A stretch of DNA of 8,971 nucleotides from a virus (lineage: Duplodnaviria; Heunggongvirae; Uroviricota; Caudoviricetes): IMG/VR virus record IMGVR_UViG_2602041905_000014, one strand, 5' to 3'. The notes under the pieces are model-generated. The model ran no database searches. It had not been told where the DNA came from and saw only the letters and a list, made by a program, of their open reading frames with translations. How positions within the stretch are numbered: position 1 is the stretch's first letter; the number at the start of each line of letters is the position of its first letter. Shown here one piece after another: positions 1-8,971 of this stretch. The translations under genes were made by a program, and so were the position numbers.

Positions 1-1
1 G

Positions 2-553
2 TCATGGGATGCATGTGTAAATAGCTACAGAAATGCATTGGCACAAAATGCAGGTGTCTATTCCTTTAATCTGACATTGTCATACAACCCGATAACCACA
101 ACCTGCAAACCGGACGATTTATTAATTACGTTAGAGAGTATTCCCGTTTCACAATTACCAGCCACAGGTAACAAAACAACAATAAATAGTAAAAAAGGGG
201 ATATTATTCTGCGTTGTAAAAATTTATTAGGTCAACAAAATCAAACATCACGGAAAATGCAGGTGTATTTATCAAGTTCTGACTTGTTAACCAACAGCAA
301 CACGATCCTGAAAGGTGCGGAAGATAATGGCGTAGGATTTATTCTTGAAAGTAATGGTACGCCAGTCACACTTTTAAATATCACTAACAGCAGTAAAGGA
401 TATACAAATTTAAAAGAAATTGCGGCAAAGTCAAAACTTACAGATACAACGGTTTCAATTCCGATAACGGCCAGTTACTACGTCTACGATACAAACAAAG
501 TTAAATCTGGCGCACTGGAGGCAACCGCATTAATCAACGTGAAATACGACTAA
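2..553 (+). CDS. yehA: Fimbrial adhesin-like protein, C-terminal fragment; the 5' end lies outside the window. The listed ORF at 38 begins with TTG, but the frame is open back to position 2.
   Basis: Open frame from the window edge to a TAA stop at 551-553. The translation is Thr/Ser/Asn-rich and ends in an alternating hydrophobic strand (ALINVKYD), typical of chaperone-usher fimbrial subunits. It is convergent with rcnB, which matches the yehA-rcnB arrangement in E. coli K-12 as I recall it. Confidence 0.6.
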   Translation, partial: SWDACVNSYRNALAQNAGVYSFNLTLSYNPITTTCKPDDLLITLESIPVSQLPATGNKTTINSKKGDIILRCKNLLGQQNQTSRKMQVYLSSSDLLTNSNTILKGAEDNGVGFILESNGTPVTLLNITNSSKGYTNLKEIAAKSKLTDTTVSIPITASYYVYDTNKVKSGALEATALINVKYD

Positions 554-608
554 TAACAAGCAAGACGAGCAAGTGGCTAATAATAAAAATATTAAGGTGT
601 CTGCATTC

Positions 609-636
609 CCCCCTCTCTCCGAGGGGGCTTTTTTTT
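609..636 (+). terminator. Rho-independent terminator between the convergent yehA-like gene and rcnB
   Basis: Stem CCCCCTC (609-615), loop TCTCC, stem GAGGGGG (621-627), followed by a run of eight T (629-636). Confidence 0.7.
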
Positions 637-973
637 AGCGATGATAAAAAATCTCACCGTCGTAGGCTTTAATGATTTTACCGTCGGTGTCGCTGATCAA
701 CACGTACGCGCCACCCATATAGGTCCAGTGCGTCCCGGCATCAGGCGCGGGCAGGTTACGTAACTGCCACTGCTTAATGTTGTACTCATCGGTGCGGTAC
801 ATCTCTGGGACGGTGTCACCTGGTTTGAAATGCTTAAAGTCAGCAATGAAACTGCTTAACTCATACTTAGAAATTCCCGAGGTATTGGTCGAACCCGCGG
901 TGGCTGGTGCGGCCCAGGCGGCACTGGTAACCAGCAAAAGCGCACCCAGCAACATCTTATTTTTAATGGTCAT
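635..973 (-). CDS. rcnB: RcnB (YohN), periplasmic protein of the Ni/Co efflux locus, 112 aa. The ORF track extends it to 1153, but the start is more likely the internal ATG at 971-973.
   Basis: From MTIKNKMLLGALLLVTSAAWA the protein has a clear signal peptide. A GGAGAG Shine-Dalgarno motif lies a few nt upstream of the ATG at 973 on the minus strand. Length and position downstream of rcnA match E. coli rcnB. Confidence 0.85.
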   Translation of the reverse strand: MTIKNKMLLGALLLVTSAAWAAPATAGSTNTSGISKYELSSFIADFKHFKPGDTVPEMYRTDEYNIKQWQLRNLPAPDAGTHWTYMGGAYVLISDTDGKIIKAYDGEIFYHR

Positions 974-1191
974 AAACTCTCCACTTTGGGGATCTGTAAT
1001 ATCAGTCGCATATCTTTCCTGCCATACAATATAACTGACAAGCGATATTTTGTTAGTGATCCCATGATTTCGTAAAAAGTGTAAATGAAAGGATGCCCTA
1101 AAAGCATCCTTAGCGAGCAGAGAGTCAGCGGAAATAGCTGATTTAAGAATCATCCTGGGCTGAAGATAACATGCAAGCCTAAAGGATTGAG

Positions 1192-2016
1192 TTATCGCAT
1201 TATGCCCATGAAGCCATGTACGCCCATATACACACCAACTAAGCCAATCAACAGACTGGAAAAATAGGGAGCGCGTTTAGCGAGAGTGTTAAATCCGCTC
1301 CAGCGTTTTGCGACCTGCTGAACGCTGATTGCTGCGCCAACGCCTACGGTGACAAGCGTTAACGCCAGGCCGAGGCTGAAACTGACGACCAGTGTTGCGC
1401 CCAGTGTCAGGGCTTTCAACTGAATGCAAATCAACAGCACGGTAATTGCTGCCGGGCAGGGGATAAGGCCACCGGTTAAGCCAAATAGCAAAATTTGCCA
1501 GTTGGTGACCTCTCTACCATCAAAGCGTCGTTTAATGTCATTGGCATGGGCTCGTGCATGGGCATCCTGATACTCGCCATGTTCGTGATGGTGATGATGT
1601 CCATGGTCGTGGTGATCTTCGTGATCGTGGTGATGATGCTCATGATCATGCTCGTGCATATTCTCCAGCCAGTTGCGTTCGCCGCGCCAGGTACGCCAGA
1701 ACATCCAGAACGCGGTGCTAATAATGATCACTGCGGAAATCAACTGGAGCCACGGTTCTGCTGATTGAGCAGTAAAGCGTTTGCTGATCACCATCCCGCC
1801 AAAGGCAATTAACCAGACCACTGCGGTATGCGAAATAGTTGCTGCCAGTCCGAGCATCACCGCCTGTTTAATGGTGCCTTTGATGGCGATGATAAACGCC
1901 GCCATCATCGTTTTTGAGTGCCCCGGTTCCAGGCCATGAAGCGCACCAAGTAAGATGGCGCTGGGGATGAAGAACCAGGCGTTTCCTTGCTGAAGAAGTG
2001 TTGTAAATTCGGTCAT
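1192..2016 (-). CDS. rcnA: Nickel/cobalt efflux transporter RcnA, 274 aa
   Basis: Polytopic membrane protein with a long His-rich cytoplasmic loop (HEHDHEHHHHDHEDHHDHGHHHHHEHGEY), the hallmark of RcnA. It is divergent from rcnR across an operator-bearing intergenic region. Confidence 0.92.
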   Translation of the reverse strand: MTEFTTLLQQGNAWFFIPSAILLGALHGLEPGHSKTMMAAFIIAIKGTIKQAVMLGLAATISHTAVVWLIAFGGMVISKRFTAQSAEPWLQLISAVIIISTAFWMFWRTWRGERNWLENMHEHDHEHHHHDHEDHHDHGHHHHHEHGEYQDAHARAHANDIKRRFDGREVTNWQILLFGLTGGLIPCPAAITVLLICIQLKALTLGATLVVSFSLGLALTLVTVGVGAAISVQQVAKRWSGFNTLAKRAPYFSSLLIGLVGVYMGVHGFMGIMR

Positions 2017-2053
2017 GATAATAATTCTTAGTATTAATTCGGCAATCTGATTC

Positions 2054-2088
2054 TACTCCCCCCCAGTACCTGATACTACCCCCCAGTA
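2054..2088. promoter_or_regulatory. Two RcnR operator sites in the rcnA-rcnR divergent promoter region
   Basis: TACT-C7-AGTA at 2054-2068 and TACT-A-C6-AGTA at 2074-2088. On the opposite strand these read TACT-G7-AGTA and TACT-G6-T-AGTA, matching the described RcnR recognition motif TACT-G6-N-AGTA. Confidence 0.85.
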
Positions 2089-2136
2089 GATTAATAGTGC
2101 TATGATTTTTCATATTCTTGTTAACCAGGTGTTGCC

Positions 2137-2409
2137 ATGTCTCATACAATCCGTGATAAACAGAAACTGAAAGCGCGTGCCAGTAAGATTCAGGGCCAGG
2201 TCGTGGCGCTCAAGAAAATGCTCGACGAACCGCATGAATGCGCTGCAGTTTTACAACAGATTGCTGCTATCCGTGGCGCGGTAAACGGTCTGATGCGGGA
2301 AGTGATTAAAGGTCATCTGACGGAACACATCGTTCACCAGGGGGATGAGCTAAAACGAGAAGAAGATCTGGATGTCGTTCTGAAGGTGCTGGATTCTTAT
2401 ATCAAATAA
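2137..2409 (+). CDS. rcnR: Ni/Co-responsive transcriptional repressor RcnR (CsoR/RcnR family), 90 aa
   Basis: 90-aa protein starting [22 protein letters not shown], containing the HECAAV segment with the conserved Cys of the RcnR/CsoR metal site. It sits divergent from rcnA. Confidence 0.92.
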
Positions 2410-2498
2410 TTTATTAACGCGATTGTAAAACTGCCGTTTTTCCCCGTTTACAACGCGTGCGCTGGACATTACCATCCTCCTCTGCGATTTATTATCGC

Positions 2499-2549
2499 AA
2501 CCAAACGACTCGGGGTGCCCTTCTTTGTGAAGGCTGAGAAATACCCGTA
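2499..2549 (+). ncRNA. TPP riboswitch (thiM leader), 5' portion only; the match ends at the island junction
   Basis: ACGACTCGGGGTGCCCTTCTTTGTGAAGGCTGAGAAATACCCGTAT matches the thiM thi-box aptamer (GGGGUGCCC...GGCUGAGAAAUACCCGUAU) as I recall it. The expected continuation (CACCUGAUCUGGAUAAUGCCAGCGUAGGGAA) is absent; unrelated T/G-rich DNA follows from 2550. Confidence 0.7.
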
Positions 2550-2688
2550 TTTTCTCATTTAGTGTTTTTTGTAGTTCGGGAGTGTTCGTGATTGTTTGTG
2601 TATTTGTTTGATATACAATGATTTAATTGGCTTTCTTGTTTGTTGCTGTTCGTTGTTGTTTGCCGAGCTTCAGCGAAATGTGTGGTCA

Positions 2689-2712
2689 GTTGTGTGGTCA
2701 GTTTTTTGAGGC
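2689..2712 (+). repeat. Perfect 12-bp tandem direct repeat (TGTGTGGTCAGT x2) upstream of int
   Basis: Read directly: 2689-2700 and 2701-2712 are identical. It lies in a T/G-rich region with several TTGTTTG-like motifs between the junction and the int start. Confidence 0.8.
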
Positions 2713-2738
2713 TGGAGGACTGAAAAGAGGATCTGATA

Positions 2739-3959
2739 GTGGGAAAAGCACTAAACAAACTGAGCGATTCAACGTTAAAAAAATTGGTGGCTGTCCAGGC
2801 AGAAAAAGAGCGTTTTTACTCCGACGGGGGCGGGCTGGAGATTAAACACTCAAAGGGCGGCAAATTAACCTGGTATTTCCGGTACCGAACGGGAGGCCGT
2901 GAGGTTGCCGCAGAGCGGTTAAAGCTGGGGGCTTACCCTGAATTGTCGCTGAAAGCCGCAAGGGAAAAACGCACACTGTGCCGGGCATGGCTGGCTGAGG
3001 GTAAAAACCCCCGTTATGAGTTGTGCGCCACAGTACAGGAAGCACTAAAACCCGTTACGGTGAAGGAAGCGATTAACTACTGGCTGGAGGAATATGCGAA
3101 GGATAACCGCAAAGATTACATAAAGCTGGTGCAGCGTATGGATAAGCACATCATTTGCCATATTGGGGCAATTCCCCTTGATAAGTGTGATACAAGGCAG
3201 TGGATCGCATGTTTTGACCGCGTACGAAAAAAAGCACCAGTAGCAGCGGGCCATGTCATGCAGACATGCAAACAGGCGCTAAAGTTTTGCCGCAGGCGGC
3301 GCTACGCGTTTAGCAACGCCCTGGACGATTTGATCGTTACTGATGTGGGTAAGAGAGCAGAAATCCGCGAGAGAGTGCACAGCAACAGCGAACTAAAAGA
3401 AATTCTACGCGCTATTGATGGTGATGTGTTCGCTCCCTATTACAGTGCGTTAATGCGCTTGTTAATTGTGTTCGGGTGCAGAACGGCAGAGATCAGACTT
3501 TCAGAGATCAAAGAATGGGATCTGAAAGAAATGTTGTGGACAGTGCCAAAAGAGCACAGCAAAACGAAGGTAACAATATTCCGACCTATTCCTGATGGTA
3601 TTTTGCCGTTCATTCAGAAGCTGGTGGAGCAAAACGCACACACTGGGTTATTACTCGGCGAACTGAAAAAAGATACCACGGTGGCGCAATATGGACGAAA
3701 TGCGCATAAGCGGCTTAAGCAGGAACACTGGACGCTGCATGATTTCCGACACACGTTTACAACTATGCTGAATGATTTAGGTGTCGATCCGCATATCGTG
3801 GAGCACATCACAGCGCATCAGATGCCAGGTCAGCAAAAAACCTATAACCATTCACGCTATTTGCAGGCGAAACGGGACGCACTGAATCTATGGGTTGAGC
3901 GTCTTGATGTGATTGCAGGATATAATGAAAATATTGTGATATTGAGAGGGATACAATGA
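2739..3959 (+). CDS. int: Tyrosine site-specific integrase (phage P4-type), 406 aa, GTG start
   Basis: N-terminal arm-binding-type region (YSDGGGLEIKHSKGGKLTWYFRYR). C-terminal catalytic signature HDFRHTF, then HxxxH and the tyrosine in TYNHSRY. GTG start with an AAGAGG Shine-Dalgarno motif 8 nt upstream. Confidence 0.9.
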   Translation: MGKALNKLSDSTLKKLVAVQAEKERFYSDGGGLEIKHSKGGKLTWYFRYRTGGREVAAERLKLGAYPELSLKAAREKRTLCRAWLAEGKNPRYELCATVQEALKPVTVKEAINYWLEEYAKDNRKDYIKLVQRMDKHIICHIGAIPLDKCDTRQWIACFDRVRKKAPVAAGHVMQTCKQALKFCRRRRYAFSNALDDLIVTDVGKRAEIRERVHSNSELKEILRAIDGDVFAPYYSALMRLLIVFGCRTAEIRLSEIKEWDLKEMLWTVPKEHSKTKVTIFRPIPDGILPFIQKLVEQNAHTGLLLGELKKDTTVAQYGRNAHKRLKQEHWTLHDFRHTFTTMLNDLGVDPHIVEHITAHQMPGQQKTYNHSRYLQAKRDALNLWVERLDVIAGYNENIVILRGIQ

Positions 3960-4810
3960 CGAAAAAAGTAAATAGTAAAAAAGATTTACCAAAGTCATTT
4001 GATTTAGGCAAATATGATTGCCTAGAAAACTTGTCGGATAAAGATCTATTTCGCCAATTATATTGGCGACAAGATGATTTAACAATGAAACATTCTGAGA
4101 TGCCTGAATATGGATTTATGTTTGGTGCTGAATACCCGTTGCATAATAATTACGGGGATCCATTTGGAGAGCTGAAAGAAGACGATTGGTTTTGTGATAA
4201 ACAAAAAGAATATGACCATAAAGTGCAACCGAAGTTAATTGAGCTAAGTTATGATGATGGAATTAAACCTGTAACAAGGTTTGATATATCAATGATTAAT
4301 AAACTGACTGCGGAAAGAGGATATTGGAAGGATAAACCAATCATCATAGATAATGAGATGGTTGGAAGTTTAATATCAGAAGATAATGGGATGTTTTGGG
4401 CTGTGATGCGTGAACCAGTGAATCTCCTTTCTGATACATTAGATAATATGCTTGTTTCTGTTGACTTACTACATAACAGAGATGATGAGTTGATTGAAGC
4501 GTTTACAAAACTATTACCAAAATGGCGTAGTGAACTTTCAATTGTTGAGCCAGACAAACCAATTGCAGGAAGTTGGGAAAGCATACGACGTAAAATTATT
4601 GATTATAAGATAATCCCATTAATTGACTTATTATCTTGGGAGTTGTCTACAGATAGAAAAATTTCATTAGGGGTGCTTGCCGTATCTTTGTACCCTGATG
4701 GTGAAAAGGACACCTTTGCTATTGCTCAGACTGTAAAACCTTTCTTAGAAAAAATAATGCGCAGCGATTCTTTAGAAAAAATAAGAAAAATGTTATCTAA
4801 TGAAAATTAA
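3956..4810 (+). CDS. Hypothetical protein, 284 aa, acidic, no recognisable motif; AT-rich gene translationally coupled to int
   Basis: Its ATG (3956-3958) overlaps the int TGA (3957-3959) as ATGA, with a GAGAGGG Shine-Dalgarno motif upstream. A long uninterrupted ORF whose base composition is visibly more AT-rich than the flanking int and alpA genes. Confidence 0.7.
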   Translation: MTKKVNSKKDLPKSFDLGKYDCLENLSDKDLFRQLYWRQDDLTMKHSEMPEYGFMFGAEYPLHNNYGDPFGELKEDDWFCDKQKEYDHKVQPKLIELSYDDGIKPVTRFDISMINKLTAERGYWKDKPIIIDNEMVGSLISEDNGMFWAVMREPVNLLSDTLDNMLVSVDLLHNRDDELIEAFTKLLPKWRSELSIVEPDKPIAGSWESIRRKIIDYKIIPLIDLLSWELSTDRKISLGVLAVSLYPDGEKDTFAIAQTVKPFLEKIMRSDSLEKIRKMLSNEN

Positions 4811-4913
4811 TCATGGAGAACGATAAATTAGAATAAAGTTTATTTTTCCAATATTGCACCAACTGCTATGGTAAATAAGATGCCCTCGTTCGGTTACGTT
4901 CGAGGGTGTTTTT

Positions 4914-5138
4914 ATGAATCAAAATACACAATTTCAATCACTAACAGATCGCGTAATTCGTGAGGATGAATGTCGTAAGTTAACAGGCGTCAGCCGTACT
5001 ACACGCTACGAACTGGAGAAGAAAGGGGGCTTTCCGTCTCGCCGTAATCTTGGGGGGCGTTCTGTAGGCTGGTTGCTTTCCGAAGTTATGGACTGGGTGC
5101 AAAGCCGTGACCGCGTTAATTCAGGTAAGGCAGCCTAG
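4914..5138 (+). CDS. alpA: AlpA-family phage transcriptional regulator (MerR-like HTH, excisionase-like), 74 aa
   Basis: The translation (LTDRVIREDECRKLTGVSRTTRYELEKKGGFPSRRNLGGRSVGWLLSEVMDWV) has the AlpA-family HTH pattern. Its size and its position near the integrase are typical of P4-like islands. Confidence 0.85.
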   Translation: MNQNTQFQSLTDRVIREDECRKLTGVSRTTRYELEKKGGFPSRRNLGGRSVGWLLSEVMDWVQSRDRVNSGKAA

Positions 5139-5354
5139 GGGGGAGCTATGACACATAAAACAAAGGCGACCGGGGGCGGTCGCCAGTGGCATAACACTAA
5201 ACTTGAGCATATCCAGAATACCAGGTTGTCGGCTAGTGGGCAATGCTATCAGTCTGGCTCGATTCGCTGCCATGCCTGCAATGAGCGTATTTTCCTAGAA
5301 TACTCTTTAAGGTACTTCTCAAGGATAAACGCACATGGTGCGAATCTCTCCGGT

Positions 5355-5576
5355 TCATGTTCGTTTACCGCATTTTTGCGTTGTTTTTTCTTGGATGAGG
5401 ATAATTTCTNNNNNNNNNNGACGCTGGCGGTATTCAACTTCTCGCTTTAATGCTGCTGTTACAAACTGCCCTGTACTTTCACCAGGCATTTTTACCGCCT
5501 CAACATTGTTCATAACTTCATGCGGAACCCTTGCCGCAACTGTTTGTGATTTTGCGTTTACTGCTTTTGTCGCCAT
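5355..5576 (-). CDS. Putative ribbon-helix-helix (Arc/MetJ/CopG-like) DNA-binding regulator; the 3' end is uncertain because the frame crosses the N gap
   Basis: Minus-strand ATG at 5574-5576 with an AAGGAG Shine-Dalgarno motif 8 nt upstream. The N-terminal 52 aa (MATKAVNAKSQTVAARVPHEVMNNVEAVKMPGESTGQFVTAALKREVEYRQR) fit a beta-strand plus two-helix RHH layout. It is divergent from the operator-bearing promoter region. Confidence 0.5.
   Translation of the reverse strand: MATKAVNAKSQTVAARVPHEVMNNVEAVKMPGESTGQFVTAALKREVEYRQRXXXXEIILIQEKTTQKCGKRT
5410..5419. other. Assembly gap (run of 10 N)
   Basis: Ten consecutive N characters. The true length and sequence are unknown, so every reading frame crossing it is unreliable. 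Confidence 0.99.
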
Positions 5577-5625
5577 GTTGTGTACTCCTTACAAAAAACA
5601 AATGCAGTATGCAGGAAAAAAAATA

Positions 5626-5677
5626 AGTGTTCAACACTTGACGTGTTTAACACCTAGGCTTAAATTGGTGTTTAACA
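5626..5677. promoter_or_regulatory. Operator/promoter region: three 11-bp palindromes GTGTT-N-AACAC overlapping a sigma70-like promoter
   Basis: Palindromes at 5626-5636 (GTGTTCAACAC), 5642-5652 and 5667-5677 (both GTGTTTAACAC). TTGACG (5637-5642) plus TTAAAT/TAAATT about 16-17 nt downstream (around 5659-5665) form a plausible rightward promoter with the palindromes at the -35, spacer and start region. Confidence 0.65.
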
Positions 5678-5775
5678 CCTTGTTGATGCAAGGTGCAGAA
5701 ACGACGAAACCCGGCAGTGCGCTAACACTAACCGGGCTTCTAACCACCAACGATAGCAGAAGTATCGAGGTAGCT

Positions 5776-5979
5776 ATGTTAAATCATACCACACACCCGC
5801 AAGGGCGGGACTCGCACAACCTGAATAAATTCATCTGGCGTTTTATCGCCCTGAGCACGGCACAACCGCGCGTGATTCACATCGTGGCCACCAGCGAACA
5901 GGAAGCACGCCAGCAATCCCCGGCTGGCTGCGTGATGATATTCGCCGCCCGTATTCGTCAGGGGGTGTGCCATGCCTGA
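5776..5979 (+). CDS. Small hypothetical protein, 67 aa, first gene of the rightward operon; possibly of the Icd-like family seen in P4-like prophages (recollection, unverified)
   Basis: ATG at 5776 preceded by GAGGT, in frame with the tail of the gap-spanning ORF 5335-5979. Its stop overlaps the start of the next ORF. Confidence 0.4.
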   Translation: MLNHTTHPQGRDSHNLNKFIWRFIALSTAQPRVIHIVATSEQEARQQSPAGCVMIFAARIRQGVCHA

Positions 5980-6292
5980 TATGTCAAATTACCAGTACCT
6001 GATTAATCCGCATTTTAACTGTGAGCATGATATTGCTAAAAAGGTTTATTCCGCTGCGGATGGGGCTACTGACAATATATCAATGGGTATTGCGTCAATT
6101 GGTAGCCTGATGTGGCATGCGTCAGAAAATGAGGACTATGACGAAAAGGCTATGCGCATTGATATGGGTAATATCGGTTTGTTACTGGCAATGCTTGGGC
6201 AGTTTGATATTTCGTTACGGTGCACCATTGAAAATGCCGCAGATGCATTAAATGCCATAAAGAAAGCGAATACTGATTCAAATCGGGGATAA
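5972..6292 (+). CDS. Hypothetical protein, 106 aa
   Basis: ORF whose ATG (5972) overlaps the end of the upstream small ORF, same orientation as the replication gene. No motif recognised. Confidence 0.5.
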   Translation: MPDMSNYQYLINPHFNCEHDIAKKVYSAADGATDNISMGIASIGSLMWHASENEDYDEKAMRIDMGNIGLLLAMLGQFDISLRCTIENAADALNAIKKANTDSNRG

Positions 6293-6298
6293 ATAATC

Positions 6299-6598
6299 AT
6301 GAGAACATATTTATCTGGCTTGACTGCCAGCGGTTATGCACACCCCAAAATTATCCCCGGCGCTATTTATCTGGATAAGAACGGTAACAGAGTAACGGTA
6401 AAAGAACTGATGTTTGACCGTGTGTATTTTATTCGTGATGGCTATTCATTTCATAGTTCGCTGAACGTGGAGATCTTTATTAGCAGATTCAGGCGGGAAA
6501 TCCCGCTTTCCAGAAATAATCATGTGTCATGTATGGATGTTGATAAAAAACTACAGGAACTGAAAAACATGATTGCCGCGTGGAGAGAGCAGAAATGA
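6299..6598 (+). CDS. Hypothetical small protein, 99 aa; resembles the DUF4222-type small proteins of P4-like prophages (recollection, unverified)
   Basis: ATG at 6299 is 6 nt after the previous stop. Its TGA (6596-6598) overlaps the ATG (6595-6597) of the helicase gene as ATGA. Pattern Y-D-x-x-G-x-RV-V ... DRV-F-R-GY. Confidence 0.55.
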   Translation: MRTYLSGLTASGYAHPKIIPGAIYLDKNGNRVTVKELMFDRVYFIRDGYSFHSSLNVEIFISRFRREIPLSRNNHVSCMDVDKKLQELKNMIAAWREQK

Positions 6599-8412
6599 AA
6601 AAAGCGCCAAATTTAAAACACCAGCCGCGTGACAAAATGACGGAAGTCATCATTTTTGCGGGTAGTGATGCGTGGGCACATGCGAAGCAGTGGCAGGAAC
6701 AGGACGGGCGACTGGCAGGCGATAACGTGCCACCTGTCTGGCTTGGAGAGCAACAACTTGCCGAACTGGACAACCTGCAAATCGTACCGGACGGACGCTA
6801 TCGCGTGCGTCTCTATCAGGCGGGGTTATTGCGTCCGGTGCTTGTTAATACCATCGGGCAGAAACTGGCAGCGGCAGGTGTCAGGGATGCTGATTATTAT
6901 CCTGAAGGAATGCACAGCCAGAAACGGGAGAACTGGCACGAATATCTGGAACGTGAACGGGCAGAGCTGGCGGAAAAGAAAAAGGTAGTTGAACTGCCTG
7001 TAAAGAAAAAAGAGCGGGTAAAAGACGATAACGCTTCATCACTGGCGCTTAACCAGATGGGAGCAAGTCAACGCGGCGAAGTTCTCCTGGCACATTATGG
7101 CGGTGAACTGGCGATTCATGCTGACTCTGACACTGTTCACCATTACAACGGCGTTGTATGGGAGCCAGTACAGGATAAAGAATTACAGCGAGCTATGGCA
7201 CAGATTTTCATTGATGCGGAGATCAGCTATTCGCAGAACGCCATTAAATCGGCGGTCGATACCATGAAGTTAAGTTTGCCTGTAATGGGGAATACAGCCC
7301 GTAACCTGATTGGATTCAGTAACGGGGTATTTGATACCAGAACAGGTAATTTTCGGGAGCATAACAAAAACGACTGGTTGTTAATTGCCAGTGAATTACC
7401 TTTCAGCCCACCAGCAGAGGGGGAAACGCTGGCAACACATGCGCCGAATTTCTGGAAGTGGTTACGCCGTTCGGTGGCTGAGAATGACCGCAAGGCGGAT
7501 CGCGTACTGGCTGCATTATTCATGGTGCTGGCGAACCGGTACGACTGGCAGTTATTCATTGAGGTAACAGGTCCAGGGGGAAGTGGTAAAAGCGTGATGG
7601 CGGAGATTTGCACCATGCTGGCGGGTAAGGCCAACACAGTATCGGCAAGCATGAAGGCGCTGGAAGATGCAAGGGAACGCGCGTTAGTGGTTGGCTTTTC
7701 GCTGATTATCATGCCGGATATGACCCGCTACGCTGGTGATGGGGCAGGGATTAAGGCTATTACAGGCGGTGACAAGGTGGCAATTGACCCGAAACACAAA
7801 GCCCCCTACTCAACGCGTATTCCGGCAGTAGTGCTGGCGGTTAACAATAACGCCATGTCATTCAGTGACCGCAGCGGGGGGATCTCACGTCGTCGGGTGA
7901 TATTCAATTTTTCGGAAGTTGTACCGGAGAACGAACGTGATCCAATGCTGGCCGAAAAAATAGAAGGTGAGCTGGCGGTAGTGATTCGCCATCTGCTTAC
8001 ACGGTTTGCTGACCAGGACGAAGCCAGACGCCTGTTATATGAGCAGCAGAAATCTGAAGAAGCACTGGCGATAAAGCGAGAGGGGGATTCGCTGGTGGAC
8101 TTCTGCGGCTATCTCATGGCGTCGGTAATGTGTGATGGCCTGTTAGTGGGTAATGCTGAAATTGTGCCATTCAGCCCACGCAGGTATCTCTATCATGCCT
8201 ATCTGGCTTATATGAGGGCACATGGGTTTGGTAAACCTGTAACACTGACGCGCTTCGGTAAAGATATGCCGGGGGCAATGGCGGAATATGGCAGGGAGTA
8301 TATGAAACGGAAAACGAAGCACGGTTTGCGTTCAAACGTGACACTGACGGAGGAATCAGAAGACTGGATGCCATCATGTGTATCGGTCACTAATGACGAT
8401 AGCAAAAATTAA
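6595..8412 (+). CDS. P4 alpha-like replication protein: P4-family primase C-terminal / D5-like SF3 helicase domain with a C-terminal origin-binding region, 605 aa from ATG 6595 (the track's GTG at 6580 is less likely)
   Basis: Walker A motif TGPGGSGKS inside the segment DWQLFIEVTGPGGSGKSVMAEIC, which is characteristic of P4-type primase-helicases. GGAGAGAG Shine-Dalgarno motif 5 nt before ATG 6595. Cognate-looking iterons lie immediately downstream. Confidence 0.85.
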   Translation: MKKAPNLKHQPRDKMTEVIIFAGSDAWAHAKQWQEQDGRLAGDNVPPVWLGEQQLAELDNLQIVPDGRYRVRLYQAGLLRPVLVNTIGQKLAAAGVRDADYYPEGMHSQKRENWHEYLERERAELAEKKKVVELPVKKKERVKDDNASSLALNQMGASQRGEVLLAHYGGELAIHADSDTVHHYNGVVWEPVQDKELQRAMAQIFIDAEISYSQNAIKSAVDTMKLSLPVMGNTARNLIGFSNGVFDTRTGNFREHNKNDWLLIASELPFSPPAEGETLATHAPNFWKWLRRSVAENDRKADRVLAALFMVLANRYDWQLFIEVTGPGGSGKSVMAEICTMLAGKANTVSASMKALEDARERALVVGFSLIIMPDMTRYAGDGAGIKAITGGDKVAIDPKHKAPYSTRIPAVVLAVNNNAMSFSDRSGGISRRRVIFNFSEVVPENERDPMLAEKIEGELAVVIRHLLTRFADQDEARRLLYEQQKSEEALAIKREGDSLVDFCGYLMASVMCDGLLVGNAEIVPFSPRRYLYHAYLAYMRAHGFGKPVTLTRFGKDMPGAMAEYGREYMKRKTKHGLRSNVTLTEESEDWMPSCVSVTNDDSKN

Positions 8413-8425
8413 ACTTATGGAATAA

Positions 8426-8648
8426 CTGTTCACCACTGTTCACCCCGTCATAAATGTCTTTTATATCATTATATTATAGGGTGAACAGTTATTTATGAAC
8501 TGTTCACCAAACTATTCACTGTTCACCTTTTTGATTGTTTATTGAGCTGCAAGGGTGAACAGTGGTGAACAGTTGGTGAATAGTTTTTGTGAAACTGTTC
8601 ACCCCTTAACATTATGAATTGAAAGAGAAAATAGCAAAAGGTGAACAG
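8426..8648. repeat. Iteron cluster (putative ori or crr of the P4-like replicon): about 9 perfect and 2 degenerate copies of CTGTTCACC / GGTGAACAG in both orientations
   Basis: Perfect copies at 8426-8434, 8436-8444, 8480-8488 (reverse), 8500-8508, 8519-8527, 8554-8562 (reverse), 8564-8572 (reverse), 8595-8603 and 8640-8648 (reverse). Degenerate copies at 8511-8519 and 8575-8583. The TGTTCACC octamer is the type I iteron bound by P4 alpha. Confidence 0.85.
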
Positions 8649-8971
8649 GTGAAGGGTTAAAATACAAAAATTTTATTACAGCATGGAATATTAAGTTTTA
8701 GCCGACAGGTAGTTAGCCATAAGAGGATATTTGTCGCTTAGTATTACGTACATAACAGCAAACACTTTTCTGGTTTGCTGGATTAATAGATAAGCGCTAT
8801 AAGTTAGTTAGTTTTGAAAAATTTATTGAATAACTCTAAGCTTTCAGGATGTATATATTGAGTAGGGTAACTGATACGTTGTGAGCGTCCAATTTTTATT
8901 GTGTTCTTTTTCGTCTTCCCAAAAAATAGATTCTTCCATGTTAAAATGTTTCCGTGATTATATTTATTGTC

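Follow-up and report, generated by a model that had tools for sequence, protein, structure and literature searches.

An EcCI224-type PICI probably integrated by core recombination inside the thiM TPP riboswitch of Escherichia coli

The stretch of DNA analysed here (the window, 8,971 nucleotides) passes from the chromosomal region upstream of thiM into an integrase-bearing island, and the point of passage lies where a TPP riboswitch aptamer would be expected. Two questions follow: did the island integrate inside the aptamer, and is the aptamer rebuilt at the far end of the island or lost? Both had been raised by a sequence-only reading of the window, which placed the end of the thi-box match at about position 2549, held that the conserved 3' half of the aptamer was missing and regarded a riboswitch as an unusual attachment site. 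Our overall explanation, to which we give a probability of about 85%, is that the window is the attL side of an EcCI224-type PICI (phage-inducible chromosomal island, a kind of phage satellite) that integrated by core recombination inside the thiM riboswitch and left it unrepaired.

The two junctions of the island

The window starts with rcnA on the minus strand, followed by rcnR and the rcnR-thiM intergenic region. The features that define the left junction are the following.

2137..2409, plus strand: rcnR, chromosomal left flank outside the island, annotated as rcnR in all matching genomes
2447..2475, plus strand: predicted native thiM promoter (TTTACA-17-TACCAT), the sole consensus-like sigma-70 site in 2380-2780
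2501..2550, plus strand: 5' half (pyrimidine-sensor arm) of the thiM TPP riboswitch aptamer, a truncated RF00059 match colinear with the native aptamer
2536..2556, no strand assigned: imperfect palindrome GAGAAAT-ACCCGT-ATTTTCTC across the junction, read from the sequence; its arms pair in the attL leader RNA fold
2537..2550, no strand assigned: attL copy of the 14-bp identity block AGAAATACCCGTAT (attachment core), repeated at the far island end
2551..8971, plus strand: left 6.4 kb of the PICI

The position of the break was defined by alignment. A 624-bp query (window 2137-2760) was searched against 5,426 complete E. coli genomes and was matched in 5,366 of them. In island-free genomes the last aligned base is query base 414, window position 2550, which falls under the annotated 'TPP riboswitch'; the 414 bp shared are colinear, at 98-100% identity, with thousands of genomes that carry an annotated TPP riboswitch upstream of thiM. 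In JCM 5491, which has the site empty, the part of the flank that was compared is 100% identical. MG1655 reads ...GGCTGAGAAATACCCGTAT CACCTGATCTGG... at this point and the window reads ...GGCTGAGAAATACCCGTAT TTTCTCATT..., so that AGAAATACCCGTAT is followed by CACCTGATCTGGATAATGCC in the former and by TTTCTCATTTAGTG in the latter. The riboswitch sequence on which the earlier reading relied is correct, as is its placement of the break inside the aptamer, although the exact base is 2550 rather than 2549. Colinear continuation of the island-free leader past 2550 was not seen in the alignment: homology ends at that base, the conserved 3' half is missing and an island follows whose integrase gene begins at 2739.

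Covariance-model searches agree with the alignment. A complete RF00059 aptamer comprises P1-P5 with both sensor arms, the gathering threshold is 54.3 bits and the native MG1655 aptamer scores 71.2 bits. An Rfam search of the intact window returned no TPP match, while the sequence cut at 2552 gave a 3'-truncated match to model positions 1-60 of 105 (window 2501-2552, 17.8 bits). With E = 0.15 this truncated match is weak by itself, and the proof lies in the colinear alignment to thousands of annotated loci. The portion retained at 2501..2550 contains the P1 5' strand, P2, P3, J3-2, the P2 3' strand and most of the junction to P4. Since the RF00059 scores at the junctions stay below threshold against 71.2 bits for the native element, the window holds a fragment of a genuine TPP riboswitch and not a riboswitch; by its sequence identity this fragment is an orthologue of the thiM leader on which E. 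coli experiments have been done. The aptamer varies in its P3 loop: the window (2522-2524), Salmonella and a number of island-free E. coli genomes have TTT, whereas K-12 has TGC (compared at L002 2886-2888).

On the Rfam structure line the core covers the last bases of the J3-2 bulge, the P2 3' strand (ACCC) and most of the junction to P4; the aptamer is thus cut between its two ligand-sensing arms. The predicted thiM promoter site is also present in MG1655 and at attL is now directed into the island. A scan for terminators at attL found none, and attL itself was rejected as a terminator, the junction palindrome being only a weak AU-rich hairpin. Transcription of int from the host thiM promoter was likewise discounted, since int is preceded by a plausible promoter of the island itself, TTGTTT-16-TACAAT (from 2592).

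The far end of the island is seen in SCU-123, a complete genome that matches the window and is identical to it except for 99 bp masked by ten Ns. The SCU-123 island measures 10,949 bp from core to core, with about 4.5 kb lying past the window end, and it terminates in ...TTAGTA-AGAAATACCCGTAT-CACCTGATCTGG..., that is, in the aptamer 3' half, followed by the expression platform and intact thiM and thiD. This attR retains P4/P5 (the pyrophosphate-sensor arm), the P1 3' strand and the Shine-Dalgarno platform. The short direct repeat that had been predicted to lie beside the 3' riboswitch half and thiM is the 14-bp AGAAATACCCGTAT, and thiM lies beyond the far island end, next to the riboswitch 3' half, as the sequence-only reading required. 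A metagenome contig (L019) also carries both junctions, with an attL sequence equal to that of the window.

Islands that target tRNA genes rebuild the tRNA, and the right end of this island could in the same way bring a replacement for the aptamer 5' half and set a working TPP riboswitch before thiM. A forced full-length cmscan alignment of attR can be drawn in this sense, with GAGG...ACCC replacing P2 and a 48-nt insertion replacing P3, and a different island family at the thiM locus does rebuild the aptamer with a 73-bp copy (see below). However, the covariance-model search of both junctions that the earlier reading had proposed gives, besides the 17.8 bits at attL, only 33.3 bits for attR in SCU-123, below the threshold and far below the native score; the P1, P2 and P3 positions of attR are non-canonical, GUAAGA stands in place of the conserved CUGAGA, the identity block is just 14 bp and none of three further island-bearing loci (L009, L010 and L011) has a TPP match at threshold. 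We consider a rebuilt switch highly improbable. For the EcCI224-type family the aptamer is not restored at the far end, and neither junction holds a functional aptamer because the island supplies just the 14-bp repeat; both sensor arms are required for switching (PMC4112796). The question of whether regulation is lost or restored at the far end is thereby answered for the RNA, while the effect on thiMD expression is a prediction, discussed below.

The junction might also have been an assembly chimera or the trace of a single ancestral illegitimate insertion instead of a product of site-specific recombination. The window contains a 10-N masked run at 5410-5419, but no support was found for either possibility. 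Both possibilities are refuted by the recurrence of the junction in 72-76 finished genomes of unrelated strains and in nine metagenome contigs, by the exact direct repeats, by the conservation of the attP arms across three satellites and by the use of the same core in Salmonella.

The integrase, its attachment site and the island

Site-specific recombination at the published core directs attention to the integrase and to the DNA that it would bind. The features of the island within the window are listed below; after the N run, a window position equals the SCU-123 (L001) position minus 17,953.

2679..2702, plus strand: doubled motif TGTGTGGTCAGT x2, candidate arm-type integrase site (P' arm), from sequence
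2739..3959, plus strand: tyrosine integrase, 406 aa, with N-terminal arm-DNA-binding domain (PF13356, 62.5 bits; PF00589, 62.0 bits; PHROG 1)
3956..4810, plus strand: DUF6387 protein (PF19924, 108.8 bits)
4914..5138, plus strand: AlpA-family regulator/excisionase (PF05930, 58.8 bits; PHROG 2790)
5776..5979, plus strand: Icd-like small protein (RefSeq annotation in L001 23729-23932; PHROG 6196)
6299..6598, plus strand: DUF4222 protein (PF13973)
6595..8412, plus strand: primase/replication protein with D5_N, DUF5906 and Pox_D5 (PHROG 864, 639.8 bits)
8421..8649, no strand assigned: ACTGTTCACC repeat array in both orientations, candidate replication origin directly 3' of the primase gene

The integrase has the domains of an arm-binding tyrosine recombinase, PF00589 and PF13356 both scoring above the Pfam cut-offs of about 27 bits, and its nearest phage relatives are 31-51% identical. 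The AGAAATACCCGTAT repeat is present at the far end in L001, L010 and L011 and, with one mismatch at attL, in L009. The palindrome across the junction is a candidate pair of core-type integrase sites flanking the region of strand exchange. We reconstructed attP from four islands and found it conserved from about -230 to +200 around the core, with co-oriented doubled copies of TGTGTGGTCAnTTGTGTGGTCA in both arms, whose starts lie 97 and 85 bp ahead of the core centre and 135 and 147 bp past it; relatives in Salmonella have the same doubled motif or a variant of it. Helper-embedded, fis and hpt PICIs similarly carry a co-oriented doubled motif in both attP arms, which in the helper-embedded PICIs is placed 81 bp before the attP centre and 132 bp after it (Mageeney 2023), but neither the sequence of the motif (TGTGTGGTCA against TGTATTGC) nor the target is the same. 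That study reported its own doubled motif as unfound among other PICIs (Mageeney 2023). A pattern search of viral and metagenome collections for the attP junction of the excised or packaged form returned nothing.

The single mismatch in L009 (O157:H7 MB41-1) deserves a separate remark. Its attL core (15987-16000) reads AGAAATGCCCGTAT, in which G replaces the A found at position 7 both in attR and in the unoccupied O157:H7 site. Strand exchange may start to the left of position 7, or the change may be a later mutation; it is a hint only.

The element is organized as expected of a Gram-negative PICI by the criteria of Fillol-Salom 2018: an end integrase is followed by alpA and then by primase and origin, all in one direction and within 10-20 kb, and the island has a dedicated attachment site with 14-bp direct repeats at both ends. 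The ACTGTTCACC array is situated where the published PICI layout puts the origin, downstream of pri. Rfam matches to MIR821 and mir-4662, plant and animal microRNA families, at 8453-8632 were rejected as artefacts of the palindromic origin repeats. In SCU-123 the island goes on with a HEPN-domain gene and then, beyond the window end, with genes for a ClpP-protease/major-capsid fusion and a DUF1441 small-terminase-like protein and with a small conserved ORF. The annotation of this window-type island includes neither portal nor connector nor large terminase, and it thereby falls outside the capsid-forming PICIs, which have capsid, portal, head-tail connector and terminase genes of their own; among its ORF annotations and family matches there is no sid, psu or delta and no P4 alpha-type primase, as a P4-like satellite would have; Fillol-Salom 2018 sets these islands apart from P4.

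Three details of the island may be noted. The ten Ns at 5410-5419 replace 99 bp (L001 23274-23372) that overlap the 3' end of a minus-strand gene of the YlcI/YnfO family. The minus strand at 5703-5775 matches the SymR antitoxin RNA family, though at 33.6 bits (E = 0.0023) it falls short of the threshold of 61; this stretch borders the start of the Icd-like gene, which is on the other strand, and could be a small antisense regulatory RNA of the island. The HEPN-domain gene (window 8804-8971; L001 26757-27470) is on the minus strand, in an accessory position that separates primase and capsid genes; EcCI224 lacks it, and it may be uncharacterised anti-phage or toxin cargo; PADLOC matched neither the HEPN nor the DUF6387 protein.

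Both the element and its site are already known, since EcCI224 with the exact core was published in 2018 and again in 2023. EcCI224, a reference Gram-negative PICI, was described in E. coli Ecol_224 (CP018948.1:1961620-1972242, 10.6 kb) with the core AGAAATACCCGTAT and the location frmR-thiM (Fillol-Salom 2018 ISME J, Table S1), and the supplements of Mageeney 2023, which name it rcnR_thiM.EcCI224, print its attL and attR with capitals marking that block. The window island shares with it the locus, the core, 97.9% nucleotide identity over the left end and integrase gene, and the gene order int, DUF6387, alpA, icd-like, DUF4222, primase, protease-capsid fusion and DUF1441 (Ecol_224 locus); it differs in length (10,949 bp versus 10,609 bp) and in the extra HEPN-domain gene. 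Both Fillol-Salom 2018 and Mageeney 2023 describe the EcCI224 site as intergenic, and the word 'riboswitch' is absent from the text and supplements of either. The defence-island atlas paper mentions neither thiM nor rcnR. Main-text literature searches for the core sequence and for 'EcCI224' gave nothing relevant, the record being confined to supplementary files, and a literature search found no description of a riboswitch as an attachment site. The claim that such a site would be unusual stands to that extent, but the site itself had been published, and non-tRNA sites are already known for many PICI and prophage integrases. The new part is that the site sits in the aptamer core and that integration splits it: what the record calls intergenic is the core with which a riboswitch among the best studied of all binds its ligand, and integration parts the two sensor arms from each other.

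Two further comparisons place the island among related elements. The MB41-1 island has the same integrase type and site and contains genes for capsid, protease, portal, connectors, HNH, TerS and TerL, the full set of a capsid-forming PICI (cfPICI; Alqurainy et al. 2023); the window-type island has just the protease-capsid fusion and the TerS-like DUF1441 protein. The tRNA and tmRNA islands of the P4 and CP4-57 type, with arm-binding tyrosine integrases (Williams 2002), resemble the window island in having an attL-adjacent integrase, a short core within a gene for a conserved structured RNA and co-orientation with the target; unlike in those islands, what is targeted here is no stable RNA gene but the cis-regulatory leader of an mRNA, and it stays interrupted.

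Consequences for thiM and thiD

The data above lead us to the following model. In its mechanism the integration is an ordinary case of a PICI integrase acting site-specifically at its published core, and what is unusual is that a riboswitch is the target and is left unrepaired. The arm-binding tyrosine integrase would have recombined the 14-bp attP core AGAAATACCCGTAT with its exact counterpart in the DNA that specifies the thiM TPP riboswitch. Promoter and pyrimidine-sensor arm remain at attL, directed into the island, and about 11 kb separates them from attR, where the pyrophosphate-sensor arm, the P1 3' strand, the expression platform and thiM-thiD are found. The integrase would read DNA, and the site would be a dependable target because riboswitch function conserves that sequence. 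As a result, thiMD would be expected to lose TPP control, and its transcription would either come from a weak or unrecognised promoter at the island end or be much reduced. Excision would presumably restore the switch. Prophage 'regulatory switches' (active lysogeny, for example by the Listeria comK prophage) are cases in which a host function is reversibly interrupted by an integrated element; in contrast to comK-type active lysogeny, the interrupted unit here is a regulatory RNA.

What becomes of thiMD expression depends on whether a transcript is made and on how its leader folds; the predictions that follow come from thermodynamic folding and consensus promoter scans, both weak predictors. 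In the folding, the helix GCCAGCGUAGGGAAG.../...CUUCUUCACGUUAUGGC is common to the ligand-free native leader and to every attR leader folded. This ON helix is formed entirely by the 3' half that attR keeps, and its pairing counteracts the masking of the ribosome-binding site, so that constitutive translation is predicted if a transcript is made.

The insertion could instead silence thiM-thiD, by cutting off the promoter and by interposing island terminators, and carriers would then be thiamine auxotrophs, or bradytrophs (leaky auxotrophs that grow slowly), until excision. The sole consensus-like promoter is left behind at attL, and the last 700 bp of the island contain no promoter-like site at the cut-off of 9/12 hexamer matches, a lenient scan giving 7/12 only. 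Two hairpins stand between the last island gene and attR, one terminator-like and detected by scan (L001 30954-30979), the other GC-rich with a T run and read from the sequence by eye (L001 ~31001-31066). ThiD is needed for HMP-PP in de novo synthesis (PMC4112796), so that silencing of thiMD would mean thiamine dependence. On the other hand, each of the four island-bearing loci checked has intact thiM and thiD genes, a state that would fit continued use of the genes or a recent insertion, and the carriers belong to diverse lineages; AT-rich island ends often have weak promoters missed by consensus scans, and minimal ThiD may suffice. Silencing is a possible outcome, but we think it doubtful. 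On a more tentative view, integration and excision would form a reversible switch by which thiMD is removed from thiamine control and from its promoter, and carriers would then show a measurable thiamine phenotype, either constitutive expression or auxotrophy.

A recurrent target with two integrase families

The integrase together with the left end (at least 90% nucleotide identity) is present in 76 of the 5,426 complete E. coli genomes, in unrelated strains and hosts. Carriers include ST131, ST648, O114:H49 and O157:H7, from human, poultry, deer and marsupial sources. About 1.4% of finished E. coli genomes, ST131, ST648 and O157:H7 among them, should therefore have a thiMD operon that does not respond to TPP, and in carrier strains the riboswitch is lost to genome annotation pipelines. 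At least three different satellites, of 10.6-16.1 kb, occupy the thiM site with this integrase type.

Satellite 1: the window/EcCI224 type, 10.6-10.9 kb
Satellite 2: the full capsid-forming PICI of O157:H7 MB41-1, 16.1 kb
Satellite 3: an island with capsid, decoration and connector genes, 11.4 kb

Islands are found in both P3 loop backgrounds (TTT and TGC), which argues for independent integration events. Use of the site extends to Salmonella enterica, where integrases 74%, 70% and 67% identical to that of the window lie at the same core with the junction ...GGCTGAGAAATACCCGTAT-TTTCTAA.... An integrase protein search of species-representative genomes found no relatives, and the exact attL pattern was likewise unmatched there. 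Another E. coli integrase clade, 66% identical and forming large protein clusters, adjoins cspD (L007 2300-2500) and has a different doubled motif, GGTGTAGTCAATGGTGTAGTTAA. The PICI genes downstream of it form a similar set, and the clade is a sister lineage that uses another non-tRNA site.

The same aptamer is entered by a second integrase family. An unrelated tyrosine integrase (BLASTP E = 1.2 against the PICI integrase) follows ...GGATAATGCCAGCGTAG in 31 genomes. Its core, AATGCCAGCGTAG, lies 28 bp further downstream in the same 97-nt aptamer, and its orientation relative to thiM is the same. In E. coli strain C (L012) the island of this family is about 11 kb long and includes the defence genes PD-Lambda-2 and SIR2. 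At the right end of the island 73 bp of the aptamer are present as a copy, and because of this copy both junctions score above the RF00059 threshold.

L012 19950-20044: TPP aptamer at attL, 60.5 bits
L012 31143-31239: TPP aptamer next to thiM, 73.2 bits

A degraded, IS3-riddled copy of this family (L004) has only a 13-bp repeat (9897-9909 and 15001-15013), and its aptamer is not rebuilt.

That two unrelated integrases arrived independently at one 97-nt RNA element supports the notion that functional constraint on structured RNA, and not tRNA identity as such, makes good attachment sites. We advance only tentatively the wider proposal that riboswitch aptamers are an unrecognised class of structured-RNA attachment site, comparable to tRNA genes, and that the splitting lineage acts as a reversible thiMD switch with a thiamine phenotype. 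At the thiM aptamer itself, no fewer than two unrelated lineages of integrase are at work and they proceed in opposite ways, one splitting the target and the other rebuilding it. The presence of splitting and rebuilding families at a single locus is a natural experiment on the cost of target breakage.

DNA related to the right end of the second-family island occurs in 562 of the 5,426 genomes and, in those examined, which include O157:H7 and B, it adjoins the thiM riboswitch. The region upstream of the thiM aptamer in such genomes derives from an island remnant, and presumably so does the promoter. The presence of this right-end DNA before the riboswitch accounts for the O157:H7 match starting three bases upstream of the aptamer. 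In O157:H7 about 2.2 kb lie between rcnR and the riboswitch, ending in the HTH-like gene of the second family (L003 1840-4003; L009 13787-15950). It is into this rebuilt riboswitch that the capsid-forming PICI of O157:H7 MB41-1 is integrated.

Follow-up and report, generated by a model that had tools for sequence, protein, structure and literature searches.

AlpA-type islands (PICIs, cfPICIs, PICMIs and ROD21-like elements) spread virulence, resistance and defence genes in Enterobacterales; one of them, ICEKp258.2, is a ROD21-like island of K. pneumoniae ST258. In the PICMIs of Vibrio, int and alpA flank a co-directional "int-overlapping gene" (iolg; Barcia-Cruz et al. 2024, PMC10803314). Its start overlaps the int stop by 1, 4 or 13 nt, most frequently as ATGA, and the class comprises 13 unrelated families with undescribed functions, the gene being missing in 3 of 35 subfamilies (PMC10803314). 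Expression of int and iolg is constitutive in these satellites and that of alpA is induced by phage, through a helper route that was stated to be unexplained (PMC10803314). In PICMI115, helper-induced excision was reported to require the gene that overlaps int by 4 nt. The genetics are ambiguous: complementation of delta-iolg was obtained only with int/iolg, delta-int was rescued by int alone, and the authors' own wording is "probably IOLG" (PMC10803314). ROD21-like (EARL) islands carry an "843-bp gene" beside an AlpA-type RDF, as in ICEKp258.2, where ORF28 (KPNJ2_RS09320, DUF6387) lies upstream of ORF27 (AlpA) and int sits at the far end of the island (PMC6035254, PMC10763509).

The window analyzed here (8,971 nt in full) is an E. 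coli PICI-like satellite between rcnR and thiM; of the two kinds of element named in an earlier note, it resembles the PICIs and not P4. Its first gene is annotated as an integrase in identical E. coli genomes, and the gene that follows obeys the positional rule of iolg, with ATGA at 3956–3959 and alpA from 4914, a likeness of arrangement. The two also share a polymorphic slot, occupied by unrelated families and sometimes by none. PICMIs differ in being about 6 kb long, in lying beside fis, in having virulent helpers and in belonging to another host order, and the excision requirement is known for PICMI115 alone, with incomplete complementation. The features discussed below, all on the plus strand, are as follows.

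2739–3959, plus strand: tyrosine integrase gene (int), 406 aa, first gene of the island and adjoining rcnR (Arm-DNA-bind_3 and Phage_integrase, Pfam)
3941–4883, plus strand: slot cassette, made up of the last 5 or so codons of int, the whole ORF and a 3′ spacer of about 70 nt (breaks in nucleotide identity)
3944–3959, plus strand: coupling junction, with SD-like GAGAGGG at 3944–3950 and ATGA at 3956–3959 placing the ORF start on the int stop
3956–4810, plus strand: DUF6387-family ORF, 284 aa (Pfam PF19924, E=4.6e-31; AF2 mean pLDDT 87.6)
3956–4075, plus strand: conserved N-terminal motif, residues 1–40 (column conservation in alignments A1 and A2)
4076–4450, plus strand: hypervariable middle, residues about 41–165, with indels across the family (column conservation in A2)
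4451–4807, plus strand: conserved C-terminal domain, residues about 166–284 (LLPxWR and IPxIDLxxW motifs, invariant D224)
4882–4913, plus strand: terminator-like hairpin abutting the alpA ATG (GCCCTCG-N12-CGAGGGT, then GTTTTT)
4914–5138, plus strand: alpA, a regulator/RDF-type gene, 74 aa (Phage_AlpA, Pfam E=4.8e-16)

The ORF is a genuine conserved protein gene. It spans 855 bp, starts with ATG and ends 103 nt before alpA; the chance of 284 stop-free codons at its composition is ~1e-11, and the longest ORF recovered from 2000 shuffles ran to 186 codons. Its predicted product is acidic (pI 4.97), soluble and mostly helical, as judged from physico-chemical values and the AF2 model, and the strong conservation and confident fold of this protein rule out that the segment is non-coding or a mere H-NS target. 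The overlap with the int stop and the SD-like run ahead of it bear out the translational arrangement read from the sequence in the earlier note, and no sigma-70-like promoter was seen between int and the ORF. The marked AT-richness reported there was likewise confirmed (GC 0.336 against 0.481 for int and 0.489 for alpA; GC3 0.27 against 0.52 and 0.43). The view that this composition betrays a separately acquired insert held in part: the segment does behave as a swapped cassette (about 3941–4883), whereas a low GC content characterizes the entire family and other slot genes too. DUF6387 genes are low in GC in all hosts examined, mostly by 10–19 points relative to the flanking int and alpA and by about 7–16 points in Providencia and Neptunomonas, and unrelated occupants of the int–alpA slot are also AT-rich (GC 0.32–0.39).

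The protein, at first sight unrecognizable, proved to have a catalogued family: it is a full-length match to PF19924 (DUF6387; 108.8 bits against a cut-off of 28.9; residues 3–272 on positions 2–252 of the 258-position profile), it is listed in RefSeq under the name "DUF6387 family protein" (WP_000163378.1), and all 65 aligned relatives match the same profile. It has no characterized homologue. The family holds at least 1262 clusters at 50% identity, 417 of them at E<=1e-10, and the top 150 representatives mostly span 225–325 aa; like them, the 284-aa product stands alone with no added domain, and a Pfam scan of longer members and of the 65 aligned members returned neither a fused domain nor a recurrent weak match. 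Conservation is concentrated at the two ends (N-terminal consensus DLPxWFxLxNYxxLxxLxDxxLxxQLxxR), where the majority-residue fraction in A2 is 0.36–0.54 in most of the conserved blocks compared to 0.13–0.27 in the middle. The C-terminal domain bears a weak likeness to an HTH/winged-helix-like fold. No literature was found on WP_000163378 or PF19924, the term "DUF6387" occurred in two papers, in gene tables only, and the supplements of PMC10803314, which give locus tags only, do not mention it.

Further searches agreed with the earlier observations that the gene has an undescribed function and that the product lacks a Walker, nuclease, HTH or transmembrane signature, none of these families being found by Pfam search. 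No PADLOC-DB v2 family matched the product at E<=10, and the same was true of a second DUF6387 allele, one paralogue and the alternative slot genes. NCBIfam gave no match, and the PDB yielded nothing meaningful to sequence searches that used either the protein itself or the family profile. No solved structure was matched by fold, and Foldseek found nothing among the BFVD viral structures. The single match in PHROGs was a family of unknown function (residues 161–252), and a word-indexed search with a broad DUF6387 profile added no further distant members. We also considered whether the ORF might itself encode an RDF; this was rejected, since its 284 aa and pI of 4.97 contrast with the small (usually <120 aa), basic winged-helix proteins of that type, the 74-aa AlpA fills the role, and no Pfam match to the HTH_17, Phage_AlpA or Excisionase-like models was obtained at E<=1. 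No confident match to a housekeeping or integrase-accessory family emerged.

The int–ORF–alpA arrangement had been read as a single accessory gene wedged into an island; it turned out to be a module that recurs and is deeply conserved. The order int, ATGA, DUF6387, hairpin, alpA is seen again in other Enterobacterales and further out. Almost every int–DUF6387 locus has the 4-nt overlap, which is retained in dozens of loci (Escherichia, Enterobacter, Serratia, Citrobacter, Klebsiella, Yersinia, Morganella, Providencia and Tenebrionibacter). Since the overlap with int persists with unrelated slot genes, co-production with Int appears to be selected. Linkage to the AlpA-type gene extends to loci of other layouts: Neptunomonas has int, 94 nt, DUF6387 and an HTH_17 gene in that order, and in Haemophilus and Avibacterium DUF6387 precedes AlpA with int ~5 kb off. 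In all, at least four kinds of integrative element have the gene directly 5′ of one of AlpA type. The SEN1999-like EARL companion gene is comparable in size (843–864 bp against 855 bp here), is directly upstream of and co-oriented with an AlpA-family gene, and belongs to an island with a P4-type integrase; ICEKp258.2 ORF28 is DUF6387 by published annotation, a link made through annotation rather than alignment, and ROD21-like islands are conjugative or mobilizable elements, not phage satellites. In the E. coli K-12 element CP4-57, the slot between intA and alpA is filled by yfjH, which is uncharacterized, but this gene is on the opposite strand and unrelated to DUF6387. The idea that YfjH is a Kiwa-like defence protein was discarded, as the protein had no Pfam or PADLOC match.

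As anticipated in the earlier note, the position is variable among related islands, which carry DUF6387 alleles, an unrelated family or nothing there. Nucleotide identity to islands with other slot genes breaks at 3940–3946 and returns at 4877–4884. Beside near-identical integrases (97% to the present one), the slot holds the present allele, a DUF6387 allele that is 36% identical to it, or a family of 239–264 aa that is not related, and homology of the latter to DUF6387 was rejected by profile–profile comparison (probability 0.3%) and by BLASTP. Specific contact with Int is therefore unlikely. Divergence is also incongruent along the module: loci L002 and L013 share 86% identity in Int and 80% in AlpA but 43% in DUF6387, and L002 and L048 share 93% in AlpA but 45% in DUF6387; obligate Int–DUF6387 co-evolution was rejected on these incongruent identities and on the swapping of slot genes beside near-identical integrases. 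The slot is empty in the closest other integrase loci (66–69% identity) and in the cspD-site E. coli PICIs, which share the Icd/DUF4222/primase module; the gene is therefore dispensable for such elements in general.

Between the ORF and alpA, the predicted alpA ribosome-binding site is buried in the conserved terminator-like hairpin, whose 3′ arm includes an SD-like GAGG. The RNA fold is stable relative to expectation (z=-3.4), RNAalifold recovered 12 pairs with compensatory changes in 5, and no Rfam family exists for this alpA-leader element. In the integrase-sampled set, the hairpin was present in 10/10 filled-slot loci compared to 0/70 empty-slot loci. This confinement to filled slots, together with the covariation, fits an int–ORF transcription unit that is insulated from alpA.

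We tentatively favor the reading, to which we assign somewhat less than an even chance, that the DUF6387 ORF is an iolg-class, int-co-translated, non-enzymatic accessory of the int/AlpA recombination switch. Under this model, the protein would be made constitutively with Int from the int transcript in the quiescent satellite, and that transcript would be terminated ahead of alpA. Once AlpA is induced, the protein would join or license the excision (or integration) nucleoprotein complex, with the weakly HTH-like C-terminal domain as the putative acting part and the variable middle possibly touching a changeable partner. The ATGA coupling, the linkage to alpA in loci that lack coupling to int, the covarying hairpin confined to filled slots and, by analogy, the PICMI115 precedent point in this direction. 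Against it, hypervariability and a low GC3 are more in keeping with conflict genes than with recombination cofactors, and the swapped slot genes, incongruent identities, empty slots and ambiguous PICMI genetics also speak against such a role.

The main rival, which we regard as unlikely though a serious contender, is that the gene is a stand-alone anti-phage or anti-element exclusion cargo in a 5′ accessory slot, expressed off the int transcript, with a variable middle that recognizes a phage protein and conserved ends that serve as effector or scaffold. The architecture of conserved ends flanking a hypervariable center suits this proposal, as do the polymorphism of the slot on near-identical backbones with sharp recombination edges, the deep DUF6387 allelic classes shuffled relative to int and alpA, the tandem paralogues seen in Providencia (locus L003) and at locus L069, and a very low GC3 (0.27) of the kind found in other slot occupants. 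Distant members also reside in prophage-like regulatory or accessory regions without a nearby int or AlpA, one of them adjoining a RelE-like gene, and the 5′ or 3′ end of PICIs is stated to be where they carry immune systems (Fillol-Salom et al. 2022, cited by PMC11364771). Nonetheless, no tested immune gene is a known DUF6387 member, PADLOC is without a match for this ORF or any slot occupant, and the product showed no feature of an enzymatic or membrane effector. Recognizable defence genes instead occupy the other hotspot of the satellite, 3′ of the primase gene (a HEPN gene here, an AbiJ-like gene in a Klebsiella relative). DUF6387 is, moreover, nearly always bound to the int/alpA module rather than strewn through defence islands, and the gene has been treated in published work as a conserved EARL backbone marker. 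The earlier suggestion of a defence, anti-defence or abortive-infection function thus gained nothing specific, and the one experimental precedent for an int-overlapping gene at this position, PICMI iolg, points to excision rather than defence (PMC10803314).

A broader proposal, which we consider doubtful, is that DUF6387 and the unrelated slot proteins are the specificity determinants of Gram-negative AlpA-type islands: constitutive sensors of a previously unseen fold whose hypervariable middle would sense a helper-phage protein or other cue and whose HTH-like end would license alpA or the excision complex, as a counterpart of SaPI Stl. Stl is of similar size, is encoded beside int and to that side of the regulatory switch, and diverges extremely among otherwise similar islands, as DUF6387 does. 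It differs, however, in showing neither sequence nor clear fold kinship to DUF6387, which is without an N-terminal XRE-type HTH, and in being divergent from, rather than co-directional with, the downstream regulator; empty-slot relatives further imply that DUF6387 is not a universal master regulator. The narrower version, in which a constitutive protein sits on the alpA control region through its HTH-like domain and permits alpA expression when a signal or helper phage is sensed at the variable middle (a positive-acting functional analogue of the Stl specificity determinant), seems to us slightly less probable again. The gene is encoded directly 5′ of the alpA leader in every lineage, the swapped cassette takes along about 70 nt of the alpA upstream control region, a variable middle with an HTH-like conserved C-terminus suits a sensor/DNA-binding layout, the loss of excision in delta-iolg is compatible with an activator, and helper switching of alpA is the very step stated as unexplained (PMC10803314). 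However, going by the literature summarized in PMC11773190 and the empty slots observed here, empty-slot PICIs are helper-inducible through alpA with no such gene. DUF6387 does not co-vary with AlpA (L002 and L048, above), a helper phage is lacking for EARL islands, and the protein is acidic with only putative DNA binding.

Least probable, and very unlikely, is an establishment or anti-defence factor made with Int on entry and shielding satellite DNA from host restriction or other defences until it is integrated: co-translation with Int would give expression exactly at integration, the protein is acidic (pI 5.0), and rapid evolution with allele swapping is typical of counter-defence genes, but the acidity is not strong, the protein shows no likeness to known anti-restriction families such as ArdA, Ocr and Klc, and many related satellites are without the gene.

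The ATGA coupling, exact cassette edges, filled-slot hairpin and conserved ends around a variable center define an experimental target. The cue that times excision of AlpA-type islands is a gap on which this large, int/alpA-tied family bears. If DUF6387 is a defence gene, it would represent a new single-gene immunity family; if, as we tentatively favor, it is a cofactor of excision or induction, it would explain both the PICMI iolg result and the companion gene of EARL islands.

The 284-aa ORF between the integrase gene (int) and alpA, which an earlier note had called unrecognisable, matches Pfam family DUF6387 (PF19924) end to end (108.8 bits against a cut-off of 28.9, E = 4.6e-31), and an identical protein stands in RefSeq as "DUF6387 family protein" (WP_000163378.1). 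The reading frame proposed in that note was confirmed, as was its overlap with the int stop codon, with which its ATG forms ATGA; a GAGAGGG run lies 5 nt upstream. At the base composition of the ORF, a 284-codon open frame has a chance of ~1e-11, and ORFs in 2000 shuffles reached 186 codons at most.

2739–3959 (+), tyrosine integrase gene (int), first gene of the island
3956–4810 (+), DUF6387 ORF, 284 aa, ATG at 3956, stop at 4808–4810
4882–4913, terminator-like hairpin, GCCCTCG-N12-CGAGGGT then GTTTTT, directly before the alpA ATG (4914)

Searches of NCBIfam and PADLOC with the protein returned no match, and its sole PHROGs match (residues 161–252) was to a family of unknown function. A word-indexed search found 57 relatives, all of those with an organism name belonging to Enterobacterales, while an exhaustive profile search, clustered at 50% identity, recovered 1262 clusters with E ≤ 1e-3, of which 417 had E ≤ 1e-10. 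Stand-alone proteins of 225–325 aa make up most of the 150 top-ranked members, and a search for fused domains among DUF6387 members found none. Conservation is concentrated in the N-terminal ~40 residues (consensus DLPxWFxLxNYxxLxxLxDxxLxxQLxxR) and the last ~120 residues (LLPxWR, IPxIDLxxW and QTIxPF, with D224 invariant), which flank a hypervariable, indel-rich middle (residues ~41–165). Soluble and acidic (pI 5.0, GRAVY −0.51), the protein has no catalytic-looking motif; its AlphaFold2 model is confident and mostly helical (pLDDT 87.6, pTM 0.69).

The ORF is AT-rich, as first noted (GC 0.336 vs 0.481 for int and 0.489 for alpA), most sharply at third codon positions (0.27 vs 0.52 and 0.43), but this composition does not mark a recent insertion into this island, since low GC is common to every occupant of the int–alpA interval (the slot) and to DUF6387 in all hosts examined. 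An antisense sigma-70-like promoter lies inside the ORF (4057–4085, − strand; TTGTTA-17-TATAAT, 10/12 match); intragenic promoters of this type are frequent where DNA is AT-rich and bound by H-NS.

The window is a piece of E. coli chromosome that takes in the 3′ end of yehA, then rcnB, rcnA and rcnR, and enters an inserted island. In identical genomes this island occupies ~10 kb of the rcnR–thiM interval, in the order int, DUF6387, alpA, YlcI/YnfO (minus strand), Icd-like, hypothetical, DUF4222, D5-type primase, HEPN gene (minus strand), ClpP-protease/major-capsid fusion and DUF1441, a layout that is that of a PICI-like phage satellite; related copies occur on 10–18-kb viral contigs in IMG/VR. 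At a masked run of ten Ns (5410–5419), identical genomes are ~89 bases longer than the window, so window coordinates downstream of it are offset relative to L001, an E. coli genome locus extending past the window. A weak hit to the SymR antitoxin RNA, below the Rfam gathering score (33.6 bits against 61, E = 0.002), lies at 5703–5775 (− strand) in the interval from alpA to the Icd-like gene, a region in which P4-like elements and PICIs reportedly encode immunity RNAs. Beyond the window (L001 21560–24500), the 637-aa ClpP-like prohead protease/major capsid fusion and DUF1441 gene are carried by this satellite, which has neither portal nor terminase; the pair recurs in Klebsiella satellites with different replication modules (L072 and L073, the latter two such satellites in tandem).

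Slot content proved polymorphic among close relatives. This integrase is present in 76 of 5426 complete E. coli genomes. In 50 of the 76 (integrase at ≥95% nt identity) the slot holds this DUF6387 allele at ≥99.3% identity, and in the other 26 (~93% nt, 96–97% aa) an unrelated ORF that likewise overlaps the int stop. Four distinct examples of the latter (three E. coli genomes and one IMG/VR contig) encode 239–264 aa with conserved ends and a mosaic variable middle; Pfam, PADLOC and PHROGs gave this family no identity, and it is not homologous to DUF6387 by BLASTP or hhalign (probability 0.3%).

L010 12217–12996, L011 12218–13012, L012 12218–12991, L087 2647–3366 and L090 1221–1994 (comparison loci): alternative slot family, 239–264 aa, unannotated

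These genes adjoin 96–97%-identical integrases (67% in L090), are AT-rich (GC 0.32–0.39) and overlap the int stop; their N-terminus looks HTH-like (YTLPxAAKKLGCTVxDILH). L010 and L012 are the same in the C-terminal third and differ in the N-terminal and central parts, and a perfect palindrome, TGATATCAC-N11-GTGATATCA, lies 3′ of the stop codon.

Furthermore, in one IMG/VR satellite, whose integrase is 97% identical, the slot holds a 331-aa DUF6387 protein at only 36% identity (n = 1). In 80 loci sampled by integrase rather than by DUF6387, the slot held DUF6387 in 8 and the alternative family in 2, and was empty in 70, which have 66–69%-identical integrases and an int–alpA gap of only 200–420 nt; it is also empty in the common cspD-site E. 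coli PICIs, which share the Icd/DUF4222/primase module. Identities between L002 and L013 are incongruent (Int 86%, AlpA 80%, DUF6387 43%), and the exchanged segment is sharp-ended: similarity to islands that carry a different gene in the slot ends at 3940–3946, about five codons before the int stop, and resumes at 4877–4884.

All Enterobacterales loci recovered via DUF6387 share one arrangement on one strand, namely int (~406–436 aa), a 4-nt overlap, DUF6387, 55–130 nt and alpA, in Enterobacter, Serratia, Citrobacter, Klebsiella, Yersinia, Morganella, Tenebrionibacter and Providencia, with varying downstream replication and capsid modules. Two loci carry tandem paralogues ahead of alpA.

L003 8001–8861 and 8866–9672: divergent tandem DUF6387 pair, ~32% identity, Providencia element
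L069 2015–2983 and 3136–4131: divergent tandem DUF6387 pair between int and alpA, metagenomic element

The linkage to alpA is kept without int coupling: Neptunomonas has int, 94 nt, DUF6387 and HTH_17, and Haemophilus and Avibacterium have DUF6387 then AlpA (followed by Rha and Ash in Haemophilus L008), with int ~5 kb off. A few distant members have a prophage-like regulatory region around them, and both int and alpA are absent from their vicinity. A distant DUF6387 gene in L077 (5001–5900) sits at the edge of a degraded island, followed by a 47-aa, small-toxin-like ORF with a hydrophobic tail (6186–6329) and an integrase remnant.

The hairpin directly before alpA holds an SD-like GAGG in its 3′ arm and buries it. 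Its fold is more stable than shuffles (z = −3.4), and it is conserved from E. coli to Neptunomonas with compensatory changes in 5/12 pairs (window, L002–L053, L010–L012 and L086–L090); Rfam holds no matching family. In the integrase-sampled set it occurs in 10/10 filled slots, irrespective of the occupant family, vs 0/70 empty ones, and the 45 nt preceding alpA have a median MFE of −18.3 vs −1.7 kcal/mol. We propose that it would terminate and insulate a transcription unit made up of int and the slot gene, and would thereby block alpA expression by read-through. A −10-like AAGAAT/TAGAAT box lies 1–2 nt upstream of the stem, and some lineages (Providencia, L052, L053, Neptunomonas) lack the U-run and keep no more than a hairpin that sequesters the RBS.

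On these grounds we infer, tentatively, that the protein may be an int-co-translated, non-enzymatic accessory of the int/AlpA switch, a reading we place ahead of the others. It is suggested by the ATGA coupling to int, kept whatever the occupant, by the persistence of DUF6387 with alpA across element types, by its treatment as backbone in ROD21-like (EARL) islands, and by a genetic precedent in Vibrio satellites (PICMIs). [quoted passage not shown] PICMIs share the architecture and polymorphism of this satellite: their int-overlapping gene (iolg) overlaps int by 4 nt before alpA in 21/35 subfamilies, falls into 13 unrelated families, none with a known function, and is absent from three subfamilies (PMC10803314). 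In PICMI115, expression is constitutive for int and iolg and phage-induced for alpA; iolg deletion abolishes excision, and since this mutant was complemented with int plus iolg and int by itself rescued delta-int, the authors' wording is "probably IOLG" (PMC10803314). Different genes share the position elsewhere: EcCIMP1 has another small ORF, without phenotype in a single assay (UV rescue of a uvrB mutant), and CP4-57 of E. coli K-12, the archetypal AlpA element, has yfjH (318 aa, opposite strand; L159 4645–5601), unrelated to DUF6387, uncharacterised and without Pfam or PADLOC match.

Against this reading stand patchiness among close relatives, shuffled alleles, tandem copies, a variable centre and very low GC3, all traits to be expected in a conflict gene, whether defence or specificity sensor. 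PICIs are said to bear immune systems at their 5′ or 3′ ends (PMC11364771). A search for direct evidence of defence found none, and recognisable defence genes occupy another hotspot (HEPN here, AbiJ-like in a relative); we place stand-alone defence or exclusion cargo second, as somewhat less likely than the accessory reading. A sensor licensing alpA, to which the same variability could point, seems improbable, and an establishment or anti-defence factor comes last, as a slight prospect. Protein anatomy, membership of DUF6387, synteny, the limits of the cassette and the hairpin are what the analysis shows directly; every functional step is inferred.

The real defence hotspot of the satellite seems to be that other position, which lies 3′ of the primase gene and on the opposite strand. 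It is occupied by a HEPN-domain gene in this island and by AbiJ-like (Abi_C) or unknown genes in Klebsiella relatives, and the AT-rich tail of the window (8400–8971, GC ~0.32) runs into it.

8893–8971, continuing into L001 20494–21207 (−): post-primase variable position
L073 3655–4419 and L072 10151–10864: the same position in Klebsiella relatives

DUF6387 was already catalogued, and both the int-overlapping positional class and the EARL "companion gene" had been described; the ORF is one more instance of this described, uncharacterised type. To this, our analysis adds the domain layout of the DUF6387 protein, the exact boundaries of the exchanged cassette, a hairpin dependent on a filled slot and, by position and annotation, a putative link through DUF6387 between the iolg and EARL companion-gene literatures.

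Follow-up and report, generated by a model that had tools for sequence, protein, structure and literature searches.

The analysed window, an 8,971-nucleotide stretch of DNA (IMGVR_UViG_2602041905_000014), begins with E. coli chromosomal genes (yehA, rcnB, rcnA, rcnR), followed by an integrated element whose genes and control features are listed in Table 1. Between alpA and the icd-like gene lie a short leftward operon headed by a small YlcI/YnfO-family gene, a divergent rightward promoter (PR) carrying three exact GTGTTNAACAC sites, and, on the minus strand, a structured RNA antisense to the icd-like translation start. The element is about 11 kb long and continues beyond the window with a HEPN gene, a prohead-protease/major-capsid fusion, a DUF1441 protein and small ORFs, ending before thiM. 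With int, alpA and a primase-type replication gene in this order, no lysis or tail genes and a 13-bp duplication at its ends, it is a PICI-type phage satellite with a capsid gene of its own, sharing its layout with the model element EcCICFT073.

Table 1. Features of the element within the window (positions counted from the first nucleotide of the window)
Position	Strand	Feature	Sequence or supporting evidence
2739-3959		Integrase	
3956-4810		DUF6387 protein	
4914-5138	+	alpA (AlpA-family regulator)	Pfam Phage_AlpA, 4.8e-16
5165-5184	-	Intrinsic terminator of the leftward operon	GGCGACCGCCCCCGGTCGCC followed by TTTGTTTTAT; 8 pairs, 7 G-C; no T-run on the plus strand
5249-5409	-	Visible part of a second small ORF (59 aa), function unknown	Start codon masked; 6450-6629 in locus L001 (NZ_CP051711)
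5410-5419	.	Run of 10 N	Masks 99 real bases with the ylcI stop codon and the start of the second ORF
5420-5576	-	Visible part (52 of 59 codons) of the YlcI/YnfO-family RHH-like gene, candidate repressor; ATG at 5576	6687-6866 in locus L001; WP_000201462.1
5585-5590	-	Shine-Dalgarno motif of the ylcI-like gene	AAGGAG (complement)
5606-5634	-	Inferred leftward promoter PL	-35 TTGAAC (5629-5634, inside O1), 17 bp, -10 CATACT (5606-5611); 8 of 12 matches
5627-5637	.	Operator O1	GTGTTCAACAC
5638-5666	+	Rightward promoter PR	TTGACG (5638-5643), 17 bp, TAAATT (5661-5666); 9 of 12 matches
5643-5653	.	Operator O2, in the PR spacer	GTGTTTAACAC
5668-5678	.	Operator O3, over the expected PR start site	GTGTTTAACAC
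about 5696-5776	-	SymR-like cis-antisense RNA, about 80 nt	Hairpin 1, 5743-5774; hairpin 2 (terminator), 5706-5740
5776-5979	+	icd-like gene (67 aa), first gene of the PR operon	NCBIfam phage_ICD_like, 71 bits; RefSeq annotation
5783-5791	-	Inferred extended -10 of the antisense RNA, inside codons 3-6 of icd-like	TGgTATGAT
5972-8412	+	Rest of the PR operon: 106-aa ORF, DUF4222 protein, D5-type primase/helicase (6595-8412)	

Gene boundaries and promoter architecture

The preliminary description of this locus, a small RHH-like regulator divergent from an operator-laden promoter that drives the operon ending in the replication gene, is supported in its core, although the 3' boundary it gave to the regulator gene is wrong. 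A megablast search found identical sequence in many complete E. coli genomes, with 1990 bp spanned by 1901 query bases, and the 1.9-kb region has matches in 1524 of 5426 complete E. coli genomes. In NZ_CP051711 (locus L001) the minus-strand gene is 59 codons long, encodes MATKAVNAKSQTVAARVPHEVMNNVEAVKMPGESTGQFVTAALKREVEYRQRRKAKEQE and stops inside the masked stretch; RefSeq annotates it as a YlcI/YnfO family protein. The frame in the preliminary description ran on across the gap by accident, and positions 5355-5409 belong instead to the second ORF of the same leftward operon. That ORF is not annotated in this strain, but it is 63% identical to the annotated CFT073 hypothetical protein WP_000130015.1; it has no Pfam or PADLOC hit. 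The leftward operon ends at a strong terminator 27 nt from the alpA stop codon, whereas the plus strand has no terminator after alpA. On the other side, icd-like, the 106-aa ORF, the DUF4222 gene and the primase follow on one strand with overlapping or abutting ends.

The three sites are the only copies in the window even when one mismatch is allowed; 0.33 are expected by chance, and 1 of 200 shuffles reached three. No further site with 0-1 mismatch occurs anywhere in the roughly 11-kb element. O2 fills the PR spacer and shares its first G with the -35 hexamer, O3 starts 2 bp after the -10, and O1 abuts the PR -35 while overlapping the -35 of PL. The latter promoter was read from the sequence and falls below the scan threshold of 9 matches, although a TATACT/TATAAT-like -10 at the same distance from the ATG is conserved in relatives.

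The YlcI/YnfO-family protein and its candidate operators

The protein reaches the NCBIfam YlcI/YnfO model (NF041551, YlcI_YnfO_N) at 59.7 bits against a cut-off of 30. Its assignment as RHH-like is supported by an N-terminal strand followed by two helices, by a model that resembles RHH repressors (NikR, MazE4, ParD, TraM and SegB among them), and by an alignment of 40 homologues in which R16, H19 and G32-E33-S34 are invariant, the last three fitting the G-x-S/T/N turn of RHH proteins. It is, however, not a sequence member of any curated RHH family: no Pfam RHH family was hit at E <= 1, homologues gave only insignificant hits (DUF7557, CB_ParB_C, PSK_trans_fac), a profile search of PDB sequences gave nothing beyond noise, Foldseek found nothing, and hhalign against Arc gave 5% probability, although the aligned stretch (RVPHEV against RWPREV) is the expected one.

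The preliminary description held that the protein binding the palindromes (the RHH protein, AlpA or a helper-phage factor) cannot be told from sequence, which is too pessimistic. A scan of one genome per species found 35 loci encoding relatives, and in almost all of them the 130 bp upstream of the gene have the same layout. A site at -77 from the ylcI ATG is present in nearly all relatives, and one at about -100, 22-25 bp (usually 25) from the middle one, in most; these bracket the -10 of a divergent promoter, whose TTGACG next to the middle site is conserved across relatives. A third site lies either just after the -10 of the gene's own promoter or, in the lineage of the window, at -61 over its -35. 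The site itself has the general form GTG-N5-CAC and, across about 40 related elements from more than 10 genera, changes together with residues 1-17 of the protein and not with its helices or with AlpA.

In 38 loci, about 12 classes of residues 11-15 each go with their own repeated site, several classes recurring in three or more genera. QT[VLI]AA goes with GTGTTNAACAC (window, Edwardsiella, Pectobacterium, Kosakonia, Klebsiella), [KR]KLEA with GTGTCAGCCAC (about ten Xenorhabdus species, E. coli, Pectobacterium, Salmonella), KRFDV with GTGTC[CG]GACAC (Leclercia, Pectobacterium, Salmonella), Q[SA]LK[SA] with GTGTGG[CT]CCAC (Dryocola, Yokenella, E. coli CFT073) and QK[LV]Q[AT] with GTGGA[CG]TCCAC (three loci). 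Sites predicted from this code before the DNA was fetched were found in all five cases, namely for the homologues P0044 of E. coli and P0056 of Salmonella, and subsequently for P0035, P0059 and P0036. In a reverse search, 74 IMG/VR contigs carry two GTGTTNAACAC within 4-30 bp; 55 of these have a ylcI-like gene within 200 bp, and all 55 (eight distinct proteins) encode Q-T-(V/I/L)-A-A. The other 19 have different spacings, and the two inspected are unrelated contexts.

The association is confined to the part of the protein that an RHH protein puts into the groove. Among 23 pairs of elements sharing an operator, residues 1-9 are 93% and residues 10-17 are 90% identical, but helix A only 59%, whereas pairs with unrelated operators give 61%, 50% and 55%. 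The recognition code is nevertheless not resolved to single residues: in a Mantel test on raw Hamming distances, residues 10-17 correlate only weakly with operator distance (r 0.16, p 0.04) and residues 1-9 better (r 0.57), and a per-position mutual-information table was saturated by the small sample and was not used. Specificity is therefore claimed for the N-terminal 17 residues as a block. There are also exceptions, as two loci (L029 and L031) share QKIQA but their sites differ at 4 of 11 positions, and loci L004/5 have the QTLAA strand but only one degenerate site and no divergent operon.

A natural chimera, locus L044, is 90-100% identical to the window through the 5' end of icd-like, the RNA leader and codons 32-59 of ylcI, and the leftward terminator is also conserved; identity falls to about 55-65% exactly from the first operator through codon 31, so that only the operators, PL and codons 1-31 are replaced, and its sites read GTGTAAGACAC. 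The only coding sequence inside the swapped block is the N-terminal half of this protein. This bears on the possibility that the repeats are bound by a helper-phage or host factor, or act as RNA hairpins or terminators, and accompany ylcI merely through linkage within a mosaic module. Mosaic elements do inherit neighbouring DNA together, and the terminator scan flags O3 as a weak hairpin followed by T's. However, most specificity classes are not palindromic (for example GTGTCAGCCAC) and so cannot form hairpins, conservation conditional on a shared operator is confined to residues 1-17, and a tblastn search of 50,697 phage records found no close homologue of the protein, the one hit being 36% identical, in a 16.5-kb “induced prophage”. 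This alternative is considered very unlikely.

Recognition of the sites by AlpA is likewise very unlikely. AlpA is encoded about 500 bp away and is experimentally required for induction of EcCICFT073 and EcCIEDL933 (PMC6092414; bioRxiv 2022.09.08.507074). Yet identical YlcI and operators occur with AlpA proteins only 22-26% identical (L037 and L039, and likewise L044 and L045), the window and L044 have 80%-identical AlpA but different operators, L040/41 have the sites but no alpA within the 4 kb examined on each side of ylcI, and no site lies in the alpA promoter region.

A type II toxin-antitoxin pair, with the palindromes serving only as its autoregulatory operator, is equally improbable. 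The protein is 59 aa with no domain beyond the RHH core and a basic tail, the downstream ORF is 43-248 aa in different elements and absent in L045, two of the three sites sit on PR and not on PL, and no toxin family was hit by the nine downstream ORFs screened against Pfam or the four screened against PADLOC.

A SymR-like antisense RNA on the ylcI strand

The preliminary description missed a conserved structured RNA within its own coordinates. Between O3 and the icd-like start codon, all relatives that have an icd-like first gene conserve two hairpins on the ylcI strand. RNAalifold predicts 25 pairs on 31 sequences, 17 of them with compensatory changes; 95.9% of cells are paired, against about 40% when partners are slid, and no shuffle in 500 reaches any of the observed measures. 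The strand is decided by wobble pairs, with 115 G-U cells on the ylcI strand against 3 A-C cells, while the same pairs are only 81% standard on the icd-like mRNA strand. In the window, hairpin 1 is complementary to the icd-like Shine-Dalgarno sequence, and hairpin 2 is followed by the U-rich tail UUUCGUCGUUUCU. The inferred extended -10 box was read from the sequence and sits at the right distance upstream; a TAnnnT box at the same place occurs in most of the 31 aligned relatives, where its first two bases are visible.

The only relevant Rfam match is SymR (RF01809), at 33.6 bits and E 0.0027, below the gathering score of 61; Rfam C4 and isrK do not match. Reciprocally, a covariance model built from the satellite RNAs finds K-12 symR at 35.7 bits (E 5e-7) as the only additional hit in 200 kb. 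The RNA is related to SymR but outside the curated family. That it is a selected RNA structure on this strand is well supported, whereas its expression is inferred. That it blocks icd-like translation and, by polarity, lowers downstream expression, as P1 c4 appears to do for icd-ant, is an inference only somewhat more likely than not.

A candidate early-control switch and its counterparts

Taken together, these results make it likely that the region is the early-control switch of the satellite. In this view, the RHH-like protein is made from PL and, as a dimer, places its N-terminal arm and beta-strand (residues 1-17) in the major groove of the 11-bp sites. The link between protein and sites rests on comparative evidence and is held with high confidence. 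Occupancy of O2 and O3 should block RNA polymerase and keep icd-like, the DUF4222 gene and the primase silent in the integrated state, whereas O1 should give autoregulation; this is inferred from geometry alone, with reasonable but lesser confidence. The antisense RNA would act as a second lock, mopping up leaky PR transcripts. Against this reading, in published work AlpA, not a repressor, is the regulator shown to be needed for induction of EcCICFT073 (PMC6092414).

It is less likely, though not negligible, that the protein binds the sites without being the maintenance repressor, acting instead as a Cro- or Arc-like regulator made after induction to damp or time the early operon, or as an activator of one of the two promoters. 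Sequence alone cannot tell when PL is active, Arc of P22 immI seems to have exactly this role, and AlpA overexpression alone induces EcCICFT073 (PMC6092414), so repression cannot be absolute. On the other hand, the gene has its own divergent promoter, as do mnt and the SaPI stl, rather than lying inside the regulated operon, the sites occupy the spacer and start site of PR, which are positions of repression, and autoregulatory placement of a site on PL is conserved. How the switch is thrown can only be guessed. In the CFT073 element AlpA activates downstream genes, and since no terminator follows alpA on the plus strand, helper-induced AlpA could drive transcription antisense through the ylcI operon and on into the replication operon. 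This is a preferred but speculative scenario, a helper-encoded anti-repressor acting on the RHH protein being the alternative.

The same module is present in EcCICFT073, with alpA, then a 57-aa ORF and ylcI on the opposite strand, then icd-like through primase; its sites read GTGTGGCCCAC and its strand is SQALKARV. The three small genes carry late-numbered locus tags, which suggests that they were added after the original annotation. Phage-inducible chromosomal islands move virulence, resistance and anti-phage genes between bacteria, and in Gram-positive cocci their life cycle hinges on a master repressor that helper phages inactivate. No repressor described for the present class of elements, no paper linking PICIs to an RHH protein, no functional study of YlcI/YnfO/DUF3950 and none of an Icd-like gene with an antisense RNA was found among open-access papers and bioRxiv, and the capsid-forming PICI paper (bioRxiv 2022.09.08.507074) does not use the word repressor; only the activator AlpA has been studied. 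It is tempting, if still tentative, to propose that the YlcI/YnfO-type protein is the long-missing master repressor of Gram-negative PICIs, existing in a dozen or more exchangeable specificity cassettes (operators plus the first 31 codons) that give each satellite lineage its own immunity type, backed by the antisense RNA, with helper-phage induction overriding this double lock. The kind of device is classical, whereas its presence as exchangeable cassettes at the heart of a widespread satellite family appears to be undescribed. These observations also offer a set of small orthogonal repressor/operator pairs, assign a probable function to the uncharacterised YlcI/YnfO family and extend the SymR type of antisense RNA to mobile elements.

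Among known proteins, YlcI (DLP12) and YnfO (Qin) of E. coli K-12 belong to the same NCBIfam family through the N-terminal domain, and K-12 YlcI also shows the RHH sequence pattern; however, K-12 ylcI lies next to the cos/nohD region of a lambdoid prophage, and no GTG-N5-CAC triplet was seen upstream of it by eye. In reading short, sometimes asymmetric units in either orientation, the protein resembles the omega repressor of pSM19035, but compared with omega and CopG-family RHH regulators the unit is 11 bp with constant GTG and CAC ends and not a 7-bp heptad, there are three units and not 7-10, and there is no partition or copy-control context. In map position and logic the gene matches SaPI Stl and the Gram-positive PICI Rpr master repressors, lying between the int side and the replication operon and divergent from that operon (PMC6092414). 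Stl/Rpr are, however, larger helix-turn-helix proteins relieved by binding helper-phage proteins, whereas here the protein is a 59-aa RHH and AlpA is an additional activator.

The nearest analogue in logic is the P22 immI region, where the RHH repressors Mnt and Arc probably act at divergent Pmnt/Pant. There, too, a small autoregulated RHH repressor gene is divergent from the promoter it controls, operators lie inside overlapping back-to-back promoters, and a short cis-antisense RNA (sar) covers a ribosome-binding site in the regulated operon. There is no detectable sequence relationship, though, and the satellite has one RHH gene and not two, three 11-bp sites in place of 17-21-bp operators, and a regulated operon carrying icd-like and a primase in place of an antirepressor. 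P1 immI (c4 RNA, icd, ant) likewise seems to place an icd-family gene at the head of an operon whose later genes would be controlled by an antisense RNA aimed at its translation start, but c4 is encoded upstream on the same strand and acts on repeated target sites, and P1 immI has no RHH protein. Finally, SymR of E. coli K-12 shares the layout of the satellite RNA, with a promoter inside the first codons of the target gene, a length of about 77-80 nt, two hairpins and coverage of the Shine-Dalgarno sequence and start codon, the target here being an icd-like gene at the head of a satellite replication operon and not symE.

Integration site and ends of the satellite

The satellite is inserted inside the aptamer of the thiM TPP riboswitch. 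The 5' half of the aptamer stays next to rcnR (19.7 bits) and the 3' half stays next to thiM (33.3 bits), both below Rfam's 54.3-bit threshold. A 13-bp duplication, GAAATACCCGTAT, lies at the two junctions. In strains that carry the element, thiMD would lose its native promoter and its TPP control. About 100-130 bp inside each end of the element lies a 27-bp exact repeat, CGAAATGTGTGGTCAGTTGTGTGGTCA, embedded in roughly 65 bp of similar sequence, which is possibly a pair of integrase arm-type sites.

Coordinates of the features discussed in this part; L-numbers denote the fetched loci and contigs
Feature	Location	Strand
Left end of the element, in the thiM riboswitch aptamer	window about 2501-2549	
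Right end of the element, next to thiM	L046 13086-13220	
27-bp exact repeat, left	window 2674-2700	
27-bp exact repeat, other end	L046 about 13215-13241	
59-aa ORF downstream of ylcI (start codon masked)	window 5249-5409	minus
Iteron-like repeats, probable origin	window 8421-8649	
HEPN-domain gene	window 8804-8971, continues in L001 10094-10807	minus
Module in Edwardsiella hoshinae NBRC 105699	L002 4790-5174	
Phage_ASH or KilA-N protein behind the regulated promoter	L039 3246-3806	
Phage_ASH or KilA-N protein behind the regulated promoter	L049 3367-3939	
Phage_ASH or KilA-N protein behind the regulated promoter	L040 2967-3875	
Sites beside an integrase gene in an unrelated IMG/VR contig	L092 about 9352-10100	
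symR of E. coli K-12	L055 5823-5922	

Putative origin and accessory genes

Just after the primase gene, an AT-rich stretch holds about ten copies of ACTGTTCACC in both orientations; this arrangement is iteron-like and probably represents the satellite's replication origin. The same stretch produced spurious microRNA hits in Rfam. Between the origin region and the capsid gene, a HEPN-domain gene lies on the opposite strand and may be a defence or toxin cargo of the satellite; it has no PADLOC match. Downstream of ylcI lies an unannotated 59-aa ORF with a basic N-terminus and a conserved ERFAPCAF..LE..LKEY motif, whose homologues occur only in the E. coli elements fetched. In other elements this position is occupied by unrelated ORFs of 43-248 aa, one of them with a weak WYL match, or by nothing; it looks like an accessory-gene slot.

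Occurrence and combinations of the module

A genome of Edwardsiella hoshinae NBRC 105699 (locus L002) carries a module whose protein is identical over 58 residues to the E. coli one, with the same three sites, which points to recent transfer of the satellite between families of Enterobacterales. In some relatives (loci L039, L049 and L040) the first gene behind the regulated promoter is not icd-like but encodes a Phage_ASH or KilA-N protein, and a search of L040 and L049 with the RNA model revealed no antisense RNA there. The RHH/operator unit is therefore combined with different payloads, and with at least four replication-gene types (D5 primase, DUF927, AAA_25 and Toprim). An unrelated viral contig of high G+C content (L092, from IMG/VR) has two GGTGTT[AT]AACACC sites 24 bp apart beside an integrase gene, with a different RHH-looking 92-aa ORF about 450 bp away; this may reflect convergence on the same site, or chance.

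Relationship to the chromosomal SymR RNA

The chromosomal SymR antitoxin RNA of E. coli K-12 is detectably related to the satellite antisense RNAs, being found with an E-value of 5e-7 by the model built here. This similarity suggests that the symE/symR locus and these satellite leaders share ancestry.

What the first reader, a model, noticed from the sequence alone, without database searches (positions are those of the whole stretch)
5776..6598. Tightly coupled small-ORF operon feeding into the replication gene
Three small ORFs (67, 106 and 99 aa) are chained by overlapping or near-abutting start and stop codons, ending in an ATGA overlap with the helicase gene. In P4-like elements such small proteins include helper-phage derepressors and host-interference factors, so the 106-aa protein in particular, which I cannot place, may be a helper-manipulation factor. 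My Icd-like and DUF4222-like assignments are from memory.
Basis: inference. Interest (0 to 1): 0.4.

Follow-up and report, generated by a model that had tools for sequence, protein, structure and literature searches.

The report
Satellite early operon with antisense gate
The three small genes are the real, tightly coupled front end of the replication operon of an E. coli phage satellite (PICI), laid out like phage P4's kil/eta-to-primase operon, and they appear to be gated by a previously undescribed small antisense RNA and a small repressor.

Summary
ORFs 5776-5979 (67 aa), 5972-6292 (106 aa) and 6299-6598 (99 aa) run into the primase gene (6595-8412) through an 8-nt overlap, a 6-nt gap and an ATGA overlap. 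HMMs confirm Icd-like and DUF4222. The 106-aa protein belongs to no curated family.

The window is E. coli, and the island is a PICI that shares this module with the model element EcCICFT073. In 128 related loci the chain always starts with Icd-like. It ends with DUF4222 overlapping the replication gene by ATGA in 123 of 128, and the middle slot is a variable cassette.

Three things were missed. First, the 67-aa ORF is the tail of a conserved long frame that starts 10 nt after alpA, which is the P4 kil/eta design. Second, a conserved ~80-nt minus-strand RNA lies opposite the Icd-like ribosome-binding site. It has its own extended -10, covarying stems, hypervariable loops and a weak SymR resemblance. 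Third, a divergent YlcI/YnfO gene co-varies with its operators.

The likely role of the module is to gate a toxic leader gene and satellite replication. A helper-manipulation role for the 106-aa protein is untested. The RNA and the repressor are predictions only, with no expression data.

The parts
4914..5138 (+). alpA (AlpA-family regulator/excisionase). It is the gene immediately upstream of the long frame and the counterpart of P4 orf88.
   Evidence: PF05930, 58.8 bits. AlpA activates EcCICFT073 genes (PMC6092414).
5148..5979 (+). Eta-like long open frame, 306 aa in the unmasked genome (L001 11500-12420). Its ATG lies 10 nt after the alpA stop. It reads through the antisense of ylcI, the internal promoter and operators, and the sRNA region, and it ends as the Icd-like ORF. 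In the window it appears split because the N run hides 99 nt.
   Evidence: In 110 distinct loci this frame has no stop in the 600 nt upstream of the Icd ATG in 81 loci (mean 0.95 stops), against about 13 stops in each of the other two frames.
5410..5576 (-). ylcI/ynfO-family small gene (59 aa), divergent from the operon. Its last 23 nt lie inside the masked stretch 5410-5419. It is the candidate repressor.
   Evidence: NF041551, 59.7 bits against a cut-off of 30. RefSeq annotates WP_000201462.1. Each protein variant pairs with its own operator core.
5627..5678 (.). Three copies of the palindrome GTGTT(C/T)AACAC (5627-5637, 5643-5653, 5668-5678). They bracket a sigma-70-like promoter: TTGACG at 5638-5643, a 17-nt spacer, and TAAATT at 5661-5666.
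   Evidence: The general form is GTG-N5-CAC, in 2-5 copies, with at least 12 cores, each tied to one YlcI/YnfO variant.
5698..5778 (-). Predicted ~80-nt cis-antisense sRNA. Hairpin 1 has stems at 5741-5755 and 5763-5775 and a loop at 5756-5762. Hairpin 2 has stems at 5706-5715 and 5731-5740 and an apex at 5716-5730. A U-rich tail follows. The RNA is complementary to the leader, the SD (GAGG, 5767-5770) and the start codon of the Icd-like ORF.
   Evidence: Rfam SymR gives a sub-threshold hit of 33.6 bits, E 0.0023. Minus-strand folding has z -4.35 against -2.77 for the plus strand. Six pairs show compensatory changes and 98.6% of cells are paired, with 0 of 500 shuffles as good. There are 105 G.U pairs on the minus strand against 2 on the plus, and MFE is -36.2 against -22.8 kcal/mol. 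CM R1 finds it at the same place in EcCICFT073, Edwardsiella and distant satellites.
5783..5791 (-). Extended -10 promoter element TGgTATGAT for the antisense RNA. It lies inside codons 3-6 of the Icd-like ORF, 6-8 nt upstream of the predicted RNA 5' end.
   Evidence: the exact element is present in 160 of 169 loci. The remaining variants are TATAAT, TATTAT, TATAGT and TGATATGAT. pi is 0.02, whereas the intervening codon 2 varies freely (pi 0.32).
5776..5979 (+). Icd-like / P4 Kil-like ORF (67 aa). It is the first cistron after the internal promoter, and its own SD is GAGG with a 5-nt spacer.
   Evidence: NF033153, E 6e-20. It is 42% identical over 43 aa to P1 Icd. P4 Kil/Eta carries the same domain.
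5972..6292 (+). 106-aa orphan protein, predicted to be a helical hairpin. It occupies the variable cassette slot.
   Evidence: phrog_15327 (unknown function), E 5e-71, with no Pfam or NCBIfam hit. AF2 pLDDT is 81, with helices at 19-51 and 58-104. Distant homologues lie in the same kind of chain in other satellites.
6299..6598 (+). DUF4222 protein (99 aa). It is always the last small ORF and is coupled by ATGA to the replication gene.
   Evidence: PF13973, E 7e-17. It is present in 126 of 128 chains, with the ATGA junction in 123 of 128.
6595..8412 (+). Primase-helicase (D5_N, DUF5906, Pox_D5) with a P4-family primase C-terminal region.
   Evidence: TIGR01613 scores 95 bits, below its cut-off of 108.7. 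phrog_864 matches at E 2e-191.
8425..8649 (.). About 10 iterons (GGTGAACAGT / ACTGTTCACC) immediately 3' of the primase gene. This is the probable satellite replication origin.
   Evidence: PICI origins lie immediately 3' of the replication gene (PMC6092414).

Best explanation
The three ORFs are the promoter-proximal cistrons of the early/replication operon of an EcCICFT073-type phage-inducible chromosomal island (PICI) inserted between rcnR and thiM. The operon is built like the left operon of satellite phage P4, in the order alpA, Eta/Kil, small genes, primase.

The 67-aa Icd-like ORF is the counterpart of P4 Kil, a growth-inhibiting leader protein. Like Kil, it is the in-frame tail of a long Eta-like frame that starts right after alpA.

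Proposed mechanism (inferred). In the quiescent island, a YlcI/YnfO-family repressor bound to three GTG-N5-CAC operators keeps the internal promoter low. A constitutive ~80-nt cis-antisense RNA pairs with the leader, Shine-Dalgarno and AUG of the Icd-like ORF. Because every downstream start overlaps or abuts the preceding stop, blocking the first cistron silences the 106-aa gene, DUF4222 and the primase by uncoupling and polarity.

When a helper phage switches on alpA, transcripts from upstream are translated through the long frame. Ribosomes then arrive at the Icd region without needing the occluded ribosome-binding site, and the coupled chain is expressed through to the primase.

The 106-aa protein is one of about eight interchangeable small cassettes of unknown function. 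DUF4222 is a fixed partner of the replication gene.
For: Shown directly:
- Coordinates and overlaps.
- Family assignments.
- Identity to an E. coli chromosome and the island map.
- The same module in EcCICFT073, namely ylcI(-), Icd-like, four small ORFs, DUF4222, primase.
- Conserved order, conserved coupling and a variable middle slot in 128 chains.
- Purifying selection on all three ORFs.
- Stop-codon depletion specific to the Icd frame for hundreds of nucleotides upstream, even across the highly divergent promoter segment.
- P4 has the same nested layout by sequence. Its Eta frame is open from 8821, with ATGs overlapping the orf88 stop. Kil starts at ATG 8365, is 65 aa and has an AGGAGG SD. 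An Icd-like domain is present, and the Kil-to-epsilon overlap is 8 nt.
- P1 icd overlaps ant1 by ATGA, and its ribosome-binding site is the target of c4 RNA.

Antisense RNA:
- Covariation, with 0 of 500 shuffles reaching the observed values.
- Strand asymmetry of 105 against 2 G.U pairs, and lower MFE on the minus strand in 35 of 35 sequences.
- A conserved extended -10.
- Hairpin stems with pi 0.015 against loops with pi 0.36, compared with 0.105 at Icd third codon positions.
- CM hits at the same position and strand in Edwardsiella, in distant satellites and in a 16.5-kb record deposited as a phage (vB_KppS-Ant) that carries a related module.
- Reciprocal weak hits with SymR.

Repressor: one operator core per YlcI/YnfO variant.

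Literature:
- The P4 eta/kil logic, as summarised in PMC10111431.
- AlpA activates EcCICFT073, and a global repressor of Gram-negative PICIs is 'unclear' (PMC6092414).
- In ECOR61, an Icd-like gene linked to a primase is the likely growth-arrest effector (bioRxiv 10.1101/2023.04.06.535777).
Against: - No expression data exist for the RNA, the short or long protein, or the repressor. All regulatory steps are inferred from sequence comparison.
- The internal promoter is only a 9-of-12 consensus match, and the scan found no more such sites than shuffles give.
- The comparison set is dominated by close relatives (at least 88% Icd identity), so some covariation counts reflect a few inherited events.
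- The SymR match is far below Rfam's gathering score (33.6 against 61) and is absent for several variants.
- The U-tract after hairpin 2 is interrupted in this window's variant.
- Stop-codon depletion could be selected for something other than ribosome transit.
- A perfectly paired sRNA-mRNA duplex might also block or cleave upstream-initiated transcripts, which the model does not address.
- Toxicity of this particular Icd-like protein has not been tested.
Confidence: 0.6

Rival explanations
1. The small proteins, and the 106-aa one in particular, are helper-phage manipulation factors comparable to the P4 epsilon derepressor.
For: The slot after the Kil/Icd-like gene is where P4 encodes epsilon, joined by the same 8-nt overlap. 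The slot is a swappable cassette with about eight unrelated small-protein families, as expected for helper- or host-specific factors. The protein is a small helical hairpin, a common shape for protein-binding inhibitors. Distant homologues keep the same position in other satellites.
Against: It has no similarity to epsilon or P4 orf106. It has no family, solved-structure, fold or defence-library match. The evidence is positional only, and it does not distinguish helper manipulation from replication, regulation or host interference.
Confidence: 0.25
2. The module is primarily an abortive-infection or superinfection-exclusion device. A phage protein derepresses the operon, and the Icd-like protein arrests the cell. 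Replication of the island is secondary.
For: In ECOR61, a prophage-borne locus holding an Icd-like gene and linked genes that include a primase inhibited growth when phage orf24 was expressed, and removing the Icd-like gene abolished the effect. P4 Kil kills on over-expression (PMC10111431). Double-layered silencing of a toxic first gene fits a toxin-antitoxin-like design, in which the antisense RNA opposite the SD resembles a type I antitoxin.
Against: The chain always ends in a replication gene followed by an iteron origin. In EcCICFT073 the pri-rep gene is needed for efficient transfer. No PADLOC model matches. The two roles are not mutually exclusive.
Confidence: 0.3
3. DUF4222, and perhaps the 106-aa protein, are accessory replication factors that work with the N-terminal domain of the replication protein.
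For: DUF4222 directly precedes the replication gene and overlaps it in 123 of 128 chains, whether that gene is a D5-type primase or a RepA-type helicase. Those two kinds of replication protein share their first ~130 residues.
Against: The only studied DUF4222 protein, RgdR, is a transcription regulator of the LEE island (PMC10877973). DUF4222 genes also sit next to int/xis in lambdoid prophages, away from replication genes. Distant satellites with DUF927 primases lack DUF4222.
Confidence: 0.3
4. The structured element upstream of the Icd-like ORF is a same-strand immunity RNA of the P1 c4 / P4 CI type, or simply an mRNA leader hairpin. It is not an antisense RNA.
For: P1 and P4 place a c4/CI RNA just upstream of their Icd-like genes on the coding strand. 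C4 and isrK hits are reported in several Gram-negative PICIs (PMC10111431). The plus strand can also fold (z -2.77).
Against: No C4, c4-a1b1 or isrK hit appears at E<=1 in the window or in five related loci. G.U pairs occur 105 times on the minus strand against 2 on the plus. The minus strand folds better in 35 of 35 sequences. The U-tract and a conserved extended -10 are on the minus strand.
Confidence: 0.07

Closest known systems
Phage P4 left operon: orf88 (vis/alpA-like), eta/kil, epsilon, orf151, orf106, alpha, with CI RNA immunity
   Same: The gene order is the same: an AlpA-like gene, then a long frame whose 65-67-aa tail is an Icd-like protein with its own strong SD, then small coupled ORFs, then a P4-family primase. 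Both Icd-like tails match NF033153. In both, the Kil-like gene overlaps the next gene by 8 nt. In both, the long frame starts at the end of the alpA-like gene and an internal promoter lies inside it (PMC10111431).
   Different: P4's immunity factor is a same-strand C4-type RNA with seqA/isrK targets. The window has none of these. In their place it has a divergent YlcI/YnfO gene, type-specific operators and a minus-strand RNA. The small genes are unrelated to epsilon, orf151 and orf106. The island has no sid, delta or psu, and its late genes are a protease-capsid fusion and DUF1441.
EcCICFT073, the model Gram-negative PICI
   Same: The module is the same: ylcI/ynfO(-), the antisense RNA (R1, 87.9 bits), Icd-like, small ORFs, DUF4222, primase with overlapping junctions, and int and alpA upstream.
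   Different: EcCICFT073 has four small ORFs (76, 73, 73 and 77 aa) where this island has the single 106-aa gene. Its integration site (near roxA) and its late module (lambda-like capsid and decoration genes) also differ. None of the small ORFs, the RNA or YlcI/YnfO is discussed in the papers I could read.
Phage P1 immI operon: c4 RNA, icd, ant1/ant2
   Same: A homologous Icd protein (42% over 43 aa) is the first cistron. It overlaps the next gene by ATGA, and its ribosome-binding site is the target of a small antisense-acting RNA that thereby controls the downstream gene (record annotation).
   Different: c4 is made from the same strand and acts on separate target sites. The downstream gene is an antirepressor, not a replication gene. 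CM R1 found no significant match in the first 50 kb of P1, which includes immI.
SymE/SymR type I toxin-antitoxin of E. coli K-12
   Same: Both are ~77-80-nt cis-antisense RNAs with two hairpins, whose 5' end lies at the start codon of a harmful gene and covers its SD. They hit each other weakly in both directions, on the correct strand and in register.
   Different: Scores are far below Rfam's threshold. SymE is an AbrB-fold protein unrelated to Icd. symE is a stand-alone SOS gene, not the leader of a replication operon. Common descent is not established.
Plasmid R1 CopA/CopT-tap-repA control (from general knowledge)
   Same: An antisense RNA blocks translation of a short leader ORF whose translation is coupled to the replication gene.
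   Different: The leader peptide there has no known function of its own, there is one coupled junction rather than three, and there is no sequence relationship.

Membership tests
Icd-like protein (NCBIfam NF033153) | Match to the family model above its curated cut-off | tested here: met
   71 bits against a cut-off of 25, E 6e-20. Pairwise with P1 Icd, 42% identity over 43 aa, E 1e-7.
Icd-like protein (NCBIfam NF033153) | Inhibits host cell division or growth when expressed | not testable with these tools
   Known only for P1 Icd and P4 Kil, and inferred for an ECOR61 homologue.
P4 kil/eta nested-gene arrangement | The short ORF is the in-frame 3' end of a long ORF that begins upstream of an internal promoter | tested here: met
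   The 306-aa frame is L001 11500-12420. It has no stops in the 600 nt upstream in 81 of 110 distinct loci, against about 13 stops in the other frames. The P4 layout was checked by sequence. The internal promoter is only a consensus match.
P4 kil/eta nested-gene arrangement | The long ORF starts at the end of the alpA/vis homologue | tested here: met
   The ATG at window 5148 lies 10 nt after the alpA stop at 5138. In P4 the ATGs overlap the orf88 stop.
P4 kil/eta nested-gene arrangement | CI (C4-type) RNA and seqA/isrK target sites inside the long ORF | tested here: not met
   No C4, c4-a1b1 or isrK match at E<=1 in the window or in five related loci. P4 itself gives 74.9, 44.1 and 60.8 bits.
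P4 kil/eta nested-gene arrangement | A Rho-dependent terminator relieved by translation of the kil region | not testable with these tools
   Needs transcription assays with and without Rho inhibition.
DUF4222 (Pfam PF13973) | Match above the gathering score | tested here: met
   61.1 bits against 27, residues 16-67.
P4-like satellite (core set int, alpA, alpha, epsilon, sid, delta, psu) | Presence of sid, delta, psu and epsilon | tested here: not met
   The island map in L001 shows none of them. Its late genes are a ClpP-protease/capsid fusion and DUF1441. The 106-aa protein is unrelated to epsilon. No HMM search for psu, sid or delta was run on every ORF.
Gram-negative PICI (EcCICFT073 type) | int and alpA, then a pri-rep gene with an iteron origin immediately 3', about 10-15 kb, with few or no tail or lysis genes | tested here: met
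   The island is about 10.7 kb, between rcnR and thiM. Iterons lie at 8425-8649. It shares the module with EcCICFT073. Induction by a helper phage is not testable here.
SymR antitoxin RNA (Rfam RF01809) | Score at or above the gathering threshold | tested here: not met
   33.6 bits against 61, and 30 bits in two relatives. The reverse search hits K-12 symR at 19.4 bits, E 0.0016.
SymR antitoxin RNA (Rfam RF01809) | Cis-antisense RNA whose 5' end lies at the start codon of the target gene and covers its SD | tested here: met
   The predicted RNA spans 5698-5778 on the minus strand, against the SD at 5767-5770 and the ATG at 5776. It has its own extended -10 at 5783-5791. Its existence as a transcript has not been shown.
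YlcI/YnfO family (NCBIfam NF041551) | Match above the curated cut-off | tested here: met
   59.7 bits against 30. DNA binding has not been tested. Operator co-variation is reported.

The most novel reading that the evidence does not exclude
EcCICFT073-type PICIs carry a two-layer immunity module that has not been described. The first layer is a YlcI/YnfO-family repressor with at least a dozen operator specificities. The second is a SymR-like cis-antisense RNA with hypervariable recognition loops. Together they replace the C4/CI RNA of P4 and P1 at the same position, gate a Kil/Icd-like toxin and satellite replication, and define incompatibility or immunity groups among co-resident islands. This would supply the 'missing' repressor of Gram-negative PICIs. 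It would also suggest that the chromosomal symE/symR pair descends from such a satellite module.
Probability: 0.4. Interest if true: 0.7.

Novelty: new variant of a known kind. Interest (0 to 1): 0.5.

Why it matters
How Gram-negative PICIs stay silent and are switched on is an open question. The 2018 description of these elements says that a global repressor is unclear and that the helper signal is unknown. This locus and its relatives, including the model island EcCICFT073, offer concrete and cheap-to-test candidates: a small repressor with matched operators, an antisense RNA over the ribosome-binding site of a toxic leader gene, and a P4-style long frame that could let alpA-driven transcripts bypass the block. 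The analysis also links three textbook systems (P1 c4-icd-ant, P4 CI-kil/eta-alpha and SymE/SymR) through one shared gene and design. Finally, it flags that the 'Icd-like proteins with long N-terminal extensions' seen in annotations are the Eta-like frame.

Tried and rejected
- **106-aa protein.** No function could be assigned. Pfam, NCBIfam, PDB sequence profiles, PADLOC, and Foldseek against PDB and BFVD gave nothing. The fold hits are generic helical hairpins with E>0.1. The first AF2 model, built from a shallow alignment, was poor (pLDDT 64); a deeper alignment gave 81.
- **Phage collection.** A DNA search found nothing. A protein search found only one 16.5-kb phage record, vB_KppS-Ant.
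- **Genome scan.** The species-level scan returned only three loci, so the comparative work rests on viral and metagenome contigs that are mostly close relatives.
- **Long N-terminal extension.** I first treated it as an annotation artefact. I reversed this after the stop-codon counts and the P4 comparison.
- **Conserved 'KTKAT' peptide.** This peptide at the start of the long frame is best explained by a minus-strand terminator hairpin at 5165-5184, not by protein conservation.
- **Coordinate error.** My first diversity calculation used wrong loop coordinates. It was redone.
- **Literature.** Searches for DUF4222, Icd-like, PICI with antisense RNA, YlcI/YnfO and the RNA's own sequence found no description of this RNA or repressor. 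One search was wasted on over-broad terms. Forti et al. 1999 is not held in the library, so I cite it through PMC10111431.
- **Unrelated sequences.** P1 c4 and the window RNA do not align, and CM R1 does not hit P4.
Full report
**1. Observation**

The three ORFs exist exactly as described.
- The 67-aa ORF runs from ATG 5776 to TGA 5977-5979.
- The 106-aa ORF starts at ATG 5972, an 8-nt overlap (ATGCCTGA), behind a GGGGG Shine-Dalgarno. It ends at 6292.
- After a 6-nt gap, the 99-aa ORF runs 6299-6598.
- Its TGA (6596-6598) overlaps the primase ATG (6595-6597).

The window is 100% identical to the chromosome of E. coli SCU-123, where RefSeq calls the same four genes.

One caveat concerns the window itself. 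The N run at 5410-5419 replaces 99 nt of real sequence. This shifts frames to its left and hides the end of a minus-strand gene.

**2. What the proteins are**

- ORF1 is Icd-like (NF033153, 71 bits against a cut-off of 25). It is 42% identical over 43 residues to P1 Icd.
- ORF3 is DUF4222 (PF13973, 61 bits). The only studied member of that family is RgdR, a regulator of the EHEC LEE island (PMC10877973).
- ORF2 has no Pfam, NCBIfam, PADLOC or PDB relative. It matches only phrog_15327, of unknown function.

An exhaustive profile search found 21 proteins related to ORF2 (E up to 0.001). They include ~100-aa homologues at 25-41% identity that share a G-x-S-x-I-G-x-L-M...E-x-Y...D-M...G motif. With these homologues, AlphaFold gives a confident helical hairpin (pLDDT 81). 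That fold matches nothing informative.

All three ORFs are under purifying selection: pN/pS is 0.50, 0.34 and 0.36, against 0.08 for the primase. The 106-aa frame is intact in 66 of 67 loci.

**3. Context**

The genes lie in a ~10.7-kb island between rcnR and thiM. Its gene order is int, DUF6387, alpA, ylcI/ynfO (minus strand), the three ORFs, primase-helicase, a HEPN gene, a protease-capsid fusion and DUF1441. Iterons lie directly 3' of the primase gene at 8425-8649.

There is no sid, delta or psu, so the island is not P4-like in the strict sense. The experimentally studied PICI EcCICFT073 has the same module: ylcI(-), Icd-like, four small ORFs, DUF4222, primase.

The ylcI-to-icd segment occurs in 1529 of 5426 complete E. 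coli genomes. The whole three-ORF stretch occurs in 407 of them.

**4. Comparative anatomy**

I surveyed 128 complete chains drawn from 160 viral and metagenome loci.
- The chain always opens with the Icd-like gene.
- It closes with DUF4222 in 126 of 128.
- DUF4222 overlaps the replication gene by ATGA in 123 of 128, whether that gene is a D5-type primase or a RepA-type helicase. These two kinds of replication protein share their first ~130 residues.
- Between the fixed ends lie one to six small ORFs from about eight unrelated families.
- The 106-aa family occupies the slot alone in 67 chains.

Distant homologues of the 106-aa protein sit in equivalent chains upstream of DUF927 primases in other satellites.

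So the coupling is a conserved design feature, and the 106-aa gene is one interchangeable cassette.

**5. The 67-aa ORF is nested in a long frame**

Upstream of the Icd ATG, the same frame has no stop codon across 600 nt in 81 of 110 distinct loci (mean 0.95 stops). The other two frames carry about 13 stops each. Even the highly divergent promoter segment (-200 to -78) is stop-free in 105 of 110.

In the unmasked genome the frame is 306 codons long. It begins at an ATG 10 nt after the alpA stop (window 5148).

This is the arrangement known from phage P4, which I checked by sequence.
- P4's old 'cI ORF' carries the Icd-like domain (E 8e-21).
- A 65-aa product starts at ATG 8365 behind an AGGAGG SD. 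This is Kil.
- The frame is open back to ATGs that overlap the stop of the alpA-like orf88. This is Eta.
- Kil overlaps epsilon by 8 nt.

PMC10111431 summarises Forti et al. 1999 as follows. A constitutive promoter lies inside eta. Kil is the truncated, cell-killing form. Full-length Eta is made only from an upstream late promoter, and it is translationally coupled to the alpA homologue. Its translation prevents termination, so the downstream genes are expressed.

**6. A different immunity module**

P4 holds a C4-type CI RNA and isrK/a1b1 targets inside eta (74.9, 60.8 and 44.1 bits). The window and five relatives have none of these at E<=1.

Instead, the minus strand opposite the leader shows a sub-threshold SymR match at 5703-5775 (33.6 bits, E 0.0023). 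Comparative analysis supports a real antisense RNA there.
- An extended -10 (TGgTATGAT, 5783-5791) lies 6-8 nt upstream of the predicted 5' end. The exact element is kept in 160 of 169 loci, and some variants move it toward consensus.
- The first of its two hairpins has an invariant stem. The second has six pairs with compensatory changes. Overall 98.6% of cells are paired, and no shuffle of 500 does as well.
- There are 105 G.U pairs on the minus strand against 2 on the plus. Mean MFE is -36.2 against -22.8 kcal/mol, and the minus strand folds better in 35 of 35 sequences.
- A U-rich tail follows hairpin 2 on the minus strand.
- The loops are hypervariable (pi 0.36-0.38; 13 and 22 variants). 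The stem of hairpin 1 has pi 0.015, and third codon positions of Icd have pi 0.105.

A covariance model built from these sequences finds the element at the same place and strand in four kinds of relative:
- EcCICFT073 (87.9 bits);
- Edwardsiella (92 bits);
- distant satellites (79 and 40 bits);
- a 16.5-kb record deposited as a phage, vB_KppS-Ant (36 bits).

Outside the family, its best hit is K-12 symR, on the correct strand and in register (19.4 bits, E 0.0016).

**7. A candidate repressor**

The divergent 59-aa gene is a YlcI/YnfO family member (NF041551). Three copies of GTGTT(C/T)AACAC bracket a TTGACG-17-TAAATT promoter-like site.

Across loci the operator has the form GTG-N5-CAC, in 2-5 copies. 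At least twelve different cores occur, each paired with its own protein variant. That pattern is expected of a repressor and its operators.

**8. Model: what is shown and what is inferred**

Shown:
- gene identities;
- conserved order and coupling;
- the nested frame;
- homology of the layout to P4 and P1;
- the sequence signatures of a minus-strand structured RNA with its own promoter;
- operator and protein co-variation.

Inferred:
- In the quiescent island, the repressor and the antisense RNA keep the Icd-like leader untranslated. Through coupling and polarity, the 106-aa gene, DUF4222 and the primase stay untranslated too.
- When the helper activates alpA, upstream transcripts are translated through the long frame. 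This bypasses the occluded ribosome-binding site and drives the chain.

Supporting precedents:
- In P1, c4 RNA targets the icd ribosome-binding site, and icd overlaps ant1 by ATGA.
- In ECOR61, an Icd-like gene linked to a primase is the likely growth-arrest effector triggered by a phage protein.

**9.

A helper-manipulation role for the 106-aa protein remains possible, because the protein sits where P4 has epsilon and the slot is a cassette. There is no homology and no test, so I give it about 0.25. DUF4222 is more likely tied to the replication protein or to regulation.

**10. Limits**

- No expression data were available.
- The related loci are mostly close relatives.
- The promoter scan is no better than chance.
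- The SymR resemblance is weak and variant-dependent.
- The searchable literature is incomplete. Forti 1999 is cited second-hand, and later PICI papers in subscription journals could not be searched.

Noticed in passing
window 5410-5419: The 10-N run stands for 99 nt of real sequence (L001 11762-11860). ORFs that cross it are mis-framed in the window, and the 3' end of the ylcI/ynfO gene is hidden.
   Followed up: yes
window 8425-8649: About ten iterons (GGTGAACAGT / ACTGTTCACC), in both orientations, lie just after the primase stop. This is probably the satellite origin. They also explain the spurious MIR821 and mir-4662 Rfam hits.
   Followed up: partly
window 3956-3959: The integrase gene (2739-3959) and the DUF6387 gene (3956-4810) also overlap by ATGA. 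DUF6387 has no known function.
   Followed up: no
window 5165-5184 (minus strand): A GC-rich hairpin followed by a T run, read on the minus strand, lies just after alpA. It is probably the terminator of the ylcI transcript. Read on the plus strand, it encodes the conserved 'KTKATGGG' start of the long frame.
   Followed up: partly
L004 (NZ_OZ392456.1) 3868-4113 and 14676-15015: A related island is inserted inside the major capsid gene of a lambdoid prophage. This is a helper-embedded PICI of the kind described in PMC10111431.
   Followed up: partly
L002 (NZ_CP168269.1) 7139-7756: In this relative, a Phage_ASH domain (PF10554, E 1e-13) lies between the antisense-RNA region and the Icd-like ORF, in the same frame.
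   Followed up: no
proteins P0002 and P0020: Some assemblies encode the Icd-like and 106-aa proteins as one fused polypeptide, because the stop between them is lost.
   Followed up: no
L001 15245-15958 (outside the window, minus strand): A HEPN-domain gene sits between the primase and the capsid genes, on the opposite strand. It may be a defence cargo gene, but no PADLOC model matches it.
   Followed up: partly
L005 (K-12) 2336-2412 compared with window 5698-5778: symR and the satellite RNA hit each other weakly in both directions, and the apical sequence of hairpin 2 is almost the same (GUGUUGGCGCAC against GUGUUAGCGCAC). Whether symE/symR derives from a satellite module is open.
   Followed up: partly
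window 6595-7000 compared with L003 8405-8800: D5-type primases and RepA-type helicases in these islands share their first ~130 residues. The recombination breakpoint therefore lies inside the replication gene, and DUF4222 plus this N-domain travel together.
   Followed up: no

Follow-up and report, generated by a model that had tools for sequence, protein, structure and literature searches.

The gene and the adjoining repeat array analysed here very probably form the replication module, a pri/rep gene with its predicted cognate origin, of a variant of the published PICI EcCI224, with initiation following the scheme proposed below (the window is the whole 8,971-nt stretch of DNA, IMG/VR record IMGVR_UViG_2602041905_000014). 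A working type of replicon had been recognised correctly in the preliminary description from the letters alone, but the finding is an ordinary one because gene and origin belong to a catalogued E. coli phage satellite. The module is of a kind already on record, and its sole fresh point is that no primase domain can be recognised in the so-called primase.

The element is a Gram-negative PICI

Gram-negative PICIs are defined by a size of ~8-12 kb, direct att repeats, int at one end and a rightward int-alpA-...-pri/rep order (Fillol-Salom 2018, PMC6092414), and the island shows this size, the att repeats, a terminal int and unidirectional rightward transcription. It is ~10.95 kb long, is integrated between rcnR and thiM and is flanked by the att core AGAAATACCCGTAT, of which 33 kb of sequence hold exactly two copies, 10.95 kb apart: attL at 2537-2550 (+ strand) and an identical attR core beyond the window, at 25486-25499 of the identical genome copy L001. 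The island's tyrosine integrase (2739-3959, +) is identified by Pfam Arm-DNA-bind_3 and Phage_integrase and by RefSeq annotation, and Pfam Phage_AlpA (E=4.8e-16) identifies an AlpA-family regulator (4914-5138, +), whose counterpart in EcCICFT073 is the activator of the PICI operon (PMC6092414). The integrase and alpA genes are intact, and so are the two att cores. A DUF4222 gene (6299-6598, +), whose stop overlaps the pri start codon in an ATGA at 6595-6598, precedes pri, as it also does in EcCICFT073 and EcCI224, and the gene order int-alpA-ylcI-icd-DUF4222-pri-ori-capsid agrees with that of both.

The closest comparison is EcCI224 (E. coli Ecol_224; Fillol-Salom et al. 2018, PMC6092414 Table S1), which has the same att core, site (rcnR/'frmR'-thiM) and gene order, 97-98% DNA identity to the window up to position 8675, a Pri protein identical at 601 of 605 residues and identical iterons throughout. 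From window position 8675 on, EcCI224 differs in the accessory region, where the HEPN-domain gene is that of the window island. Among Gram-negative PICIs, the element is an EcCI224 variant, whose replication gene and origin are the gene and repeats analysed here. It had been filed as 'P4-type', and this label has to be replaced: homologues of the P4-like satellite core genes psu, sid, delta, epsilon and cnr were neither annotated nor detected in the island, which has one mirrored origin, whereas P4 requires two cis elements (ori1 and crr) 4.5 kb apart, the crr consisting of tandem repeats. The two ORFs that precede pri showed no homology to P4 ORF106 or ORF151.

The island's packaging genes amount to a protease-capsid fusion, a DUF1441 protein and one small ORF, which falls short of a full set, and this downstream packaging region is smaller than that of capsid-forming PICIs. 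PADLOC returned no match for the HEPN, DUF6387, DUF4222 and 106-aa proteins. Rfam matches in the island were all below threshold, including a MIR821 'hit' that was discarded as merely reflecting the palindromic AT-rich origin, and a 214-aa ORF at 5335-5979 was rejected as a gene because a masked run of N lies within it.

Pri is a predicted SF3 helicase with a winged-helix domain

The pri/rep gene (6595-8412, +; ATG at 6595, TAA at 8410-8412) encodes a 605-aa protein that domain searches and alignment to P4 alpha define as an SF3 helicase and origin-binding protein related to P4 alpha, in which no primase domain can be recognised; RefSeq labels the same gene 'DNA primase family protein' at 18684-20501 of the identical genome copy L001. 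The alpha-like similarity proposed in the preliminary description is borne out, as residues 145-595, which cover the SF3 helicase and winged-helix parts, are 51% identical to P4 alpha 320-771, and a D5-like similarity is present as well, in the form of a D5_N domain at residues 162-291 (7078-7467, +; Pfam PF08706, E=1.5e-13). The SF3 P-loop NTPase core follows at residues 325-433 (7567-7893, +; Pfam DUF5906, a weak match to PPV_E1_C, and alignment to P4 alpha). Its motifs, read from the P4 alpha alignment, are Walker A (GPGGSGKS, 326-333), Walker B (LIIMPD, 370-375), motif C (VVLAVNN, 412-418) and an arginine run (R432-R434); P4 alpha carries paired arginines (PMC2777425). Given D5_N, the P-loop core, Walker A and B, motif C and the arginine finger, Pri is a predicted SF3 (D5/E1-like) helicase. 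At its C-terminus, a winged-helix origin-binding domain (residues 496-593; 8080-8373, +) is indicated by Pfam Pox_D5 and by the wing alignment, and matches the origin-binding domain of P4 alpha (PDB 1KA8, E=1.8e-24).

The N-terminal 144 residues are a different matter. P4 alpha has a primase part consisting of Zn_Ribbon_Prim (30-66) and Toprim_3 (210-299), and Pri has neither: its alignment to P4 alpha begins at P4 residue 320 and covers the helicase and DNA-binding parts only, so the earlier remark that the N-terminal region is too short for the full P4 primase domain stands. The N-terminus gave no match to Pfam (E<=1) or NCBIfam, and an hhalign profile comparison between its family (A1) and the primase region of P4 alpha reached a probability of 0.35%, on the wrong segment. 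A Foldseek search of the N-terminal model yielded no significant match in the PDB and a single match in BFVD, an uncharacterised 112-aa phage protein. The module contains no Cys and no Zn-ribbon. When positions are placed by means of the model's secondary structure, A22-G23 stand where a TOPRIM domain would have its Glu after beta1 in 18 divergent members, and R/S72 and Y/F74 where it would have its DxD after beta3 in all 18, with no acidic residue at the beta1 or beta3 ends in any of them. The module is a small, lineage-restricted alpha/beta unit that accounts for 91 clusters out of 1.84 billion representatives, and it may be a TOPRIM that has lost catalysis. Domain shuffling has joined it to no fewer than four families of replicative NTPase (P4-alpha-type SF3, DUF927, AAA_25/RepA-like and VapE-like). 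Human Twinkle, whose N-terminus is a degenerate primase-like domain, is a helicase of the DnaB/T7 gp4 type (SF4), whereas Pri belongs to SF3, and any homology between the two would be putative. The island was searched for another primase-like gene, and none was found.

A mirrored iteron array adjoins pri

PICI origins lie directly 3' of the initiator gene and consist of two iteron sets flanking AT-rich DNA (Fillol-Salom 2018, PMC6092414), and just such an arrangement follows pri, with spacers of 69-77% AT and the same map as in EcCICFT073. The octamer TGTTCACC, identical to the P4 type 1 repeat as had been proposed, occurs ten times in the window, nine times at 8427-8647 (orientations ++-++--+-) and once inside the gene at 7134, compared with a chance expectation of 0.26 copies per window and a maximum of two in dinucleotide-preserving shuffles. 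The gap of 14 nt that had been reported between gene and cluster is seen at 8413-8426. Eight of the nine clustered copies extend to the 10-mer ACTGTTCACC. Three degenerate copies, at 8513 (TATTCACT), 8575 (reverse complement, TATTCACC) and 8648 (reverse complement, CCTTCACC), bring the array to 12 sites, which refines the earlier count of about ten in both orientations. These 12 (AC)TGTTCACC sites begin 12-14 nt past the pri stop and form a 6+6 mirror about ~8541 in which all 12 are paired; two of the 12 have two mismatches, and such sites arise by chance at a rate of 0.58 per 258 bp.

The left half-origin (8425-8527) holds six iterons (++ then -+++) and encloses a 35-bp spacer (8445-8479, 77% AT). 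It is followed by a central 26-bp spacer (8528-8553, 69% AT) with the dyad centre at ~8541 and by the right half-origin (8554-8655), a mirror of the left (---+ then --) with a 36-bp spacer (8604-8639, 75% AT) and the inverted repeats I1 and I2. Beyond the in-gene octamer, no further copy of TGTTCACC occurs in the surrounding 33 kb of chromosome, and no terminator was found between pri and the origin. A literature search with the octamer returned matches dominated by unrelated primer sequences.

Conservation of the array and covariation with the wing

Density of the octamer elsewhere is low in relatives too: across 80 related IMG/VR loci, the 300 bp past the stop codon contain 680 copies of TGTTCACC versus 108 in the other 762 kb, most of the latter being two conserved in-gene copies, and 79 of the 80 loci have 6-9 exact octamers in this 300-bp interval. 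In one relative (L063), iterons of the TGTTCATT type, TGTTCAT[T/C/A], occupy the same positions, and the wing reads KKRTTAG versus KRKTKHG in the window protein. Repeat and wing are again distinct in EcCICFT073 and in phage Scapp, each of which has its own pair. Judged by these alignments, the iterons and the DNA-binding wing covary in sequence from relative to relative, and the joint change in L063 is a sign that binding is still under selection. Downstream of the Pasteurella Pmp7 homologue, a hairpin and no iterons were found, which added no further protein/iteron pair.

A relative with an experimentally validated replicon is EcCICFT073, whose Pri is 49% identical to that of the window over its full length, N-terminal module included, and which shares the operon layout with DUF4222 immediately upstream of pri. 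Its origin, which starts 15 nt past the stop, repeats the mirrored site map of the window but uses another iteron (TGTCTACC), and its wing sequence (YITRKVKGVTQTN) is different too; unlike the window element, it has ssb and perC downstream. The EcCICFT073 pri-ori sustains a temperature-sensitive plasmid in DH5alpha and its delta-pri and delta-ori derivatives fail (PMC6092414), so the cloning assay suggested in the preliminary description had already been done for a relative. Autonomous pri-ori replication, phage-dependent induction and transfer have been demonstrated for EcCICFT073 only (PMC6092414), and it is solely from this assayed homologue that we infer the window element to be replication-competent as well. 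In SaPIs, as described in PMC6092414, the Pri/Rep-ori is similarly built, in that the gene for the initiator-helicase is followed directly by the origin, where sets of iterons flank AT-rich DNA, whereas the SaPI Pri/Rep is of a different protein family and is accompanied by a separate pri gene.

Proposed working of the replicon and alternative readings

We propose that, once a helper phage has induced the AlpA-driven operon, Pri would bind the iterons through its winged-helix domain. The six sites of each half may nucleate one hexamer, and two hexamers would therefore be placed head to head, melt the AT-rich spacers and then unwind the DNA bidirectionally, with the excised island replicating first in theta and then in concatemeric form. 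Since Pri has neither a Zn-ribbon nor the catalytic TOPRIM residues, primers would most likely be of host origin, the likeliest source being DnaG once DnaB has been loaded at the melted origin; alternatively, transcripts reading through from pri could serve. We infer both the double-hexamer model and the host-primase route. At the origins of papillomavirus (E1) and SV40 (large T antigen), SF3 initiators assemble double hexamers. These initiators also combine an SF3 helicase and their own origin-binding domain with a dyad-symmetric, AT-flanked origin, although the likeness is a mechanistic analogy only, the window Pri having a C-terminal winged-helix DNA-binding domain, 6+6 sites and a bacterial setting. 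The iterons beside pri are its predicted cognate sites, as had been proposed; to call the replicon 'self-contained' would not be wholly accurate should the host supply the priming.

Pri might nevertheless be a primase whose N-terminal module is TOPRIM-like with a non-canonical active site, which would make the replicon self-sufficient like that of P4 alpha. We consider this unlikely, because the module lacks Cys and a Zn-ribbon, has no acidic residue at the beta1 and beta3 ends of its divergent members and gives no Pfam, NCBIfam or hhalign signal, and because its ~130 aa are too few to hold both the N-terminal subdomain and the TOPRIM that a DnaG-type RNA-polymerase domain requires. Nor is an intrinsic primase required by the plasmid test, as DnaG is available in DH5alpha. 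A joint reading, in which the PICI 'DNA primase' would not be a primase, its module would be an adaptor for host priming or loading factors, and P4-like satellites and EcCI224-type PICIs would cross-fire or titrate each other's origins, is offered tentatively, as somewhat less than an even prospect.

Two further alternatives concern the array. It could be a crr-like enhancer, the true origin being a second cis element elsewhere as in P4, where the crr iteron cluster lies directly 3' of alpha just as the window cluster lies 3' of pri and where, as here, a pair of direct iterons is separated by ~35 bp of AT-rich DNA from an inverted one; the conserved iteron inside the gene at 7134 also fits this. 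Yet no second iteron cluster was found in the ~10.95-kb island or its flanks, the EcCICFT073 construct replicates with pri and the adjoining cluster alone, and the 6+6 array is mirrored, unlike the tandem crr units, which together make an enhancer role very improbable. Even more doubtful is that the module is a decayed or domesticated remnant whose iterons are relics or mere operators or handcuffing sites on an island that no longer replicates. The incomplete packaging set would suit such a remnant, but the 605-aa ORF is unbroken and retains every SF3 motif, the att cores, int and alpA are likewise intact, the 90% protein cluster containing Pri has 3078 members, iteron positions are kept in 79 of 80 loci, and iterons and wing changed together in L063. 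The replication module of an EcCI224-type PICI thus remains the preferred reading.

For such a module, a PICI 'primase' without a recognisable primase domain bears on the host dependence of these satellites, and the precise 6+6 mirror suits double-hexamer loading of an SF3 helicase, a model that is testable. As P4 and the PICI have the octamer in common, cross-talk or incompatibility is predicted between two abundant families of Enterobacteria satellites: since the PICI uses the exact P4 iteron with a related winged-helix domain, P4-like satellites might fire or titrate the origins of EcCI224-type PICIs and vice versa. L063, finally, is a natural specificity switch that could be used to map iteron-wing recognition.

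Pri and its adjacent iteron array

The pri gene (6595-8412, plus strand) encodes a 605-aa protein, Pri, and the same gene is called by RefSeq in the identical E. coli chromosomal copy; its start codon shares bases with the stop codon of the DUF4222 gene ahead of it (ATGA, 6595-6598). The octamer TGTTCACC occurs 10 times in the window versus 0.26 expected from shuffles, and 9 of the 10 fall within 8427-8647, in both orientations and starting 14 nt past the pri stop codon, which bears out the earlier observation of a helicase gene beside iterons. All but one of these nine extend to ACTGTTCACC. With three degenerate copies (TATTCACT at 8513 and, as reverse complements, TATTCACC at 8575 and CCTTCACC at 8648) the array comprises 12 sites, oriented ++ -+++ in one half and ---+ -- in the other, each pairing with a mirror-image site to within 2 nt around position 8541. 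Each half contains an AT-rich spacer (8445-8479, 77% AT; 8604-8639, 75% AT) and a 26-bp spacer forms the centre. Two-mismatch sites have a chance rate of ~0.6 per 258 bp, but at the positions equivalent to such sites the relative vB_KppS-Ant (LR881103.1) carries exact or one-mismatch copies.

Outside the array the octamer shows no enrichment: across the surrounding 33 kb of chromosome the in-gene copy is the only one, and in 80 related IMG/VR loci 680 copies lie within 300 bp 3' of the gene versus 108 in the other 762 kb, the majority of the 108 being two conserved in-gene copies. The window's in-gene copy (7134-7141, codons for TVHH) is kept in most close relatives, and other relatives have a different one, 570 nt before the stop codon; such copies may reflect chance, coding constraint or a regulatory role. 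No terminator was found between pri and the origin, so transcripts may run through the origin, which could assist in opening it or in priming. An Rfam match to the plant microRNA MIR821 over the origin (20542-20721 of the 33-kb chromosomal locus; E=0.0007, far below gathering score) is a false positive caused by the long imperfect palindrome.

Helicase and origin-binding domains of Pri

Pfam annotation placed D5_N at residues 162-291, DUF5906 (the SF3 P-loop core) at 325-433 and Pox_D5 at 496-591, and residues 145-595 are 51% identical to residues 320-771 of P4 alpha, the replication protein of bacteriophage P4. From this alignment we read Walker A (GPGGSGKS, 326-333), Walker B (LIIMPD, 370-375), motif C (412-418) and an arginine run (432-434) at a position where P4 alpha has paired arginines (PMC2777425). 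Residues 497-593 match 1KA8, the solved origin-binding winged-helix domain of P4 alpha (E=1.8e-24). The proposed functional reading, an initiator helicase with its cognate origin, holds.

The wing of this domain and the repeat covary: the window and EcCI224 (wing YMKRKTKHGLRSN), vB_KppS-Ant (YQKRKTKNGIRSN) and P4 (YEKRHTKQGIQTN) have the repeat TGTTCACC, while wing YMKKRTTAGVRSN of the relative L063 goes with TGTTCAT[T/C/A], YITRKVKGVTQTN of EcCICFT073 with TGTCTACC and YNVRRSNGKDYIN of Serratia phage Scapp with GAAAAGTGCAA. The L063 protein is 95% identical to Pri overall with substitutions concentrated at residues 572-600, and its altered iterons occupy the same array positions. This covariation, qualitative and drawn from few lineages, is consistent with the winged-helix wing recognising its cognate repeat.

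The N-terminal module of Pri

The suspicion that the primase part is missing proved correct, since P4 alpha has Zn_Ribbon_Prim (30-66) and Toprim_3 (210-299) and domain annotation found neither in Pri, whose N-terminal 144 aa matched nothing in Pfam or NCBIfam, even at E<=1, and contain zero cysteines. When 1.84 billion representative proteins were searched exhaustively with phmmer, this module was recovered in only 91 clusters, from Enterobacteria and more divergent relatives resembling Pasteurella phage homologues. In full-length members it precedes four NTPase families (D5_N/DUF5906/Pox_D5, DUF927, RepA-like AAA_25 and VapE-like), canonical members of which usually have a primase domain at this position.

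The AlphaFold model of the module is confident (pLDDT 86.9, pTM 0.78; 32 sequences) and predicts beta18-22, alpha26-40, beta48-50, alpha52-56, beta70-75, alpha81-93, beta98-102 and alpha115-133. In an alignment of 18 members, including some of 28-36% identity, beta1 is followed by A22 (17/18) and G23 (18/18), and beta3 ends with R/S72 and Y/F74 before an invariant G77. All 18 lack an acidic residue at the TOPRIM Glu and DxD positions, as mapped via the model's secondary structure rather than by superposition, and no primase-like gene was found elsewhere in the island, making intrinsic primase activity unlikely. Three database proteins (P0002, P0050, P0083) join the module directly to SSB or PerC sequence; as EcCICFT073 has ssb and perC just downstream of its origin, they are probably deletion derivatives without helicase and origin.

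Relationship to EcCI224

E. coli chromosomes match the window at 100% identity, with at least 80% of it present in ~50 of 5426 complete genomes. Strain SCU-123 carries the module on an island located between rcnR and thiM. This island comprises int, a DUF6387 gene, alpA, ylcI/ynfO (minus), an icd-like gene, a hypothetical gene, a DUF4222 gene, pri with the iteron array, a HEPN gene and a small ORF (both minus), a ClpP-protease/major-capsid fusion gene, a DUF1441 gene and a hypothetical gene. None of psu, sid, delta and epsilon is in the island, and neither of the two ORFs ahead of pri is related to P4 ORF106 or ORF151. The 10.6-kb PICI EcCI224 was placed at 'frmR-thiM' with att core AGAAATACCCGTAT (Table S1, Fillol-Salom et al. 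2018, PMC6092414), and the 33-kb locus contains exactly two copies of this 14-mer, one at 2537-2550 and the other 10.95 kb further downstream, immediately before the thiM TPP riboswitch. EcCI224 Pri is identical at 601/605 residues (all four differences fall in the N-terminal module), the iterons of the EcCI224 origin are the same, and the two islands diverge only past 8675, right after the origin. By these sequence comparisons the element is therefore a variant of a catalogued PICI and not a P4-like satellite, and the label "P4-type replicon" in the preliminary description gives way to that of a pri-ori module belonging to a known PICI family.

Past 8675 (20893-21866 of the chromosomal locus) lie a minus-strand HEPN-domain gene (237 aa, 8804 to window end) and a 42-aa ORF; PADLOC found no match in this region, which resembles a variable slot for cargo or defence genes. 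The DUF6387 gene (3956-4810) overlaps the stop codon of the integrase gene (3956-3959), and neither PADLOC nor NCBIfam gave a match for it; accessory genes have been placed at this int-alpA interval (PMC6092414). The DUF4222 gene (6299-6598) is translationally coupled to pri in the window, EcCI224 and EcCICFT073, making its product a candidate accessory factor of the replicon. A 10-N run (5410-5419), overlapping the 3' end of the minus-strand YlcI/YnfO gene, stands for 99 real bases (17410-17508 of the locus; no Rfam family at E<0.1), so a 214-aa ORF at 5335-5979 is an artefact; the true gene is the 67-aa icd-like gene (5776-5979; NCBIfam phage_ICD_like, E=6e-20). Directly upstream of and antisense to it is a weak SymR-antitoxin-like Rfam match (17792-17864 minus of the locus, ~5703-5775 in the window; 33.6 bits versus gathering score 61, E=0.003), whose placement is reminiscent of the c4/CI antisense-RNA-icd arrangement in P1 and P4 but could equally be chance.

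Comparison with EcCICFT073 and P4

EcCICFT073 shares the operon layout, with DUF4222 directly before pri. The two Pri proteins align from end to end at 49% identity, N-terminal module included. The EcCICFT073 origin begins 15 nt past the stop codon, has a site map nearly superimposable on the window's with 10/11 sites mirrored, and differs in its octamer (TGTCTACC). A plasmid with EcCICFT073 pri and origin was kept in DH5alpha at restrictive temperature while delta-pri and delta-ori plasmids were not, and AlpA over-expression led to pri-dependent replication of the island (PMC6092414). Thus, the replication test proposed earlier has already been done on a homologue; the module family is already described. 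As DH5alpha carries no helper phage, a Pri of this primase-less architecture needs only host factors.

The P4 crr, directly 3' of alpha and 4.5 kb from ori1, consists of two tandem 120-bp units, each reading ++ [AT-rich] ---+ when degenerate copies are counted. Both a crr unit and the PICI origin open with two direct sites, an AT-rich stretch of ~35 bp and then one inverted site, but the PICI origin as a whole forms one inverted duplication. The count of six sites per unit, common to both systems, suggests that each unit may load one hexamer, and the mirrored units suggest that loading would yield a head-to-head double hexamer, an arrangement known from other SF3 initiators. What remains new is modest and lies in the apparent absence of any primase in a 'primase', the shuffling of the N-terminal module, the exact 6+6 mirror geometry and the octamer common to P4 and PICI, which predicts cross-talk between both satellite families.

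The 16.5-kb 'Escherichia phage vB_KppS-Ant', deposited as a phage, has the int-regulator-pri-ori layout, a 75% identical Pri and the same 12-site origin, and also terminase, portal, capsid and connector genes, and thus has the appearance of a capsid-forming PICI, not of a phage.

What the first reader, a model, noticed from the sequence alone, without database searches (positions are those of the whole stretch)
8649..8971. AT-rich, ORF-poor stretch just past the origin: likely entry to the element's variable cargo region
After the iteron cluster, composition turns strongly AT-rich and no ORF of 60 aa or more appears in about 320 bp up to the window end. In P4-like satellites and PICIs the region beyond the replication module is a hotspot for accessory, often anti-phage, genes. 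This stretch could hold a cargo promoter, a small RNA, or the start of a gene running off the window (an ATG at 8938 opens a frame to the edge, but it lacks a convincing Shine-Dalgarno motif).
Basis: inference. Interest (0 to 1): 0.5.

Follow-up and report, generated by a model that had tools for sequence, protein, structure and literature searches.

The report
Tail of a satellite-borne HEPN gene
The AT-rich "empty" stretch after the replication origin is the last 55 codons and trailing DNA of a backward-facing, foreign-looking HEPN-domain gene that, in about 25 of 5,426 E. coli genomes, replaces the usual SSB gene pair of this phage satellite; it is a plausible but untested anti-phage cargo gene.

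Summary
The AT-richness is real. Window 8649-8971 has GC 0.313, the lowest of any 323-bp stretch in the window. The stretch is not gene-free. The minus strand is open from the window edge down to a stop at 8804-8806. This is the C-terminus of a 237-aa gene that RefSeq annotates as "HEPN domain-containing protein", in genomes 100% identical to the window across this region.

The primase end and iteron origin occur in 659 of 5,426 complete E. coli genomes. Homology to those relatives stops at 8675/8676. From there an 899-bp cassette (GC 0.31), found in 25 genomes, replaces the plus-strand hypothetical+SSB pair (at least 729 genomes). About 400 bp beyond the window edge, conserved sequence resumes and runs into the capsid (ClpP-protease/major-capsid fusion) operon.

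The protein has a confident HEPN fold of the PF05168 AF0298/AbiV-like type: E-x3-K, an invariant H70 and R107, but no canonical Rx4-6H. It also has an uncharacterised C-terminal domain. Homologues occupy the same slot in Klebsiella, Citrobacter and Rahnella satellites and in a satellite on a metagenome scaffold. More distant homologues stand alone, with no conserved partner.

The best reading is a single-gene accessory cassette, probably an RNA-targeting abortive-infection or interference effector. That function is inferred, not shown.

The parts
8426..8648 (.). Iteron cluster of the satellite origin (context only). There are 10 copies of GGTGAACAG in both orientations, and the last copy is at 8640-8648.
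   Evidence: 10 matches with at most 1 mismatch in this span. The window as a whole holds 14 matches, against 1.7 expected from shuffles.
8649..8675 (.). Last 27 bp of the conserved origin flank (GTGAAGGGTTAAAATACAAAAATTTTA). It is shared with relatives that carry hyp+ssb instead of the HEPN gene.
   Evidence: In the alignment with L005, identity holds (two mismatches) up to L001 12376, which is window 8675. In one search, most of the 594 matching genomes stop at query position 376, which is window 8675.
8676..8803 (-). 128-bp 3' flank of the HEPN cassette. It is non-coding, specific to the cassette, and not conserved in other genera.
   Evidence: The breakpoint is at 8675/8676. In one search the flank has no nucleotide conservation with the Klebsiella, Citrobacter or Rahnella loci, where the HEPN stop is followed by each element's own iterons. 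There are no Rfam, promoter or terminator hits here.
8756..8780 (-). Perfect 8-bp inverted repeat, CAGCAAAC-N9-GTTTGCTG, 23 nt downstream of the HEPN stop codon. It is a possible weak terminator hairpin between the convergent HEPN and primase transcripts.
   Evidence: One search reports it as the only inverted repeat in the stretch, and it also forms in the fold. It has no T-run, so it fails the terminator scan. The terminator role is inference only.
8804..8971 (-). Stop codon plus the last 55 codons of the 237-aa HEPN-domain gene (residues 183-237: DNKYNHGNILTWKNLFFGKTKKNTIKIGRSQRISYPTQYIHPESLELFNKFFKTN). This part belongs to the uncharacterised C-terminal domain. The gene continues 546 nt beyond the window edge.
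   Evidence: The translation matches the ORF at L001 12505-13218(-), which one search shows annotated in RefSeq as WP_001596799.1. This segment contains family-conserved positions L192, W194, N196, F199, G200 and P224.

Best explanation
Shown. The window ends inside an E. coli phage-inducible chromosomal island (PICI-type satellite) inserted between rcnR and thiM. Its layout is: integrase, DUF6387, AlpA-like HTH, Icd-like, DUF4222, D5-type primase, iteron origin, then the stretch in question, then a 69-aa phrog_4934 gene, a ClpP-protease/major-capsid fusion, DUF1441 and a final hypothetical.

The stretch 8676-8971 is the left end of an 899-bp, single-gene cassette with GC 0.31. The cassette carries a minus-strand 237-aa gene that is convergent with the primase operon and divergent from the capsid operon. 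It occupies exactly the place where most relatives carry a plus-strand 81-aa hypothetical plus SSB.

The protein has an N-terminal HEPN four-helix domain of the PF05168 (HEPN-T) type. It has E51-x3-K55 in helix 2, an invariant H70 after helix 2 and an invariant R107 just after helix 3. This is the AF0298/AbiV-like 'alternative histidine' arrangement rather than Rx4-6H. A roughly 100-aa C-terminal domain has no known relatives. The gene has no conserved partner.

Inferred. It is an accessory ('moron') gene of the satellite. It most likely encodes a stand-alone RNA-binding or RNA-cleaving HEPN effector that aborts or interferes with infection by competing or helper phages, perhaps held inactive until a phage cue acts through the C-terminal domain. 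The AT-richness reflects foreign origin. The 128-bp flank is simply its 3' untranslated tail, with a weak hairpin that may stop convergent transcription from running into the origin.
For: Gene and coordinates.

Replacement and breakpoints:
- The alignment places the left breakpoint at window 8675/8676.
- One search shows homology resuming at L001 13276.
- The hyp+ssb pair is present in 8 of 10 sampled relatives (L002-L007, L019, L020). A 583-bp deletion of that pair is present in the other 2 (L018, L021).
- Counts: the HEPN cassette is in 25 genomes, the primase end and origin in 659, the ori-hyp-ssb junction in at least 729, and the capsid-operon start in 182 genomes at 80% or more coverage, 235 with any match.

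Foreign composition: the HEPN CDS has GC 0.298, against 0.509 for the primase, 0.496 for the capsid fusion and 0.558 for hyp+ssb. Homologues are also AT-rich relative to their own loci.

Fold and motifs:
- Pfam HEPN scores 21.5 bits here, and 30-35 bits for three homologues, two of them (P0011, P0016) in the same satellite slot.
- The AlphaFold2 model has pLDDT 90.4.
- Invariant residues are listed.
- The motif reading follows Anantharaman et al. 2013 (PMC3710099).

Accessory and mobile nature:
- Flanking genes are 98.6-99.8% identical to an ssb-state relative, while the slot differs.
- The same gene sits alone in a Pectobacterium chromosome.
- In 80 distant loci no neighbour family is shared by more than 4 loci.
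- Some neighbours are restriction-modification, Septu or candidate defence genes and IS110 transposases.
Against: - No defence-system model matches the protein (PADLOC 2.0), and neither NCBIfam nor PHROGs gives a match.
- The canonical catalytic Rx4-6H motif is absent, so RNase activity is uncertain. PF05168-type HEPN domains include non-catalytic binding domains.
- The gene keeps the same slot and orientation in satellites of Klebsiella, Citrobacter and Rahnella and in a satellite on a metagenome scaffold, at 48-83% identity and with two different replication-gene types. That could instead mean a role in the satellite life cycle.
- Many neighbours of distant homologues are housekeeping genes, so enrichment in defence islands is not established.
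- No expression or phenotype data exist.
Confidence: 0.55

Rival explanations
1. The HEPN protein is part of the satellite's own life cycle. It could be a non-catalytic RNA- or nucleotide-binding regulator of the divergently transcribed capsid and packaging operon, or a device aimed specifically at the helper phage's late transcripts. On this reading it is not host-protective cargo.
For: The position and orientation, between the origin and the 64-69-aa gene plus ClpP/major-capsid fusion, are conserved in Escherichia, Klebsiella (two lineages), Citrobacter and Rahnella and in a satellite on a metagenome scaffold. This holds with either D5-primase or AAA_25 replication genes. HEPN identity broadly follows capsid-fusion identity in Klebsiella, Citrobacter and Rahnella (65-69% against 71-79%), but falls to 48% against 71% in the metagenome satellite. 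The canonical Rx4-6H motif is absent. MtlR-type HEPN domains act as regulators (PMC3710099).
Against: Capsid-operon satellites with 99.8% identical capsid fusion and 98.6% identical phrog_4934 lack the gene altogether (L005), and only 25 of 182 or more do carry it. It is therefore dispensable for the life cycle. Homologues also occur outside any satellite, in Pectobacterium and in 80 diverse loci with no capsid genes nearby.
Confidence: 0.2
2. The gene is an addiction or toxin module that stabilises the satellite in the chromosome. It would be a HEPN toxin kept in check by an unrecognised small antitoxin (RNA or peptide), with no direct role in phage defence.
Against: No MNT or other conserved partner of 70 aa or more lies next to the gene in 9 close and 80 distant contexts. 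The small minus-strand ORF upstream (L001 13350-13487) is antisense to a well-supported phrog_4934 gene, and a comparable antisense small ORF is annotated at the same place in elements without the HEPN gene. It is therefore probably not a real gene.
Confidence: 0.1
3. The AT-rich stretch would be a functional non-coding element: the unwinding region of the origin, a cargo promoter, or a small RNA.
For: It is adjacent to the iterons and is the most AT-rich part of the window. A perfect 8-bp hairpin lies at 8756-8780.
Against: Everything to the right of 8675 is absent from at least 95% of elements with the same primase and origin (25 of 659 genomes carry it). In the ssb-state relative L005 the hyp+ssb genes that fill this slot have GC 0.56. 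So this sequence cannot be an essential part of the origin. Of its 296 bp, 168 bp are coding sequence for a conserved protein. No promoter, terminator or Rfam signal is present. The 128-bp flank is not conserved across genera.
Confidence: 0.05

Closest known systems
HEPN-T / Pfam PF05168 'classical' HEPN domains (AF0298 2hsb, TT1696 1ufb, ST0689 1wol, TM0613 1o3u, sacsin HEPN 3o10)
   Different: No minimal nucleotidyltransferase partner or fusion is present. The protein has an extra conserved C-terminal domain of about 100 aa with no Pfam, PDB-sequence or fold match. This sequence scores 21.5 bits, just under the Pfam cut-off of 22.
AbiV (lactococcal single-gene abortive-infection HEPN protein; PDB 9bj5/9bj7)
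   Different: There is no detectable sequence relationship: the PADLOC models, which I assume include AbiV, give no hit at E of 1 or less. The structural score is weaker than to archaeal HEPN-T proteins. The C-terminal domain is different. No phenotype is known.
Accessory and defence hotspots of phage satellites (P4 psu-int hotspot; PICI accessory genes next to the integrase or after terS)
   Same: In each case an AT-rich gene of an immunity-associated domain class is swapped into a fixed slot between near-identical core genes of a satellite (Rousset et al. 2022, PMC9122126; de Sousa et al. 2023, PMC10085698).
   Different: The slot here, between the origin and the capsid operon, is not one of the PICI accessory positions described in PMC10085698. 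In the E. coli relatives sampled here it was seen in three states: hyp+SSB, a deletion of that pair, or HEPN. It is not a diverse reservoir. This element's conventional accessory slot lies near the integrase, holding DUF6387 here and TIR, Abi or BRO-N genes in relatives.

Membership tests
HEPN superfamily, HEPN-T clade (Pfam PF05168) | Four-helix up-down HEPN fold | tested here: met
   [not shown]
HEPN superfamily, HEPN-T clade (Pfam PF05168) | Score at or above the Pfam gathering threshold (22 bits) | tested here: inconclusive
   This protein scores 21.5 bits, E 2.8e-4. Homologues P0011 and P0016, in the same satellite slot, score 34.6 and 30.4 bits, and distant homologue P0031 scores 29.7.
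HEPN superfamily (catalytic RNase type) | Conserved Rx4-6H motif at the end of helix 3 | tested here: not met
   The invariant arginines are R20, R31, R107 and R131, and the only invariant histidine is H70. No histidine lies 4-6 residues after any invariant arginine.
HEPN-T AF0298/AbiV-like variant | Basic residue at the motif position, a second conserved histidine N-terminal to it, and E-x3-[KR] in helix 2 (Anantharaman 2013) | tested here: met
   R107 lies 4 residues after helix 91-103. H70 lies in the loop after helix 39-60. E51-K52-Y53-I54-K55 lies in helix 2. All are invariant in 30 sequences, and the definition comes. That these residues cluster in three dimensions was not checked.
MNT-HEPN toxin-antitoxin modules | Adjacent or fused minimal nucleotidyltransferase gene | tested here: not met
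   No nucleotidyltransferase neighbour is seen in the close contexts sampled. Among 80 distant loci, no neighbour family is shared by more than 4.
Known anti-phage defence systems (PADLOC-DB 2.0) | Match to a defence-protein model | tested here: not met
   There are no hits at E of 1 or less.
Anti-phage defence (functional) | Reduces plating or burst of at least one phage when expressed | not testable with these tools
   This requires an experiment.
PICI-type phage satellite (the host element) | Integrase, AlpA-type regulator, primase-replicase with adjacent origin, capsid-morphogenesis gene and packaging gene, about 10 kb, with no tail or lysis genes | tested here: met
   The gene table spans L001 6351-16511, about 10.2 kb. 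Iterons are shown. A relative is deposited as a 10,790-bp circular record, consistent with an excised replicating form. The criteria are from PMC10085698. SatelliteFinder itself was not run, and the packaging role of DUF1441 is assumed.

The most novel reading that the evidence does not exclude
The roughly 240-250-aa 'HEPN-T plus unknown C-terminal domain' proteins may be an unrecognised single-gene anti-phage or anti-helper system. The family has about 1,600 clusters at 50% identity across Proteobacteria, Acidobacteria, Planctomycetes, Nitrospirae and Verrucomicrobia. Enterobacterial PICIs would carry it in a previously undescribed accessory slot between the origin and the capsid operon, having traded their SSB genes for it. 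The C-terminal domain, whose last 55 residues are in this window, would act as the phage sensor.
Probability: 0.3. Interest if true: 0.6.

Novelty: new member of a known kind. Interest (0 to 1): 0.33.

Why it matters
As written, the finding is largely explained. A gene running off the window edge on the other strand accounts for the 'empty' AT-rich DNA, and that gene is already annotated in RefSeq.

The comparison adds four things:
- an exact swap point, 8675/8676, right after the iterons;
- evidence that a satellite can exchange its SSB module for a stand-alone HEPN gene while its flanking genes stay 98.6-99.8% identical;
- the recurrence of this gene in the same slot in several enterobacterial genera;
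- a sizeable, uncharacterised HEPN family that current defence finders miss.

If the gene proves to be a defence or helper-interference effector, it would add a new single-gene system and a third accessory position to the PICI map. If not, this is routine annotation.

Tried and rejected
- Rfam scan of the origin-to-capsid region. The only hits were sub-threshold eukaryotic miRNA-hairpin matches over the iteron inverted repeats. I rejected these as artefacts.
- Promoter and terminator scan. The counts were no higher than in shuffles, and none fell in 8649-8971.
- By eye, a perfect TATAAT lies on the minus strand about 57 nt upstream of the HEPN ATG, at L001 about 13276-13281, exactly at the right breakpoint. 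It has no acceptable -35 element, so I kept it only as an inference.
- PADLOC, NCBIfam and PHROGs searches with the HEPN protein gave no hits.
- PDB profile search gave only 1wol at E 0.29. The C-terminal domain alone gave nothing credible in PDB sequences or Pfam.
I reran them with the 99%-identical P0001.
- Alignment of the 3' flank across genera showed no conservation, so no conserved 3' element.
- The idea of an 'empty' third slot state was rejected. It is a 583-bp internal deletion of hyp+ssb.
- Defence-island enrichment among 150 neighbours of distant homologues gave a mixed picture: restriction-modification, Septu, candidate defence genes and IS110, but also DNA polymerase III, aconitase and ABC transporters. 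There was no baseline, so I left this as inconclusive.
- Literature searches found no paper naming this protein or describing HEPN cargo in PICIs.

Full report
**Observation**

The window's iteron cluster consists of GGTGAACAG in both orientations, with 10 copies between 8426 and 8648. The window as a whole holds 14 matches, against 1.7 expected from shuffles. The cluster ends at 8648, so the finding starts exactly after the last iteron.

The 323 bp from 8649 to 8971 have GC 0.313, against 0.448 for the window. That is the lowest value of any 323-bp sub-window. No complete ORF of 60 aa or more lies there.

The six-frame translation changes the picture. The minus-strand frame that enters at 8971 stays open for 55 codons and ends at a TAA at 8804-8806.

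**What the sequence belongs to**

A megablast of 8300-8971 against 5,426 complete E. coli genomes found 594 genomes with a match. Only 22 of them cover 80% or more of the query, and most of the rest stop at query position 376, which is window 8675.

In strain GN06489 (locus L001, 100% identical to window 5420-8971) the region is annotated. The element is a roughly 10-kb island between rcnR and thiM, with these genes in order:
- tyrosine integrase
- DUF6387
- AlpA-like HTH
- YlcI/YnfO (minus strand)
- Icd-like
- a hypothetical
- DUF4222
- D5-type primase (ends at window 8412)
- a minus-strand "HEPN domain-containing protein" of 237 aa (L001 12505-13218, which is window 8804 to 546 nt beyond the edge)
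- a ClpP-protease/major-capsid fusion
- DUF1441
- a last hypothetical

This is the organisation of an enterobacterial PICI-type satellite as described by de Sousa et al. 2023 (PMC10085698). A close relative is even deposited as a 10,790-bp circular record, consistent with an excised, replicating form.

The stretch in the finding therefore has three parts:
- 8649-8675: 27 bp of conserved origin flank.
- 8676-8803: a 128-bp 3' flank.
- 8804-8971: the stop codon and last 55 codons of the HEPN gene.

**Is the slot variable?**

The counts are as follows:
- Primase end plus origin: 659 genomes, 758 places.
- The sequence to the right of 8675: 25 genomes.
- The start of the capsid operon: 182 genomes at 80% or more coverage, 235 with any match.

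Alignment with an element that has the same capsid module (L005) puts the left breakpoint at window 8675/8676. Homology resumes at L001 13276. That defines an 899-bp cassette.

In 8 of 10 sampled relatives the same place holds a plus-strand 81-aa hypothetical gene followed by an SSB gene. In the other 2 it holds a 583-bp internal deletion of that pair. The ori-hyp-ssb junction is present in at least 729 genomes.

The flanks of the two states are nearly identical. The primase is 98.8% identical, phrog_4934 98.6% and the capsid fusion 99.8%. So this is a clean module swap.

Composition supports a foreign origin. The HEPN CDS has GC 0.298, against 0.51 for the primase, 0.50 for the capsid fusion and 0.56 for hyp+ssb.

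The slot does differ between elements, but in the relatives sampled here it takes only three states, and the common one is a replication accessory. About 400 bp beyond the window edge, conserved sequence resumes and runs into the conserved structural operon. The usual accessory slot of this family lies near the integrase: DUF6387 here, and TIR, Abi and BRO-N genes in relatives. That agrees with the published PICI layout.

**Non-coding alternatives**

- No promoter-like or terminator-like site falls in 8649-8971, and counts in the wider region do not exceed shuffles.
- Rfam gives only sub-threshold miRNA-hairpin matches over the iteron inverted repeats.
- The single inverted repeat in the stretch is 8756-8763/8773-8780, 23 nt past the stop codon. 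It may act as a weak hairpin terminator between the convergent transcripts, but it lacks a T-run.
- The 128-bp flank is not conserved in other genera, where the HEPN stop codon is followed by each element's own iterons.
- Because at least 95% of elements with the same origin lack everything to the right of 8675, this DNA cannot be an essential origin component.

**The protein**

Pfam gives HEPN (PF05168) at 21.5 bits, just under the cut-off of 22. Homologues P0011 and P0016, in the same slot of other satellites, and the more distant P0031 score 30-35 bits. PADLOC, NCBIfam and PHROGs give nothing.

The family alignment has these invariant positions: R20, D24, D26, Y27, R31, E51, K52, Y53, K55, H70, R107, Y108, D124, W128, R131, G175, L177, L192 and N196. 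It has no Rx4-6H.

I read these against Anantharaman et al. 2013 (PMC3710099). E51-x3-K55 in helix 2, R107 just after helix 3 and H70 N-terminal to it correspond to the alternative active-site arrangement those authors describe for the AF0298 group of HEPN-T and for AbiV. That arrangement is compatible with RNase activity but does not prove it.

Residues from about 136 to 237, including the 55 encoded in the window, form a conserved domain. Its motifs are GGxLEK, LxWKNxFFG and HPE. It has no Pfam, PDB-sequence or fold relative.

**Distribution and context**

A profile search of 1.84 billion representatives finds 1,583 relatives, 405 of them at E of 1e-30 or better. Almost all of the listed top hits are 200-300 aa. 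A scan of one genome per species finds 229 loci across Proteobacteria, Acidobacteria, Planctomycetota, Nitrospirae, Verrucomicrobia and others.

Close homologues (48-83% identity) lie in the same slot and orientation in other satellites: between the replication gene with its iterons and a 64-aa gene plus ClpP/capsid fusion. This is seen in Klebsiella, Citrobacter and Rahnella and in a satellite on a metagenome scaffold. The replication gene is either a D5 primase or an AAA_25 helicase.

A 71%-identical copy sits alone between ordinary chromosomal genes in Pectobacterium. Among 80 distant loci, no neighbouring gene family is shared by more than four. So there is no partner, antitoxin or nucleotidyltransferase.

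Neighbours within 1.5 kb are a mixture. They include type I and IIG restriction-modification, a Septu PtuA, candidate defence genes, CopG antitoxins and IS110 transposases. They also include DNA polymerase III, aconitase and ABC transporters. Without a baseline this is only suggestive.

**Interpretation**

Shown: the stretch is the tail of a single-gene, AT-rich, minus-strand HEPN cassette that replaces hyp+ssb immediately after the origin of a PICI-type satellite.

Inferred, at roughly even odds: the gene is accessory cargo encoding a stand-alone RNA-targeting or RNA-binding HEPN effector. It would act in abortive infection or in interference with competing or helper phages.

The main rival is a role in the satellite's own cycle. 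The conserved slot across genera and the divergent arrangement with the capsid operon suggest this. Against it, satellites with a near-identical capsid operon lack the gene, and the gene occurs outside satellites. A partnerless addiction toxin is a lesser rival. The non-coding readings are essentially excluded.

**Novelty and score**

The gene is already annotated as a HEPN-domain protein, and cargo swapping in satellites is a known phenomenon (PMC9122126, PMC13586616). This is a new member of a known kind.

The points of modest interest are:
- the exact swap point;
- the SSB-for-HEPN exchange;
- a slot not listed among PICI accessory positions;
- an uncharacterised, widespread HEPN family that PADLOC-DB 2.0 does not recognise.

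No paper in the library names the protein.

Noticed in passing
L001 13365-13574 (+), about 690 bp beyond the window end: A 69-aa ORF whose stop overlaps the ATG of the ClpP/capsid fusion matches phrog_4934 at E 4.8e-32. It is 98.6% identical in L005. In most of the RefSeq records I looked at it is not annotated, and an antisense ORF of 42-57 aa is called there instead, probably a mis-call. A 64-aa gene sits at the same position in the Klebsiella, Citrobacter and Rahnella satellites.
   Followed up: partly
[not shown]
   Followed up: partly
L003, L004, L007, L013, L014, L017, L020 (flanks of related satellites): Several relatives are inserted inside prophage morphogenesis genes. The flanks are annotated as partial 'major capsid protein' (L003, L004) or partial terminase gpA (L007, L020). 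In L013, L014 and L017 a prophage portal gene lies beyond the integrase end and a second ClpP/capsid-fusion gene with tail genes beyond the other end; in L013 and L014 a 193-aa ClpP fragment also abuts the integrase. These satellites seem to integrate into a likely helper prophage's head genes, whereas the window's copy sits between rcnR and thiM.
   Followed up: no
window 3956-4810 (+): The DUF6387 gene between the integrase and the AlpA-like regulator is also strongly AT-rich (GC 0.335). It occupies the conventional PICI accessory slot. Relatives carry a TIR-domain protein, an abortive-infection protein, a 467-aa hypothetical or a BRO-N protein near there. This is the element's real variable hotspot.
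   Followed up: partly
window 5410-5419, against L001 9022-9120: The window has 10 nt where strain GN06489 has 99 nt. The rest of the 8,971 bases differ at only one position. The indel overlaps the 3' end of the minus-strand YlcI/YnfO-family gene.
   Followed up: no
L001 13276-13364 (conserved region between the HEPN gene and the capsid operon, beyond the window): The shared upstream region contains an inverted repeat, TGGTAAA-N11-TTTACCA, flanked by two ATCGAT sites (sequence). It is partly kept in elements without the HEPN gene. It may be an operator of the capsid operon.
   Followed up: no
window 8413-8648 / L001 12118-12333: Rfam reports MIR821 and other miRNA-precursor matches at E down to 1e-6, but far below their gathering scores (45 bits against 249). 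These are artefacts of the long hairpins that inverted iterons can form.
   Followed up: yes
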